A DNA stretch of 13,536 nucleotides, from the IMG/VR virus record IMGVR_UViG_2671180571_000005, positions 1 to 13,536 of that record. One strand, written 5' to 3'. The notes under the pieces were generated by a model that saw nothing but the letters and a program-made list of their open reading frames with translations, had not been told where the DNA came from and made no database searches. Numbering within the stretch: position 1 is the stretch's first letter; the number at the start of each line of letters is the position of its first letter. The translations under genes and the position numbers were made by a program. The DNA comes from a virus (lineage: Duplodnaviria > Heunggongvirae > Uroviricota > Caudoviricetes). Shown here in pieces: positions 1 to 13,536 of this stretch.

Positions 1-127
1 GATATTGTGTTTTTGTTTATTATCCGTCATTATGTTCTGTTAGTTTGTGACTAAGTTAACGCGTTATTAGTTATCTTATTCTCAAATTGTGTTACGATAA
101 TCCGAGCGGACAATCAGGAGAGGAAAG

Positions 128-2011
128 ATGAGCAAAGTAAAAATCGGTGAATTAATAAACTCACTTGTTAGCGATGTTGAGTCAATAGATAACTCTGACC
201 GTCCTCAAGGGGAAAAAACAAAAAAAATAAAAGCTGTTGCATTAAAATTTAAAAATGCATTATTTAATGACAAGCGAAAGTTTAGGGGGAAAGGATTAGA
301 AAAAAGAATTACAGCCAACACATTCAATGCCTATATGAGCAGGGCCAGAAAACGGTTTGATGATAAACTTCATCATAGCTTTGAAAAAAATATACATCGC
401 CTATCTGAAAAGTATCCTTTATATAATGAGGAGCTATTATCATGGCTTTCTCTACCTGCTGCCGATATTCGCCAGAGAATGTCAGCTTTACAGGCAAAAT
501 TAAAATTAATTCTCCCTTTATCAGAAGATTTATCTAATATCAGAATTGGTGATAACAAAAGTCATAATAAGTTATTAAAATTATCAAATAAATATAAAGA
601 GTGGCAATTCGCCATTTCTGATTTAACTAGCGATAACTGGAAAGATAAGCGCGATTATTTATATAAATTACTACAGCAAGGATCTGCCTTACTTGAGGAG
701 TTGAATCAGCTAAAAGTTAACCATGAGATTCTCTATCATCTTCAACTAAGCCCTGCCGAACGCGCATCTATCCAGCAACGATGGGCAGACGTTCTGCACA
801 ATAAGAAACGTAACGTGGTGGTCATTGATTACCCTAAATATATGCAAGCTATTTACGATATTATAAATAGCCCTGCTACATTAAATAATCTAAACACTCG
901 TTCAGGTATGGCTCCTTTGGCATTTGCACTTGCTGCATTGTCAGGAAGACGAATGATTGAGATTATGTATCAAGGTACATTTACTGTTTCTGGTAAGTAT
1001 ACCGTTGATTTTTTAGGCCAAGCAAAAAAAAGAACTTCTGATGATATAACCAGAAAAATATATACATTATGCGAAGCAAAAACATTTGTTTATTTAATAA
1101 ATGTACTTCGCTCATGCCCAGCAGCATCTGATTTTGATGATGTTGTTAAAGGTTATGGAGATAACGACACACGCTCTGAAAACGGACGGATTAATGCCAT
1201 ATTAGCAAAGGCTTTTAACCCGTGGGTTAAATCATTTTTCAAAGATGACCGCCGTGTTTATAAAGATAGTCGTGCTATTTATGCCCGTATTGCGTATGAA
1301 ATGTTTTTCCGCGTAGATCCTCGTTGGAAAAACGTAGATGAGGATGTTTTCTTTATGGAAATTTTAGGCCATGACGATGAAAACACTCAATTACACTATA
1401 AGCAATTCAAGCTGGCCAACTTCTCAAAGACATGGAGGCCAAATACTGGAAACGAAAATACCAGGCTGGAAGCATTGCAGCAGCTTGATGACGAAATGCC
1501 AGGATTCGCCAGAGGAGATGCCGGAGTTCGTCTGCATAACACAGTTAAGCAGCTGGTAGAGCAGGACCCCTCTATAAAAATCACGAACAGCACTCTAAGA
1601 GCATTCAAATTTAGCCCTACAATGATTAGTCGATACCTGGAATTTGCTGCTGATGCTCTGGGGCAATTTGTTGGCGAAAATGGACAATGGCAGCTGAAAA
1701 TAGATTCTCCAGAAATCGTTATGCCTGACGAAGAAGAGCTGGAAGCAATACCTGAACAGGCGGATGAATTATCAGAGGATGACGATCTGGATGACGACGA
1801 AATTGAGATAGAGGAAGAGAGCATAGAAGAACAGCAACCACCCGCGCCTTCTTCACCTGTATCTAAGCCGGTATTTAAGCCTGTGAGAAATATTGGTGAT
1901 GGCTCATACGTTGTTGAGTTTCATTATAATGGCCAGAATTATGCTTGGTCCGGCAGTGCAAACAGCCCTATGTCAGCAATGCAGTTAGCATGGCTGACAT
2001 ATTTCGGATAA
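128..2011 (+). CDS. telN: Protelomerase (telomere resolvase), TelN/TelK family
   Basis: 627-aa ORF with SD AGGAG (116-120) 7 nt upstream of the ATG. The translation (MSKVKIGELIN..., ...RAIYARIAYEMFF..., acidic C-terminal tail) is recognisably very similar to coliphage N15 TelN as I remember it. Recognised from memory, not searched. Confidence 0.85.
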   Translation: MSKVKIGELINSLVSDVESIDNSDRPQGEKTKKIKAVALKFKNALFNDKRKFRGKGLEKRITANTFNAYMSRARKRFDDKLHHSFEKNIHRLSEKYPLYNEELLSWLSLPAADIRQRMSALQAKLKLILPLSEDLSNIRIGDNKSHNKLLKLSNKYKEWQFAISDLTSDNWKDKRDYLYKLLQQGSALLEELNQLKVNHEILYHLQLSPAERASIQQRWADVLHNKKRNVVVIDYPKYMQAIYDIINSPATLNNLNTRSGMAPLAFALAALSGRRMIEIMYQGTFTVSGKYTVDFLGQAKKRTSDDITRKIYTLCEAKTFVYLINVLRSCPAASDFDDVVKGYGDNDTRSENGRINAILAKAFNPWVKSFFKDDRRVYKDSRAIYARIAYEMFFRVDPRWKNVDEDVFFMEILGHDDENTQLHYKQFKLANFSKTWRPNTGNENTRLEALQQLDDEMPGFARGDAGVRLHNTVKQLVEQDPSIKITNSTLRAFKFSPTMISRYLEFAADALGQFVGENGQWQLKIDSPEIVMPDEEELEAIPEQADELSEDDDLDDDEIEIEEESIEEQQPPAPSSPVSKPVFKPVRNIGDGSYVVEFHYNGQNYAWSGSANSPMSAMQLAWLTYFG

Positions 2012-2022
2012 ATCATACGGTA

Positions 2023-2055
2023 AAGGCACCGAATTATCGGTGCCTTGTTGTGTGG
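2023..2055. terminator. Stem-loop between convergent telN and Bro-N operon; possible bidirectional terminator
   Basis: Perfect 9-bp inverted repeat aaggcaccg (2023-2031) / cggtgcctt (2038-2046) with a 6-nt loop, 12 bp after the telN stop, followed on + by GTTGTGTGG. The U-tract is poor in both directions, so strength is uncertain. Confidence 0.45.
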
Positions 2056-2182
2056 CCTACCTCGCCTGCCCCCTGCAAAGGGTAGAAGTAACGGAGGAAA
2101 CGCGGCTGCAACCACAGACATCACCGCCCCGACTGCGAGGCTTCCCCTCACTAAGAAGGGCATAAATTCGGGCTGGCCAACC

Positions 2183-2956
2183 CTATTTATTAGTGATTTC
2201 TGCTGGCTTTAACTGCGCGGATAACTGCTCAAGTTTTTGAACTGCCAGTTCAAAATGCGCGGGTAACGCCTTTTCCAGATCAGAGTTAATATCGGTGATG
2301 GGCAAATCACCACACGACATACTCCGCCTACCCCCACGAACAACATCACGCAACAACTCTCGTTCATACGTGCGCATGTTCCCCAATGCCGACTCAGCAG
2401 CCGTCAAAATCCGGCGCAGTTCTGCCGTAATTGCTGGCAAATCATCAACAGTTATGGGGTTCGGGGATGGATTACGACACGCCCGACGCAAAGCTAACCA
2501 TACACCGCTAATCCAGGCATTTCGGTACTGAAAACTTTGTGCTATATCGTTAATCAGCCCTCGCAGATACTCTTTCTGCCTCCAGTTCAACGGCTCTGCT
2601 GCTCGCATTGGCTCAGGCTCGATGTAAACGTACTCTCCATTTTTGCGAATAGAGGGCAAGACTTCGTTCGTTACCCATTTGCGAAACCGCCAAGCTGTTG
2701 TGCCTTGCTTCACCGCGTCACGGCAGCGGAGAATGAGGGTGTAAAGACCTGATTCGCTGATGATATTGGCTTGACCTTGACGGCCTATGTTAAACATAGA
2801 TCGCTCATCTTCATCTAATCTAGCGATAGCTTGTGTGACATTCTGGATGCTTAAAGCATTGCAAATATCATTCGCCACAAACCACGGATCGCCGTTAATC
2901 ATCACTACACGTACCTGATGCTCTTCCTGAAAGGAAAAGACTGCTAACGCGCTCAT
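2183..2956 (-). CDS. Bro-N domain protein, putative antirepressor
   Basis: 257-aa ORF with strong SD AGGAGG 4-5 nt upstream. N-terminus FSFQEEHQVRVVMINGDPWFVANDICNALSI matches the Bro-N / phage antirepressor N-terminal signature (F.F....IRV....G.PWF.A.D....L). Start overlaps the stop of the upstream gene as ATGA. Last gene of an icd-like operon, the position occupied by ant in P1. Confidence 0.7.
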   Translation of the reverse strand: MSALAVFSFQEEHQVRVVMINGDPWFVANDICNALSIQNVTQAIARLDEDERSMFNIGRQGQANIISESGLYTLILRCRDAVKQGTTAWRFRKWVTNEVLPSIRKNGEYVYIEPEPMRAAEPLNWRQKEYLRGLINDIAQSFQYRNAWISGVWLALRRACRNPSPNPITVDDLPAITAELRRILTAAESALGNMRTYERELLRDVVRGGRRSMSCGDLPITDINSDLEKALPAHFELAVQKLEQLSAQLKPAEITNK

Positions 2957-3186
2957 TCAGCCTCCTTATCGCGCAGCAAGTGCGACGAGAGAGACGCAGA
3001 ATATCCCTGTGCTTCATGCGTTAACTCACACGCAATCTGCAGAAGTTTTCCAGCCTCTGAGAGGTAAATCGACGCCTCACAACTGGAGACTGTCCGATGG
3101 GCTGATGATACGAGCGCATAGACCTGAGCCAGACGTTCATCCAACGATTCCAGCAGGCCAACAGTGTTCATTTTTACCTGATTCAT
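2953..3186 (-). CDS. Hypothetical protein (77 aa), middle gene of the icd-like/antirepressor operon
   Basis: ORF with SD GAGGTG 5 nt upstream. ATGA overlap with the icd-like ORF upstream and with the Bro-N gene downstream (translational coupling on both sides). No recognisable motif. Confidence 0.55.
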   Translation of the reverse strand: MNQVKMNTVGLLESLDERLAQVYALVSSAHRTVSSCEASIYLSEAGKLLQIACELTHEAQGYSASLSSHLLRDKEAE

Positions 3187-3347
3187 GCAGCCACCTCGCG
3201 CACCGGAATACGGGCAGATAATACCAGGACAAACCGGCTGGCGAACTGGCGACGAGCTTCCCGTTCAGATGACGCGATAGTGGAAAGATGATGAATGTGG
3301 GACTTTTTGTCTGTGCGAACGACTGCCGCAAATTTGAATTTGAACAT
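3183..3347 (-). CDS. icd: Icd-like host cell division inhibitor (54 aa)
   Basis: Not in the supplied ORF track (below size cutoff). My translation: MFKFKFAAVVRTDKKSHIHHLSTIASSEREARRQFASRFVLVLSARIPVREVAA. The pattern F.F.AV.R.D....EREARR...F.L..AR.PV.EV is what I remember for Icd-like proteins of P1-type immI regions. SD GGAG 8 nt upstream; its stop overlaps the next start (ATGA). The 128-aa track ORF 3137..3523 in another frame is probably spurious. Confidence 0.55.
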   Translation of the reverse strand: MFKFKFAAVVRTDKKSHIHHLSTIASSEREARRQFASRFVLVLSARIPVREVAA

Positions 3348-3402
3348 GGTATGCACTCCGTTTTATTGGTCGTGCTACCACCAGAGTTGCGAATCTCTTT
3401 AT

Positions 3403-3482
3403 TGGTGGTAGCCCAGGCGGGGTTCGCAATACCGGTAAACGAAGAAACCGGCCCGACCGAAGTCAGCCCCACCTGAGCCACC
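3403..3482 (-). ncRNA. Candidate C4/CI/cA-type antisense immunity RNA (tRNA-like, 3' ...ACCACCA)
   Basis: On the minus strand the 5' end GGUGGCUCAGG (3482-3472) pairs with the 3' end CCUGGGCUACC (two G-U pairs), giving an acceptor-like stem ending ACCACCA. Internal UUCG-tetraloop hairpin CUGAC-UUCG-GUCGG and CCGGU-N10-ACCGG stem. Two segments (AUUGCGAA at 3430-3423, GCUACCACCA at 3412-3403) are complementary to repeated targets upstream (3552-3565) and downstream (3374-3395) on the same strand. Ends are approximate; folded by eye. Confidence 0.4.
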
Positions 3483-3513
3483 ATAATTCGGATATGCGCA
3501 GGTCTATACACAC

Positions 3514-3536
3514 AAAAAAACACGCTGGCGCGTGTT
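3514..3536 (-). terminator. Rho-independent terminator-like hairpin in the leader of the icd-like operon
   Basis: Minus strand reads AACACGC-GCCA-GCGUGUU followed by a run of U (plus-strand A-run 3514-3520). Sits between the upstream target repeat and the candidate RNA; could be the regulated attenuator or the terminator of the lipoprotein transcript. Confidence 0.4.
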
Positions 3537-3727
3537 GTGCGCTTCGTTTTGCCAGGATTGCGAAGTCCCGACTGCGGGATTTACCGCAGCGAGGTGACTT
3601 TACCTCCAAAACGACGCACACGTCAATAATTTGCAAAGACATTTTACCCCGTGACCAGTCACGGGGACAGGTGTTTTTATAGTTTGCTTGAACAAACGAT
3701 CAGAACATGAACAATGTTATTGTTCCG

Positions 3728-4540
3728 TTATAAGAAAGCCTCACGCGAACGGAACACCCACTCTAGCTGTACTGGATAAATTTCTCCCGTTTTAATATTT
3801 ATTATGCGCGCGGCTAATAACTCACCCATAAAAACCTGAGTTTTATGGCTCATATCTGACGGGTTAAAAATAGTAGGTGATGTTATATCAATATGATTGC
3901 TGCTTAACCCATTTATCTTTGCTAAATATTCAATTCTAAGGTCTTTTACATTAACATCTTTTGGCATTTGTCCTTTTATATCAATATCTGCCCATATTGT
4001 TTCAGGGTTCCCTTCATTTATTTGTGTACTACCAAAGATAATTTCGGCACCTAAAGTATTTAACACTTCTACATCAGCAGATATTCCAAAAGCATTAGCA
4101 CCAACATAGCTTCCATGCTTTGTTATTTCAGAGGAATCGACATGAAAACCATACCATCCAGACATATCTCGAGATGTTATCACGCTATCACTACCGCTAT
4201 TCTCAGCAAAATCACGGTTAAGATATGTTCCTGAGTATGTGATACTTCTAGGGATAGACAAACCTTGAGATGTTAAAACGTTGTTGTATGGCGCGTATGT
4301 TAATGAGTGAACGACATATCCACGCCATGAACCATCATCTATCTTTGATGCAATAATTCTATTAAATTCCTTACCTGTGAGTATTTTGCTGCTAAAATCA
4401 CCAACAGAGTTGATAGGTACTCTTTTTTCTTTTTCGAATTTATACTCAACGTCCGTTGATGCCTTATTATCATATTGATAAGTGCATCCAGATAATAACA
4501 AGATAGAGAGTAATAAAGCTGTTGTTTTTTTGTTACGCAT
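3728..4540 (-). CDS. Lipoprotein of unknown function (AT-rich moron)
   Basis: 270-aa ORF. N-terminus MRNKKTTALLLSILLLSGC has a basic n-region, hydrophobic core and lipobox L-S-G-C (signal peptidase II type). Local GC about 32-35 percent against about 48-50 percent in repA (hand count of 60-bp samples). AT-rich upstream region 4541-4629. Confidence 0.7.
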   Translation of the reverse strand: MRNKKTTALLLSILLLSGCTYQYDNKASTDVEYKFEKEKRVPINSVGDFSSKILTGKEFNRIIASKIDDGSWRGYVVHSLTYAPYNNVLTSQGLSIPRSITYSGTYLNRDFAENSGSDSVITSRDMSGWYGFHVDSSEITKHGSYVGANAFGISADVEVLNTLGAEIIFGSTQINEGNPETIWADIDIKGQMPKDVNVKDLRIEYLAKINGLSSNHIDITSPTIFNPSDMSHKTQVFMGELLAARIINIKTGEIYPVQLEWVFRSREAFL

Positions 4541-4629
4541 AATATTAACTTAACCTATTTGATTAATAATATGTTATTCCATTAAATAAAATATGCCGAG
4601 AACGGTTTAACTTGAACAGTCATCACTAT

Positions 4630-5037
4630 TCAATCAACTTTTTTAGCATCAGCCATACGCTTCAACCAGTAATCAACAATCGGTTGCTCATCCACAGAAT
4701 GTTTACCAGGTATAACTCGCCAGCTATCTTGCGAAAATCTGCCGTACTTACGCGGGAATAGGCCTTTCTTTATCTCCCGCCATGTACTAGGAAAACCATC
4801 CACAAAAGTACCAATTAACAGGAGAGGGACAAAAATCAGAGCTACAAACCATCGTGCAAGAAAGTGTTCAACAACAACATTTTCACCGTTGTAGTAATAC
4901 GCATACGCATCCAATATGCGAATTTTCCTTACCTTAAAAATAGCCTTATGCTGAGAACGACTTAACTTGATACGAATGTATCCCTTATCCAAAGGGGATT
5001 CGTATTCGTATGATTGAACAGCCATTTTTAACCCCAC
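4630..5037 (-). CDS. Hypothetical membrane protein (135 aa)
   Basis: ORF with one strongly hydrophobic segment (WFVALIFVPLLLIGTFV). Start overlaps the end of the upstream 108-aa gene by 10 bp. No recognisable catalytic motif. Confidence 0.5.
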   Translation of the reverse strand: MGLKMAVQSYEYESPLDKGYIRIKLSRSQHKAIFKVRKIRILDAYAYYYNGENVVVEHFLARWFVALIFVPLLLIGTFVDGFPSTWREIKKGLFPRKYGRFSQDSWRVIPGKHSVDEQPIVDYWLKRMADAKKVD

Positions 5038-5354
5038 TCACCATCAGCAAACAAAGCGTTATACTCTGACAATGGTAGACGGTTGCCCTCGATGTAGAGA
5101 TTCAGTTCATACTTCGTCTCCGGGTTTTCCTTGTCGGCTCGTTCCCAACGCTCAGCAGCCTTACGCGCCAATAATTCCACTGCTTTCAGATAATCCTCCG
5201 TACGGAACCAGCCAAAGATAAGGCCACGATCTGTTACAGCCCAGGCGACCTTTTTTTCTTCCTCCTGGATAGCCCTAATGCGTCGTTCGCATTCATCCCG
5301 GCAGAACTGCAGCTGACGGTAATCAAGTTTGTCCAAAAATGCAGTAGTAGACAT
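5028..5354 (-). CDS. Hypothetical protein (108 aa)
   Basis: ORF with SD GGGGAG about 7 nt upstream of the ATG; tightly packed between the small membrane ORF and the 135-aa gene. Function unknown. Confidence 0.5.
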   Translation of the reverse strand: MSTTAFLDKLDYRQLQFCRDECERRIRAIQEEEKKVAWAVTDRGLIFGWFRTEDYLKAVELLARKAAERWERADKENPETKYELNLYIEGNRLPLSEYNALFADGEWG

Positions 5355-5358
5355 ATTT

Positions 5359-5550
5359 TTACTCCCCGTTCACCGAAAATTCACGATAGAAACGTTTCCA
5401 CATACGATAAGTCTGCGCAAATTGTTCACCACGAAACATCGCCTTCCTGGCCTTCATGTTTTCCTTGTGAGACTTTCGGTCTATGAACCAAAACCATTGC
5501 TGGAACACACAAAGCAAGAGACACAAAGATAATATCCACTCATTACCCAT
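5359..5550 (-). CDS. Small hypothetical membrane protein (63 aa)
   Basis: I place the start at the internal ATG (5550) just upstream of the repA stop rather than the track's 102-aa extension, which overlaps repA by about 125 bp. Product MGNEWILSLCLLLCVFQQWFWFIDRK... has one hydrophobic helix. Weak SD. Fills the gap between repA and the 108-aa gene exactly. Confidence 0.35.
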   Translation of the reverse strand: MGNEWILSLCLLLCVFQQWFWFIDRKSHKENMKARKAMFRGEQFAQTYRMWKRFYREFSVNGE

Positions 5551-8500
5551 AGAAAGCGCCCTGCTCTTCGTAGCTGCATGAGCTATTCCCCGTAATGTAT
5601 TCACGTAACCGCCGCAGCTCATTGCTGGAAAGGTGATCCATGAACTCTGTGAGGTACAGGGATGCAAACGTCATAGCTATGCTGGCTGATGACCATGATG
5701 ACATAGTGGCCAACTCCTCACTGGAAAGCGCACTCATCGCCCAGGACTCAGGTACAGCCACTGGCAACACGGCCAAAGCCTCAGAAATTACTGAATGAGG
5801 GGCGTTTTGAACCTGCTCGTTTGTGGATCGCGTTTTATCATCCATATATATATTGAGATCCAAATCGCGATCCATTTCGATGGCTGTCTTCTCGGCTTTA
5901 CGCGTTTTTAGGGTTAGGCCATCTTTCTGACGCTGAACAAGAATATCCAGCATAAATGCCGCTGATTCAGGCTCAACAAAACGCAAGGTTGGACGCTTAT
6001 CGCCGTCTCTGCCGCGACGTTTACCTGTTTTAAGGCCAAGAGAGTCGCAAATGTTTTTAAACAACGCTTCCGGCACTTTAGGCTTCCCTTTTGGCGTCAT
6101 AAAACCACCAATGTGCAGAACGTTATTCAACAGGTCACGGCGTTCGGCTGTCATGAGGTTATCTCGAGCGAATTTGAGACGCTCCTGAGTCGCCTCGCCG
6201 GTCATAGTCTCAGGGTTGATACCGCAGTCGATAAAGTACTGCCGGAGAGTTGCTGATTTAAGCGCATAGAAACCGCGCGCCCCGACTTCAACAGTAGGAG
6301 TAGCTTTTACCTTGTGATCGATTATTCCAGGGAATTTAGTTTTAAAGACATCATCAGCCTGCTCGCGAGTCATCGCGGTCACTACAAAATATTGCCACTG
6401 TCCCGCCTGACGGTATGCGTAGGTAAAATTGATGGCTGCTTCTTCCCGGTCGTAACGACGAGCTGTTACCTCATCTAAAAGCATTGTTTCATAGCGGCGA
6501 ACTTTGTCTCGAGCACCATCGAAATAGAATTTCAGCGTGCCTTCTTCAACCGGTAGTTTCAGTTCGTTCTCAATATCCCAGCGGACAAGTTTTGCTTGTT
6601 CTTCAAGCGTCAGCGCGCGTTTTTTTAGCAGTTCTTCACGCTCTGATTCTTGTGGAGTTTCTGTATTGAGATGCAGATCCAGTGTCTGTTCCCACACAAT
6701 ATCCCGCGCTTCTTTACGCAGATCTTTACCGATATCATTCGCAGCATAATCGGTGGCCAGCGGCGATACCTTATAACCGTCGCTGTGCATGATGCAGATC
6801 ATGTTGCTGGCGTAGTCGTTACGCGCAGACGCTTCAATTGCGGCTGCTTTAATTTTCATCCTGGTAAAGTCGGTATTGGCCACCCCCATTGATATACGGT
6901 CGCCATCGAAAACGACATCCGTCAGTTCACCGTTCATGCCTGCGGTAGCAAGCAATGCCTGGGCGAATGCTCGTTCTATTTTTTGCGGGTCAGTTTCACG
7001 TTTTGCGCGAGCTTTATCAAAGCCGATAATAAATTCTTTTGCTGTACGGTCGCGGCGTAGCATTTGCACTGCGTCGCTGGGTACAACTTCACCACAGAAC
7101 ATGCCGAAATGACGGTCAAAATGTTTTTGCTCAATCGACACACCGGATGAAATAGACGGGCTATAAATCAGGCCGTCGTATTTTTTGACCATCTTTTTCG
7201 GTTGATTGGTAAATGCTTCAACTTCTGGCTCTGGTTTGTTTTTCTGGTTTACACACAGAAATTTCTTACCAGGAAAATGCATTCTCAGGGTGGCGGTCAC
7301 ATCTTCTGCAAAGGTGGAGCTGTCGGTGGCCAACATGATTTTTTCGCCATTCGATACAGCTTTCACCACCTCGGTCATAATGCGATCTTTTTCTGTATAA
7401 AAAACCCGGATTGGCTCACCTGTTTCGCGGTTGCGAACATCAACAGGTAATTCAATTACGTGGATCTGCAGCCATGCCGGTAAACCTAGTTCTTCACGGC
7501 GTTTCATAGCCAGTTCAGCCAGGTCAACCAGCAGATCGTTCGCATCAGCATCCACCATTATTGGGTGTTGTTCCGTTCTGGCCAGCGCGTCAATTAACGT
7601 ATTGAATACAGCCACCGGGTTTTCCATAGCCCGACCGGAAAGAACGGCACGTAGCCCTTGCGTGGCCTCGTCAAAGCCAAAATAGTCGTGCTGGCGCATC
7701 AATGGTTGCCAGCAGTTTTTAACAATCGAGTTTATGCAGATGGTCAGTTTACTGGCGTATGGAGCCATTTCCTGATAGCCAGGGTCCTGATAGTGCAGGA
7801 TATCGGCTTTTACACCTTTTCCTTCTGTCATCATTTCCCACAGGCCACCAATAAGGGAAACACGGTGAGCAACAGAGATACCACGTTCTGAGCTATGCAT
7901 TAAAGGTCGTAACAATCCAGTAGATTTGCCGGAACCCATACCAGCACGAACGATGACTATCCCCTGTAGTGATTGCACATACTTCAGGACGTCATCGGTC
8001 ATTACCGAAGTTTCAAAACGCTTATAGGTGATATGTTGAGGACGTTTATTGGGATCAGTTATTCGTTCGCTGAATGAGCGCGGAGCCTGGGCAATACGGC
8101 ACTTTTTATTCAGGCGACGGGCAATGTGGTCTTTTACCGTAGCGCGATAGATATTTTCCAGCCCAATTTCACGCAGGACGATGCAGAACATGTTAAATAA
8201 GTCTGACGGACTGTTAGGAACCGGACAGGTTAGCATGCCAATATCCACTGCTCTCAGCAGCTCTTTGGCAAAAGTACGACGGTTATCCCGCTTAATTGTC
8301 TTCAGGCGGTTGAGCGTCAGAGATAGCAAATCAGTGCCAGTTTTCAGGCGGTTTGCAGTTGCAAACAGTTGACGTGCTGTTTCACGAAGTCCACGTAGTT
8401 TGTGCAGGTCGTTGAAGTCACTGCACTCCATTTGCGGATCGTCTTCAAAAGTTGGATAGACGCAGCGGACATCGTTGAATTTCGATAAGATTTCATAGCC

Positions 8501-9538
8501 AGTCCGCAGGCCGGTATTCCCTTTTCCTTCTGTAGCTGATTTCCGGTCATTATCCAGTGCGCAGGTGATTTTTGCCGCCGGGTACATGTTTACCAGTTGT
8601 TCCACAACATGAACCATGTTGTTAGCGGATACAGCGACAACCACAGCGTCAAAGCGTTTATCTTTTTTCGTGGCAAGCCAGATGGATGCACCAGTAGCAA
8701 AACCTTCTGTAACAGCGATGTTTTGCGCCCCTTTCAGCTCACCGATAACAAAGCAGGCACCGACGAAATCGCCGCTGGTTACGGCACTGGTCTGGTATTT
8801 TCCACCTTGTTTGTCGATTCGCTGCCAACCAACAATACGACCATCGTAACGACCGTCCAGGTGAGCCAGAGGGATAGCCATATACGTGGTTGGCCCCCTG
8901 CTCCATTTTGCGCTGTCGTGACTGGTCACGCGACGCACATCACACGAATTAAAAACGTCACGAATACCTTTTTTAATCGCATATGGCCATGAGCCGTCTT
9001 CTGCAGGAGCATGTTCCCAAGCACTGTGGAATGCCAGCCATCCCAGCAAACGTTCATGGTCCATTTGGTTGTTTTTCAGGTCATTAATTCGTTTTTGTTC
9101 TTCACGGCGACGACGTGCTTCGGCCTGACGTTCTATTCTTGCCCGTTCTTCTTCCGGTTGTGCGACCACGGTCGCATTATTCCGTTGTTGCTCACGGCGA
9201 TATTCAGAAAACAGGAAGGAGAAACCGCTCCATGAGCCAGCATCGCTGCCTTTATGGACGAAGTTAATGAACGGGTAATCAATCCCTTTGCTGTGTTCCA
9301 GCCGGGAGTAAATTTCTACGCGTCCTTTGAGGCTCTTTTCGAGAGCTTCTGGGGATGTTTTATTGTATGAAGAGTAACGCTCAACACCCCCGCGAGGGTT
9401 GAGTTGGATGTTGTCGGAACAGGCAGACCAGTTGATACCAGCCATCTGTGCCAGCTCGGTTAGTTCATCCCGTGCTGCTTCAATTAGCGAGAACGGATCG
9501 CTGCCAAAGCGATCCGCATAGAAATCGTTTAATGTCAT
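5543..9538 (-). CDS. repA: Replication protein RepA (multidomain primase-helicase, N15 RepA / P4 alpha type)
   Basis: 1331-aa ORF. Primase-like EG(F/Y)ATG motif (VTEGFATGASIW) in the N-terminal half; Walker A GMGSGKST and Walker B-like FGFDEATQ in the central helicase region. Size and position (between telN/immA and cB) match N15 repA (about 1324 aa, as I recall). Confidence 0.85.
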   Translation of the reverse strand: MTLNDFYADRFGSDPFSLIEAARDELTELAQMAGINWSACSDNIQLNPRGGVERYSSYNKTSPEALEKSLKGRVEIYSRLEHSKGIDYPFINFVHKGSDAGSWSGFSFLFSEYRREQQRNNATVVAQPEEERARIERQAEARRRREEQKRINDLKNNQMDHERLLGWLAFHSAWEHAPAEDGSWPYAIKKGIRDVFNSCDVRRVTSHDSAKWSRGPTTYMAIPLAHLDGRYDGRIVGWQRIDKQGGKYQTSAVTSGDFVGACFVIGELKGAQNIAVTEGFATGASIWLATKKDKRFDAVVVAVSANNMVHVVEQLVNMYPAAKITCALDNDRKSATEGKGNTGLRTGYEILSKFNDVRCVYPTFEDDPQMECSDFNDLHKLRGLRETARQLFATANRLKTGTDLLSLTLNRLKTIKRDNRRTFAKELLRAVDIGMLTCPVPNSPSDLFNMFCIVLREIGLENIYRATVKDHIARRLNKKCRIAQAPRSFSERITDPNKRPQHITYKRFETSVMTDDVLKYVQSLQGIVIVRAGMGSGKSTGLLRPLMHSSERGISVAHRVSLIGGLWEMMTEGKGVKADILHYQDPGYQEMAPYASKLTICINSIVKNCWQPLMRQHDYFGFDEATQGLRAVLSGRAMENPVAVFNTLIDALARTEQHPIMVDADANDLLVDLAELAMKRREELGLPAWLQIHVIELPVDVRNRETGEPIRVFYTEKDRIMTEVVKAVSNGEKIMLATDSSTFAEDVTATLRMHFPGKKFLCVNQKNKPEPEVEAFTNQPKKMVKKYDGLIYSPSISSGVSIEQKHFDRHFGMFCGEVVPSDAVQMLRRDRTAKEFIIGFDKARAKRETDPQKIERAFAQALLATAGMNGELTDVVFDGDRISMGVANTDFTRMKIKAAAIEASARNDYASNMICIMHSDGYKVSPLATDYAANDIGKDLRKEARDIVWEQTLDLHLNTETPQESEREELLKKRALTLEEQAKLVRWDIENELKLPVEEGTLKFYFDGARDKVRRYETMLLDEVTARRYDREEAAINFTYAYRQAGQWQYFVVTAMTREQADDVFKTKFPGIIDHKVKATPTVEVGARGFYALKSATLRQYFIDCGINPETMTGEATQERLKFARDNLMTAERRDLLNNVLHIGGFMTPKGKPKVPEALFKNICDSLGLKTGKRRGRDGDKRPTLRFVEPESAAFMLDILVQRQKDGLTLKTRKAEKTAIEMDRDLDLNIYMDDKTRSTNEQVQNAPHSVISEALAVLPVAVPESWAMSALSSEELATMSSWSSASIAMTFASLYLTEFMDHLSSNELRRLREYITGNSSCSYEEQGAFYG
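5800..5910. other. Candidate intragenic replication origin near the 3' end of repA
   Basis: Three copies of GCGTTTT (5802, 5830, 5902), alternating AT run CATATATATATT (about 5843-5854) and three GATC sites within 47 bp (5826, 5857, 5869), about 300 bp from the repA stop. N15 ori is reported to lie inside the 3' part of repA (from memory). Confidence 0.3.
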
Positions 9539-9589
9539 TTTTTAGCCATTCCATGCGAATTATGTTTTTTCGGGTTGAAAAAATCCGCA

Positions 9590-9652
9590 GGAGCAGCCAC
9601 AATAAACGCATCTTGAATTGACGGAATCCGTCGCGTTATTGTGGCTGCTTCC
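9590..9652. repeat. Long imperfect inverted repeat in the repA upstream region
   Basis: Arm 1 ggagcagccacaataaacgc (9590-9609) and arm 2 gcgttattgtggctgcttcc (9633-9652); perfect 13-bp core gcagccacaataa / ttattgtggctgc; 23-bp spacer. Confidence 0.6.
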
Positions 9653-9660
9653 TGAAAAGG

Positions 9661-9689
9661 ACCCGAGTTTGCCGACTCGGGTTTTTTTT
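9661..9689 (+). terminator. Rho-independent terminator, strongest on + strand (opposite to repA and cB)
   Basis: acccgagt (9661-9668) / actcgggt (9675-9682), 6-nt loop, followed by T8 on the + strand. On the minus strand the tail is only CCUUUUUC, so it may also weakly terminate the cB transcript. Confidence 0.6.
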
Positions 9690-9783
9690 CGTCTTTTTTC
9701 TGCTGCTGTAACCTGAGTCAACCCACAGAACATATGCCCTGCATTAAACCAGATTTACAGCAAACAATAAACCCCGTATTAAG

Positions 9784-10380
9784 TCATCTACCCTCAACCA
9801 TGAATGATTTGATCGTTCCGACTATTTGGTGAACAAATTCAAGATCGCTTTTCCTGAAGATAGCGCGTTGTGAATTTGTTCCGTCCAGATAGTAATTTTC
9901 ATCATCAAAACGGGCCAGGCGCTGGATGGTGATATTTCCTGCAGTATCACGAACCAGAACATCCTCGCCGGGGACCAGTTCCAGCGCAGAATCGACCAGG
10001 AGAAAATCGCCAGGCTGATAGTTTCCCTGCGCCAGATTGCTGATAGTTAACGCATAAACAGTATTGCGCTGGCTGATGAATGGCAGGAATCGCTCAGTAT
10101 TTGGAACCTGTCCTGGCTTCCACTCTTCATCAGGTCCACTTTCAGTTGTGCCAATAACAGGAATGCGATCAGGGTCATATTCTGTCCCATACAGCACCCA
10201 ATGCACTGGCTTGCGTAAGCATTTAGCCAGGGCAATACCTATCTCCAGTGACGGCATTACGTCGCCACGTTCTAAGTTTTGGACGCCTGCAATAGAGATA
10301 TCGACAGCCTCAGCAACTTCTCGCAACGTCAGCTTCATCTCTAAACGGCGTGCTTTCAGTCGTTCGCCTCGTGTTTTCAT
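9784..10380 (-). CDS. cB: Prophage repressor, lambda CI-like (N15 CB-type): N-terminal HTH plus S24 peptidase-like C-terminal domain
   Basis: 198-aa ORF. N-terminal HTH (LTLREVAEAVDISIAGVQNLERG); C-terminal region PGDFLLVD...GEDVLVRD...ITIQRL resembles the LexA/CI S24 fold. Divergent from cro with operator-like palindromes between them. Confidence 0.8.
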   Translation of the reverse strand: MKTRGERLKARRLEMKLTLREVAEAVDISIAGVQNLERGDVMPSLEIGIALAKCLRKPVHWVLYGTEYDPDRIPVIGTTESGPDEEWKPGQVPNTERFLPFISQRNTVYALTISNLAQGNYQPGDFLLVDSALELVPGEDVLVRDTAGNITIQRLARFDDENYYLDGTNSQRAIFRKSDLEFVHQIVGTIKSFMVEGR

Positions 10381-10402
10381 AGCTTAATCATAAATGATCT
10401 TC

Positions 10403-10444
10403 TTATAGCTGGCTATAAAATTTATTTATTATAGCTGGCTTTAA
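10403..10444. promoter_or_regulatory. Two operator-like palindromes in the cB-cro divergent promoter region
   Basis: TTATAGC-TG-GCTATAA (10403-10418) and TTATAGC-TG-GCTTTAA (10429-10444), 26 bp centre to centre, in an AT-rich intergenic region containing TATAAT-like hexamers for both divergent genes. Confidence 0.5.
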
Positions 10445-10471
10445 TTGTTGTTTATTGTTTATAATAACAAC

Positions 10472-10693
10472 ATGAAACCAGAAGAACTTATTCGCCATTT
10501 TGGCAGTGTAGAAAAAGCAGCGGCAGGGGTAGGTGTAACACCCGGAGCTGTTTACCAATGGTTAACCGCTGGAGAGATTCCTTCATTGCGGCAAAGCGAT
10601 ATTGAAGTTCGTACTGCTTATAAGCTGAAGAGTGACTTTACAACTCGGCGGGTAAAGCAGTCGATTAAGGAGAGTCGTAAGCGTGGAGCTTGA
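10472..10693 (+). CDS. cro: Cro-like repressor (73 aa)
   Basis: Small HTH protein (GVGVTPGAVYQWLTAGEIP) divergent from the repressor gene. I use the ATG at 10472; the track's start at 10445 is a TTG inside the operator region. A TATAAT at 10460-10465 ends 7 bp before the ATG, so the mRNA may be leaderless. Confidence 0.65.
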   Translation: MKPEELIRHFGSVEKAAAGVGVTPGAVYQWLTAGEIPSLRQSDIEVRTAYKLKSDFTTRRVKQSIKESRKRGA

Positions 10694-11393
10694 GTATATA
10701 CGCAGCTGCGTCTCTACGGCATTGGCTGATGTTCATTATCGCCAGCGTGGCATTCTGGAGGTCCAGCTTGAGCAGATGCGTCTCGGTAGATCAGGACGGT
10801 TTAACAATAAACCAGTCCGGTCAATCAGTGTAGGGGATGATAACTCATACGAAGTGTCCGTTCCTGCTGAGCCGGTTAGATTCCACCAGGGGAAAACATT
10901 TAAACAATCATCAATGTTGCTCACTGATATTGATTTTCAGAGCGCCAGCTGGCGCAGGGCTATTGGTCAGTTGAATAACGAGGAATCAGCCTGGCTTTAT
11001 TATTGCTACGGATGCAAGCCTGATTACAACAATGATGTGATTGTTTGTCAGTGGTTATGGCTTGATTTTCTGGTTGCTCATTCGGGGGCCGGCTTTAAAA
11101 AAATGAAGGCCTCCACGAAAAAAGCCATGCGGAAATTGATTTATTACGCGGCACAGCAGGTTAAATCAGAACTTACGTGTGCTGAGGCAGTTGATGAGAG
11201 AGAACAGGACAGGCATCTGAGTTTTCTACTGAATATATCTATTGATAGCTGGAGACAAGATTATAAAGAACGCTGGCTTTTAATTAAGTCGCGATGTCTG
11301 AGCTTAAATCGAACTGCATTATTAAATGCGGCGGAGAAGCGCAGTGAAATCATCAAACGCCATCGGGCAGGAAGTGCCATTCTGCCTTTGTAA
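10683..11393 (+). CDS. Putative late-gene antiterminator Q-like protein (positional call)
   Basis: 236-aa ORF with GTG start and SD AAGGAG about 10 nt upstream, overlapping the cro stop. Sits where N15 has Q (cB-cro-Q) and is of similar size. I see no unambiguous Q zinc-finger motif, so the functional call is by synteny only. Confidence 0.4.
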   Translation: MELEYIRSCVSTALADVHYRQRGILEVQLEQMRLGRSGRFNNKPVRSISVGDDNSYEVSVPAEPVRFHQGKTFKQSSMLLTDIDFQSASWRRAIGQLNNEESAWLYYCYGCKPDYNNDVIVCQWLWLDFLVAHSGAGFKKMKASTKKAMRKLIYYAAQQVKSELTCAEAVDEREQDRHLSFLLNISIDSWRQDYKERWLLIKSRCLSLNRTALLNAAEKRSEIIKRHRAGSAILPL

Positions 11394-11646
11394 ACAAGTT
11401 ATGTTCAGGAAACCGTCGAAGCCAGAATTAAGATATTCAGGGGTAAGAAATGAATATGTTATCTGGTGTCCAACTTGTGGTTACAGGACACGACCAGATA
11501 GTAATAAGCAGTCTGTAATTGCCGATTGGTATTTATCAAATCAGCCAGGTAATAAGCATATAGAAAATCTTTGGATTAAGCGTTACTTGGAAATCAGAGA
11601 GGGTGCGACCGTGGTCGCACAAGAAAATGAAAATAACGCCATTTAA
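11326..11646 (+). CDS. Hypothetical small protein with CxC / CxxC cysteine pairs; start uncertain
   Basis: Track ORF of 106 aa overlapping the Q-like gene end. Alternative starts: GTG 11344 (SD GGAG 7 nt upstream) or ATG 11401 (no SD). Contains FCLC and CPTCG, a possible small zinc-binding motif. Confidence 0.4.
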   Translation: MRRRSAVKSSNAIGQEVPFCLCKQVMFRKPSKPELRYSGVRNEYVIWCPTCGYRTRPDSNKQSVIADWYLSNQPGNKHIENLWIKRYLEIREGATVVAQENENNAI

Positions 11647-11656
11647 GCAGGGGCCG

Positions 11657-11830
11657 ATGACGCATGATGAAGCAGAGCGTCTTTCAGATACTTATCGGCG
11701 GCGTGGTAAGAAAGTTCTGGTTGTTCGTTCTGATTTTTTAGGTGATGGATATTGCGTTTATGTTCATTTACCTGAATTAGAAAGAACGCCAAAACCATCC
11801 AGAACATATCAACAGAAAATTTGGGTATAG
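11657..11830 (+). CDS. Hypothetical small protein (57 aa)
   Basis: I use the ATG at 11657 (AGGGG 4 nt upstream, 10 nt after the previous stop) rather than the overlapping track start at 11603. No recognisable motif. Confidence 0.35.
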   Translation: MTHDEAERLSDTYRRRGKKVLVVRSDFLGDGYCVYVHLPELERTPKPSRTYQQKIWV

Positions 11831-11853
11831 ATAAACGTTGAGGAGAATTATTC

Positions 11854-12453
11854 GTGACTAATCAGATTATTTACGACAGGAAACGGTCTGATGTAATGAT
11901 TGACCTTGAAACAATGGGTACTAACACATGTGCTCCAATTGTTTCTATCGGGGCAGTGTTTTTTTCTCCAGAAAGTGAGGAATTAGGTCCTACTTTTTAT
12001 GTGCCAGTGAATCTCAGAAGCTCGATGTTGAATGGTGGTGTCGCCGATGGTGATACCATTTTATGGTGGTTGAAACAGAGCAAGGAAGCCAGAGCCGCAA
12101 TTTGTACTAATGATGCCCTTGATATTAAGGATGCACTTTTTGAATTATCACACTTTATTACTTGCCATGCATGTAATTTAAAAAAATTGAAAGTATGGGG
12201 AAATGGAGCAACTTTCGATAATGTAATTTTACGCGGTGCTTATGAGCGCGTTGGCTTAGTCTGTCCGTGGGAATGTTTTAATGATCAGGATGTTCGAACA
12301 ATCGTTAATCTTGGTCAGTTTATTGGTTTTAATCCTAAAAAAGATATGCCATTTGATGGCGAACGACACAATGCCCTGGCTGATGCTATTCATCAGGCTA
12401 AATATGTATCCGCAATTTTCTCCCGTCTTGTAAAAGGGCAAGGAGAATCGTAA
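11854..12453 (+). CDS. DEDDh-family 3'-5' exonuclease (DnaQ/RNase T-like fold)
   Basis: GTG start with SD AGGAG 8 nt upstream. Exo I motif MIDLETMG (D-x-E), Exo II motif GNGATFDNVIL, Exo III motif HNALADAIH (H-x4-D). Confidence 0.7.
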   Translation: MTNQIIYDRKRSDVMIDLETMGTNTCAPIVSIGAVFFSPESEELGPTFYVPVNLRSSMLNGGVADGDTILWWLKQSKEARAAICTNDALDIKDALFELSHFITCHACNLKKLKVWGNGATFDNVILRGAYERVGLVCPWECFNDQDVRTIVNLGQFIGFNPKKDMPFDGERHNALADAIHQAKYVSAIFSRLVKGQGES

Positions 12454-12872
12454 TGGCAAAGGCTTTTACACCAGAACAGAGAGAAGAACTGAATAAACAA
12501 ATTGTGGAACTCGTGCGCCTGAATGGACGAGGAACGGTTAGGCAACTTGCGGATGAAACTGGTATTAGCCGGTGTGCTGTTAGTCGTTTATCAAGAGAGC
12601 TTGCTGCCAGTGGTGATTTGTATATCTCTGGCTCCGGGATATTTCTGTCTGCACAAGCGCGCAAGGACTGGCAAAACGCCCGCAAAAAGCTATCAAGAGT
12701 AAAGCCGAAGAAATCGGTAGTGGTTGATCCAGACCTTATCTGGTCATTACCTGACGGAGAAATACGTCGTTACGACAGGCGCTTGAACATGATTTGTCAC
12801 GATTGCCGGAAGAGCGAAGTTATGCAGCGTGTGCTGGCGTTTTATCAGGGAAATTTTCAGGAGGTGGCGTAG
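12453..12872 (+). CDS. HTH DNA-binding protein (139 aa)
   Basis: ATG overlaps the exonuclease stop (TAATG); SD AAGGAG upstream. N-terminal helix-turn-helix-like segment TVRQLADETGISRCAVSRLSRELAASG; basic central region. Confidence 0.6.
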   Translation: MAKAFTPEQREELNKQIVELVRLNGRGTVRQLADETGISRCAVSRLSRELAASGDLYISGSGIFLSAQARKDWQNARKKLSRVKPKKSVVVDPDLIWSLPDGEIRRYDRRLNMICHDCRKSEVMQRVLAFYQGNFQEVA

Positions 12873-13162
12873 TGAATATCGACACGACAATAACGCTCGA
12901 TACGCTCCTAAATTCCGGCCTGGCACTTCTCGGTTGGCTTTACATCATGTCCCGTACATGGCGATGGCTGGGTTCCATTTTCCTGAAACAGTGGAAAAAA
13001 CGGCGCAAACAGGAACTACGCCAGAAGGCATTAGAAGCGTTCTATGACGCATTTGAACTTAGCAGCATTGAATCTGGCACAACAGCCAGGATAGCGACAA
13101 AAGGCGACCTGATGATAGTGATGTTCCGACAGGAGAGAGCAGAGAAAGGGGAATCAGCATGA
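12872..13162 (+). CDS. Small membrane protein (96 aa from GTG)
   Basis: Track ORF 12794..13162. I place the start at GTG 12872, which overlaps the upstream TAG (TAGTG) and has SD AGGAGG 7 nt upstream. One hydrophobic helix LLNSGLALLGWLYIM followed by a basic stretch KQWKKRRKQ. Confidence 0.45.
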   Translation: MNIDTTITLDTLLNSGLALLGWLYIMSRTWRWLGSIFLKQWKKRRKQELRQKALEAFYDAFELSSIESGTTARIATKGDLMIVMFRQERAEKGESA

Positions 13163-13536
13163 AATTTTACAAATTTTCTGAGTTGGTGAATCGCATTTTG
13201 TCCAACAACCACAGCCATCGTCGCGATATGGATGTAACAATCGTTGTTCATTCGCCTGGCAGCATTGGTTCAACACCTTCAGTTGAGGTTCAGTCAATTC
13301 ACGCTGGTTTTGATTGGGATTCCGGGAAAGTGCTTATTTTCCCATCACAGCCACTGACCACGCTAACACCAGAACAGATTACTGATATCACTGATAGTGT
13401 GCGCAAAGGTCAGTCTTGGCACGCATATCAGGAATATAAAAATCATAAAGAGCAGTTGGAAAAATTGTCGATTGAGTTGGAATCAGCCAAAAATCACATA
13501 GCAGAACTGGAAGCCAAACCTGTAAGCCAAACTTAC
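13159..13536 (+). CDS. Hypothetical protein, 3'-truncated by the window end
   Basis: ATG at 13159 overlaps the previous stop (ATGA); open to the last base of the window (126 codons, no stop). Not in the track because incomplete. The last part looks coiled-coil-like (EQLEKLSIELESAKNHIAELEAK). Confidence 0.5.
   Translation, partial: MKFYKFSELVNRILSNNHSHRRDMDVTIVVHSPGSIGSTPSVEVQSIHAGFDWDSGKVLIFPSQPLTTLTPEQITDITDSVRKGQSWHAYQEYKNHKEQLEKLSIELESAKNHIAELEAKPVSQTY

Follow-up and report, generated by a model that had tools for sequence, protein, structure and literature searches.

The DNA analyzed here, 13,536 nucleotides of a virus record (IMG/VR IMGVR_UViG_2671180571_000005; Caudoviricetes), is referred to in its full length as the window. 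Its first 127 bases precede telN, an ORF of 627 amino acids in which four Pfam protelomerase domains were recognized with E values from 1e-50 to 4e-25 and whose product is 77% identical to the TelN protein of N15 (L022). The domain content indicates that a protelomerase of the TelN/TelK type is encoded next to the region. The features of these 127 bases and of the gene that follows are listed below, with the dyad being the center of the tel site upstream of the window and A1 an alignment of bases 1-127.

1-4, + strand: GATA, the last 4 nucleotides of a partial motif copy, GTTCCGATA, that straddles the 5' end of the window (weak feature)
4-17, + strand: site A, ATTGTGTTTTTGTT, with its core ATTGTGTT at 4-11; outward-facing, degenerate copy of the tel arm, 68 nucleotides from the dyad
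29-42, + strand: site B, ATTATGTTCTGTTA, with its core at 29-36; degenerate copy of the tel arm, 93 nucleotides from the dyad
46-49, + strand: TGTG, candidate weak fourth copy (42-55, 9/14 by our own count); invariant in A1, marginal
57-66, no strand: perfect 10-bp palindrome TAACGCGTTA, which contains an MluI site (ACGCGT); clade specific
79-82, + strand: TTCT, shortly before site C; shared by the three clades compared and invariant in A1
86-99, + strand: site C, ATTGTGTTACGATA; the family motif is present in full, 150 nucleotides from the dyad and 42 nucleotides before the ATG
90-98, + strand: TGtTACGAT, extended -10-like element inside site C; candidate core promoter of telN from a weight-matrix scan
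116-120, + strand: Shine-Dalgarno sequence AGGAG, 7 nucleotides before the telN ATG; GGAG is conserved in three clades
128-2011, + strand: telN, protelomerase, 627 amino acids (Pfam TelK_N, TelK_muzzle, ResT-TelK_cat, and TelK_stirrup)

No small ORFs were found in bases 1-127, and a search of bases 1-400 with Rfam covariance models at an E value of up to 1 gave no relevant match. In most relatives, GATAATC occurs twice, 13 nucleotides apart (GATAATCCGAGCGGATAATC; window positions 96-101 and 109-114), between site C and the Shine-Dalgarno sequence; in the window, the second of these is GACAATC instead. Over telN and its upstream region, the window shares 95 to 99% nucleotide identity with YDC107_1 (CP025712, Ravinvirus), PhiR46_1 (PV340565), and about 30 linear plasmid records from E. 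coli, Shigella, E. albertii, and E. fergusonii. The tel site, the repeats, and the palindrome are common to these members of the window's clade, whereas the telN-repA interval holds variable accessory genes that differ among them. None of the records of these relatives carries an annotation under the segment that corresponds to bases 1-127.

Position of the window relative to the telomere

The preliminary description had reported that a telO-like palindrome is missing from the window, had taken the resolution site to lie probably just beyond the 5' end, and had proposed to inspect the upstream sequence for a palindrome of roughly 56 bp. These points agree with our data. A search with the telO-like sequence CATTATACGCGCGTATAATG returned no match with up to 3 mismatches anywhere in the 13.5-kb window. 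The upstream sequence is available in a related record, L068 (MCJM01000013), which encodes exactly the TelN of the window and is identical to bases 1-127 at all 127 positions; there, ATCAGCACATAATTTCCCATTATACGC/GCGTATAATGGGGAATTATGTGCTGAT lies upstream, with sopA and sopB farther out. The telRL palindrome of L068 comprises 54 bp with a CGCGCG center, and its dyad lies 191 nucleotides before the telN ATG, that is, 64 nucleotides before the position of window base 1. Judging from this identity, telRL would lie 64 nucleotides before base 1 in the window's own source molecule as well, and the sequence expected 5' of base 1 is CTTTAGAACAAAGTCAAGGAACAAATTTTAACGTTCC, preceded by the tel arm and then by either sop-side sequence or a snap-back.

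The further suggestion that, if the element is a linear prophage, the window may start close to its hairpin end was borne out by several observations. (i) In L069 (PQAX01000034), which has the same TelN as the window, the contig end is a 63-nucleotide perfect snap-back around that dyad, which is the assembler output expected at a covalently closed hairpin. (ii) A CGCGCG-centered telRL palindrome is found upstream of telN in L068, L069, and every relative with enough upstream sequence, and its dyad-to-ATG distance is 189 to 192 nucleotides across the window's clade (W), the N15 clade, and the phiKO2-like clade. (iii) In PhiR46_1, a telL site is annotated at the first bases. (iv) Several records and many IMG/VR contigs end 13 to 245 nucleotides before telN, some records start 13 to 76 nucleotides before the position of window base 1, and several assemblies are inverted duplications around the dyad. 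(v) Among 5426 complete E. coli genomes, the region is located on a plasmid in all 17 genomes that hold it and on the chromosome in none. (vi) The complete relative pEC12401-3 (45 kb) has the N15 gene order, with lambda-like virion genes, sopAB, telN, the Bro-N operon, repA, cB, cro, and Q; an integrase, named in the preliminary description as a sign against a linear prophage, is not annotated in it. Taken together, these data argue, if indirectly, for a replicon that is a linear, hairpin-ended extrachromosomal prophage without an integrase or att sites. By comparison with these sequences, bases 1-127 are assigned to the telL arm of an N15-type linear phage-plasmid of E. coli, of which they make up the two-thirds nearest to telN. 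The window would thus begin 64 nucleotides inside the left telomere, which accounts for the absence of telO and for the many assemblies that break or fold back at this place.

Perfect inverted duplications of at least 190 nucleotides, centered on the tel dyad, are present in several deposited "complete" records and in IMG/VR contigs. They were noted in L001 (YDC107_1, CP025712), where the duplication spans 846-3127, and in L011/L067, L026/L027, L045/L065, L062, and L019/L020. In YDC107_1, the duplication gives rise to a second, fragmented "protelomerase" annotated as three coding sequences. None of these is a real gene duplication; they look like snap-back (hairpin read-through) assembly artifacts or, possibly, head-to-head replication intermediates.

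The arm motif copies and their spacing from the dyad

Two copies of ATTGTGTT (4-11 and 86-93) and the palindrome TAACGCGTTA (57-66) are present exactly as the preliminary description had stated, where both had been read as signs of a telomere-resolution or regulatory region. Bases 1-127 were shuffled 5000 times with dinucleotide composition preserved; a direct repeat of at least 8 nucleotides turned up in 15% and a palindrome of at least 10 bp in 13% of the shuffled sequences, and the two occurred together in 2.3%. Each feature is thus nonsignificant when taken alone, and since both are near chance level, the case has to be made by comparison with other sequences. Under this comparison, the two features fared differently. 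The repeats are retained as evidence, not as two 8-mers but as members of a set of three conserved, oriented copies spaced from the dyad, whereas the palindrome, clade specific and broken in the E. fergusonii relative L072, does not count as evidence for a telomere or regulatory region.

The third copy of the repeat is located at 29-36; it reads ATTATGTT in the window and ATTGTGTT in most close relatives. The degenerate motif ATTRTGTK has 5 matches on both strands of the whole 13.5-kb window; 3 of them are located between positions 4 and 93, each on the + strand. Bases 86-93 form the 5' half of a longer unit of 14 nucleotides, ATTGTGTTACGATA (86-99). The outer arm of the tel site consists of the same motif as the sites, namely, ATTGTGTGCTGATA in N15 and ATTATGTGCTGAT in the window's clade. 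Site B scores 10/14 against the consensus and 11/13 against the tel arm of its own lineage, ATTATGTGCTGAT. Sites A and B of the window retain only the 5' half of the motif, with site A below the threshold of 10/14 and site B exactly at it. A weaker partial copy straddles the window start: in L068, L069, and L005, the bases that precede the initial GATA read aacGTTCC, and the resulting GTTCCGATA, at -132 from the ATG in the window's clade, is one mismatch away from GTTACGATA. By their sequence and orientation, A, B, and C are degenerate outward-facing copies of the tel outer-arm (L3/R3-type) motif.

Conservation was assessed in an alignment of the dyad-to-ATG interval that covered 24 distinct sequences of the window's, N15, and phiKO2-like clades. 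Leaving aside the tel half-site and the Shine-Dalgarno sequence, conservation forms islands at window positions 7-11, 29-36, 79-82, and 87-98, and the spacers have diverged; the islands of three-clade conservation fall on sites A, B, and C. At site A, bases 5-11 are invariant in A1, and 7-11 (GTGTT) are conserved across all three clades; at site B, bases 29-31 and 33-38 are invariant in A1; and at site C, all 14 columns are. About 13% of the 127 positions (our own count from A1) differ between the window and the E. fergusonii sequence L072, which nevertheless keeps ATTGTGTT at all three cores and the 14-mer ATTGTGTTACGATA (86-99) unchanged.

The motif copies are concentrated and oriented around the dyad. 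With up to 1 mismatch, ATTGTGTTC has 12 matches in the 45 kb of pEC12401-3, 7 of which lie within 165 nucleotides of the dyad, and 18 matches in N15, 8 of which lie within that distance; all 15 dyad-proximal matches of these two replicons face away from the dyad, and the centers on the telN side are at +72, +96, and +154 in both. Over 44 distinct loci, GTTACGATA with up to 1 mismatch occurs at 8.7 per kb in the 195 nucleotides upstream of telN and at 0.19 per kb in telN and downstream of it, a 46-fold enrichment. Outward-facing copies are found on both arms, against a background of 0.46 per kb.

We then compared 17 lineages with 50 to 100% TelN identity, derived from 63 IMG/VR loci, by recording copies of the 14-mer that scored at least 10/14. 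These copies lie mostly at offsets of 14-15, 67-71, 91-94, and 147-150 nucleotides from the dyad. The position of site A is occupied by such a copy at offset 64-71 in 12 of the 17 lineages, the window's own copy being below the threshold; the position of site B is occupied at offset 91-94 in most lineages scanned, and that of site C at offset 147-150 in 14 of 17. At the candidate fourth copy, members of the N15 clade score 10-11/14 at offset 106. None of the 17 lineages has copies of at least 10/14 at all four offsets, and D2, D4, D6, and D8 have fewer or shifted copies. In L040, the ATG is 14 nucleotides closer to the dyad and the distal copy is still at offset 150, which argues that the array is anchored to the telomere and not to the gene. 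The tel arm and its flanking copies also covary: GGTGACGATAA is accompanied by GGTTACGATAA in L040, and TTGTGACGATAA by GGTGACGATAT in L052. The recurrence of this dyad-anchored spacing across most of the telomere-phage lineages sampled, down to 50% TelN identity, appears to be a new, if modest, point. An extended similarity of bases 18-39 to the whole tel half-site (22 nucleotides, 73%) was also considered; it was rejected as marginal beyond the arm motif and is weaker in N15.

The same architecture has been described for N15, whose natural TelN target of approximately 310 bp comprises the 56-bp telRL (telO plus L3/R3) and the degenerate copies L1, L2, R1, and R2, with at least two degenerate L3/R3 copies on each side of telRL (PMC12624138). 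The right-hand primer used in PCR of the N15 tos covers the homologue of site C and ends on GTGTTACGATATCCAGAGAC (PMC2847241). When aligned, the columns of sites A, B, and C coincide with those of GTTGTGTT, ATTATGTT, and ATTGTGTTACGATA of N15, and it is by this alignment, rather than by published coordinates, that they were matched to the published R1 and R2. On this basis, bases 1-127 appear to correspond to the right-hand flank of the extended TelN target of N15, tos. In both systems, the order is sopBA, telRL, and telN, with telRL immediately upstream of telN (gene 29 in N15); the dyad lies 191-192 nucleotides before the ATG; the telO core CCATTATACGCGCGTATAATGG is shared; the telN-side repeat centers are those given above; and the 14-mer ATTGTGTTACGATA at site C is identical. 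In contrast, the outer arm of the tel site is ATTATGTGCTGAT in the window's clade and ATTGTGTGCTGAT in N15; the spacer between B and C is unrelated, with TAACGCGTTA here and GTGACGA-N15-TCGTCAC in N15; the sop-side copies are at other offsets; and the TelN proteins differ to the extent stated above.

The phiKO2 (TelK), phiKO2-like, and PY54-like sequences also have a CGCGCG-centered palindromic tel site about 190 nucleotides before the protelomerase gene, as well as outward-facing ATTGTGTTAYGATA copies at offsets 69, 93, and 150. The phiKO2-like arms differ in that they carry better-preserved full copies and an extra copy at offset 131, and in that an inverted TATCGTAACACAG abuts the tel arm at offset 28, a position that is degenerate in the window's clade. 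In PY54 and P840, the flanking element is an inverted repeat of 10 to 15 bp, which is dispensable in P840 (PMC10612081). No useful description of flanking repeats was found in a Sci Adv 2025 paper (PMC12042878) or in the TAPE and yeast-telomere papers.

Proposed role of the repeats and alternative readings

TelN occupancy of flanking repeats is known only for N15 (summarized in PMC12624138), in which multisite TelN binding and looping have been proposed, but not proven, as a telomere-capping architecture (PMC12624138). Considering the similarity of the motif copies to the tel arm, we propose that sites A, B, and C are probably secondary TelN binding sites of a telomere complex. TelN, which reads the same motif within the tel site, would also occupy A, B, and C; together with TelN on the copies of the other arm, an extended telomere nucleoprotein complex would form, which may assist resolution, cap the hairpin against SbcCD, or both. 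That the sites keep a fixed distance to the hairpin tip, and not to the gene, suggests a role in telomere architecture. An observation on N15 speaks against TelN sites: the domain proposed to bind the repeats was reported to be nonessential for end protection (PMC12624138).

If the repeats were bound not by TelN but by a nucleoid protein of the host or a further phage-encoded protein that organizes the telomere-proximal DNA, this dispensability would be accommodated. The region is AT rich, as sites of nucleoid proteins often are. Still, we regard such a protein as improbable, since the motif is the same as the outer arm inside the 56-bp telRL, motif and tel arm change in step across lineages, and the copies are mirrored in orientation about the dyad, which suits a protein recognizing the tel half-site; by eye, the sites also bear a poor resemblance to the IHF or DnaA-box consensus.

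A different question is whether the repeats are primarily promoter or operator elements of telN, conserved for RNA polymerase or a transcription factor rather than as sites of a telomere complex. This explanation, which is compatible with TelN binding and not exclusive of it, takes two forms: either the TGtTACGAT of site C is an extended -10 element, or A (TTGTGT) and B (CATTAT or TATTAT) supply the -35 and -10 elements, respectively. A simple sigma-70 weight-matrix scan covered 9 representatives of the W, N, and K clades; in 8 of these, TGtTACGAT (TGtTAYGAT over the alignment) ranked first or close to first, at one and the same alignment column, and the A-B pair scored 6.6 to 6.8 in members of the N15 clade. 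In addition, because only the hairpin lies upstream of telN in a linear prophage, the promoter would be confined to these 191 nucleotides, among the sites, and site C is mostly 41 to 43 nucleotides from the ATG. The geometry of these candidate promoters is inconsistent across lineages. Site C stays 150 nucleotides from the dyad while the ATG moves, to 28 nucleotides away in L040 and about 16 nucleotides away in L051/L053 (our own reading), where it is too close to the ATG to provide both a -10 element and a Shine-Dalgarno sequence. A consensus promoter scan of 1-400 yielded no + strand promoter. Furthermore, the motif also faces outward on the other arm, where there is no telN, and it is itself the tel outer arm. 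We therefore consider a primary promoter or operator function possible but rather unlikely.

The palindrome TAACGCGTTA might act as a dyad operator for a clade-specific regulator of telN or as a hairpin-forming element, which we judge highly improbable. It is perfect, occupies a place between sites B and C that would suit a promoter-proximal operator, and is invariant in 10 distinct close relatives; as these are 95 to 99% identical, however, invariance within the clade is uninformative. N15 has a different inverted repeat, GTGACGA-N15-TCGTCAC, centered at the same dyad offset, +125, but this repeat is broken in other N15-clade members. Against an operator stand the frequency of such palindromes among shuffles given above and the lack of a second copy: no good match to TTAACGCGTTAT with up to 3 mismatches was found in the 13.5-kb window, the immunity region included. 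The symmetry does not continue in register beyond the 10 bp, as T56 faces T67. Moreover, TAACGCGTTA lies in the least conserved part of the three-clade alignment, lacks conservation in the clades of N15 and phiKO2, and reads TAACTCGTTA in L072, the nearest outgroup, in which a central G-to-T change breaks it while the flanking motif copies are retained. A hairpin is disfavored by RNA fold z-scores of -1.5 here and of -1.8 to +1.1 in six lineages, relative to shuffles. Most likely, this 10-bp palindrome is specific to the clade and due to chance, and a function for it is unsupported. Three related candidates were rejected, namely, a palindromic repressor operator (found once in the window, without conservation beyond the clade, and asymmetric in L072), a structured RNA element (no relevant Rfam match in 1-400 and the fold z-scores given above), and a conserved hairpin at +125 (the N15 inverted repeat is absent from other members of the N15 clade and from the phiKO2 clade, and the folds are no better than those of shuffles).

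Under the preferred reading, in which TelN occupies A, B, and C, the confinement of the promoter to the interval that holds the sites leads to the weaker expectation that TelN occupancy would damp telN transcription and so limit its own synthesis. Autoregulation of telN by TelN is plausible but unproven; since no convincing sigma-70 promoter was located, it is the geometry of the region that argues for it. A more speculative extension, which we put forward tentatively and as somewhat doubtful, is that the array at about 15, 69, 93, and 150 nucleotides from the tip is a combined telomere cap and sensor. TelN would polymerize or loop along the arm, hide the hairpin, and cover its own promoter, and telN transcription would go up only once TelN is titrated away by unoccupied telomere junctions that have just been replicated. 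In practical terms, the comparison provides an annotation rule for the family (a protelomerase gene, a dyad about 190 nucleotides upstream, and motif copies at about +15, +69, +93, and +150) and pinpoints which bases to mutate in tests of flanking-repeat function. The current picture of protelomerase systems is unchanged.

Further observations on the arms and the window

The sop-side arm, outside the window (L003, 2752-2905; L068, 2630-2790), contains five or six copies of GAACACAA(T), the reverse complement of ATTGTGTTC, and every one of them faces away from the dyad. This arm includes a 50-nucleotide tandem duplication with 70% identity, and its copies vary more in offset from clade to clade than the telN-side copies do. 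Also outside the window, an inward-facing TATCGTAACACAG is found at offset 27-29 in L029, L030, L033, L038, L051, and L061, which belong to the phiKO2-like and more distant clades; the window's clade and N15 have two GAACA(A/T)A copies there. At the position of window bases 52-78, one close relative, the IMG/VR contig L013 (2648501186_000001), carries a single T-to-A change, from AGTTATCTT to AGTTAACTT. The change creates an inverted repeat with 9-nucleotide arms, TAAGTTAAC and GTTAACTTA, centered 3.5 nucleotides to the right of the window's palindrome, and this one-base variant illustrates that palindromes arise easily in the AT-rich spacer.

Farther into the window, an ORF of 270 amino acids (3728-4540, - strand) occupies a variable slot that is flanked by the Bro-N operon on one side and by repA on the other. 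The ORF had no Pfam or PADLOC match and one weak PHROG match of unknown function. The PhiR46_1 gene at this place bears the annotation Spackle exclusion protein, and the slot is filled by different genes in other relatives; it is probably a hot spot of accessory or exclusion genes. Between two - strand ORFs, at 3635-3678, an imperfect 21-nucleotide inverted repeat (AAAGACATTTTACCCCGTGAC and GTCACGGGGACAGGTGTTTTT) is flanked by A/T runs and looks like a bidirectional intrinsic terminator.

Follow-up and report, generated by a model that had tools for sequence, protein, structure and literature searches.

Does the DNA between the protelomerase and replication genes of an N15-like phage encode a short inhibitor of host cell division, and if so, what controls its expression? 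The question arises from a 13,536 nt stretch of DNA (hereafter the window, meaning this entire stretch) from a virus assigned to the Caudoviricetes (IMG/VR record IMGVR_UViG_2671180571_000005, positions 1 to 13,536). A first-pass annotation of its sequence proposed that a 54-codon frame absent from the accompanying ORF track is an icd-like gene, and that the 128-aa ORF listed for the same region in another frame is not the gene. Our analysis indicates that the 54-codon ORF is very probably icd, which in the immA operon of an N15-like linear plasmid-prophage is the first cistron to encode a protein, and that it would operate within the RNA-controlled mechanism proposed below.

The genes that surround the locus place it in a familiar setting. 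The window carries a protelomerase gene (telN) at 128..2011, a gene at 5543..9538 for a RepA-like replication protein of 1331 aa with Toprim and origin-binding-protein matches, a cB-like HTH repressor gene at 9784..10380 (its S24-like match is sub-threshold) and an antiterminator Q gene at 10683..11393. Judged by this gene content, the window is an N15-like telomere phage, that is, a linear plasmid-prophage. The icd region matches both N15 and N15-like linear plasmids of E. coli, and the trio formed by icd, a 77-aa gene and a Bro-N gene is annotated in both. The locus lies between telN and repA, the same position that it occupies in N15, and is the secondary immunity region, immA, of the window phage. 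In N15 and phiKO2, the immA operon consists of icd, antA and antB (PMC4488713, PMC10612081). The features of the locus are collected in Table 1.

Table 1. Genes, RNAs and predicted RNA pairing sites at the icd locus, in window coordinates
Feature	Position	Strand	Sequence, basis or remarks
Candidate sigma-70-like promoter Pa	3597..3626	(-)	TTGACG, 18-nt spacer, TAAAGT; putative function
isrK/seqA-like leader RNA	3515..3590	(-)	Rfam RF01394; terminator scan; fold; complementarity to C4
Predicted site a1	3564..3558	(-)	UUCGCAA; 8-nt loop of the second hairpin of the leader
Predicted site b1	3549..3542	(-)	AAACGAAG; single-stranded in the leader, after a1
Predicted intrinsic terminator	stem 3536..3519, then U-run	(-)	Terminator scan; ends the leader
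C4-type antisense RNA (CA RNA of N15, CI RNA of P4)	3401..3488	(-)	Rfam RF01695
Predicted specificity segment b'	3447..3436	(-)	UUUCUUCGUUUA; hairpin loop of C4
Predicted specificity segment a'	3430..3423	(-)	AUUGCGAA; internal single strand of C4
Predicted site a2	3387..3393	(-)	UUCGCAA; Loop (8 nt) of a small hairpin immediately 3' of C4; complementary to a'
Predicted site b2	3356..3364	(-)	AAAACGGAG; complementary to the b' loop; contains the icd Shine-Dalgarno sequence GGAG
icd	3183..3347	(-)	54-aa Icd-like protein, first cistron; NF033153 match, codon tests, conserved start and overlap
77-aa gene, antA-like	2953..3186	(-)	Homologue of N15 gene 31; start overlaps icd stop
257-aa Bro-N gene, antB-like	2183..2956	(-)	Homologue of N15 gene 30; ATGA overlap with the end of the 77-aa gene
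128-aa ORF ('ash family' frame)	3137..3523	(-)	Not a gene; read-through of C4 RNA, spacer and the +1 phase of icd

The icd frame extends from an ATG at 3347..3345 to a TGA at 3185..3183 and encodes the 54-aa product MFKFKFAAVVRTDKKSHIHHLSTIASSEREARRQFASRFVLVLSARIPVREVAA. As proposed from the first reading, the frame is preceded by a Shine-Dalgarno sequence (GGAG at 3359..3356, 8 nt 5' of the ATG), and its stop codon shares an ATGA (3186..3183) with the start codon of the 77-aa gene. The 77-aa gene is coupled to the Bro-N gene in the same manner, by an ATGA at 2956..2953. In a mechanical list of ORFs, the icd frame appears as a 57-aa ORF with a GTG start (3183..3356). The default threshold for such a list is 60 aa, and the earlier ORF track may lack icd because this 57-aa version falls under it. 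We rejected the GTG at 3356 as the start codon: it lies inside the Shine-Dalgarno sequence and is not conserved elsewhere, the family model begins later, and the RefSeq protein is 54 aa long. The gene had been called unannotated, which is accurate for the ORF track but not for RefSeq, where a protein 100% identical to the icd product is already named 'host cell division inhibitor Icd-like protein' (WP_001386895.1, from an E. coli linear plasmid). The neighbours of this RefSeq entry are a 'hypothetical protein' and a 'BRO-N domain-containing protein' on one side and an 'ash family protein' pseudogene on the other.

Evidence that the short frame is translated into a conserved protein comes from a set of 47 related loci in IMG/VR, from which 35 distinct 720-nt segments were aligned. 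The icd frame is open in 35 of 35 loci, where it encodes 54-57 aa and always begins with ATG, and its overlap with the start of the next gene is likewise kept in all 35 (34 ATGA, 1 GTGA). The ATGA that joins the 77-aa gene to the Bro-N gene is also conserved. Minor-allele frequencies at the first, second and third codon positions are 0.061, 0.060 and 0.261, respectively, and the corresponding numbers of variable columns are 22, 19 and 53 of 54. The median pairwise dN/dS is 0.077 at a mean dS of 0.97 (478 pairs), and the sole indel found within icd among the 35 loci is 9 nt long. When the window gene is compared with that of N15, 28 nt differences are observed, of which 23 are in third positions and 3 change an amino acid; the two proteins are 94% identical, whereas the DNA is only ~79-83% identical. 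These results establish that the 54-codon ORF is a real protein-coding gene under purifying selection, beyond what chance would produce.

The assignment of the product to the Icd-like family, made at first from the sequence alone, is confirmed by a profile search. The protein matches the NCBIfam model NF033153 (phage_ICD_like) with 67 bits against a cut-off of 25, and residues 2-49 correspond to model positions 1-48, the full model. Identities to homologues range from 100% for two deposited Escherichia phages through 85-91% for Klebsiella telomere phages to 59% for PY54, where the gene is annotated as icd, and 50% for P4. Among 24 homologues reaching down to 59% identity, 19 residues are invariant. 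A Pfam search with the 54-aa protein returned LtuB only, at 18 bits (cut-off 25), which we took to be a chance match.

Residues 12-51 of P1 Icd align to positions 1-47 of the same NCBIfam model, which is also matched by the ORFs of P4 and N15. The P1 protein is longer, with 73 aa and both N- and C-terminal extensions, and shows ~35% identity to the window Icd in a multiple alignment. The tie to P1 Icd rests on the shared profile, since a pairwise BLASTP comparison of the two proteins found no alignment. P1 Icd binds FtsZ, and its residues 12-51 constitute the minimal region for FtsZ interaction and filamentation (PMC11897509). Through model positions 1-48, a segment equivalent to this minimal core can be recognized in the window Icd. 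Furthermore, N15 Icd has been described in the telomere-phage literature as a cell division inhibitor (PMC4488713, PMC10612081). By homology with P1 Icd and with N15 Icd as so described, the window Icd would also be expected to inhibit division.

It could be argued that the window protein is a member of the Icd-like family with some activity other than that of P1 Icd, for example as a subunit or helper of an antirepressor or as a regulator. The similarity to P1 Icd is detectable by profile only, and members of the family go under the names 'transcriptional repressor' or 'immunity repressor' in PHROGs and in a number of GenBank entries. Such labels, however, date from a time when the cA/cI/c4 immunity determinant was believed to be a protein specified by this ORF, and this determinant is an RNA. 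Structure prediction might also seem to favor a different activity: the AlphaFold model of Icd, a beta-hairpin followed by a helix and a strand (pLDDT 73, moderate confidence), is without an informative structural neighbour, as a Foldseek search against the PDB gave no match with E < 0.8. Set against this, the region common to the window protein and P1 Icd is exactly the active core of the latter (PMC11897509), and the telomere-phage papers noted above assign division inhibition to N15 Icd. We consider a different activity improbable.

Even less probable is that the 54-codon ORF serves only as a coupling (leader) ORF whose peptide is functionless, an arrangement that would resemble orf45 of Gifsy-1. 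In this view, ribosomes translating the ORF would give access to the antirepressor genes and keep polarity from setting in. Retention of the start/stop overlap in 35 of 35 loci would be expected of such an element, and the P1 record remarks that icd is 'apparently required for expression of ant'. A functionless peptide, however, would not account for the strong constraint documented above (dN/dS of 0.077, 19 invariant residues in 24 homologues), for retention of the Icd family in P1, P4, PY54 and N15, or for the binding of FtsZ by the P1 protein (PMC11897509). In PY54, icd stands alone, away from antA, which argues that icd is more than a coupling device. A coupling role is very likely true in addition to the function of the Icd protein, not instead of it.

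The remaining competitor is the 128-aa ORF, whose phase is +1 relative to icd. As the first-pass annotation had pointed out, this ORF overlaps both the small RNA (C4, 3401..3488) and the 77-aa gene (its first 50 nt); it also covers all of icd. Several database entries appear to support the long frame. Residues 6-61 match positions 48-97 of the Pfam model PF10554 (Phage_ASH) with 48.2 bits (cut-off 26). In E. coli plasmids, the corresponding site is annotated by PGAP as an 'ash family protein' pseudogene, and old records of P4 and N15 label long ORFs here 'cI/ash' and 'gene 32', respectively. However, the Phage_ASH-matching residues are encoded by 3508..3341, and a full-length match to C4 RNA lies within this segment on the same strand. 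The stems of this RNA are those of a structured molecule: in 27 sequences that include P4 and P1, both partners have changed in a compensatory way at 12 of the 28 C4 pairs, and pairing is almost never disrupted.

Patterns of variation among the 35 loci also argue against the long frame. The Ash stretch shows no codon periodicity (0.159, 0.175 and 0.127 at the three positions, with no third-position excess) and carries frame-breaking indels of 1-2 nt. Where the 128-aa frame crosses icd, variation is maximal at its second position and dN/dS is ~3.8. A test for stop-free frames over the C4 region gave no discrimination in this short, GC-rich stretch, and the ORFs that begin with a conserved AUG in the C4 5' arm (window 3484) were analysed instead. 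These range from 15 to 115 codons and occur in all three phases relative to icd, and 20 of the 35 end before icd is reached. The Ash-like stretch is in frame with icd in N15-type loci alone, yielding the 100-aa 'gene 32' of N15, whereas in the window it is out of frame. Conservation therefore follows the 54-aa frame and not the 128-aa frame (35 loci; periodicity, dN/dS and ORF phase). Neither of the two outcomes that the first-pass annotation had named as refuting its proposal was observed. That the 128-aa 'Ash family protein' is the real gene and the 54-aa frame incidental is scarcely credible, and the 128-aa ORF is refuted as a conserved protein. The Phage_ASH family and the corresponding PGAP 'ash family protein', or at least the part matched here, are likely an artefact that arises when the C4/CI RNA gene is translated. 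At this locus, a conserved structured RNA yields a recognizable pseudo-family on translation, which explains why both ORF callers and Pfam go astray.

With icd identified as the gene, the sequences upstream of it can be read as a control region. The C4-type RNA matches RF01695 over its full length with 82.3 bits (cut-off 45) and ends 54 nt before the icd ATG. Farther upstream, the leader RNA matches positions 1-77 of RF01394 with 52.8 bits, a marginal result given the gathering score of 50, and its fold has a z-score of -3.5. The promoter candidate, which would place the transcript start at ~3590, directly precedes the first position of the isrK match; it is the single promoter-like site in 2000..3800, a number no higher than that obtained with shuffled sequences (mean of 1.6). 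In operons of the P1 immI and N15 immA type, this promoter is repressed by the primary prophage repressor, C1 in P1 and CB in N15. The proposal that icd heads a three-gene operon thus stands in part. The gene is the first cistron and is followed by two ATGA couplings, but the transcription unit begins ~240 nt upstream, with the leader and the C4-type RNA.

Sequences of C4 that could act on this region are readily recognized. In the window, the predicted pairing of a' with a2 comprises 7 nt, and the predicted duplex between b' and b2 consists of 8 pairs that include GGAG, with an energy of -8.4 kcal/mol. There is also a predicted fold in cis, wherein GUGGUAGCAC (3381..3372) pairs with GUGC.UACCAU (3356..3346), burying the A and U of the start codon.

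The two genes downstream of icd have the characteristics of antirepressor genes. The 77-aa protein matches PHROG 6301 (1.5e-36) and PHROG 10889, 'anti-repressor' (1.3e-18), and is 63% identical to N15 gp31. Its similarity to PY54 AntA (87 aa) amounts to 35% identity over 48 aa (E = 5e-9). The frame shows codon periodicity among the 35 loci (0.166, 0.100 and 0.367). This gene is most likely antA, encoding a small antirepressor, although the name rests on the annotation of PY54. The 257-aa protein carries a Pfam Bro-N domain (74.7 bits), matches PHROG anti-repressor families and is 73% identical to N15 gp30 (E = 1e-151); by these similarities its gene is most likely antB.

We propose that these elements act together in the following manner. 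Transcription would proceed leftward from the promoter near 3600 through the isrK/seqA-like leader, which ends in the intrinsic terminator. Transcripts that continue would include the C4-type RNA gene, from which C4 is probably excised, as in P1, P4 and N15, and then icd, the small antA-like gene and the Bro-N antB-like gene. The a' and b' segments of the mature C4 could pair with a1 and b1 before the terminator and thereby favor premature termination (the mode of P4 and N15), and could also pair with a2 and b2 just before icd and block its translation (the mode of P1). Because b2 includes the icd Shine-Dalgarno sequence, pairing with b' would prevent icd translation; and because the three cistrons are joined by ATGA, the loss of icd translation would also silence the antirepressor genes, both because translational coupling is lost and probably because Rho-dependent polarity sets in. 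On failure of control by C4, Icd and the antirepressor would be made together. AntA/AntB would then inactivate the prophage repressor, while Icd would most likely bind FtsZ and block division, giving rise to filaments. RNA processing, termination control, polarity, FtsZ binding, filamentation and antirepression are steps that we infer for the window phage from the homologous systems of P1, P4, N15 and Gifsy-1. For N15, what is said here of the activity of Icd, of how CA RNA is processed and of how termination works draws partly on general background and partly on secondary sources.

If C4 recognizes its targets by base pairing, the pairing partners might be expected to change in concert between phages. 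The C4 specificity segments of the 35 distinct loci comprise 6 a-types and 11 b-types, which occur in 18 combinations. In 35 of 35 loci, a' can form 7-8 nt of pairing with the a1 and a2 of its own locus, compared with means of 3.9-4.0 nt for pairing with other a-types. The mean energy of the C4-to-leader duplex is -25.9 kcal/mol for a locus with its own leader and -17.7 kcal/mol for loci differing in both types. The b' loop and b2 also change together between loci; for example, a UGUCCAUUGGGA loop is accompanied by UCCCAAUGGA at the Shine-Dalgarno sequence, and in N15 the loop UUUCUUCUUGUA is accompanied by UACAAGA in the icd leader. Specificity is much less clean for b'/b2 than for a'/a2, since many b-types are only 1-2 nt apart, and 46% of cross-type b'/b2 pairs attain the length of the weakest own pair; the comparison for b is statistically weak. 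Among telomere phages, these comparisons suggest, a'/a1/a2 form one covarying module and b'/b1/b2 another, clearly for a and more weakly for b.

The presence of 18 a/b combinations, each with its own matching sites, suggests that recombination reassorts the sites into new heteroimmune modules. The isrK-like terminated leader RNA could in addition be an activator in trans that opposes C4, with the icd start held in the conserved predicted hairpin. A more ambitious, and for now tentative, view is that N15-like phages might possess an RNA 'immunity code' that is combinatorial and based on two sites, with icd translation governed by a pair of opposing RNAs derived from one leader; we think that this is possible, but on balance rather doubtful. 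The modular covariation of C4, the possible activating role of the IsrK-like leader and the likely artefactual nature of Ash are of some curatorial or follow-up value, but their kind is not surprising.

Among known systems, N15 is the closest to the window phage. Ravin et al. in 1999 reportedly described the immA operon of N15 as composed of cA RNA, icd, antA and antB. In later papers, that 1999 study is cited for the N15 anti-immunity operon (PMC10432266) and the operon is summarized (PMC4488713). The two phages share the genome type and the order of elements, in which an isrK-like leader ending in a terminator is followed by the C4-type RNA, icd, the small gene and the Bro-N gene, and the N15 leader matches the isrK model with 62.4 bits. 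They differ in the a-type, which is UUGAGAA in N15 and UUGCGAA in the window, and in the b' loop, which is UUUCUUCUUGUA in N15 and UUUCUUCGUUUA in the window. Since the C4 segments and their targets differ in this way, the window phage and N15 should be heteroimmune at immA. Another difference, described above, is the AUG embedded in C4, which is in frame with icd in N15 but out of frame in the window.

The immI region of P1 and P7 (c4 RNA, icd, ant1/ant2) resembles the window locus in that a C4 antisense RNA lies upstream on the same transcript. In the P1 record, a1 and b1 are upstream and a2 and b2 downstream of c4, b2 coincides with the ribosome-binding site of icd, and the end of icd overlaps the beginning of ant. 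P1 Icd is a member of the same NCBIfam family as the window protein. In contrast, Ant1 and Ant2 of P1 are products of one nested gene, whereas the window encodes a small protein and a Bro-N protein. The P1 record also annotates no terminator in the leader upstream of c4, a difference that concerns annotation only.

The immunity region of P4 contains a seqA leader, CI RNA and seqC. The seqA (isrK-like) leader scores 60.8 bits and CI RNA, of the C4 family, scores 74.9 bits, and these are followed by an Icd-like ORF (NF033153, 73.9 bits) that is the first translated ORF of the PLE operon and whose product is the 50% identical homologue noted above. This ORF may correspond to the kil/eta genes of P4. 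In contrast to the window locus, the downstream genes of P4 are concerned with replication and derepression (epsilon, orf151, alpha) and are not antirepressor genes. Premature termination under RNA control has been described for P4 (PMC4825925, PMC3632133), and the occurrence of IsrK-like and C4-like RNAs has been described for P4, P1, P7 and N15 (PMC3632133).

A further parallel is provided by the isrK-orf45-anrP locus of the Salmonella prophage Gifsy-1 (PMC4825925). There, an isrK leader/sRNA with its terminator is followed by a processed RNA of ~80 nt (STnc1160), and a short ORF is linked by AUGA to the antirepressor gene (PMC4825925). The Gifsy-1 mRNA is translationally inactive, with its ribosome-binding site sequestered (PMC4825925), and the icd AUG of the window is likewise predicted to reside in a hairpin. 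Gifsy-1 differs in that it is without icd, and the coupling ORF is orf45. The start codon of orf45 would seem to be the conserved AUG of the C4 5' arm, since this ORF has two in-frame AUGs with a spacing of 12 nt, in agreement with the MVAQM pattern of N15. Moreover, trans-activation by the short leader RNA has been demonstrated in Gifsy-1 (PMC4825925), whereas the leader in the window is a candidate only.

What, then, does this locus contribute? Control of the icd-ant operon by a C4-type RNA has been understood for decades from work on P1, P4 and N15. The proposal that the 54-codon frame is icd is correct in observation and interpretation, yet the gene was already known: it is the icd of the N15 immA operon, annotated in RefSeq. 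A 2025 report identified FtsZ as the target of P1 Icd (PMC11897509). For annotation, the value of the analysis is that the short frame is confirmed as a gene and the long frame is not. For biology, nothing here is new in kind, and the gain is a modest one that consists of the comparative covariation of the two C4 modules and of an Icd reduced to its minimal core. The 54-aa Icd corresponds approximately to the 40-residue active core of P1 Icd alone, and it would therefore offer a natural minimal version of the protein for studies of FtsZ inhibition.

The C4/CI RNA gene and the spacer preceding icd, translated on the same strand, make up what PF10554 (Phage_ASH, the PGAP 'ash family protein') matches in the window, P4 and N15 alike. 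The frame of the matching stretch is variable, and the stretch carries no coding signature. Positions 44-107 of the PF10554 model, at least, look like an artefact of RNA translation.

ORFs of the form 'MVAQ.G...', ranging from 15 to 115 codons, start from the AUG in UUAUGGUGGCUCAG in the 35 related loci. In the Salmonella prophage Gifsy-1, the translated ORF orf45 has two in-frame AUGs spaced 12 nt apart, ~107 nt from the isrK start (PMC4825925). By comparison with MVAQM of N15, we infer that the orf45 start appears to be the conserved AUG of the C4 5′ arm, so that in some relatives the C4 region may be a place where ribosomes load.

The start codon of icd is predicted to be hidden by a hairpin. 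The C4 3′ arm (GCUACCACC) is likewise complementary to GGUGGUAGC; before processing, the transcript could thus fold in another way that leaves the start accessible.

Features of the immunity region and comparison loci
Feature	Position	Strand	Remark
PF10554-matching stretch	window 3341..3508	(-)	same strand as C4 RNA gene
PF10554-matching stretch, P4	L003 1312..1504
PF10554-matching stretch, N15	L002 2850..2975
AUG within UUAUGGUGGCUCAG, C4 5′ arm	window 3484	(-)	conserved in 35 related loci
Predicted hairpin over icd start	window 3346..3381	(-)	invariant GGUGGUAGCAC paired with GUGCAUACCAU
C4 specificity segments and four target sites	window 3423..3447, 3542..3564, 3356..3393	(-)	also in L005-L050 (related loci)
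icd, PY54	L052 3859..4023		labelled 'immunity repressor Icd'
270-aa ORF	window 3728..4540	(-)	lipoprotein-like signal (…LLLSGC) at N-terminal start
Two smaller ORFs	window 4630..5037 and 5028..5354	(-)	match PHROGs of unknown function

The icd gene of PY54 is solitary, adjoining the partition genes and distant from antA. Several other records, as well as PHROGs, name the Icd family 'transcriptional repressor'. Such repressor labels look like a historical mislabel, inherited from the era when the icd ORF was taken to encode the immunity factor, which is an RNA.

The stretch separating the immA operon from repA is AT-rich (36-40% GC). Its 270-aa ORF falls into no Pfam family and matches a PHROG only weakly. 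The corresponding position in Klebsiella telomere phages is occupied by telocin/immunity cassettes (PMC12042878). GC content is only 34-38% over the first three-quarters of the protelomerase gene (window 1..1500, +), counting from the 5′ end; the 3′ end of the gene and the adjoining immA operon have 46-52%.

Across 35 distinct loci, the pair of specificity segments in C4 and the four sites that they target fall into six a-types and 11 b-types, which occur in 18 combinations. This distribution suggests that the two recognition modules reassort independently, giving rise to mosaic heteroimmunity types.

Follow-up and report, generated by a model that had tools for sequence, protein, structure and literature searches.

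The question raised by this locus is whether the minus-strand leader of an icd-like/antirepressor operon encodes an antisense-RNA immunity switch, as a preliminary description of the sequence had proposed, and which known system it belongs to. The window (the whole stretch of DNA analysed, 13,536 nucleotides) is an N15-like linear telomere phage-plasmid, a plasmid-prophage of E. coli. The minus-strand region is a C4/CI/cA-type antisense-RNA switch and forms the leader of the operon. The proposal was borne out by the match to the Rfam C4 model, by 82% nucleotide identity across the leader to the experimentally studied cA region of N15, by the icd, AntA and AntB genes downstream and by compensatory changes in relatives. 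The strings quoted in the preliminary description were all correctly placed on the minus strand. With a probability of roughly 90%, the region is an immA-type anti-immunity control region, orthologous to the CA RNA system of N15 and with the architecture of P1 c4-icd-ant and P4 seqA-CI-seqC. This type of switch is already known and ordinary. It has been known in P1 since 1990 and in N15 since 1999, and curated Rfam models recognise it.

The genes controlled by the leader and the gene adjoining them are as follows.

3183..3347, minus strand: icd-like gene, 54 aa, first cistron (NCBIfam NF033153 phage_ICD_like, 67 bits)
2953..3186, minus strand: antA-like gene, 77 aa (63% identity to N15 gp31; PHROG 'anti-repressor' phrog_10889)
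2183..2956, minus strand: antB-like Bro-N antirepressor gene, 257 aa (Pfam Bro-N, E = 9e-21; 73% identity to N15 gp30)
128..2011, plus strand: telN (protelomerase gene), adjoining the icd-antA-antB operon

The Icd-like protein shares 94% identity with N15 Icd and 50% with the P4 homologue, and the same CDS is annotated in RefSeq. The start of antA overlaps the stop of icd in an ATGA (3186..3183) and the start of antB overlaps the stop of antA in another (2956..2953). The arrangement is that of the N15 immA operon, with leader RNA, icd, antA and antB beside telN, and the encoded proteins are homologous. A 'second copy' of the locus was seen in phage YDC107_1 as a mirror-image duplicate, in which the protelomerase gene is present a second time. 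This duplicate is most likely the product of assembly through the hairpin telomere and not a second switch. Plasmid NZ_LT906558 also showed a 'second copy' of the locus.

The structured RNA of the leader was identified by covariance-model search, a check that had been suggested for it beforehand.

3401..3488, minus strand: C4/CA/CI-type antisense RNA (Rfam C4 RF01695)

The match at 3488..3401 scored 82.3 bits (E = 2.6e-15) against a gathering threshold of 45 and covered model positions 1-87 of 87. The RNA comprises a 17-bp acceptor-like stem enclosing hairpin 1 and hairpin 2. The tRNA-like RNA described earlier at 3482-3403 folded as proposed (dG -48.1 kcal/mol, z = -5.6). None of 200 shuffles folded equally well, and the minimum-free-energy fold was the consensus structure of the model. 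Across 15 homologues 99.3% of the cells were paired, with two-sided changes in 14 of 27 pairs; this was reached by 0 of 500 shuffles, and pairing fell to 29-48% when the partner columns of the alignment were slid. By homology with the annotated c4 RNA of P1, the mature RNA is predicted to span 3482..3403 (approximately 80 nt), beginning with G and ending in A-CCA. The P1 c4 RNA begins and finishes at equivalent model positions. Pairing begins at G3482 and A-CCA occupies 3406..3403, which would be consistent with a 5' end made by RNase P and a CCA end.

Upstream of this RNA a promoter, a leader RNA and a terminator were located.

3597..3626, minus strand: Pa-like sigma-70 promoter (-35 TTGACG 3626..3621, 18-nt spacer, -10 TAAAGT 3602..3597)
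3515..3590, minus strand: IsrK / P4 seqA-type leader RNA (Rfam isrK RF01394)
3588..3573, minus strand: leader hairpin 1 (fold of the leader alone)
3572..3551, minus strand: leader hairpin 2, with a1 in its loop (fold of the leader alone)
3514..3536, minus strand: intrinsic (Rho-independent) terminator (7-bp stem 3536..3519 and seven T 3520..3514; terminator scan)

In a promoter scan TTGACG-18-TAAAGT, earlier put forward as a possible promoter, was the sole sigma-70-like site within 3100..3800, and transcription is predicted to start at about 3590 on the minus strand. TTGACG and the -10 hexamer are kept in all N15-like relatives, and their distance to leader hairpin 1 is unchanged. The isrK model matched at 3590..3515 with 52.8 bits, a marginal pass of its gathering threshold of 50, and scored 54.9-76 bits in relatives. 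As in the isrK family, an intrinsic terminator follows the two hairpins at the 5' end of the leader. In the isrK model this terminator is hairpin 3; it was independently confirmed by the terminator scan and corresponds to the terminator-like hairpin noticed previously at 3514-3536. The c4-a1b1 model (RF03163) gave 24.8 bits at 3603..3549 (E = 3.8e-4), below its gathering threshold of 46.7; it passes in NAR688, phiKO2, Klebsiella phage 020009 and P1 (47.7-52.2 bits). The leader was not filed under c4-a1b1 because of this score, and the isrK match spans the same hairpins.

The position of the terminator 5' of the RNA had been taken as a sign of a mechanistic variant, a suggestion that did not hold up. 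The N15 record has a 'putative rho-indep. transcription terminator' annotated at the homologous spot, and the isrK and C4 models lie side by side in 12 of 12 relatives scanned and in P4. The terminator hairpin already forms in the minimum-free-energy fold of the leader alone, so the sequence gives no support for C4 being needed in, or enhancing, termination. A terminator-like hairpin was also seen 5' of the RNA in P1, judged by eye alone.

The antisense segments and their targets, named after the P1 nomenclature, are listed below.

3423..3430, minus strand: a', AUUGCGAA, unpaired, at the C4 multiloop junction
3437..3444, minus strand: b', CUUCGUUU, the C4 hairpin-2 loop and canonical b' in P1 nomenclature
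3557..3564, minus strand: a1 target, UUCGCAAU, exact 8-nt complement of a'
3542..3549, minus strand: b1 target, AAACGAAG, exact 8-nt complement of the C4 hairpin-2 loop
3387..3393, minus strand: a2 target, UUCGCAA, in the loop of a small AGAG/CUCU hairpin directly 3' of C4
3356..3363, minus strand: b2 target, AAACGGAG, forming 8 bp with b', one of them G-U

The exposed a' and b' are each complementary to one upstream and one downstream site in the same transcript. Complementarity was assessed by shuffling each target 5000 times. The 8-nt match of a' AUUGCGAA to the upstream target a1 was equalled in 7 of 5000 shuffles, its 7-nt match to the downstream target a2 in 82 of 5000 and the 8-nt match of b' to b1 in 80 of 5000. 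Leader hairpin 2 has an 8-nt loop, which holds seven of the 8 nt of a1. The b1 site is single-stranded between leader hairpin 2 and the terminator, matching the position of the annotated b1 of P1. The b2 site includes the icd Shine-Dalgarno GGAG (3359..3356) and matches the position of the annotated b2 of P1, 10 nt before icd. The combined a+b motif was found in the 13.5-kb window solely at the two predicted target sites.

The preliminary description had both of its antisense segments complementary to both an upstream target (CUUCGCAAUCCUGG, 3565..3552 on the minus strand) and a downstream target (GAUUCGCAACUCUGGUGGUAGC, 3395..3374 on the minus strand). This is correct for AUUGCGAA; GCUACCACCA is complementary to the downstream target only. 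The labels a and b also had to be revised. In the P1 GenBank record a' is the multiloop junction and b' the hairpin-2 loop, and the segment formerly called b' (GCUACCACCA) is another element. The hairpin-2 loop pairs CUUCGUUU/AAACGAAG and CUUCGUUU/AAACGGAG had been missed. The downstream target had been placed about 25 nt before the icd Shine-Dalgarno, but its end is 15 nt before GGAG 3359..3356, a distance that depends on the measuring point.

The antisense block and the leader gave a near-continuous duplex of about 25 nt (-28.4 kcal/mol), and the antisense block and the downstream site gave a split duplex (-21.9 kcal/mol). When mature C4 was run in RNAcofold against the leader or the downstream target, the ddG was 0 to -0.9 kcal/mol. 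The prediction of no stable intermolecular complex is expected, since loop-loop and junction contacts cannot be modelled by RNAcofold. TTCGCAA also occurs inside antB (2649..2643 and 2685..2679, minus strand). These sites were rejected as extra targets, with no b-type site nearby, and were treated as chance because the 7 sites observed compare with 3.4 expected and 9 of 200 shuffles reach 7.

Co-variation of the segments with their targets was followed across 87 loci. Cognate matches of at least 7 nt between a' and its target were found in 93% of the loci upstream and 98% downstream, compared to 5% and 1% for non-cognate combinations. For b' the cognate matches were 86% upstream and 80% downstream, compared to 13% and 14%. 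Among 76 IMG/VR loci there were 22 a' types and 39 b' loops in 50 combinations, and the hypervariable positions were exactly those matching the RNA targets. Compensatory changes between antisense segment and targets are present in relatives. Relative to N15, two positions differ in a' (AUUGCGAA here, GUUGAGAA in N15) and two in b' (CUUCGUUU here, CUUCUUGU in N15). With a', b' and their targets all differing, the immunity specificity does not appear to be that of the N15 CA RNA. Every changed, paired base in a' and b' is matched in the target, and the allele is therefore predicted to be heterospecific with N15. The co-variation table can serve as a catalogue of specificity alleles for predicting cross-silencing of antirepressors among co-resident prophages and satellites.

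The element GCUACCACCA was examined separately as c', together with its downstream partner.

3403..3412, minus strand: c', GCUACCACCA, the uppermost six bases of the acceptor-like stem on its 3' strand, followed by the ACCA tail
3374..3383, minus strand: c2, UGGUGGUAGC, complementary to c'

The match of c' to the downstream target is 10 nt at 3383..3374 (4 of 5000 shuffles as good). Its best match in the upstream target is 4 nt (4980 of 5000 shuffles as good), and in leader hairpin 2 the upstream CCUGG makes up the 3' half of the stem. In 80% of the 87 loci c' had a c2 match of 7 nt or more; searched with c' as well, the larger upstream region gave such a match in 1%. The order a2, c2, b2 was kept in 78 of 78 loci having all three downstream sites. 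Two-sided changes of c'/c2 were found in P4 (GCUAUCGCC/GGCGAUAGC), phiKO2 (GGGUCACCACC/GGUGGUGAUCU) and an IMG/VR locus (GUCCAUCACC/GGUGAUGGGU). In free mRNA the predicted fold instead has c2 paired to the region where icd translation starts (GUGCAUACCAU, about 3356..3346). A role of c' as a third functional contact, outside the a/b nomenclature of P1, is suggested only tentatively, at perhaps one chance in four. If true, c2 could be a toehold through which the free 3' tail of C4 opens the hairpin where c2 sequesters the icd initiation region. Alternatively, c2 could act as a switch in cis, in competition with the 5' acceptor strand, and so control maturation of the RNA by RNase P.

The following sequence of events is proposed. 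The promoter at 3626..3597 would drive leftward transcription of the minus strand from about 3590. Many transcripts would end at the terminator (3536..3514) as a leader RNA of about 77 nt resembling IsrK/seqA. Read-through transcripts would hold the tRNA-like module, from which a 5' cut by RNase P and 3' trimming, as in homologues, may produce the RNA of about 80 nt (3482..3403). Its antisense element would consist of two exposed segments, the b' loop (3444..3437) and the adjacent a' junction (3430..3423), and specificity would reside in the sequences of a' and b'. By analogy with P4 and N15, pairing of a'/b' with a1/b1 in the nascent leader may reinforce termination as a negative feedback. 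CA-dependent termination in N15 was reportedly described by Ravin and co-workers in 1999. The same segments would also pair with a2/b2 on the read-through mRNA. It is proposed that icd would then be left untranslated because b2 covers its Shine-Dalgarno sequence, and that through the ATGA stop/start overlaps of icd, antA and antB the antirepressor genes would stay silent. Silent antA and antB may in addition be exposed to Rho-dependent polarity, as in homologous systems. By homology, repression of the downstream operon in trans is expected as in N15, P1 and P4; that b2 overlaps the icd Shine-Dalgarno was seen directly.

Several records suggest a different product for this stretch, a small protein repressor. 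A cA CDS is present in U63086, whose source record calls cA 'secondary immunity repressor', RefSeq has an 'ash family protein' over the homologous stretch and the phiKO2 and P4 records have 'transcriptional repressor' CDSs there. A 128-aa ORF does span 3523..3137 in the window. However, it had no Pfam or NCBIfam match, it would start inside the terminator hairpin and run through icd in another frame, and RefSeq marks it partial/pseudogene in a record identical to the window. Substitutions in homologues keep the base pairing (14 two-sided pairs) and not the reading frame, and the exact coincidence of hypervariable positions with RNA-target matches also speaks for an RNA. The cA/ash ORF was rejected as protein-coding since it is without family support, and a protein repressor is considered highly improbable. 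Even less credible is a remnant without regulatory role, either a degenerate tRNA gene or a tRNA-like integration site, with complementarities due to chance. Such a remnant would explain the acceptor-like stem and the terminal A-CCA, but ARAGORN called no tRNA at the C4 RNA, the anticodon and T arm are absent and the stem is 17 bp. Few shuffles equal any one of the complementarities, which co-vary across the 87 loci. Together, pairing covariation, shuffles, ARAGORN and the 87-locus co-variation effectively refute this explanation.

A positive loop of the IsrK type, added to repression or replacing it, is unlikely but deserves more weight than either of these. The terminated leader with a1/b1 would be a decoy in trans for b'/a' of C4, with the C4 moiety free or within the read-through transcript. 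The icd ribosome binding site would be opened and the antirepressor operon turned on, as by IsrK in Gifsy-1. The leader passes the isrK model, and about 25 nt of it are complementary to the C4 antisense block (-28.4 kcal/mol), both of which fit such a loop. Against it, the small RNA is a repressor according to the genetics of N15 and P1. The ORF overlapping C4 in the window is without family support, and a separate icd with its own Shine-Dalgarno follows C4 here, unlike orf45 in Gifsy-1. In Gifsy-1, IsrK supplied in trans raised anrP translation more than 100-fold and a processed downstream RNA, STnc1160, was detected (PMC4825925). The start of orf45 is about 30 nt past the IsrK terminator, a position at which orf45 would overlap the C4-like region. 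The positive loop would supplement repression by the C4 antisense RNA, which is the preferred reading, and would not exclude it.

Public records identical or nearly identical to the window have no RNA feature; where the RNA lies they show a CDS, 'ash family protein' or 'hypothetical protein', that is spurious. The practical value of the result is in annotation, and it has little weight as a discovery. In the literature IsrK has been equated with seqA and C4 with CI, with P1, P7 and N15 listed as similar systems (PMC3632133). The equivalence of IsrK with P4 seqA and of C4 with CI RNA is also drawn in PMC4825925, where the CI-dependent termination model of P4 is summarised.

The Gifsy-1 IsrK / STnc1160 / orf45-anrP locus of Salmonella (Hershko-Shalev et al. 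2016, PMC4825925) resembles the present locus in having a leader RNA of the isrK Rfam family, a downstream RNA from terminator read-through and a translationally coupled antirepressor downstream. It differs in that activation in trans has been demonstrated for its short leader RNA; Gifsy-1 is the only case for which Hfq binding and trans-activation by a short isrK RNA have been reported (PMC4825925). Judged by its position, the coupled orf45 also seems to overlap the C4-like region, while here a separate icd follows the RNA. The immunity system of P4, as outlined in PMC4825925 and PMC3632133, has a CI RNA flanked upstream by seqA and downstream by seqC (Sabbattini et al. 1995; Forti et al. 2002). 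P4 gave matches to isrK (60.8 bits) and C4 (74.9 bits) in the same order. It has an intrinsic terminator in the leader, all of the a1/b1 and a2/c2/b2 sites and a downstream Icd-like protein (50% identity). The spacer from terminator to RNA is about 107 nt in P4 compared to 26 nt here, and the P4 operon contains replication and helper-derepression genes and no antirepressor.

The immI region of P1/P7 has the c4 antisense RNA, a1/b1 and a2/b2 targets, icd and ant1/2 (Citron & Schuster 1990; NC_005856 features), and the role of P1 C4 in repressing ant has been described (PMC8198154). The curated a1/b1/c4/a2/b2 features of P1 map one-to-one onto the sites found here. P1 shares the C4 RNA family (68.8 bits in P1) and cloverleaf-like fold, with a' in the junction and b' in the hairpin-2 loop, and its annotated b1/b2 GTTAGTG complement the loop of P1 c4. 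The a1/b1 sites are just past the promoter, a2 is directly 3' of the RNA and b2 is at the icd ribosome binding site. The annotated P1c4 (P51b) promoter is in the equivalent position, and icd is followed by an antirepressor. The P1 leader passes c4-a1b1 and not isrK, the reverse of the window. The antirepressor proteins are different family members, and the c'-c2 complementarity is only 6 nt in P1 compared to 10 nt here. In P1 there is a C1 operator at the upstream promoter.

In the immA region of N15 the CA RNA controls icd-antA-antB (Ravin, Svarchevsky & Deho 1999, Mol Microbiol 34:980, as cited in PMC3632133, PMC4488713 and PMC10612081). The window differs from N15 in the cargo genes upstream of the promoter and in the a'/b' specificity sequences, and the targets differ correspondingly wherever a changed base is paired. 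Both have the same order of promoter, isrK-like leader with terminator, C4 RNA, icd, antA and antB, beside telN.

The whole window was scanned against Rfam at curated thresholds. Only two matches were found, adjoining each other on the minus strand: the C4 antisense RNA and isrK, the family of the P4 seqA-like leader. The preliminary description had proposed a C4/CI/cA-type antisense-RNA switch at 3370-3630. This identification was correct, the elements it listed were all present where it had placed them, and the covariance-model search it had suggested returned C4 above threshold. Its upstream target and terminator-like hairpin both lie inside the single isrK match. The promoter and terminator below come from one scan of 3100..3800.

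Features of the switch and its operon (window coordinates)
3626..3597, minus: sigma-70-like promoter TTGACG-18-TAAAGT, the sole such site in the scan
3590..3515, minus: isrK (RF01394), 52.8 bits, threshold 50
3564..3557, minus: a1, UUCGCAAU, leader hairpin 2 (8-nt loop)
3549..3542, minus: b1, AAACGAAG, single-stranded, just before the terminator
3536..3519, minus: intrinsic terminator, followed by a T run
3488..3401, minus: C4 antisense RNA (RF01695), 82.3 bits, threshold 45, E = 2.6e-15, full model length
3444..3437, minus: b', CUUCGUUU, loop of C4 hairpin 2
3430..3423, minus: a', AUUGCGAA, multiloop junction of C4
3412..3403, minus: c', GCUACCACCA, upper part of the acceptor-like stem's 3' strand, with the A-CCA tail
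3393..3387, minus: a2, UUCGCAA, loop of a small AGAG/CUCU hairpin
3383..3374, minus: c2, exact 10-nt complement of c'
3363..3356, minus: b2, AAACGGAG, including the icd Shine-Dalgarno GGAG (3359..3356)
3347..3183, minus: Icd-like protein (NF033153, 67 bits), 94% identical to N15
3186..2953, minus: AntA homologue, 63% identical to N15 gp31
2956..2183, minus: Bro-N antirepressor, 73% identical to N15 gp30

The C4 stretch takes the consensus structure of the model, as expected of the proposed structured RNA, with a dG of -48.1 kcal/mol and a z-score of -5.6 against dinucleotide shuffles. Fifteen homologues were aligned and parsed in the manner of P1: the window, N15, six other telomere phages or plasmids, two Stx phages, two P4-like satellite elements of E. 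coli, PY54, P4 and P1. The alignment backed the fold, with 99.3% of cells paired and two-sided changes in 14 of 27 pairs. None of 500 shuffles attained any of five measures, and sliding the partner columns lowered pairing to 29-48%. A tRNA remnant was excluded by this paired substitution pattern and by ARAGORN, which called no tRNA at the locus.

The P1 GenBank record holds curated features for a1, b1, the c4 RNA, a2 and b2. In the P1 sequence the loop of hairpin 2 forms b' (CACUAAC), and the unpaired junction that follows this hairpin forms a' (CUGUCAA); b2 lies 10 nt ahead of the icd start codon. The same four target sites occur at the same relative positions in all 15 homologues. The preliminary description had assigned a', a1 and a2 rightly and overlooked b', b1 and b2. 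No combined a and b motif was found elsewhere in the window beyond the predicted target sites. The a-type target heptamer TTCGCAA occurs 7 times in the window, where 3.4 would be expected. Two extra copies are on the mRNA strand within antB (2643..2649 and 2679..2685, minus); these are probably due to chance because neither has a b-type site nearby.

For the intermolecular contacts a pattern scan of IMG/VR contributed a further 76 non-redundant loci, and the set after filtering held 87. Matches of at least 7 nt between a' and the upstream target were found in 93% of cognate and 5% of non-cognate comparisons, and with the downstream target in 98% and 1%. The corresponding values for b' were 86% and 13% upstream and 80% and 14% downstream. 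The 76 IMG/VR loci contained 22 different a' sequences and 39 b' loops in 50 combinations. Such variation with cognate matching points to an antisense specificity determinant, of which it is the signature. One compared record, L052 (IMGVR_UViG_2910425090_000003), has two C4 genes approximately 1 kb apart (2410..2432 and 3415..3437) with unlike a' (AGUUCCAA and AGUGCAAA) and an identical b' loop, possibly tandem switches of different specificity.

Both segments named in the preliminary description, a' and c', had been said to match both targets. This held downstream, where the c' complement was equalled by 4 of 5000 shuffles. It was wrong for the upstream target because c' has no partner there better than chance (its best match is equalled by 4980 of 5000 shuffles). 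Across the 87 loci c'/c2 pairing of at least 7 nt was present in 80%, while c' queried against the larger upstream region reached this length in just 1%. The order a2, c2, b2 was kept in 78 of 78 loci having all three downstream sites. Two-sided changes in c'/c2 were seen in P4, phiKO2, an Stx phage and IMG/VR contigs. The c'/c2 pairing is a conserved third complementarity. When the mRNA is free, the predicted partner of c2 is instead the icd initiation region.

A terminator 5' of the RNA had been regarded as a possible variant. The isrK model itself ends in an intrinsic terminator, and an isrK-type leader lies directly upstream of C4 in 12 of 12 relatives scanned and in P4, so the arrangement is not unusual. 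Both leader hairpins are present in P1 (c4-a1b1, 51 bits), as is, judged by eye, a terminator-like hairpin with a T run ahead of c4.

The window belongs to a linear, N15-like phage-plasmid and has a protelomerase ORF at 128..2011. An E. coli plasmid record matches the switch locus at 100% identity, and phage PhiR46_1 does so at 99%. Three cistrons lie 3' of the RNA and each neighbouring pair shares an ATGA overlap, as translationally coupled genes usually do. A perfect palindrome, CCCCGTGAC-TG-GTCACGGGG (3647..3666), lies approximately 20 nt upstream of the -35 hexamer, between a lipoprotein-like ORF and the switch. It received no call in the terminator scan and may be a terminator or an insulator against upstream transcription. 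From the replication gene to the switch promoter (3728..5354, minus) the cargo genes are unlike gp33-36 of N15. They include a 270-aa ORF carrying a signal of the lipoprotein type (…LLLSGC) and lacking a Pfam match, and two ORFs matching PHROGs of unknown function. Klebsiella phage Kpn74 has colicin-like pore-former genes at this position. The RepA-to-protelomerase interval has been described as a variable toxin/immunity cargo locus (PMC12042878).

Some records carry the switch twice: YDC107_1 (CP025712.1, loci L003 and L136, 33.0-34.5 kb and 39.0-40.3 kb) and apparently NZ_LT906558, with matches in two places. The second YDC107_1 copy is a mirror image including a second protelomerase gene, and looks like assembly through the hairpin telomere rather than real duplication. 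In Stx phage P13771 (L013) antB2 and an antitermination gene flank an Rfam sRNA-Xcc1 match (2467..2550, 79.6 bits), approximately 0.9 kb downstream of the C4 locus.

The published mechanism for the C4 family is the best-supported reading for the window. In the P4 model CI RNA pairs with seqA and seqC, giving premature termination (PMC4825925), and C4 is needed for full repression of P1 ant (PMC8198154). Here, the promoter would fire and the leader terminator would stop many transcripts. Processing of read-through transcripts, by RNase P if the homologues are a guide, would free an RNA of approximately 80 nt. Through b' and a' this would pair with a1/b1 of the nascent leader, in a computed duplex near-continuous over approximately 25 nt (-28.4 kcal/mol), and enhance termination. 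It would also pair with a2/b2 of the read-through mRNA, b2 covering the icd Shine-Dalgarno, with a translational block and polarity as in the homologues. Family membership, fold, complementarity, co-variation, synteny and the b2/Shine-Dalgarno overlap are all found here. The leader terminator is the minimum-free-energy structure even without C4, so sequence alone gives no evidence that termination requires C4.

The short leader RNA might act in trans as activator or decoy, as in Gifsy-1, and do so alongside repression. The activated Gifsy-1 cistron, by position, appears to overlap the C4-like region, whereas the window has a separate icd gene after the RNA. Databases would have the region code for a protein repressor. 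CDSs drawn over the C4 RNA are named 'ash family protein' in RefSeq (flagged partial), 'cA secondary immunity repressor' in N15 (U63086) and 'transcriptional repressor' in phiKO2 and P4. These database CDSs lack family support, and the window ORF had no Pfam or NCBIfam match. A protein also conflicts with the RNA-type substitution pattern among homologues. Among the records inspected only that of P1 annotates C4 as RNA.

Protein CDSs or ORFs drawn over the C4 RNA in the window and compared loci
Window: 3137..3523, minus
L002: 413..715
L006: 1641..1811
L008: 3238..3360
L009: 1649..1825
L015: 1249..1665

The antisense-RNA switch is orthologous to that of N15. The window locus shares 82% identity with the N15 sequence deposited under the name 'secondary immunity repressor (cA)'. 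In the N15 genome record the homologous position, just ahead of gene 32, bears the label 'putative rho-indep. transcription terminator'. The two alleles differ by two bases in a' and two in b', and every changed base that pairs is answered by a corresponding change in its target. By analogy with the homologues the two would be heterospecific. IsrK has been equated with seqA and C4 with CI, with similar systems in P1, P7 and N15 (PMC3632133). The system is already known, and the window carries an orthologue of the N15 CA RNA switch that lacks annotation and has a specificity allele of its own.

Follow-up and report, generated by a model that had tools for sequence, protein, structure and literature searches.

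The window (the whole 13.5-kb stretch of DNA analysed) represents the control and replication region in the left arm of a linear phage-plasmid of the N15 type. In a whole-window megablast search, Escherichia phage-plasmids are 98% identical to it, while N15, phiKO2 and the Klebsiella telomere phages are more distant (74-77% identity). N15-type phage-plasmids are common in clinical Enterobacteriaceae. The window contains an intact gene for a 270-aa lipoprotein, transcribed in the same direction as repA. repA and two small genes lie on one side of it, and the C4 and isrK-like RNAs and the icd-like, gp31-like and Bro-N genes on the other. A first-pass annotation of the DNA had reported such a gene between the replication and anti-immunity modules, and the open reading frame, its translation, its L-S-G-C lipobox and the neighbouring genes bear this out. 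The features referred to below are as follows.

128-2011, plus strand: protelomerase gene (telN)
2183-2956, minus strand: Bro-N antirepressor gene
After the Bro-N antirepressor in window order: gp31-like gene and icd-like gene of the anti-immunity operon
3401-3488, minus strand: C4 antisense RNA of the anti-immunity operon, part of the backbone and outside the cassette
3427-3626, minus strand: backbone context feature holding the anti-immunity promoter-like site and regulatory RNAs, past which the C4 RNA extends slightly
3515-3590, minus strand: isrK-like RNA of the anti-immunity operon, part of the backbone and outside the cassette
3626 to 3597, minus strand: promoter-like site of the anti-immunity operon (consensus scan), with the C4 and isrK-like RNAs behind it
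3647-3666, no strand assigned: GC-rich backbone hairpin CCCCGTGAC-(loop)-GTCACGGGG, between the cassette and the anti-immunity promoter
3706-4614, minus strand: exchangeable cargo cassette, 909 bp, GC 34.5%, made up of the lipoprotein gene with 22 bp (3') and 74 bp (5') of cassette-specific sequence
3728-4540, minus strand: lipoprotein coding sequence, 270 aa, ATG to TAA, intact (open reading frame and translation); RefSeq homologue WP_052939602.1, 'hypothetical protein'
4484-4540, minus strand: signal peptide and lipobox, residues 1-19, MRNKKTTALLLSILLLSGC (from sequence)
4541-4629, minus strand: upstream spacer, 89 bp, GC 24.7%, of which 4541-4614 is cassette-specific
4630-5037 and 5028-5354, minus strand: two small backbone genes (phrog_15458 and phrog_10878), downstream of repA on the same strand
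5543-9538, minus strand: repA, encoding the 1331-aa RepA
Beyond repA in window order: CB-type repressor, cro and Q

The lipoprotein gene and its backbone setting

The first 19 residues of the protein, MRNKKTTALLLSILLLSGC, combine a positively charged n-region and a hydrophobic core with the lipobox L-S-G-C (…LLLSGC), which satisfies the pattern [LVI][ASTVI][GAS]C. Cys19 (codon 4484-4486), followed by threonine at position +2, is predicted to be the acylated N-terminus. The cysteine is aligned in 17 of the 18 family members described below, 15 of which have a canonical lipobox. Under the +2 rule of the E. coli Lol pathway, lipoproteins with no aspartate at +2 are sorted to the outer membrane. 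Since the window protein has threonine at this position, and no family member has aspartate, the sequence predicts sorting of the lipoprotein to the periplasmic face of the outer membrane.

The gene has the lowest GC content (35.5%) and GC3 (26.6%) of the 12 window genes measured, and the cassette as a whole stands against flanks of 50.9% (left) and 43.6% (right). The earlier description of the gene and its upstream region as markedly AT-rich holds for both when compared with the flanks, but low GC is not unique to this gene, since telN, at 38.4%, and the exonuclease gene, at 39.7%, are AT-rich too.

On the anti-immunity side, the N15 cA 'secondary immunity repressor' matches positions 3011-3722 of the window. 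The hairpin at 3647-3666 is common to PhiR46_1, one of the elements compared below, and the region folds with z = -3.6. On the minus strand it lacks a U-run, so the hairpin is at most a candidate terminator.

Cassette boundaries, slot occupants and transcription

Homology to PhiR46_1 (98-99%) ends at 3705 and restarts at 4615, giving sharp junctions at 3705/3706 and 4614/4615. In PhiR46_1 the slot holds an unrelated 322-bp cassette that encodes a 95-aa secreted protein with four cysteines. The depositor's label for this protein, 'Spackle', is unconfirmed, as it matches only the uncharacterised family phrog_26765 and no sequence in the PDB. T4 Spackle (Sp) is a small periplasmic lysozyme inhibitor; the window protein has no sequence match in the phage collection or the PDB. 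Other occupants of the slot are a 74-aa protein in other close relatives, a 94-aa protein in an Enterobacter relative and gp33 in N15.

The lipoprotein cassette is found in 3 of the 17 complete E. coli genomes (n = 5426 searched) that contain the flanking backbone, always on plasmids, and in seven Escherichia records of PLSDB at 95-99% identity. Carriers include clinical blood, urine and faecal isolates. The presence or absence check at this position that the first-pass annotation had called for thus finds the gene missing from PhiR46_1 and most of the backbone genomes. Because it occurs in only 3 of 17, it is not universally conserved with a backbone-like composition, and the view of it as a variable, compositionally deviant accessory cassette, not backbone, stands. 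An 8-bp direct repeat, CTTGAACA, brackets the cassette and occurs three times in the window against 0.59 expected; this enrichment is too weak, and the repeat was rejected as a recombination site.

In the Klebsiella phage NAR688, homology to the window ends at 3713 and restarts at 5164. The intervening insert holds genes for two proteins, one of 377 aa whose C-terminus is hydrophobic and one of 181 aa, in the opposite orientation, with multiple transmembrane segments. These are TelA and ImmA, which Byers et al. described as a telocin:immunity pair encoded between RepA and the protelomerase and found in lysogens by proteomics (PMC12042878). Because telA/immA of NAR688 begin at the same left junction (3705 versus 3713, within 8 bp), the lipoprotein cassette shares its slot with the "telocin locus". 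The presence of both proteins in lysogen proteomes indicates that the slot is expressed in the prophage state in NAR688, where its cargo acts on the envelope.

The likeness to TelA/ImmA extends to the slot, to its variability between close relatives and to the expression of the interval in Klebsiella lysogens (PMC12042878). The content differs: the window cassette is a single lipoprotein open reading frame, lies on the backbone strand, and encodes neither a toxin that forms pores or degrades peptidoglycan nor an immunity protein with four transmembrane segments. The lipoprotein has no similarity to TelA or ImmA of NAR688, and a toxin-like neighbour is absent from every context inspected. A telocin or bacteriocin-immunity cassette was therefore rejected. 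The main rival to the function proposed below is instead an orphan immunity protein or inhibitor, with no linked toxin gene, directed against toxins that act in the periplasm. These would include bacteriocins or telocins that degrade peptidoglycan (pesticin-like TelB, colicin Z-like TelC/D and colicin M), as well as T6SS amidases and phage tail lysozymes, and carriers of the element would be protected from them. The telocin:immunity pair filling the same slot in NAR688 speaks for such a role, as do the small plasmids that carry homologues (see below); we consider it rather unlikely.

The first-pass annotation also credited the gene with its own AT-rich promoter, and this part of it found no support. 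No sigma-70 promoter is found on the minus strand of the 4541-4629 spacer by consensus scan, and the best match in a relaxed scan agrees at only 8 of 12 hexamer positions, although such scans may miss a weak or non-sigma-70 promoter. The only Shine-Dalgarno-like element upstream of the gene is a weak AGG. No minus-strand terminator was detected between 5100 and 3728, from the repA-distal genes to the open reading frame, and no T-run terminator lies inside the cassette, the downstream hairpin belonging to the backbone.

Read-through from the repA-distal genes would be at least as likely as autonomous transcription, since no terminator lies upstream and the repA operon needs to be active in the plasmid prophage. 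The two small genes at 4630-5354 are the likely route by which transcription enters the cassette. In most contexts homologues abut an upstream gene, at gaps of 18-62 bp. Given these short gaps, and with no private promoter or terminator detected, the lipoprotein gene behaves less like a self-contained transcription unit than like a cassette embedded in an operon.

This bears on how closely the cassette resembles the morons of lambda-type phages, such as bor and lom (the Hendrix/Juhala definition). Like them, it has a deviant composition, a patchy presence in near-identical genomes and a predicted envelope product, and its homologues occupy classical tail-region moron sites. It differs in lacking a detectable private promoter or terminator. 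The cassette thus has the patchy presence and deviant composition of a moron, and by consensus scan is not an autonomous unit.

Protein family, predicted fold and contexts of homologues

A word-indexed search of 5.8 billion clusters matched five clusters, and one further protein was recovered when the same search was run with a profile. An exhaustive search of 1.84 billion representatives with a profile yielded 20 matches at E <= 1e-3, seven of them below 1e-10. The 13 near-full-length matches retrieved are 243-303 aa long and nearly all contain a lipobox; where a source is named, it is Serratia, Tatumella, Providencia, Klebsiella michiganensis or Xanthomonas. The members have in common the motifs Y-x-G-x-N-A-F-G, P-T-[LI]-x-x-P and L-[LI]-A-A-R-L-[IV]-N-x-K (L-L-A-A-R-L-I-N-x-K-T-G-x-x-Y-P). 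Residues Y145, N149, A150 and G152 never vary, and conservation reaches at least 90% at P227, A243 and A244. Two extra cysteines are present together in 10 members and both absent from eight, with no member containing just one. This co-occurrence suggests that the two cysteines are joined by a disulfide bond, as expected of a protein outside the cytoplasm. The window subfamily, a divergent branch, lacks the pair.

Only one library family was matched, the uncharacterised PHROG 13753 (E = 3.9e-4 for residues 135-259 of the window protein). Of the 18 relatives, 15 also match it (best E = 3.7e-10). By its profile match and the shared motifs, the window protein does belong to the PHROG 13753 superfamily. 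Searches of Pfam, NCBIfam and the PDB with phmmer and hmmsearch, using both the single protein and the 18-member profile, returned signal-peptide-level noise only. In PADLOC-DB v2 no family matched the window protein, and one of the 18 relatives gave a marginal match to NsnC (E = 0.0026). A tblastn search of 50,697 phage records, NAR688 included, found no match, and literature searches on the protein accessions, the PHROG identifier and PhiR46_1 found no papers.

AlphaFold modelling gave a pLDDT of 51 with a six-sequence alignment and of 83.9 (pTM 0.77) with 18 diverse relatives. In the model, residues 20-37 form a disordered tether, the N-terminal part is of alpha/beta type and the C-terminal half is built of very long antiparallel hairpins. 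The PHROG 13753 match covers this long-hairpin half and leaves the N-terminal domain (residues 38-135) uncovered. A fold search with the model, the PDB included, gave no structural match.

The family is rare and is restricted almost wholly to phages and small plasmids. Pattern scans of 185,579 species-representative genomes recovered a single locus, in an Erwinia prophage, and scans of the species-representative genomes with the close family alone found nothing. In all six contexts measured, the GC content of the homologue is below that of its locus. The positions described in the following paragraphs are typical of lysogenic-conversion or exclusion genes. The same contextual evidence also fits other envelope functions.

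Enterobacter N15-like elements carry a homologue in the same slot as the window. The best-sampled relatives (18 contigs) are on mobilisable plasmids of ~3.3-4.4 kb from Salmonella, Enterobacter and Klebsiella, where the lipoprotein and a 143-aa winged-helix protein are the only genes besides those for mobilisation (a relaxase, a NikA-like protein and MbeD/MobD 'mobilization/exclusion' genes). The gene for the 143-aa partner was looked for in the window and is absent, which indicates that the lipoprotein moves alone. The Enterobacter phage-plasmid copy shares 68% identity with the small-plasmid copy and 58% with that of the window, even though the backbone proteins are at 63-77%. The gene tree is incongruent with the backbone, which argues that the gene moves between element types.

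These plasmids raise the possibility that the lipoprotein confers plasmid-type entry or surface exclusion, reducing the entry of conjugative DNA, or some other maintenance benefit, and that phage-plasmids borrowed it from small mobilisable plasmids. The relaxase, NikA-like and MbeD/MobD neighbours, and the closer kinship of the Enterobacter phage-plasmid copy with the small-plasmid copy than with the window's, are in keeping with this. Homologues in integrated lambdoid and Xanthomonas prophages, however, have no conjugation context, and the protein has no similarity to TraT or MbeD. Mobilisable plasmids make no mating pore of their own, so a plasmid-specific exclusion lipoprotein would be unexpected on them. 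We regard this explanation as improbable.

The remaining homologues are in phage genomes. In the Erwinia lambdoid prophage the gene lies between tail genes K and I, beside an Ail/Lom gene and two antirepressor morons, and in another siphovirus between the tail chaperone and tape-measure genes. In prophages of Xanthomonas hortorum it is located 18 bp downstream of an S24 CI-type repressor gene on the same strand, a position that may be likened to that of rexAB. The X. hortorum copy has an ordinary signal peptide in place of the lipobox.

The Erwinia locus, a moron island that includes an Ail/Lom protein, would fit lysogenic conversion towards an animal or plant host, in which the lipoprotein contributes to serum or complement resistance, adhesion or survival in the manner of Bor, Iss, TraT and Lom. 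Lom is itself encoded on the phage-plasmid backbone, and the blood, urine and faecal isolates among the carriers point the same way. TraT of F-like plasmids, an outer-membrane lipoprotein of ~240 aa that mediates surface exclusion and serum resistance, offers a plasmid-borne parallel of comparable size. The likeness to TraT extends to carriage on mobile elements, to the predicted outer-membrane lipoprotein location and to a protective envelope role, which for the window protein is putative. Against conversion, the TraT Pfam family matches neither the window protein (E <= 1) nor the 18 relatives (E <= 0.1), and a PDB structure search gave no match. The Bor/Iss Pfam family is likewise unmatched by the window protein and the 18 relatives, and Bor is ~100 aa long against 270. 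Homologues also occur in plant-associated and environmental bacteria such as Xanthomonas, Erwinia, Serratia and Tatumella, and thus point to no particular host niche. The gene, found in 3 of 5426 complete E. coli genomes, is very rare, which successful virulence morons are not. Taken with this evidence, lysogenic conversion is unlikely.

Rarity and patchiness, and the fact that no library detects a function, could also be expected of a selfish, hitch-hiking AT-rich reading frame that is non-functional and confers no phenotype. Yet the length and ~100 invariant residues are kept across copies that are 52-62% identical and reside in unrelated elements, and intact homologues of similar length occur in at least five element types. 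dN/dS is 0.23 for the window copy against homologue L037 and 0.10 for L003 against L004, values that indicate purifying selection. The predicted fold is confident (pLDDT 84), and the gene is retained as apparently the sole cargo of minimal plasmids. Lack of function is therefore highly improbable. The locus holds a real, selectively maintained accessory cassette that encodes an orphan lipoprotein in a hotspot of envelope-directed cargo.

Proposed role in protection of the lysogen envelope

The anatomy of an exported, lipid-anchored and probably disulfide-tolerant protein, most likely tethered to the outer membrane, combined with positions in a cargo slot, behind a repressor, among tail morons and on minimal plasmids, points to a benefit for the envelope of the carrier cell. 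We tentatively favour envelope protection expressed in the lysogen, with superinfection exclusion as its preferred form, and hold this to be plausible rather than probable. Exclusion is favoured because it is the best-precedented function of phage lipoproteins: prophage-encoded Cor excludes phages through receptor blocking (PMC11436027), and the mEpimmI Lpp proteins are a further precedent for phage exclusion by a prophage lipoprotein (PMC11893012).

The cassette is horizontally exchanged at an accessory-gene hotspot of N15-like telomere phage-plasmids, with the repA-distal genes on one side and the promoter of the anti-immunity operon on the other. In the proposed mechanism, it would be expressed in the plasmid-prophage state, probably in large part by read-through from the constitutively needed repA operon. 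Lysogen expression of the lipoprotein is extrapolated from the Klebsiella relative, which carries different cargo. The exported, lipid-anchored protein would be located at the periplasmic face of the outer membrane, where it may shield the lysogen envelope from incoming attack. Superinfecting phages could be excluded either by binding of a receptor from the periplasmic side or by obstruction, in the periplasm, of tail-tip penetration or DNA ejection.

Cor (phi80, N15 and HK022) and Llp (T5) are the phage accessory lipoproteins to which the protein is most readily compared; they are exported and mask an outer-membrane receptor against superinfection. N15 itself carries cor. The first-pass annotation named both as classic examples while noting that this protein is much larger, and there is no sequence relationship to them. 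Cor and Llp are ~70-80 aa long, so that the 270-aa window protein is three to four times the size of the known receptor-blocking lipoproteins. The Cor family (phrog_1119) aligns only with the signal peptide (residues 4-48, E = 0.13), and one of the 18 relatives matches it at E = 0.0095.

Cor also differs in its genetic linkage, as it lies beside tail-fibre genes and is tied to phages that use FhuA. The lipoprotein cassette shows no co-segregation with a J or tail-fibre allele: elements that carry it have several J and side-fibre alleles in common with those that do not, the negative status of some records in this comparison being deduced from their 87% coverage of the window. Co-segregation would be expected of a Cor/Llp-type protein that blocks the receptor used by its own phage, and this signature is missing; nor is co-evolution of the protein with the receptor-binding proteins of the phage itself obvious. 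It may be likened at most in its working to Cor, Llp or TraT, and its sequence places it in none of these families.

A more specific proposal is that the protein is a founder member of an outer-membrane lipoprotein family restricted to mobile elements, with an orphan fold that has no solved or predicted viral relative. Such a family would protect the envelope against phages, periplasm-acting bacteriocins or both, by a mechanism unlike that of Cor and Llp, which are small receptor plugs. It would be traded as a single-gene cassette among telomere phage-plasmids, lambdoid prophages and minimal mobilisable plasmids via the telocin hotspot. We consider this possible but doubtful in its entirety. 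At a more general level, the protein most probably represents a new family of a kind already known, the envelope-protecting lipoproteins of prophages and plasmids.

In Klebsiella, the interval between RepA and TelN of N15-type elements carries interbacterial weapons expressed in lysogens (PMC12042878). The Escherichia lineage fills the same slot with unrelated proteins that are predicted to be exported to the envelope. Among these, the 270-aa lipoprotein, the product of one gene, is a candidate for a new function in exclusion or immunity, and its function would bear on whether the RepA-TelN hotspot is a general "envelope warfare" locus.

Surroundings and edges of the lipoprotein cassette

The lipoprotein cassette is directly followed downstream by an antirepressor operon, whose control region (window 3401-3626, minus strand) contains the following elements:

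3626 to 3597, minus strand: promoter-like site TTGACG-18-TAAAGT, preceding both RNAs
3515-3590, minus strand: isrK-like RNA (Rfam, 53 bits)
3401-3488, minus strand: C4 antisense RNA (Rfam, 82 bits)
~3519-3536 and 3448-3460, minus strand: T-run terminators

This anti-immunity control region is complete, and the operon is RNA-controlled, of the P1 immI/N15 immA type.

An 8-bp direct repeat, CTTGAACA, flanks the cassette at window 3687-3694 and 4611-4618, the right copy straddling the 4614/4615 junction. It occurs three times in the window, against 0.59 occurrences expected from shuffling, and may represent either recombination microhomology or chance.

Two backbone genes are likewise markedly AT-rich relative to repA (48.5%):

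128-2011: protelomerase gene (GC 38.4%, GC3 31.8%)
11854-12453: 3'-5' exonuclease gene (GC 39.7%, GC3 30.0%)

The composition of the backbone itself is mosaic.

Several assemblies of linear hairpin-ended elements, including IMGVR_UViG_3300045988_113976 (L006/L007) and several records in the plasmid database PLSDB, carry two copies of the region, inverted relative to each other. These two-place 'plasmids', with sizes of, for example, 56-62 kb and 75-91 kb, appear to be either replicative dimers of telomere phage-plasmids or artefacts of head-to-head assembly.

The alternative cassette of PhiR46_1

The protein product of the alternative cassette in phage PhiR46_1 (L001) is 95 aa long, contains four cysteines and starts with a cleavable signal peptide:

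L001 3086-3373, minus strand: alternative-cassette gene, 95 aa (also at L017 3750-4037)

Its depositors named this protein 'Spackle exclusion protein'. Since its sole match is phrog_26765 (function unknown), with no sequence match found in the PDB, 'Spackle' stays a putative depositor label. PhiR46_1 and the window show a second cassette-type difference, homology being lost after window position 2072 and regained at 2874. The stretch concerned (window 2073-2873) takes in most of the Bro-N antirepressor gene; at this place PhiR46_1 has only a 54-aa ORF.

Homologues in small plasmids and a Xanthomonas prophage

Homologues of the lipoprotein are encoded by one family of minimal mobilisable plasmids of 3.3-4.4 kb (L003, L004 and L023-L027) from Salmonella, Enterobacter, and Klebsiella. 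These carry relaxase/NikA/MbeD-type mobilisation genes and one fixed pair, and nothing else. The pair comprises a 143-aa winged-helix gene, Rep- or regulator-like and with no counterpart in the window, followed 25 bp on by the lipoprotein homologue.

A distant homologue, P0025, is found in a Xanthomonas hortorum prophage (L012-L015):

L012 2992-3810, same strand as the repressor: P0025

P0025 lies 18 bp downstream of an S24 CI-type repressor gene, a position resembling that of rexAB, and begins with an ordinary signal peptide that lacks a lipobox.

The telocin locus of Klebsiella phage NAR688

Comparison of NAR688 (L022 3641-5735) with the window (3713/5164) places two genes in the slot of the lipoprotein cassette, the left junction being common to within 8 bp:

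L022 3807-4940, plus strand: telocin TelA, 377 aa, experimentally characterised
L022 4967-5512, minus strand: ImmA, 181 aa, the immunity protein of TelA

The Escherichia lineage therefore fills the 'telocin locus' with unrelated exported proteins.

Follow-up and report, generated by a model that had tools for sequence, protein, structure and literature searches.

The replication origin of the linear phage-plasmid N15 reportedly lies within repA, and that of PY54 is said to be a 212-bp segment in the 3' portion of its repA. In view of the GenBank repeat annotation, both mapped origins probably include a segment homologous to the core described below, with counterparts expected inside the published origins at 30141-30193 of AF064539 (N15) and 27863-27909 of AJ564013 (PY54). 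Secondary sources also place the N15 origin within repA (PMC4165912; PMC2847241), in agreement with the original prediction, which placed it in the 3' part of that gene. Origins of this kind are therefore already described for N15 and PY54, and the sequence analysed here adds another instance.

The window, that is the whole stretch of 13,536 nucleotides analysed, is an N15-like telomere phage-plasmid showing 98% identity to Escherichia phage PhiR46_1. The record of this nearly identical phage displays the order telL-telN-...-repA-cI-cro and contains telL, telR and a ParAB system. Among 5426 complete E. coli genomes, 17 contain this element, located on plasmids only. Similar to N15 and PY54, the element is a protelomerase-bearing linear phage-plasmid with its candidate site in the 3' part of repA.

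RepA and the motifs near the end of its gene

The repA gene occupies 5543-9538 on the minus strand and, according to the ORF list and its translation, encodes a multidomain replication protein of 1331 aa. Residues 525-1034 match the NCBIfam model CyRepA1 (NF042913) with 259.6 bits against a curated cut-off of 200, a score that assigns RepA to the CyRepA1-family plasmid replication proteins, and Pfam revealed Toprim_3 at residues 274-383 and Herpes_ori_bp at 522-674. Along the protein, a Toprim primase region precedes a region of helicase/origin-binding type, and the candidate origin falls in the part encoding a C-terminal extension. Over the 3' 1-kb query (5543-6600), identity to the 'primase' gene of PhiR46_1 is 98.5%, and the C-terminal region of the protein shares only about 59% identity with N15. 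Downstream of repA, three small genes are found on the minus strand at 5359-5667, 5028-5354 and 4630-5037.

Three GCGTTTT repeats, an alternating AT run and three GATC sites, all within RepA-coding sequence, had been listed in the original prediction. All of them are present, and the minus-strand translation bore out their coding role: across the motif region, the repA frame encodes ...MDRDLDLNIYMDDK... and reads ...KTAIEMDRDLDLNIYMDDKTRSTNEQ... The GCGTTTT copies at 5802-5808, 5830-5836 and 5902-5908 are three of only five plus-strand copies in 13.5 kb, and none of 1000 dinucleotide shuffles brought three of them within 107 bp. The (AT)5 run ATATATATAT at 5844-5853 is the sole such run in the window; alternating AT runs of at least 10 nt appeared in 17 of 1000 dinucleotide shuffles. 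The GATC sites at 5826-5829, 5857-5860 and 5869-5872, 3 of the 30 in the window, form a cluster that is not unusual by itself, as three within 47 bp anywhere in the window have a P of about 0.12 given 30 sites (about 0.002 if a 111-bp region is specified in advance). This cluster is meaningful only because of its conservation in 16 clades.

Statistically odd as it is, the GCGTTTT triplet is conserved nowhere beyond the lineage of the window and PhiR46_1. Both outer copies are lineage-specific: that at 5802-5808 is not kept in the Klebsiella, N15 or PY54 clades, and that at 5902-5908, a product of the codons K-T-R, is not kept in other clades. K-T-R codons give rise to two of the GCGTTTT copies. 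The middle copy alone is part of a conserved feature, being located in the left arm of an inverted repeat, and the outer copies are probably irrelevant and outside the functional core. GCGTTTT was ruled out as an iteron, since its copies are kept only in the closest relatives. The predicted location, an origin in the 3' part of repA under coding constraint, is supported by the N15 homology, the synonymous peak and the secondary sources, whereas the GCGTTTT repeats had to be given up as its key elements in favor of an inverted repeat at 5818-5880 with GATC at its tips and an AT-rich spacer between its arms.

Architecture of the core compared with N15 and PY54

The core at 5818-5880, to which no strand is assigned, was delimited by the sole peak of between-clade synonymous codon identity and by a nucleotide alignment of 16 clades. 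It encodes RepA residues about 1220-1241, and its centre precedes the end of repA by 307 nt. In the inverted repeat, the left arm, TGGATCGCGTTTT at 5824-5836, contains the GATC at 5826-5829 and the middle GCGTTTT, and the right arm, AAATCGCGATCCA at 5862-5874, contains the GATC at 5869-5872. The two arms are complementary at 12 of 13 positions, a match equalled in none of 200 shuffles. They enclose a 25-bp spacer (5837-5861) of 72% A+T that includes the (AT)5 run and is proposed as the DNA unwinding element. Duplex stability is low here, the least stable 20-mer (5833-5852) and the least stable 30-mer (5835-5864) of the whole repA both being found at this place (each rank 1 of about 3970). The single strand folds with -11.5 kcal/mol (z -2.6), matched by none of 200 shuffles. 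In addition, the plus strand has two direct repeats of the GATCCA type spaced by 12 bp, namely GATCCAAATCG (5857-5867) and GATCCATTTCG (5869-5879), which are candidate RepA half-sites, and an inverted copy at 5818-5829 reads GATCCACAAACG on the minus strand. The pattern GATCCANNNCG occurs at this place only within the window.

Alignment by blastn revealed that 5738-6589 of the window is homologous to 1341-2191 of N15 (U63085), with the core aligned to 1425-1477. The depositors of U63085 annotated three repeats in N15, at 1421-1431 (complement), 1460-1470 and 1472-1482, whose counterpart in the window is 5818-5879. The inverted copy at 5818-5829 is homologous to the first of them, and the direct repeats at 5857-5867 and 5869-5879 are homologous to the second (GATCCAAATCG) and the third (GATCCACTTCG). 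In both phages the element is found in the telL-proximal, 3' part of repA, where an AT-rich run is flanked by two direct repeats and an inverted one; the two elements share an identical GATCCAAATCGCGATCCA and the left TGGATCG. However, the spacer is ATCATCCATATATATATTGA in the window and GAGGGTTACCATGTATATCTATATTTA in N15. The window has the longer inverted repeat (12/13 compared with 8/8-10/13), and N15 lacks the outer GCGTTTT copies. The PY54 element has the same position, about 85-100 codons from the stop, and GATC-tipped inverted arms around TATATCTATAT. Its arm sequence, GATCCAACTTG / CAAGTTAGATC, differs from the window arms, it has four GATC instead of three, and its motifs lie in a different codon phase, encoding unrelated amino acids.

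We propose that the plasmid-prophage replication origin has its core at 5818-5880 and is RepA-dependent and homologous to the intragenic origins of N15 and PY54, a reading of the sequence to which we give a probability of about 0.85. This origin very probably sits within the gene of its own initiator, in a poorly conserved stretch of the RepA C-terminal extension. The palindrome could also be a regulatory or copy-control site instead of a start site, serving RepA autoregulation or handcuffing, as an incompatibility determinant, or in SeqA/Dam sensing; conserved GATC arranged as a protein-binding palindrome would suit such a role, and binding and initiation are inseparable from sequence alone. 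We consider this unlikely, since binding-site symmetry with the least stable DNA of repA between the arms is the classic layout of an origin, the homologous 3' region of repA has been reported as the origin in N15 and PY54, and repA has no second candidate of this kind.

Conservation of the core among RepA clades

Nucleotide conservation beyond synonymous expectation, the check suggested with the original prediction, was clearly positive, with a single peak at 5840-5878. Among 16 clade representatives, synonymous codon identity in this segment reaches 0.83, compared with 0.42 on average (sd 0.086, z 4.8), the only peak in the last 460 codons of repA, whereas amino-acid identity is only 0.35. 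In a set of 10 sequences from 4 clades, the top 15 stretches of 12 codons all cover 5807-5881, with values of 0.76-0.85 compared with 0.43 globally. A GTDB scan added only 5 loci, two of which (L021, L022) were too distant for alignment. A Rouxiella plasmid has a second, near-identical copy of the 55-bp palindrome immediately past the end of the ORF, in non-coding sequence, indicating that the element is kept as DNA independently of coding. The synonymous peak and this non-coding duplicate together reveal purifying selection at the DNA level beyond coding needs. Synonymous constraint indicates that a DNA or RNA element exists; it does not specify the role of the element.

The GATC cluster and the AT centre are kept in 16 of 16 clades. 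Each core segment (105-147 nt) contains 3-4 GATC. Together, the core segments have 60 such sites in 1938 nt, whereas the flanking repA sequence has 55 in 20142 nt, an enrichment of about 11-fold. The clades also share the ATATnTATAT centre, which includes an invariant rare ATA Ile codon. In most clades, arms of 10-15 nt flank a spacer of 21-27 bp with 64-76% A+T; by simple score the inverted repeat is only weak in 5 of the 16. The inner arm sequence varies between clades while complementarity persists in most of them, and the variable arm positions show 78 Watson-Crick matches out of 112, compared with 53.4 +/- 4.8 after exchange of arms among clades; none of 2000 such permutations reached the observed number. 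Short motifs might also have come together by chance within the coding sequence, since three GATC in 47 bp are not rare alone. This explanation is already effectively refuted by the clade conservation of the core (z 4.8) and the covariation of the arms; the GCGTTTT clustering, equalled in none of 1000 shuffles, also speaks against it.

Constraint on translation would be another source of the peak, with a cluster of rare codons (ATA, CGA) pausing ribosomes and thereby allowing nascent RepA to load in cis. The invariant ATA codon agrees with this explanation, as does the report that N15 RepA acts only in cis (PMC3155836). However, the PY54-type clades keep GATC and palindrome in a different reading phase (GGA TCT, compared with GAT CTC in the window) and Rouxiella keeps a copy outside any ORF. 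A codon-level effect can explain neither the phase shift nor the non-ORF copy, making this alternative highly improbable.

Alternatively, the constraint might reflect an internal promoter/operator, or an antisense or structured RNA, serving the small genes downstream of repA. AT-rich TATAT-type sequence with GATC could make a Dam-sensitive promoter, and the folding z-score of -2.6 would be in line with a structured RNA. The search for sigma-70-like promoters on both strands of 5300-6300 found none, compared with 1.3 expected by chance, and no Rfam family was found at the site, the C4 and isrK matches being elsewhere. In addition, the palindrome is conserved while the downstream genes vary between clades, and the extra copy of Rouxiella follows the ORF with no conserved gene behind it. 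A promoter or RNA is therefore very unlikely to account for the constraint. A terminator scan of 5300-6300 yielded two weak hairpins at 5947-5965, at chance level.

Proposed initiation and other origin types

For the proposed intragenic origin, we infer a scheme of RepA binding, melting, initiation point and methylation control as follows. RepA, with its primase, helicase and origin-binding functions, would bind the GATCC-containing half-sites, namely the 13-bp inverted repeat and the second direct copy on the right side. It would then open the 25-bp AT-rich spacer between the half-sites, load itself as helicase and prime synthesis. Replication would then proceed bidirectionally until the forks reach the hairpin telomeres, to be resolved by the protelomerase. 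As the most speculative step, Dam methylation and SeqA would probably influence binding or re-initiation through the 3-4 GATC conserved at the arm tips. Extending the scheme, the GATC-tipped palindrome might be a universal methylation-gated origin design of the whole CyRepA1/N15-type RepA family, in which Dam (host or phage-encoded) and SeqA sequestration of 3-4 phased GATC would set timing or copy number and the position of the origin in a low-constraint part of the C-terminal repA extension would couple firing to synthesis of a cis-acting initiator; this generalization is tentative and we hold it as rather doubtful.

The known picture of how these replicons work is unchanged by the proposed origin. 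For one clade of N15-like phage-plasmids from E. coli, it provides a base-precise candidate (5818-5880), and the intragenic design reported for N15, PY54 and phiKO2 extends, with GATC and covarying arms, to at least 16 RepA clades. The candidate may be used for annotating such elements, for linear N15-type vectors with new compatibility and for planning tests of Dam/SeqA control.

Other known types of origin and site were also compared. A DnaA-dependent origin of the oriC type was rejected, as TTATCCACA is matched with at most 1 mismatch only at 4688 and 4985, a chance level, and nowhere near the site. An iteron-type origin as in F oriS, P1 oriR or pSC101, with at least three direct repeats of 17-22 bp, does not fit the only two 11-nt direct copies and one inverted copy. 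A SopB/ParB centromere (sopC-like, TGGGACC-NN-GGTCCCA-type) was also discarded, the palindromes TGCGACCNNGGTCGCA being found at 9161-9176 and 11604-11619 and none at 5800-5910.

In herpes simplex virus oriS, inverted initiator boxes for the origin-binding helicase UL9 flank a short A+T spacer, the site of unwinding. The same layout is proposed here, with an initiator that is itself a helicase and that matches Herpes_ori_bp. However, the sites are unrelated in sequence, RepA also has a primase, and the window candidate is intragenic and GATC-rich. E. coli oriC and P1 oriR are Dam-controlled origins in which a dense GATC cluster adjoins an unwinding element, as proposed for the window, whereas the window site lacks DnaA boxes as well as arrays of 13-mer or 7-mer repeats and of iterons. 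The GATC sites of the core are spaced by 12, 31 and 43 bp, and SeqA binding to GATC pairs has been tested over spacings of 5-34 bp (PMC2691817). A literature search found nothing on Dam or GATC at the N15 origin. In repABC plasmids, oriV is located within repC (PMC3155836), similarly placing an origin inside the coding sequence of its own initiator and close to A+T-rich sequence; for both, action in cis has been discussed. Unlike the window, these plasmids have an unrelated initiator family, alphaproteobacterial hosts and no GATC palindrome.

Cumulative GC and AT skews were calculated for the window and the whole PhiR46_1 genome, and the GC skew shows no turn at the core. The skew tracks transcription direction and gene orientation and is therefore uninformative for origin location; its minimum falls at the cI/cro divergence, at 9269 in PhiR46_1 and 10402 in the window. 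A 627-aa ORF at 128-2011 of the window occupies the position equal to that of telN in N15.

A probable origin core in the 3' part of repA

The window is the telL-proximal portion of an N15-like linear phage-plasmid. Escherichia phage PhiR46_1 (PV340565), with the gene order telL, a 633-aa ORF, small genes, a 1331-aa 'primase', cI, cro ... ParAB and telR, shares 98% identity with positions 5400-6400, and in blastn YDC107_1, a large Klebsiella group, phiKO2 and N15 matched less closely, at 66-84% nucleotide identity. Among 5426 complete E. coli genomes, 17 carry the segment, in every case on a plasmid and with no chromosomal copy. The large ORF repA occupies 5543-9538 on the minus strand. Residues 525-1034 of RepA match NCBIfam CyRepA1 with 259.6 bits (cut-off 200), and Pfam matches were found to Herpes_ori_bp at 522-674 and, more weakly, to Toprim_3 at 274-383.

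Positions 5818-5880 very probably form the origin core, a reading to which we assign a probability of about 0.85. The original prediction of an origin inside the 3' part of repA, as in N15, is supported by homology to N15 and by a peak of synonymous-codon conservation at the core. Its interval of 5800-5910 contains the core but is too wide, and a GATC-tipped palindrome rather than GCGTTTT defines the element. Positions 5738-6589 align by blastn to 1341-2191 of the N15 record U63085, in which the depositors annotated repeat_regions at 1421-1431 (complement), 1460-1470 and 1472-1482. These repeats, GATCCAAATCG, GATCCACTTCG and the inverted ATCCAAAACAG, have an AT-rich run in their midst; their equivalents here are GATCCAAATCG at 5857-5867, GATCCATTTCG at 5869-5879 and, read on the minus strand, GATCCACAAACG at 5818-5829. 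The core corresponds to 30141-30193 of AF064539 (N15) and 27863-27909 of AJ564013 (PY54), and in all three phages its centre lies 256-307 nt upstream of the repA end. Ziegelin et al. in 2005 reportedly localized the PY54 origin to 212 bp within the 3' portion of repA, a region in which the origins proposed for PY54, N15 and KO2 are said to have conserved structural elements in common. Judged from its sequence, the element belongs to the already known N15/PY54-type intragenic origins.

Conservation of the DNA and the palindrome

The last 460 codons of repA were aligned by codon and scored in 12-codon windows for the between-clade share of the same codon where amino acids are identical. With 10 sequences from 4 clades the share was 43% overall versus 76-85% in the 15 best windows, all of which cover 5807-5881. 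Addition of IMG/VR and GTDB loci gave 65 distinct 3' ends in 16 clades at 88% amino-acid identity, and conservation beyond the synonymous expectation, the proposed mark of an origin constrained by coding sequence, appeared as a lone peak at 5840-5878, where the share rises to 0.83 from a profile mean of 0.42 (sd 0.086, z 4.8). The protein is poorly conserved at this point (amino-acid identity 0.35), and its alignment has indels just downstream, indicating that the origin would lie where the protein is under little constraint and that the DNA itself is conserved. Across the aligned clades the central Ile codon is always ATA, the one that E. coli uses least often for this residue.

In each of the 16 clade representatives, the core segment (105-147 nt) holds three to four GATC sites around an ATATnTATAT centre, with 60 GATC in 1938 nt versus 55 in 20142 nt of adjacent repA sequence, an enrichment of about 11-fold. 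The sites are read as GAT CGC and GAT CTC in the window and as GGA TCT and AGA TCT in PY54-type clades; the different codon phase and encoded residues rule out an amino-acid explanation of their conservation. The left arm TGGATCGCGTTTT (5824-5836) and the right arm AAATCGCGATCCA (5862-5874) are complementary at 12 of 13 positions and flank a 25-bp spacer of 72% A+T. Arms in most clades are 10-15 nt long, begin with (T)GATCC and enclose spacers of 21-27 bp, and their inner sequences vary by clade (CGCGTTT, AACTTG, AGCTTTT, AGATCTTT) with complementarity retained. Watson-Crick pairs were formed at 78 of 112 variable arm positions, versus 53.4 ± 4.8 when arms were swapped between clades (78 reached in 0/2000 permutations). 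For the top strand of 5815-5883, the predicted fold is the expected hairpin, with -11.5 kcal/mol (z -2.6), a stability that none of 200 shuffles matched.

The palindrome occurs twice on the Rouxiella badensis plasmid pSP2 (CP114059). The first copy (2368-2420) lies inside a free-standing 381-aa ORF (1522-2664) close to a protelomerase gene, with homology to RepA confined to RepA's C-terminal part; the second (2689-2741), 321 bp downstream and near-identical over 55 bp, lies in non-coding DNA. This non-coding duplicate, the breadth of conservation and the arm covariation are what the analysis adds.

The least stable 20-mer and 30-mer of the 4-kb repA are 5833-5852 and 5835-5864. From sequence alone, the element would also be compatible with a regulatory site bound without initiation, but symmetric sites around the weakest duplex of the gene are the standard layout of an origin, and a purely regulatory role appears quite improbable. 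No sigma-70-like promoter was found on either strand in 5300-6300, no Rfam family matched the core region and no DnaA box lies near the core. GC skew tracks gene orientation and was uninformative as an origin locator.

All motifs of the original prediction were recovered: GCGTTTT at 5802, 5830 and 5902, GATC at 5826, 5857 and 5869, and the alternating AT run ATATATATAT at 5844-5853, in a frame encoding ...AIEMDRDLDLNIYMDDKTRST... of RepA. Dinucleotide shuffles equalled the GCGTTTT triplet in 0/1000 cases and the AT run in 17/1000. The GATC triplet by itself is unremarkable within the window (P about 0.12 anywhere; about 0.002 for the prespecified 111-bp region). The GCGTTTT repeats were rejected as the defining element, as only the middle copy lies inside the conserved element, in the left arm, and the aligned YDC107, Klebsiella, N15 and PY54 clades lack those at 5802 and 5902; these two are lineage-specific and probably irrelevant. 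Two of the three copies arise from K-T-R codons. Other 7-mer clusters are AGCCAAA (three in 47 bp, 13485-13531) and, inside repA, TTCTTCA (three in 97 bp, 6542-6638).

Proposed initiation and methylation control

In the proposed mechanism, RepA would bind the GATCC half-sites on either side of the spacer, melt the 25 bp between them, and then load as helicase and prime, with replication proceeding bidirectionally to the telomeres. A similar arrangement is found in herpesvirus oriS/UL9, where inverted boxes flank an A+T spacer and the initiator is itself a helicase, in agreement with the Herpes_ori_bp match in RepA. N15 RepA is cited in PMC3155836 as acting only in cis. GATC spacings in the core are 12, 31 and 43 bp, the first two within the 5-34 bp at which PMC2691817 describes tests of SeqA binding to GATC pairs. 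Since PhiR46_1 also encodes a DNA adenine methylase (14970-16091, outside the window's extent), methylation control of the origin is plausible.

Probable centromere sites and other features

The core was rejected as a centromere. Perfect sopC-like palindromes lie at 9161-9176 (TGCGACCACGGTCGCA, inside the 5' part of repA) and 11604-11619 (TGCGACCGTGGTCGCA); two such matches occurred in 1/200 shuffles, and both are likely ParB/SopB centromere sites distinct from the origin. PMC2847241 speaks of a 'centromere within repA' in N15 vectors, which is therefore a site distinct from the core.

On the minus strand, Rfam matches to C4 antisense RNA (3401-3488; 82 bits, gathering score 45) and isrK (3515-3590; 52.8 bits, gathering score 50) probably mark an N15/P1-type secondary-immunity locus of antirepressor-control RNAs. 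Just upstream of repA, the perfect 14-nt inverted repeat AGCAGCCACAATAA / TTATTGTGGCTGCT (9592-9605 / 9636-9649) may be the counterpart of the OL operators of the N15 prophage repressor. Between the 627-aa ORF and repA, gene content departs from that of PhiR46_1, pointing to a mosaic accessory region. In the left arm, several segments, such as 496-595 and 4493-4592 (within 128-2011 and 3728-4593), are far AT-richer and less stable than repA.

Some IMG/VR contigs carry two inverted repA copies (locus pairs L030/L031, L043/L068, L048/L052, L053/L055, L059/L087 and L082/L088), one of them being 92,470 nt long, about twice 46 kb, and several plasmid records likewise hold two places. These records look like head-to-head dimers or assemblies reading through a hairpin telomere.

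Follow-up and report, generated by a model that had tools for sequence, protein, structure and literature searches.

The stretch of DNA analyzed here, referred to as the window, is 13,536 nt long and by sequence comparison represents an N15-like linear phage-plasmid, with the region under study corresponding to its cB-repA intergenic region. The 500 bases around the repA leader share 99% identity with Escherichia phage PhiR46_1 and many E. coli plasmids, and ~82% identity with phage N15, phiKO2, and some 180 Klebsiella plasmids; 214 plasmid records were matched by the leader. Both flanking genes, repA and a repressor gene of the cB/cI type, lie on the - strand, as an earlier note on this DNA had claimed, and the features found between and around them are collected in Table 1. 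In the N15 record (GenBank U45242.1), the CB operators OL1 and OL2 overlap the repA promoter PL, and previous work has established that CB binds OL1 and OL2 and lowers copy number (PMC4997575, PMC4488713), with CB binding in the OL region confined to the part in which OL1 and OL2 lie (PMC4997575). An N15-derived vector without CB control rises from a copy number of ~5 to only ~50 (PMC2847241), and since the loss of CB has just this effect, there would appear to be room for a second brake on replication.

Table 1. Features of the cB-repA intergenic region and its flanking genes in the window
Feature	Position	Strand	Description
repA	5543-9538	-	1331-codon ORF; N15-type RepA, annotated 'CyRepA1 family' or gp37
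repA translation initiation region (TIR)	9539-9565	-	AAUUCGCAUGGAAUGGCUAAAAAAUG; Shine-Dalgarno-like GGAAUGG; start codon 9538-9536
Pinc-type antisense promoter (candidate)	9575-9603	+	-35 TTGAAA 9575-9580, 17-nt spacer, -10 CACAAT 9598-9603
Invariant arm of long hairpin	9588-9610	-	3' arm in repA mRNA, GCGUUUAUUGUGGCUGCUCCUGC; holds complement of Pinc -10; proposed 'released arm'
Hypervariable apical loop	9611-9630		mRNA hairpin loop, corresponding to antisense RNA 5' end
Variable arm of long hairpin	9631-9652	-	5' arm in repA mRNA; part of antisense target
Predicted antisense RNA, ~80 nt	9610-9689	+	Predicted from promoter and terminator positions; start 7 nt past -10, end in T8
Intrinsic terminator of antisense RNA	9662-9689	+	Stem CCCGAGT 9662-9668 / ACTCGGG 9675-9681, loop 9669-9674, T8 9682-9689
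repA promoter PL (putative)	within 9733-9772	-	-10 TTTAAT 9749-9744, -35 TTTATT 9772-9767; placed by homology to N15
Two operator-like T-A-N10-T-A sites (putative)	~9733-9748, ~9756-9771	-	Placed by homology to N15
cB/cI-type prophage repressor	9784-10380	-	198-codon ORF

Several smaller features of these genes can be recorded alongside. An out-of-frame AUG is present at 9554-9556 (-), 16 nt upstream of the repA AUG and inside the initiation region GCAUGGAAUGGCUAAAAAAUG, and it is conserved across the N15 group (in N15 itself, L001 ~34-36). The 3' part of the repressor ORF contains a perfect 11-nt inverted repeat, GAACAAATTCA / TGAATTTGTTC, at 9831-9841 / 9871-9881 with a 29-nt spacer. The palindrome GTGCGACCACGGTCGCAT, annotated in phiKO2 as a 'putative plasmid partitioning site', occurs in the window at 9160-9177, within repA, and at 11603-11620; this amounts to 3 matches where 0.01 would be expected, two of them, at 11603-11620, being one palindrome read on both strands. 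A centromere site of N15 has likewise been located within repA (PMC2847241).

The + strand of the intergenic region carries a candidate promoter followed by an intrinsic terminator, both of which had been pointed out in the earlier note. The promoter, TTGAAA-17-CACAAT, agrees with the consensus at 9 of 12 positions and is the sole exact match to this string in the window. By consensus alone such a site is not above chance, with 2 sites in 2.3 kb where 2.8 are expected, and its weight therefore comes from invariance in relatives rather than from the consensus match: both hexamers are unchanged in 26 distinct N15-like leaders. The site is where the note had placed it. The terminator, with its stem and T8 tail, also lies at the position claimed; a terminator scan reports a + strand site at 9654-9689, and the fold of 9604-9697 shows the terminator hairpin. 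When the same hairpin is read on the - strand, it is followed by only UCCUUUUC and would make a weak sense-direction terminator. The RNA predicted from these two elements would be antisense to the repA leader from -72 to -151. A search of 9480-9800 against Rfam gave 0 matches at the gathering score, and permissive thresholds returned generic hairpin matches only. Two coding possibilities were also considered and set aside: the frames of a small ORF in the + strand RNA are not conserved on inspection, and a 57-codon ORF at 9560-9733 (-), which runs across the whole repA leader, probably does not encode a leader peptide, being absent or frame-shifted in many relatives.

The homologous sites in the immB region of N15 are labeled in U45242.1 as 'Pinc; promoter of putative antisense RNA' (-35 and -10), and the same record labels a 'putative terminator of RNA antisense to repA transcript' as well as a 'putative terminator of repA leader transcript'. 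In the phiKO2 record, the homologous hairpin is annotated as a putative bidirectional terminator. U45242.1 was reportedly deposited with Lobocka et al. 1996. The antisense element is one that has been annotated in N15 since 1996, still as putative, and that is rediscovered here; given this match to the existing annotation, the element itself is not novel. We found no experimental test of the N15 antisense RNA in the accessible literature, outside of which the original N15 papers lie.

Ahead of the terminator is an imperfect inverted repeat, again in agreement with the earlier note, which consists of a perfect 14-nt core (9592-9605 / 9636-9649) extended to ~9588-9610 / 9631-9652 with one bulged base per arm. 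Folding of 9585-9697 yields -57.6 kcal/mol (z = -8.1), a stability reached by 0 of 200 shuffles. The -10 hexamer sits within the left arm of the repeat, so that a + strand transcript starting at ~9610 would run through the loop and right arm into the terminator but lack the left arm; the long hairpin can accordingly fold only in the repA leader transcribed from the - strand. The asymmetry between G.U and C.A pairs pointed to the - strand for the long hairpin in N15 alone, but across 30 variants the mean energies were -32.7 (+) vs -33.8 (-), with 12 vs 9 wobbles, too close to assign the hairpin to a strand. RNAalifold applied to MAFFT alignments found no useful covariation within the N15 group on either strand, as indels misalign the variable arm while the other arm is invariant. 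In the repA mRNA, the loop at 9611-9630 is proposed to be the site of first contact with the antisense RNA and the determinant of its specificity, and hence of incompatibility.

For an assessment of conservation, leaders were gathered from phage, plasmid, viral-contig, and metagenome records, to which a scan of genome contigs added a single locus, and invariant columns were counted among 22 distinct relatives that had been retrieved without anchoring on the tested block. The segment from 9566 to 9610, comprising the -35, spacer, -10, and left arm, is invariant in 42 of 45 columns, and the terminator segment (9653-9697) in 34 of 46. The remaining, non-terminator body of the RNA, that is the loop and right arm (9611-9652), is invariant in just 8 of 49 columns and contains indels. 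For comparison, repA retains 151 of 200 first and second codon positions and 16 of 100 third positions. The promoter side is therefore constrained more tightly than protein-coding positions, and the first ~40 nt of the RNA drift at the rate of third codon positions. Despite its 30 distinct versions, the variable part keeps the long hairpin in 30 of 30, at -23 to -40 kcal/mol; in the variable arm, 19-21 of 23 positions still match the fixed arm by Watson-Crick pairing, small bulges are placed differently in different relatives, and it is the loop, 20-25 nt long in all 30 variants, that is truly hypervariable. In a more diverged locus (L156, RepA identity 58%), the hairpin has changed in a compensatory way with respect to the N15 group (GCCAC/GUGGC to GCCAG/CUGGC, and CAGGAG/CUCCUG to CAGGAA/UUCCUG), and the -10, CAGAAT, stays promoter-like.

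This pattern bears directly on whether the repeat serves, as DNA, to bind a dimeric protein, an alternative that the earlier note had left standing and for which RepA acting on its own expression, the CB repressor, or SopB at a centromere would be candidates. A long palindrome adjoining a promoter would be in keeping with such a role, and N15-type plasmids do have dispersed palindromic centromere sites, but here substitutions and 1-3-nt insertions, in varied places, are confined to one arm, the other being invariant, and the spacer is hypervariable in both sequence and length. Fixation of one arm along with variation of the other is a misfit with a site of two-fold symmetry, which would keep both half-sites. 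In addition, the repeat differs in sequence from the centromere-type palindrome GTGCGACCACGGTCGCAT, which lies elsewhere (9160-9177 and 11603-11620), and the homologues of the CB operators are ~80 bp away (~9733-9771). The repeat, examined as a palindromic operator or centromere site, did not combine two conserved half-sites with a consensus match, and we consider a protein-binding role very improbable.

To place the element in a wider context, an alignment of the RepA N-terminus from the window, PY54, P840, VP882, and phiHAP-1 was used to fetch 79 loci from viral contigs, and the upstream regions of these 79 loci were grouped into 19 lineages that share <75% identity and that cannot be counted as wholly independent of one another. 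With a minimum stem length of 7 pairs, all 19 lineages, PY54, VP882, and phiHAP-1 included, have a terminator upstream of repA in the antisense orientation and 7 of 19 have one in the sense orientation, compared to 0.034 per strand in shuffled sequences. Raising the minimum to 9 pairs leaves 16 of 19 lineages with an antisense-oriented terminator and 1 of 19 with a sense-oriented one. A repressor-like ORF precedes repA, and is co-directional with it, in 18 of 19 lineages, and an antisense-oriented terminator cannot serve a gene so oriented. Antisense promoters were sought between the terminator and repA as TTxxxx, 16-18 nt, xAxxxT with at least 8 of 12 matches; all of the 18 lineages examined contain such a site, where chance would provide a mean of 0.41 in each (product 3e-9). 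The antisense RNAs predicted in these 18 lineages measure 69-171 nt. In 17 of the 18, the -10 falls in the 3' (descending) arm of a predicted hairpin of the sense leader, and the hexamers vary while remaining promoter-like (CACAAT, CAGAAT, TACAAT, TAAAAT, TATCAT, TACACT, TATACT, and others); the predicted antisense start site lies in an unpaired stretch in 13 of 18. This layout, recurring across lineages, is the strongest evidence presented here that the antisense transcript would be a selected feature and not a chance match.

Two other observations were made on these loci. In the marine telomere phages VP882 (L086 ~1135-1165) and phiHAP-1 (L119 ~1125-1160), 3-4 closely spaced GTACA/TGTACA repeats lie between the leader hairpin and the repA start; they look like iterons or operators, and the N15 group lacks them. 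In several IMG/VR contigs the repA leader occurs twice, for the most part in opposing orientations (L009/L010, L036/L066, L039/L069, L045, L058/L062, and L068/L076), which may represent head-to-head replicative dimers of a hairpin-ended plasmid or assembly artefacts.

The same cross-lineage counts can be set against the proposal that there is no trans-acting RNA and that the hairpins serve sense transcripts only. The hairpin at 9662-9681 would then terminate the cB mRNA and attenuate transcripts from PL, the long hairpin would act in cis within the repA leader on stability, RNase III processing, or pausing, and + strand transcription would matter just through collision with transcription from PL. 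This would account for the second label of the terminator hairpin in the N15 record, as a terminator of the repA leader transcript, and for the partial U-run that follows the hairpin on the - strand, and PL and Pinc are indeed convergent, with start sites ~130 bp apart. It does not, however, agree with the strong bias of the longer stems toward the antisense orientation, nor with PY54, VP882, and phiHAP-1, in which the leader terminator hairpin has no sense-direction U-tract, the one sense-direction match of PY54 being a separate small hairpin beside the ribosome-binding site. It also leaves unexplained both the conservation of an antisense promoter-like site whose -10 falls in the hairpin arm and the lineage-specific complementarity between that arm and the TIR described below. 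For these reasons, we regard a role confined to the sense transcripts as improbable.

If an antisense RNA is made, its complementarity to positions -72 to -151 means that it cannot directly cover the ribosome-binding site. When the leader was refolded with the antisense target blocked, the freed arm, GCGUUUAUUGUGGCUGCUCCUGCGGAUU, was predicted to pair with the repA initiation region, AAUUCGCAUGGAAUGGCU...AUG, the anti-TIR bases of the released arm being GGCUGCUCC. The strength of this pairing was evaluated as the duplex between the 32 nt immediately 3' of the segment that the antisense RNA covers and the region from -20 to +3. For the window, the duplex has an energy of -17.0 kcal/mol compared to a mean of -8.8 for coding windows (p = 0.003; p = 0.013 against shuffles), and Fisher combination over the 18 lineages gives 1.7e-6 vs coding windows and 1.8e-5 vs shuffles. 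Cognate arm-TIR pairs are stronger than non-cognate ones by a mean of -3.7 kcal/mol, the difference being negative in 25 of 30 (Wilcoxon p = 3e-5, with the sequences non-independent); 5 of the 18 lineages have no cognate advantage. Individual loci provide more specific examples. In L165, the 9-mer GGGCGAAAC occurs both at the base of the 5' arm and in the initiation region, and in L170-L173 the 5' arm and the TIR both contain CUGGU[U/C], with C in both in L172 and U in both in the other three; opposite this variable site, the 3' arm has G in L172 and L173 and A in L171. A match between the 3' arm and repA codons 2-4 was not kept as a separate signal, since on inspection N15 has another coding sequence at this place, although the match recurs within the arm-TIR helix. 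Partition functions predict that Shine-Dalgarno accessibility would fall upon antisense binding from 0.47 to 0.28 in the window and from 0.24 to 0.21 in phiHAP-1, a change that is in the expected direction but modest, and practically nil in phiHAP-1, and some free-state folds already pair the Shine-Dalgarno sequence with CCUUUU located 5' of the hairpin.

A freed 3' arm could also act at the level of transcription, in the manner of pT181 and pIP501, by allowing a small terminator to form and stop transcription before repA. A candidate for such a terminator is present at 9577-9595 (-), consisting of CUGC-UCCU-GCGG followed by AUUUUUU, with an invariant U6 directly after the hairpin, and several other lineages (L083, L158, L165, and L169) have a small sense-direction hairpin and U-run 20-45 nt upstream of repA. 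The small stem in the window, however, comprises 4 pairs at -4.7 kcal/mol, its U6 tract can also be explained by complementarity to the A-run of the Pinc -35 region, and the small hairpin of the PY54-like leaders does not overlap the released arm and would form with or without the antisense RNA. Attenuation driven by the antisense RNA consequently seems unlikely to us. The earlier note had alternatively suggested an attenuator in the repA mRNA; its hairpin is indeed predicted to form in that mRNA, but it is best read as the target of the antisense RNA rather than as a free-standing attenuator.

From the sequence elements, their conservation, and their complementarities, we infer with a probability of roughly 70% that the region specifies a constitutive ~80-nt antisense RNA acting on the repA leader, and that invasion by this RNA would free an arm that blocks RepA translation. 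The inverted repeat in the repA mRNA would fold into a long bulged hairpin, and the unstructured 5' end of the antisense RNA would pair with its large apical loop. Pairing would then extend into the 5' arm of the hairpin and displace the invariant 3' arm, which could in turn pair with the ribosome-binding region and start codon of repA and reduce RepA translation. Such control would operate alongside the known control of the repA promoter by the CB repressor. As the dose of antisense RNA would track plasmid copy number, we propose that it provides negative feedback on replication, with restriction of plasmid copy number as its most likely function. Which related plasmids inhibit one another, and are thus incompatible, would be decided by the hypervariable loop. 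The suggestion in the earlier note of an ~80-nt countertranscript to the repA leader in plasmid copy-number control is in this way supported by the N15 annotation, by conservation, and by the cross-lineage layout, with the RNA itself being predicted.

Whether the telomere (hairpin-ended linear) phage-plasmids, from N15 and PY54 to VP882 and phiHAP-1, all employ one conserved RNA device, with the -10 in the 3' arm of the leader hairpin, strand displacement, and the loop as a private address, is a more tentative matter, and we would put this generalization at somewhat less than an even chance. Neither the family-wide design nor the strand-displacement logic was found in any accessible paper, and the family-wide architecture, together with the strand displacement and masking of the ribosome site that the sequences suggest, may be new. 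Conceptually, this is a standard plasmid strategy and would not surprise a specialist, antisense control of repA being ordinary for plasmid biology. N15-like phage-plasmids are common in E. coli and Klebsiella, and N15 replicons underlie linear cloning vectors (PMC2847241). A probable second, RNA-based brake on RepA beside CB bears on copy-number control, on the compatibility of co-resident plasmids, and on vector design.

The closest known counterpart is Pinc of N15, which occupies the homologous cB-repA position. Its -35 and -10 hexamers and their spacing are identical to those of the window, as is the 23-nt promoter-side arm of the hairpin, and its terminator core is nearly identical. The loop and variable arm, which make up the first ~40 nt of the predicted RNA, differ strongly from those of the window, making cross-reaction between N15 and the window doubtful; the operators and repressor are also of another specificity. 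Elsewhere in the window, a C4 antisense RNA (RF01695, 82 bits) at 3401-3488 (-) and isrK (RF01394, 53 bits) at 3515-3590 (-) were both detected above the gathering score, and this is presumably the secondary-immunity, antirepressor-control RNA region of an N15-like phage. The C4 RNA resembles the predicted repA-leader RNA in being a small phage-encoded antisense regulator of the same genome, but it belongs to another locus, targets an antirepressor operon, and represents a curated Rfam family.

Among better-known systems, CopA/CopT of R1, RNAI of ColE2, and RNA-OUT/RNA-IN of IS10 involve bulged target stem-loops in which a single-stranded end or loop makes the first contact, and small changes to the recognition region create new specificities. 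Unlike in these systems, the predicted antisense RNA of the window does not contain the complementary full stem-loop, as it would start in the loop, and there is no leader peptide, the 57-codon leader ORF not being conserved. Countertranscript-driven attenuation operates in pT181, pIP501, and pAMbeta1, and these share with the window a short antisense RNA with its own terminator on the rep leader and alternative structures of that leader, whereas the window has no convincing antisense-dependent terminator. Closer in its logic is RNAI of the staphylococcal plasmid pSK41, upon whose action the rep mRNA reportedly refolds and the ribosome-binding site is sequestered, as Kwong, Skurray and Firth are said to have described in J Bacteriol 2006. 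In pSK41, as proposed for the window, the antisense RNA binds upstream of the ribosome-binding site and its proposed effect is exerted via refolding of the leader; the sequences, hosts, and Rep proteins of the two are unrelated, and the switch in the window is predicted from complementarity statistics only. At the level of sequence, the cB-repA region has the features by which plasmid countertranscripts are recognized, namely an antisense promoter and an intrinsic terminator suited to an RNA of 50-150 nt, and a predicted target stem-loop that exposes single-stranded nucleotides.

Follow-up and report, generated by a model that had tools for sequence, protein, structure and literature searches.

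The closest described counterpart of the repressor considered here is CB (gp38) of the telomere phage N15. No proteolysis of N15 CB followed SOS induction with ciprofloxacin in Fig. 1b of Silpe 2023 (PMC10432266), and the RecA site, serine and lysine are missing from CB of both N15 and phiKO2 (Hammerl 2016, PMC4997575). N15 AntC is described as a LexA-controlled antirepressor in PMC3121763, and as counteracting CB from an antC locus separate from immA and immB in PMC4488713, both of which cite Mardanov & Ravin 2007. This arrangement is like that of coliphage 186, with its CI and Tum proteins, and of Salmonella Gifsy, which likewise pair a non-cleavable repressor with a small antirepressor expressed from a LexA-repressed promoter (PMC3121763). 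However, the antirepressor proteins are unrelated, and Gifsy-type repressors have no S24-like domain, whereas CB has a dead one. At one step of the screen in PMC10432266, 210 of the 271 phages eliminated, a majority, had repA-telN loci similar to that of N15.

The window analysed in this work is the whole of a 13,536-nucleotide stretch of an IMG/VR virus record, and forms the central part, devoted to regulation and replication, of an N15-type linear plasmid-prophage, or telomere phage. Domain scans and megablast identified an N15-like gene set across its whole length, comprising protelomerase, immA, RepA, cB, cro and Q. The protelomerase (128-2011) has the TelK_N, muzzle, catalytic and stirrup domains, and is followed by the immA operon and a RepA-like open reading frame of 1331 aa (5543-9538). 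Divergent from cB is cro (10472..10693, + strand; Pfam P22_Cro, 78.9 bits), for which the ATG at 10472 is the probable start, although the ORF lister uses a TTG at 10445; relatives carry a 73-aa gene call. This is followed by a Q-type late antiterminator (10683..11393, + strand; Pfam Phage_antiter_Q, 283.8 bits). Identity of the window to the Escherichia phages PhiR46_1 and YDC107_1 was 98%, compared with about 77% for N15, phiKO2 and the Klebsiella and Enterobacter relatives of both. Of complete E. coli replicons, plasmids of 46-50 kb matched best (97-98% identity), with the leading one recorded as linear; no complete E. coli genome or phage was 100% identical, and the best of them reached 97.7-98.6%.

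The repressor gene, cB, runs on the - strand from an ATG at 10380 to a stop at 9784 (9784..10380), and encodes a 198-aa primary-immunity prophage repressor. It occupies the position of cB in the immB region of N15-type elements, lying upstream of repA and transcribed divergently from cro-Q, and its genome also encodes a protelomerase. Its product is of equal length to N15 gp38, annotated as "apparent prophage repressor; CB", and aligns with it ungapped over all 198 aa at 78% identity (E 3e-121). It is also a very common allele: 4098 blocks of the assembly index list an identical protein. The N-terminal domain is an HTH_3 DNA-binding domain (residues 8-61; 10198..10359, - strand; PF01381, 43.4 bits), with PDB sequence matches to DdrO, P22 C2 and the 434 Cro and repressor proteins; this XRE/434/P22 type differs from the winged helix of LexA. 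The C-terminal domain, spanning about residues 72-190 (9811..10167, - strand), was assigned by hhalign and Foldseek to the S24/LexA fold as a pseudo-peptidase. We are confident that this gene encodes the CB repressor of an N15-type telomere phage-plasmid, which would be inactivated by antirepressor, with the prophage induced by the SOS response through LexA and AntC. This biology, including the non-cleavable CB, is already published for N15 and phiKO2, and the initial annotation's proposal of a non-cleavable, antirepressor-inactivated repressor is a correct rediscovery in a very common allele, in keeping with both the missing residues described below and the N15 orthologue in PMC10432266. Beyond correct annotation, this matters little. 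Yet automatic labels such as "cI", "LexA family transcriptional regulator" and "S24 family peptidase" wrongly imply RecA-mediated self-cleavage of CB, and the right model, combining a dead S24 domain with a LexA-controlled AntC and an RNA-controlled immA, bears on predictions of induction by antibiotics. It is relevant both to the very common phage-plasmids of E. coli, Klebsiella and Enterobacter, and to the linear cloning vectors derived from N15.

The proposed switch has four components. Firstly, the C-terminal domain of CB would provide only oligomerisation and a docking surface, rather than RecA-stimulated self-cleavage. Secondly, small antirepressors of a single family (phrog_6301) would inactivate CB stoichiometrically. 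Thirdly, one of these would be the gp31-type protein of immA, expressed within the window from behind a C4-type antisense RNA, and the other its LexA-repressed paralogue AntC, encoded outside the window. Fourthly, DNA damage would generate RecA*, leading to LexA cleavage, transcription of antC, binding of AntC to CB and induction of the prophage, with immA constituting a second, probably SOS-independent, route to CB inactivation. The experimental basis for the RecA*/LexA/AntC route comes from N15 only, and its operation in the window allele is suggested by orthology and a conserved LexA box. The two CB proteins differ at 22% of positions, and the behaviour of N15 CB is presumed to carry over. 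The initial annotation, which presented induction as independent of RecA-mediated cleavage, was too strong on this point: with AntC under LexA control, induction would still depend on RecA, through RecA-stimulated cleavage of LexA.

The evidence for the LexA-controlled component comes from the relatives of the window. Within the window, the motif CTGT-N8-ACAG had no exact match and four one-mismatch matches, against 4.25 expected, and a scan with the 20-mer LexA consensus reached at best 14/20, with only one CTG/CAG core, a score equalled by 57% of shuffles. One of the one-mismatch sites, between repA and cB (9713-9728, CTGAGTCAACCCACAG), was dismissed for its G+C-rich spacer and its chance-level score. 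Nor did tblastn with AntC homologues detect a second copy in the window. The initial annotation had likewise found no LexA box near the antirepressor operon or the genes after Q, and this absence extends to the whole window. It is explained by the contig L011, which is collinear with window positions 2784-13482 at 98.3% identity, and in which the box and antC lie about 1.4 kb past the window's 3' end. Each of six contigs read with an identical CB contained exactly one perfect LexA box, the lexA and umuD promoters scoring as positive controls. In five of the six, an AntC homologue of 67-72 aa followed the box immediately, and a Gp49/HTH gene pair adjoined this gene, which is also the N15 arrangement. 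The box in these five, CTGTAATTTTATACAG, is also the single perfect box in PhiR46_1 and pCAVP367-48, where the AntC homologue directly downstream is 67 aa long and 56% identical to an N15 open reading frame. That frame, unannotated and of 75-79 aa, is directly downstream of the single perfect LexA box (CTGTGTTTATATACAG) in the N15 right arm, and we infer it to be antC. The LexA-box/antC arrangement of the window's close relatives is therefore like that of N15, and the genome from which the window derives probably has both elements, given its 97-98% identity to these collinear phages and plasmids. The sixth contig with an identical CB, L013 (122 kb), lacked the antC arrangement: at 1323-1746 its box is just upstream of a 129-aa Peptidase_S24 (UmuD-like) gene with host-like neighbours, including a tRNA synthetase and a ParA-family protein. 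L013 is possibly a chimera or an integrated form.

The antirepressor operon within the window was nominated by the initial annotation (as 2183-3347) as the locus on which induction would depend. This operon, 2183-3356, is the orthologue of the icd-antA-antB locus, immA, of N15, and is not an SOS sensor. Its first gene is icd-like (3183..3356, - strand), its product matching the last 57 aa of N15 gp32 at 95% identity, and is followed by an antA-type gene (2953..3186, - strand) for a 77-aa protein of the small antirepressor family, 63% identical to N15 gp31 and matching the "anti-repressor" families phrog_6301 and phrog_10889. The third is antB (2183..2956, - strand), encoding a 257-aa Bro-N protein (Pfam Bro-N, 74.7 bits) 73% identical to N15 gp30. 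The 77-aa protein shares both phrog families with the AntC homologue of PhiR46_1, to which it is 31% identical (E 7e-8), and on this similarity the gp31-type and AntC proteins are paralogues. Upstream of the operon, at the position of N15 cA, is a full-length C4-family antisense RNA (3401..3488, - strand; Rfam RF01695, 82.3 bits against a gathering score of 45, E 2.6e-15), where the window DNA also matches record U63086 of N15 cA; this RNA would control the immA operon. An isrK-like Hfq-binding RNA adjoins it at 3515-3590 (- strand), scoring 52.8 bits, barely over the gathering score of 50, and the open reading frames listed across 3401-3590 are probably spurious. In placing a C4-family RNA ahead of icd and the antirepressor genes, immA is like immI of P1 and P7 (c4 RNA-icd-ant), although the target of immA would be the CI-like CB rather than P1 C1, and a LexA-controlled paralogue, AntC, would be found elsewhere in the genome.

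It could be argued that immA is itself the induction trigger, inactivating the non-cleavable CB independently of RecA. The operon does have, besides its Bro-N gene, one for a gp31-type protein of the small antirepressor family, and N15 immA is an anti-immunity system that includes an antirepressor gene, as cited in PMC4488713 and PMC10612081. However, we consider this improbable. No LexA box occurs in the vicinity of immA, which is placed behind the full-length C4 RNA, a control element of the P1/N15 type, and both PMC3121763 and PMC4488713 attribute the induction of N15 by the SOS response to AntC, whose gene lies at a different locus. Furthermore, the Bro-N gene, which encodes 257 aa in the window, survives only as a 54-aa remnant in PhiR46_1 and three contigs with an identical CB (L003 2150-2314, L009, L010, L013), and hence at least antB seems dispensable for the immunity circuit. 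As in N15, immA is a P1/N15-type anti-immunity module controlled by RNA, not by the SOS response, and the SOS-responsive function is better ascribed to LexA-controlled AntC.

The antirepressors would be required because CB should not be able to inactivate itself. The initial annotation had noted, from an alignment made by eye, that the core of the C-terminal domain was retained while its catalytic residues were not, and software alignment to S24 proteins upheld each of these observations. The motifs QPGDFLLVD (residues 122-130), PGEDVLV (137-143) and ITIQRL (150-155) are all present, representing the PGDxhhVD and GxxhhV core and the region of the catalytic lysine, but no G-x-S-M motif occurs in the window CB, and no Ala-Gly dipeptide in its linker (residues 66-105). 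From 63 CB homologues, the full-length sequences were aligned, and the same catalytic columns were recovered for CB by hhalign, by MAFFT L-INS-i with all homologues and three references, and by hmmalign. At the scissile bond of LexA (Ala84-Gly85) and lambda CI (Ala111-Gly112), CB has Ser81-Gly82 (10135..10140, - strand; codons agt/gga); at the catalytic serine (LexA Ser119, lambda Ser149) it has Ala117 (10030..10032, - strand; gcg), within the local sequence S114-N-L-A-Q118; and at the catalytic lysine (LexA Lys156, lambda Lys192) it has Gln153 (9922..9924, - strand; cag). These codons were checked directly in the raw sequence. Glutamine at the lysine position, and the lack of both the serine and Ala-Gly, are shared with CB of N15 and phiKO2, whereas the alanine at the serine position distinguishes the window CB from N15-type alleles with isoleucine or valine, and the P1 residue of its vestigial site is serine rather than the threonine of N15.

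The register of this alignment is fixed by the relative P0054, which is 42% identical to CB and retains NTQAGPD, RVVGDSMKG and VMVKRLAR in its cleavage-site, serine and lysine columns, and which has in common with E. coli LexA, lambda CI and UmuD the invariant Gly85, Gly117, Ser119, Met120 and Lys156. An hhalign comparison of the CB family with LexA, lambda CI and UmuD, from which the bridging P0054 was omitted, gave a probability of 75% and an E-value of 2.5e-5. This probability is moderate and the Pfam S24 match is below threshold; the register rests largely on the P0054 bridge and the match of the fold. With the catalytic dyad and the Ala-Gly site both missing, CB should not autocleave, and would need an antirepressor for its inactivation; judged by these residues, the window CB is almost certainly non-cleavable.

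Cleavage by other residues would require, for instance, Ser114 with Arg154 or another base to act at Ser81-Gly82. UmuD cleaves at Cys-Gly, and hence an alanine at P1 is not strictly required; moreover Gly82 is invariant in the family, and Ser114 sits just three residues ahead of the canonical position. Nevertheless, Ser114 was rejected as an alternative nucleophile, being unconserved (Gly in N15 CB, and Gly, Glu, Asp or Asn in most of the family) and paired in the alignment with the non-catalytic Ser116 of LexA, and the base position of CB has no lysine. Together with the lack of in vivo proteolysis of the N15 orthologue on SOS induction reported in PMC10432266, this makes non-canonical autocleavage very improbable, and a CB that depends on its antirepressors remains the preferred reading.

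The C-terminal domain of CB is a true homologue of the S24/LexA fold that lacks the catalytic residues, and is hence a pseudo-peptidase. An AF2 model computed from the family alignment (mean pLDDT 87.7, pTM 0.74) had as its top Foldseek matches in the PDB lambda repressor (3bdn, 8gmu, 2ho0), LexA (3k2z, 1jhe, 8trg) and UmuD' (1umu), all with probability 1.00, and these matches mark the domain as a genuine member of this fold. CB is thus like lambda CI, LexA and UmuD in its C-terminal beta fold, in its PGD...VD and GE/GD..V core strands, and in the two-domain architecture of the repressors, but unlike them it has neither the Ser-Lys dyad nor Ala-Gly, and RecA-stimulated self-cleavage is not expected. 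It is scarcely credible that the domain is no S24 homologue, such that its missing catalytic residues would be meaningless, since the sub-threshold Peptidase_S24 match (PF00717, residues 99-171; 21.3 bits, just under the Pfam cut-off of 23.3) and the phmmer search of the PDB with the single CB sequence, in which only the HTH was significant and UmuD had an E-value of about 0.7, are outweighed by the hhalign and Foldseek results, by PF00717 matches precomputed for many CB homologues of 75-79% identity, by the canonical motifs of P0054, and by the hundreds of canonical GDSM/VK proteins that the CB family profile pulls in through the C-terminal domain alone. The UmuD matches of that profile in the PDB reached an E-value of only about 0.02.

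A family-profile search of 1.84 billion cluster representatives, with the catalytic columns tabulated, set this loss within the history of the family. Among the 14 closest 50%-cluster representatives (E <= 1.6e-29), only two had both serine and lysine, these also having Ala-Gly; a further four had lysine alone, and seven had neither. By contrast, 73 of the 96 more distant representatives retained both residues. Going by this distribution, loss of the dyad is clade-wide and derived. Close relatives include the fully intact P0054 and P0076, with A-G, GDS and VK, and the lysine-only P0067, P0069, P0070 and P0072, whereas N15, phiKO2 and the window CB represent fully dead forms. Rather speculatively, and with the odds against it, the clade could preserve a stepwise series leading from an autocleaving CI-like repressor to an antirepressor-controlled pseudo-peptidase. 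Were the antirepressor to take the place of the cleavage-site strand in the vestigial cleft, the dead protease domain would have found a new use as its receptor. The locus of P0054 itself (L015, 10001-10606) is syntenic, in the order cB-cro-Q-...-lysis, and encodes a repressor with Ala-Gly, GDSM and VKRL. A LexA box and AntA/AntC homologues were both absent from the 10 kb of L015 that extends from cro as far as the lysis genes. It is possibly an autocleaving cousin of the N15-type switch, and, as a single case, it fits an either/or relation between autocleavage and a LexA-controlled antirepressor.

The DNA sites on which CB would act are also recognisable. The interval between cB and cro contains a 16-bp near-palindromic operator, TTATAGCTGGCTATAA (10403..10418), the same 16-mer being present in the annotated CB operator region of N15, and a repeat search identified a second copy, TTATAGCTGGCTTTAA (10429..10444). 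Allowing up to three mismatches, a search for the operator returned four matches where 0.10 were expected, each of the two sites being counted once per strand. From the match to the annotated N15 sequence, the N-terminal XRE helix-turn-helix of CB is predicted to bind at 10403-10418 and 10429-10444. At this threshold the window has two clear operators between cB and cro, whereas three OR sites are described for N15 and phiKO2 (PMC4997575), and no OL operators were found upstream of repA with the OR sequence at up to three mismatches. The interval that separates the start of repA from the stop of cB contains a perfect 14-nt inverted repeat (9592-9605 and 9636-9649) and, on the + strand, a terminator-like hairpin with a T-run (9655-9688), at the position of the "putative rho-independent terminator" of N15. 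The OL operators that are annotated beside this terminator in N15 have no recognisable conservation in 9592-9688 of the window.

Other parts of the window vary between relatives. A 270-aa open reading frame between immA and repA (3728-4540, - strand) has a lipoprotein-type signal, with a weak LPAM_1 match and a lipobox-like LLSGC, and no other family match. It is also found in the contigs L011 and L012, but is missing from PhiR46_1, which has a "Spackle exclusion protein" gene in its place, and the interval looks like a variable cargo slot. The early-right genes that follow Q (11854-13536, + strand) include a 3'-5' exonuclease (Rv2179c-like), DUF977 and DUF4752. Mosaic exchange is indicated by the final 660 bases of the window, which match unrelated E. 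coli phages, P1-like and others (D6, Ro157c2YLVW and CMS-2020a), at 92-96% identity.

Follow-up and report, generated by a model that had tools for sequence, protein, structure and literature searches.

Four overlapping genes downstream of Q in an N15-like phage-plasmid

The window analysed here, a 13,536-nucleotide stretch of DNA, has the sequence of an N15-like (Ravinvirus) linear telomere phage-plasmid. It retains the N15 gene order of telN, repA, cB, cro and Q, and positions 11400-13536 agree with PhiR46_1 and YDC107_1 at about 96% identity. The part of interest runs from Q to the window end and contains four overlapping genes, termed g1 to g4:

10683-11393, plus strand: Q antiterminator (Pfam Phage_antiter_Q, 1.3e-84), the upstream anchor in the conserved backbone
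11326-11646, plus strand: Lar-like Zn-ribbon ORF (phrog_6795, "Lar-like restriction alleviation", 1.5e-45 over residues 5-101)
11603-11620, no strand assigned: partition-site match, the 18-bp palindrome GTGCGACCGTGGTCGCAC, about 230 bp upstream of g1
11627-11830, plus strand: small ORF (phrog_1212, 9.8e-25, with the profile beginning at the M of MKITPF)
11854-12453, plus strand: g1, with GTG at 11854, TAA at 12451-12453 and GAGGAG at 11840-11845, 8 nt before the start
12453-12872, plus strand: g2, with ATG at 12453, where A12453 is shared with the g1 stop (TAATG), and AAGGAG at 12440-12445
12872-13162, plus strand: g3, with GTG at 12872, where G12872 is shared with the g2 stop TAG at 12870-12872 (TAGTG), and AGGAGG at 12859-12864
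13159-13536, open at the window end, plus strand: g4, with ATG at 13159-13161 overlapping the g3 stop TGA at 13160-13162 (ATGA), and AGGGG at 13147-13151

An initial annotation of this DNA had proposed that g1 to g4 are a co-expressed, translationally coupled module. Its reading of the junctions holds: the four ORFs are co-directional, overlap through TAATG, TAGTG and ATGA, with a Shine-Dalgarno (SD) sequence 7-8 nt ahead of every start; co-transcription is very probable. Overlaps of 1-4 nt are usual in the window genome and its relatives, and a g1 homologue and an unrelated DUF551 gene in lambdoid prophages share an overlap of this kind. Upstream of g1, cro and Q overlap by 11 nt, the Lar-like ORF and the phrog_1212 ORF overlap by 20 nt, and 23 nt separate the latter from g1. 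The Lar-like ORF, as listed, overlaps the 3' end of Q; its start is uncertain (ATG 11326, GTG 11344 or ATG 11401), with an overlap if 11326 is used and a 7-nt gap for 11401. Because the same tight packing prevails from cro onward, the left boundary at 11854 is arbitrary. As one part of the overall explanation favoured below, we think it probable that the overlapping stops and starts represent ordinary compact phage gene packing and no dedicated system.

The backbone genes preceding g1 are shared to different degrees with other telomere phages. Q is 67% identical to N15 gp40, 66.5% to its phiKO2 counterpart and 31% to that of PY54. The Lar-like ORF is kept in N15 (78%), where it is unannotated, in phiKO2 (73%) and in PY54 (52%), and scores 21.1 bits against Pfam Lar_restr_allev, under the 28.6 cut-off. 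The phrog_1212 ORF, the last backbone gene before a variable slot, is 55% identical to an unannotated N15 ORF, 50% to phiKO2 and 45% to PY54 ORF47; lambdoid prophages also have homologues, 2-6 kb downstream of their DUF977 genes. The palindrome has two mismatches to a phiKO2 site that is annotated three times as "putative plasmid partitioning site". A second copy of this type lies at 9160-9177, and the equivalent positions are occupied in N15 and PhiR46_1. The palindrome matches the dispersed plasmid-partition (centromere) site of N15-like prophages.

No credible plus-strand promoter or terminator was found in 10300-13536, so no convincing one separates Q from g4. N15 and phiKO2 have an annotated late promoter and terminator, both of which PhiR46_1 keeps, about 2.5 kb past the end of the window. 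Calling g1 to g4 "post-Q" is correct as to position and does not extend to Q-dependent control, given where this conserved promoter and terminator lie. The four genes are upstream of the Q-dependent late promoter and therefore form an extension of the early cro-Q operon. We propose that transcription reaches them by read-through from the CB-repressed early promoter once infection or induction has taken place, and because of this mode of expression they would be delayed-early rather than Q-dependent late genes and silent in the lysogen. We infer this silence from the absence of consensus promoters and from proteomics of lysogens of a different telomere phage carrying a different exonuclease, in which nine phage proteins were detected and no exonuclease was named among them (PMC12042878).

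g1 encodes a DEDDh exonuclease of the DexA/Rv2179c family

The product of g1 matches PF16473 (Rv2179c-like) end to end, with residues 13-188 covering model positions 2-176 of 177 (9e-67, 224.6 bits, cut-off 27), and matches phrog_255 at 2.3e-79. The DEDDh set is complete, comprising D..E of Exo I, D of Exo II and H....D of Exo III. The corresponding catalytic residues D17, E19, D122, H172 and D177 are conserved in 114-117 of 117 close homologues and align with those of DexA and of an EcD-like protein. These data bear out the earlier description of the first gene as a stand-alone DEDDh 3'-5' exonuclease with all three motifs and establish g1, at the level of sequence, as a catalytically intact member of the DexA/Rv2179c family. 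Its start is ambiguous: GTG 11854 (199 aa) was chosen by the GenBank depositors and gene callers, and ATG 11896 (185 aa), which lacks a good SD, by RefSeq PGAP; 106 of the 117 homologues begin four residues before M15. Among the four genes g1 alone stands out; the region as a whole is mostly ordinary.

One known relative is T4 DexA (PDB 8KEL/8KEN), like g1 a stand-alone, phage-encoded protein of the DEDDh fold family; it is expressed early, as g1 would be. g1 matches the 8KEL structure by phmmer (E 1.8e-7) and DexA by hhalign (probability 98.5%, E 1.6e-15, 140 columns), with the catalytic D, E, D, H and D aligned and about 29% of the N-terminal 123 aligned residues identical; it lacks the extra loops and the C-terminal tail of DexA. 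The settings differ. DexA, which acts on DNA, comes from a virulent phage whose own DNA contains hmC; its roles there are the scavenging of host DNA and support of intron homing, whereas N15-like phages are temperate and show no hmC pathway in the regions examined. Rv2179c of M. tuberculosis, the founder of PF16473, is a chromosomal mycobacterial protein, unlike phage-borne g1, and is described as a 3'-5' exoribonuclease. Its structure was not retrieved by phmmer with g1 at E <= 1, and the relationship is at family level only, through the model that g1 fits in full.

Two groups of reported anti-phage nucleases offer models for a defensive role. EcD/HREX is a DexA-like exonuclease digesting the 5hmC DNA of T4, and plasmid-expressed EcD protects E. 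coli against this phage (PMC12153337). EcD resembles g1 in family and as a short stand-alone protein (189 aa vs 185-199 aa). An EcD-like sequence that we reconstructed from the primers in that paper, and whose A78 agrees with it, is 34% identical to g1 (E 2.7e-30) and was found on viral (prophage) contigs. The features published for 5hmC-specific, dimer-only enzymes of the HREX type are replacement of DexA D90 by Ala (A78 in EcD), the Trp W152 and the acidic D169 (PMC12153337). EcD has the Ala at the tetramerisation position and, for recognising 5hmC, keeps the Trp and the acidic residue; g1 has Asp and Phe, and none of its acidic residues can be aligned there with confidence. In both MAFFT and hhalign alignments, D93 of g1 pairs with DexA D90, at a position that varies in close homologues (D 34, E 28, A 15, S 12). 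W152 aligns to F142, and D169 lies outside the confidently aligned region, mapping to Q155 or an F of g1 depending on the alignment.

The second group, TONDO, comprises DEDDh exonucleases that trim RNA-phage 3' ends. They are carried by prophages and plasmids and often come with an auxiliary domain or a small neighbouring ORF; one of them requires its small ORF, and the group was found with ISG20 (cd06127/RNase_T-type) queries (PMC13344964). g1 shares with these enzymes the stand-alone DEDDh architecture and the location on a mobile element. It is, however, not ISG20/RNase_T-like (PF00929 E 0.086, 13.8 bits, cut-off 24): the PF00929 domain of the TONDO type is matched by N15 gp41 and phiKO2 gp39, not by g1. 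As a possible TONDO-style partner, g2 adjoins and overlaps g1, in a pairing confined to one lineage.

These comparisons bear on a nuclease exclusion or defence function, in which g1, alone or with g2 as an auxiliary, would degrade the nucleic acid of other phages and so protect the host cell of the phage-plasmid. Such a function draws on the shared family of g1, DexA and EcD, on the protection conferred by EcD, on the TONDO precedent and on the position of g1 on a phage-plasmid ahead of a translationally coupled gene. We nevertheless consider it unlikely: the HREX 5hmC and dimer residues are unmatched or not reliably alignable, g1 is not RNase_T-like, its adjacency to g2 is limited in the way just described, and it sits in a repressed early operon, in which no separate promoter for it was detected. 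A search of PADLOC-DB v2 likewise gave for g1 only a weak generic match ("DEDDh, Cas-associated", E 9e-4), for g2 marginal HTH matches and for g3 and g4 none, in keeping with the initial view that the genes cannot be assigned to a described defence system. By analogy with the published homologues and analogues that defend, a defence or anti-defence role may still be considered for the exonuclease alone, although g1 fails, or cannot be scored, on the sequence features that distinguish EcD/HREX and TONDO.

Features of g2, g3 and g4

g2 matches PF06163 (DUF977) over residues 1-136 (1.1e-29) and phrog_142, labelled "Ren-like", at 2.7e-42. The HTH originally noted in this gene is supported by several weak winged-helix matches in Pfam besides DUF977 and by an AlphaFold model with a winged helix at residues 7-66 (pLDDT about 90) and a low-confidence C-terminal half. 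Foldseek returned only generic MntR/MarR/IclR-type matches (E ~2e-3), and all 747 homologues are named simply "DUF977 family protein". Similarity to lambda Ren (96 aa) is confined to the last ~20 residues, where residues 112-131 align to Ren 73-92 with 50% identity (pairwise E 9e-6). The N-terminal winged helix does not align to Ren, and g2 sits after Q, whereas Ren follows the replication genes.

g3 matches PF15944 (DUF4752) over residues 7-89 (1.5e-40, model positions 1-83 of 84) and phrog_667 at 9.4e-42, the two matches together spanning residues 1-93. A single stretch of it, LLNSGLALLGWLYIM, is moderately hydrophobic, and a basic cluster comes next. The Kyte-Doolittle mean of this stretch is borderline, at 1.58 over 15 residues and 1.33 over 19. 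The proposal of a small membrane protein is no more than plausible; g3 is possibly anchored by one N-terminal hydrophobic helix.

The window contains the N-terminal 126 residues of g4, which in full is a protein of 219-249 aa. The fragment matches phrog_6026 (1.3e-53) and phrog_368 (8.3e-30). No Pfam family, including Ead_Ea22 (PF13935), matched either the fragment or the 219-aa PhiR46_1 homologue. A 249-aa relative in pCAVP367-48 carries a C-terminal DUF551 (3.5e-24), and relatives are variously annotated Ea22, PmgU or DUF551. We infer a layout of N-domain, probable coiled-coil stretch and variable C-domain, which resembles the three-domain description of Ea22 in PMC10834534. g4 shows no significant similarity to lambda Ea22 itself (BLASTP E 0.36, no Ead_Ea22 match), the name deriving only from depositor or PHROG-level annotation. 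In the relative L018, a different gene at the g4 position does match Ead_Ea22.

The four genes probably belong to separate cassettes

We compared 80 exonuclease loci (up to 8 kb fetched on each side of the exonuclease gene), 70 lambdoid DUF977 loci and 79 DUF4752 loci. g1 and g2 are adjacent in 16 of the 80 exonuclease loci, all from one lineage at at least 96% identity. The 64 loci outside this lineage all lack a DUF977 gene in the flanks retrieved (at most 8 kb per side), and only three have a DUF4752 match. By sequence, the genes immediately next to their exonuclease gene form 14 clusters downstream and 23 upstream; most often these are ssb upstream (24 loci) and small proteins read as xis/AlpA-like downstream. 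The closest homologues beyond N15-like elements (84% and 71% identical) end lambdoid early-left operons beside DUF551 and Ead_Ea22 genes; the 71% loci continue with a small ORF and an integrase, and their exonuclease gene is overlapped by the DUF551 gene as here. In lambdoid prophages DUF977 belongs to a different operon, divergent from that of the g1 homologue, which in 17 of the 70 loci lies 6-7.7 kb away on the opposite strand. A g4-type match is present in 67 of the 79 DUF4752 loci, directly after that gene in 44 and 1-2 kb upstream in 23. Only g3 and the g4-type gene travel together.

The block itself is heterogeneous. GC content is 37-40% in g1 and 46-49% in g2-g3, with the step at the g1/g2 junction; identity to PhiR46_1 drops to 75-86% inside g3, and positions 12871-13511 are 95.8% identical to a P1-like phage; a recombination patch shared with such phages covers g3 and g4. 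In two close relatives (L016 and L018), g1-g2 are retained and the place of g3-g4 is taken by other genes. Among 5,426 complete E. coli genomes, 17 contain the entire block, the 15 matches listed all being plasmid-sized records, and 2,271 contain pieces of it. Homologues of g2-g4 are missing from N15, phiKO2 and PY54, and those of g1 from N15 and phiKO2, so none of the four genes belongs to the conserved core of N15-like genomes.

It is very improbable, in our view, that these genes constitute one coherent system of a nuclease effector, a DNA-binding regulator or sensor and a membrane component. Overlapping stops and starts and an SD for each gene are what such a system would show, and the combination of nuclease, HTH and putative membrane protein is superficially like some defence operons. 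The four genes nevertheless co-occur only within the single lineage, g3-g4 are replaced where g1-g2 are kept, composition and identity break at gene junctions, no defence-system model matches and the membrane assignment of g3 is weak. The functional module of the initial annotation is therefore not supported. g1 and g2 could interact, which their single-lineage adjacency neither proves nor excludes.

Our preferred explanation, which we hold to be probable, is that the region forms the start of a variable slot for accessory genes, located in the early rightward operon and housing independently circulating cassettes rather than one system. The operon would run through cro, Q, the Lar-like ORF and the phrog_1212 ORF and then into the slot, filled by three independent cassettes, namely g1, g2 and the pair of g3 (DUF4752) and g4. 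The cassettes would come from a gene pool that also supplies the accessory regions "ea/exo-xis" and "ren/nin" of lambdoid phages and, in P1-like phages, the pmg region. During lytic development, g1 would strip nucleotides from free 3' ends of DNA, possibly RNA, with a likely role in recombination or replication end-processing, or in nucleotide scavenging as in T4 DexA. The DEDDh superfamily exonuclease would be the one function kept in the slot across the N15-like lineages examined, with g2-g4 as dispensable modulators.

A possible "exonuclease slot" in telomere phages

N15, MStein-2023a, phiKO2 and the window lineage share the left flank of the slot (Q, Lar-like, phrog_1212) and its right flank (gp46, gp47); the flanks are partly conserved in PY54, and slot content differs between lineages. 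The right backbone consists of gp46, gp47, a RelE/ParE toxin-antitoxin pair, gp50, gp51, a partition site, the Q-dependent late promoter, a methylase and the lysis genes. The slot holds a DEDDh exonuclease, from one of two families, in all N15-like lineages that were examined. PY54 ORF51 is a true homologue of g1 (60% identical, PF16473, same slot), whereas N15 gp41 and phiKO2 gp39 share the slot and the DEDDh superfamily with g1 and belong to PF00929. Enzymes of the two families have only the Exo I motif in common (hhalign probability 4.7%). Predicted DEDDh proteins were independently reported in 7 of 7 N15-like phage-plasmids analysed (preprint 10.1101/2025.09.12.675607).

In N15 and PY54 the exonuclease is accompanied by a conserved Zn-ribbon. 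In N15 gp41 the exonuclease is fused to a Lar_restr_allev-type Zn-ribbon, and in PY54 the ORF52 product, encoded directly after the PF16473 exonuclease, is 41% identical to this domain (E 4e-25). This fusion/fission pattern persists across the change of exonuclease family. The gp41-C/ORF52-type Zn-ribbon is absent from the window lineage and from phiKO2, and a pairwise comparison of the upstream Lar-like ORF with the C-domain of gp41 showed no similarity. phiKO2, PY54 and the window lineage have orphan methyltransferases inside the slot or close to it.

The constant exonuclease, together with Zn-ribbon fusion or adjacency in N15 and PY54, suggests a more specific selected role than that of a general helper. 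Tentatively, and with a rather low probability, the conserved feature may be this always-filled "exonuclease slot", not the four-gene block, pointing to a specific selected nuclease function, for example phage-plasmid-borne HREX/TONDO-type immunity against modified-DNA or RNA phages, or early counter-defence with Lar-like proteins; g1, perhaps with g2, would then be a new specificity variant.

An early anti-restriction or anti-defence function, in which the exonuclease, the Lar-like Zn-ribbons and the downstream orphan methylases would shield incoming or replicating phage DNA from host restriction or other immunity based on nucleic acids, strikes us as quite unlikely. The Lar-like ORF lies directly before the slot in all N15-like lineages, the gp41 fusion and its adjacent PY54 equivalent couple exonuclease and Zn-ribbon, methyltransferases accompany the slot, and early expression is what anti-restriction needs. 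The coupled Zn-ribbon is, however, missing from the lineage under study, the upstream ORF is below the Pfam cut-off and dissimilar to the gp41 domain, and "Lar" membership says little beyond a Zn-ribbon fold. Elsewhere g1-type exonucleases neighbour ssb, in the 24 phage loci noted above, and in several cases xis-like genes, rather than anti-restriction genes. To our knowledge, alleviation of restriction has not been published for any DEDDh exonuclease.

Under the accessory-slot explanation, N15-like phage-plasmids carry a swappable site filled from a lambdoid/P1-like gene pool. Within it, the exonuclease is the part that deserves bench attention, as stand-alone prophage DEDDh enzymes have recently been reported as anti-phage effectors (EcD/HREX, TONDO). 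Should g1 or N15 gp41 restrict phages or counter immunity, this would amount to single-gene immunity on phage-plasmids of E. coli, Shigella and Klebsiella. The analysis also improves annotation, as several of the genes are unannotated or misnamed in reference records ("exodeoxyribonuclease VIII", "LygF", "Ea22").

Genomic setting of the four ORFs

The gene order of the window is that of N15, and PhiR46_1 and YDC107_1, two Escherichia phages with N15-type genomes (Ravinvirus), are 96% identical to it over 11400-13536. This places the four overlapping ORFs g1-g4 (together, the block) in the right arm of an N15-like linear phage-plasmid, directly past Q.

Landmark genes and the four ORFs of the block
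128-2011, protelomerase (telN)
5543-9538, minus strand, repA/primase
9784-10380, minus strand, cB repressor
10445-10693, cro
10683-11393, Q
11854-12453, g1, GTG start, 23-nt gap after the phrog_1212 ORF, SD GAGGAG at 11840-11845
12453-12872, g2, junction with g1 TAATG, SD AAGGAG at 12440-12445
12872-13162, g3, GTG start, junction with g2 TAGTG, SD AGGAGG at 12859-12864
13159 to window end, g4, junction with g3 ATGA, SD AGGGG at 13147-13151

Reading the sequence bore out the initial annotation in that the ORFs are co-directional, overlap at all three junctions and each carry an SD. Its left edge at 11854 is, however, arbitrary, since tight packing begins upstream: cro and Q overlap by 11 nt, a conserved Lar-like ORF overlaps or abuts Q, and this ORF shares 20 nt with the conserved phrog_1212 ORF that precedes g1. 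The start of g1 is ambiguous, with GTG 11854 (199 aa, strong SD) chosen by the GenBank depositors and gene callers, ATG 11896 (185 aa, without SD) chosen by RefSeq PGAP, and the majority of homologues beginning four residues ahead of M15. The g3 start is backed by PHROG profile alignments.

The block is a mosaic of mobile cassettes

The left flank of the block is shared with N15 (Q 67%, Lar-like ORF 78% and phrog_1212 55% identity), and conservation resumes on the far side with gp46 and gp47. We refer to the variable stretch in between as the slot. N15 holds no homologue of g1-g4, genes 41-45.1 occupying that space, and phiKO2, MStein-2023a and, in part, PY54 combine the same conserved flanks with slot contents that differ again. 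The block is thus not the conserved core of all N15-like genomes, an outcome that would have counted against the accessory role first proposed for it.

In the N15 record (NC_001901), about 400 bp between genes 40 and 41 are unannotated and encode homologues of both upstream ORFs.

11729-11971 of the N15 locus (record ~35728-35970), Lar-like homologue
11955-12152 of the N15 locus (record ~35954-36151), phrog_1212 homologue

Conservation of the block as a unit was assessed at 80 viral loci encoding g1 relatives, with as much as 8 kb of flanking DNA retrieved on either side. Sixteen belong to the lineage of the window (96-98% identity); all 16 carry g2, and 14 also carry g3 and g4. Within the same distance, the other 64 loci (55-68% identity) contain no gene of the g2 family, DUF977; three have a match to the g3 family, DUF4752, one of them together with a g4-type match. 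The immediate neighbours of g1 relatives fall into 14 downstream and 23 upstream clusters, most commonly ssb upstream (24 loci) and, downstream, small proteins read as xis/AlpA-like. The closest homologues outside N15-like elements (84% and 71% identity) end lambdoid early-left operons, preceded by RdgC, Ead_Ea22 and DUF551 genes, and at the 71% loci a small ORF and then int follow. At the lambdoid loci the exonuclease gene overlaps the unrelated DUF551 gene by one base, which suggests that it is coupled translationally to whatever gene adjoins it.

The other genes likewise have surroundings of their own. Of 70 lambdoid DUF977 loci, 30 have a phrog_1212 homologue 2-6 kb downstream and 17 have an exonuclease homologue, which is encoded on the opposite strand at a distance of 6-7.7 kb, where the leftward early operon lies. 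Of 79 DUF4752 loci, 44 have a g4-type gene directly after DUF4752 and 23 have one 1-2 kb upstream; among the four genes, g3 and g4 alone stay together. One P1-like phage shows the order Ea22-like gene, DUF4752, g4 homologue, and the P1-like phage vB_EcoM-Ro157c2YLVW matches 12871-13511 at 95.8% identity. Identity to PhiR46_1 falls to 75-86% within g3 (about 12880-13100) between flanks of 97-100%; taken with the P1-like match, this dip has the look of a patch recently exchanged by recombination between phage-plasmid types. From g1 to g2-g3, GC content rises from 37-40% to 46-49%, and two close relatives (L016 and L018) keep g1-g2 with g3-g4 replaced. Of 5,426 complete E. coli genomes, 17 contain the block in full and 2,271 contain pieces of it; the block-carrying records listed (15 of the 17) are all plasmid-sized.

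The idea of one coupled four-gene module does not survive these comparisons, as the genes are not a conserved unit across loci and mosaic joints fall at their junctions. What the four genes represent is three mobile cassettes brought side by side in one lineage, within an early-operon accessory slot, and not a system. Our confidence is high that the block does not constitute a dedicated four-gene system; the full statement, which joins the three-cassette slot to early-operon timing and a lytic-growth role for g1, we favour with moderate confidence.

An exonuclease recurs in the slot

Among the N15-like phages compared, an exonuclease is the single recurring theme of the slot. N15 gp41 and phiKO2 gp39 are DEDDh enzymes of PF00929 (RNase_T-type), PY54 ORF51 and g1 belong to PF16473, and the two sets have the Exo I motif alone in common.

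12161-13075 of the N15 locus, gp41, PF00929 exonuclease fused to a Zn-ribbon
4043-4615 of the PY54 locus, ORF51, PF16473 exonuclease
4539-4979 of the PY54 locus, ORF52, separate Zn-ribbon ORF

The C-terminal Zn-ribbon of gp41 matches Lar_restr_allev (2.1e-12), and ORF52, directly after the PY54 exonuclease, is 41% identical to it (E 4e-25). The exonuclease families differ between N15 and PY54 but the Zn-ribbon partner is common to both, which suggests that exonuclease and Zn-ribbon work jointly. A Zn-ribbon of this type was sought in the window, PhiR46_1, YDC107_1, pCAVP367-48 and phiKO2 and found in none, and the upstream Lar-like ORF has no pairwise similarity to it. Predicted DEDDh proteins, and no complete defence system, were reported for seven of seven assembled N15-like phage-plasmids (preprint 10.1101/2025.09.12.675607).

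g1 belongs to the DexA/Rv2179c family

g1 gives an end-to-end match to PF16473 (Rv2179c-like 3'-5' exoribonuclease domain; 9e-67) and also matches phrog_255 'exonuclease' (2.3e-79). The only relative of known structure retrieved by sequence was T4 DexA (8KEL, E 1.8e-7); a profile built from g1 homologues and DexA align at 98.5% probability, and D17, E19, D122, H172 and D177 of g1 fall on the DexA catalytic residues and are conserved in 114-117 of 117 close homologues. The initial DEDDh call was therefore right, and g1 is, from its sequence, a new member of the DexA/Rv2179c exonuclease family. The public name 'exodeoxyribonuclease VIII' is a misnomer, as g1 matches PF16473 and no other nuclease family. 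All 2,642 related database proteins are named only '3'-5' exonuclease' or 'exoribonuclease', and an NCBIfam search gave no match for g1, g3 or g4 and only far-below-cut-off HTH matches for g2.

A function specific to the hairpin-telomere lifestyle was considered and rejected because the same family is common in integrated lambdoid prophages, where it adjoins ssb, xis-like genes and int, and in many virulent phages. Searches returned 678 phage records for g1 and 1,588 for the EcD-like protein described below. Most likely, g1 serves to process the 3' ends of nucleic acid, or to degrade it, during lytic growth.

The alternative, a role in defence or counter-defence, was weighed against published exonuclease systems. 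PADLOC searches with g1-g4, the upstream ORFs, N15 gp41, phiKO2 gp39, PY54 ORF51/52 and the EcD-like protein returned generic DEDDh matches, plus PDC-S48 for the PF00929 enzymes, and nothing specific, in agreement with the earlier view that the module could not be assigned to a described system from sequence alone. T4 DexA scavenges host DNA and supports intron homing, and its E. coli homologue EcD ('HREX') digests 5hmC DNA and protects against T4 (PMC12153337). Using the forward cloning primer from that paper, we recovered 189-aa ORFs from six IMG/VR contigs (L243, L248, L258, L259, L261 and L264). Residue 78 is Ala, agreeing with the paper; the published reverse primer has one extra A relative to the contigs, so the reconstructed protein is termed EcD-like rather than verified EcD. 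Judging by these viral matches, EcD, described as a 'bacterial' anti-T4 exonuclease (PMC12153337), is apparently carried by prophages. g1 shares 34% identity with the reconstructed EcD-like protein, but it keeps the tetramerisation Asp (D93) and has Phe (F142) for the 5hmC-recognition Trp, the acidic residue not being placeable in the alignment; by the paper's own determinants (PMC12153337), its predicted protein does not qualify as HREX. RNA phages are blocked by the TONDO enzymes, a set of ISG20-like DEDDh exonucleases that prophages and plasmids encode, in many cases together with an auxiliary domain or adjoining ORF (PMC13344964). g1 is of another sequence type. The exonuclease-plus-Zn-ribbon arrangement of N15 and PY54 resembles that of TONDO. 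A defence or counter-defence role for g1 is a minority possibility beside lytic-growth processing.

Transcription of the block

No credible plus-strand promoter or terminator was found in 10300-13536, and no RNA family matched there in Rfam at E <= 0.1. N15 and phiKO2 have an annotated late promoter and terminator after gene 51, directly downstream of a partition site, and this stretch is kept in PhiR46_1, ~2.5 kb past the window end, so g1-g4 lie between Q and the Q-dependent promoter. The likeliest reading is that the block prolongs the CB-repressed cro-Q operon at its distal end, a view of its transcription that gains indirect support, by analogy, from lysogen proteomics of a related telomere phage, in which nine phage proteins were detected and no exonuclease was named among them (PMC12042878).

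An 18-bp palindrome, GTGCGACCGTGGTCGCAC / GTGCGACCACGGTCGCAT, occurs twice in the window.

11603-11620, within the Lar-like ORF just upstream of g1
9160-9177, within repA

Both copies match a site annotated at three places in phiKO2 as 'putative plasmid partitioning site', and copies lie at equivalent places in N15 and PhiR46_1; relatives have a further putative copy directly ahead of the late promoter. Partition protein bound at the palindromes might affect transcription of adjoining genes.

Opposite g3 lies a terminator-like hairpin (13001-13023, minus strand) whose 8-bp stem precedes TTTTTT; it could be fortuitous, or may stop antisense transcription from downstream convergent toxin-antitoxin genes.

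Companion proteins

g2 is a full-length DUF977/phrog_142 protein whose AlphaFold model shows a confident winged helix over residues 7-66, upholding the initial HTH call, and a low-confidence, poorly defined C-terminal half. Foldseek returned generic MntR/MarR/IclR-type domains only (best E 2.4e-3), and sequence comparison with solved structures gave marginal HTH matches; with a generic winged helix and such a C-terminal half, g2 is left without functional assignment. Its likeness to lambda Ren is confined to the last 20 residues, and the source-named homologues among the 120 listed of 747 are called 'DUF977 family protein', 'phage protein' or 'hypothetical protein'. For g3 (DUF4752/phrog_667), proposed as a small membrane protein, one hydrophobic segment followed by a basic cluster was found; its hydrophobicity is borderline. 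g4 is the first 126 residues of a 219-249-aa protein (phrog_6026/phrog_368) whose relatives have variable C-termini, for example DUF551 in pCAVP367-48. Its depositor name 'Ea22' gains no support from comparison with lambda Ea22 (E 0.36). A literature search for 'LygF', a name in public records, yielded only lysozyme-g and Salmonella genome notes, with no function, and the phrog_1212 ORF has no similarity to lambda NinH.

Other genes between telN and repA

The telN-repA interval contains, on the minus strand, a region corresponding to the N15 antirepressor region and a further ORF.

2183-2956, minus strand, antirepressor-like gene with BRO-N domain
3137-3523, minus strand, Ash-family gene
3728-4540, minus strand, 270-aa ORF without Pfam or PADLOC match

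The PhiR46_1 annotation lacks the 270-aa ORF, whose locus in Klebsiella telomere phages is the site of telocin toxin-immunity cassettes. Ten plasmid records have the ORF, seven at 95-99% identity or above, and among its carriers are N15-like plasmids from E. coli, E. fergusonii and E. albertii. Three Enterobacter/Klebsiella plasmids encode it at ~60% identity, and two of these are very small (3.7-4.4 kb).
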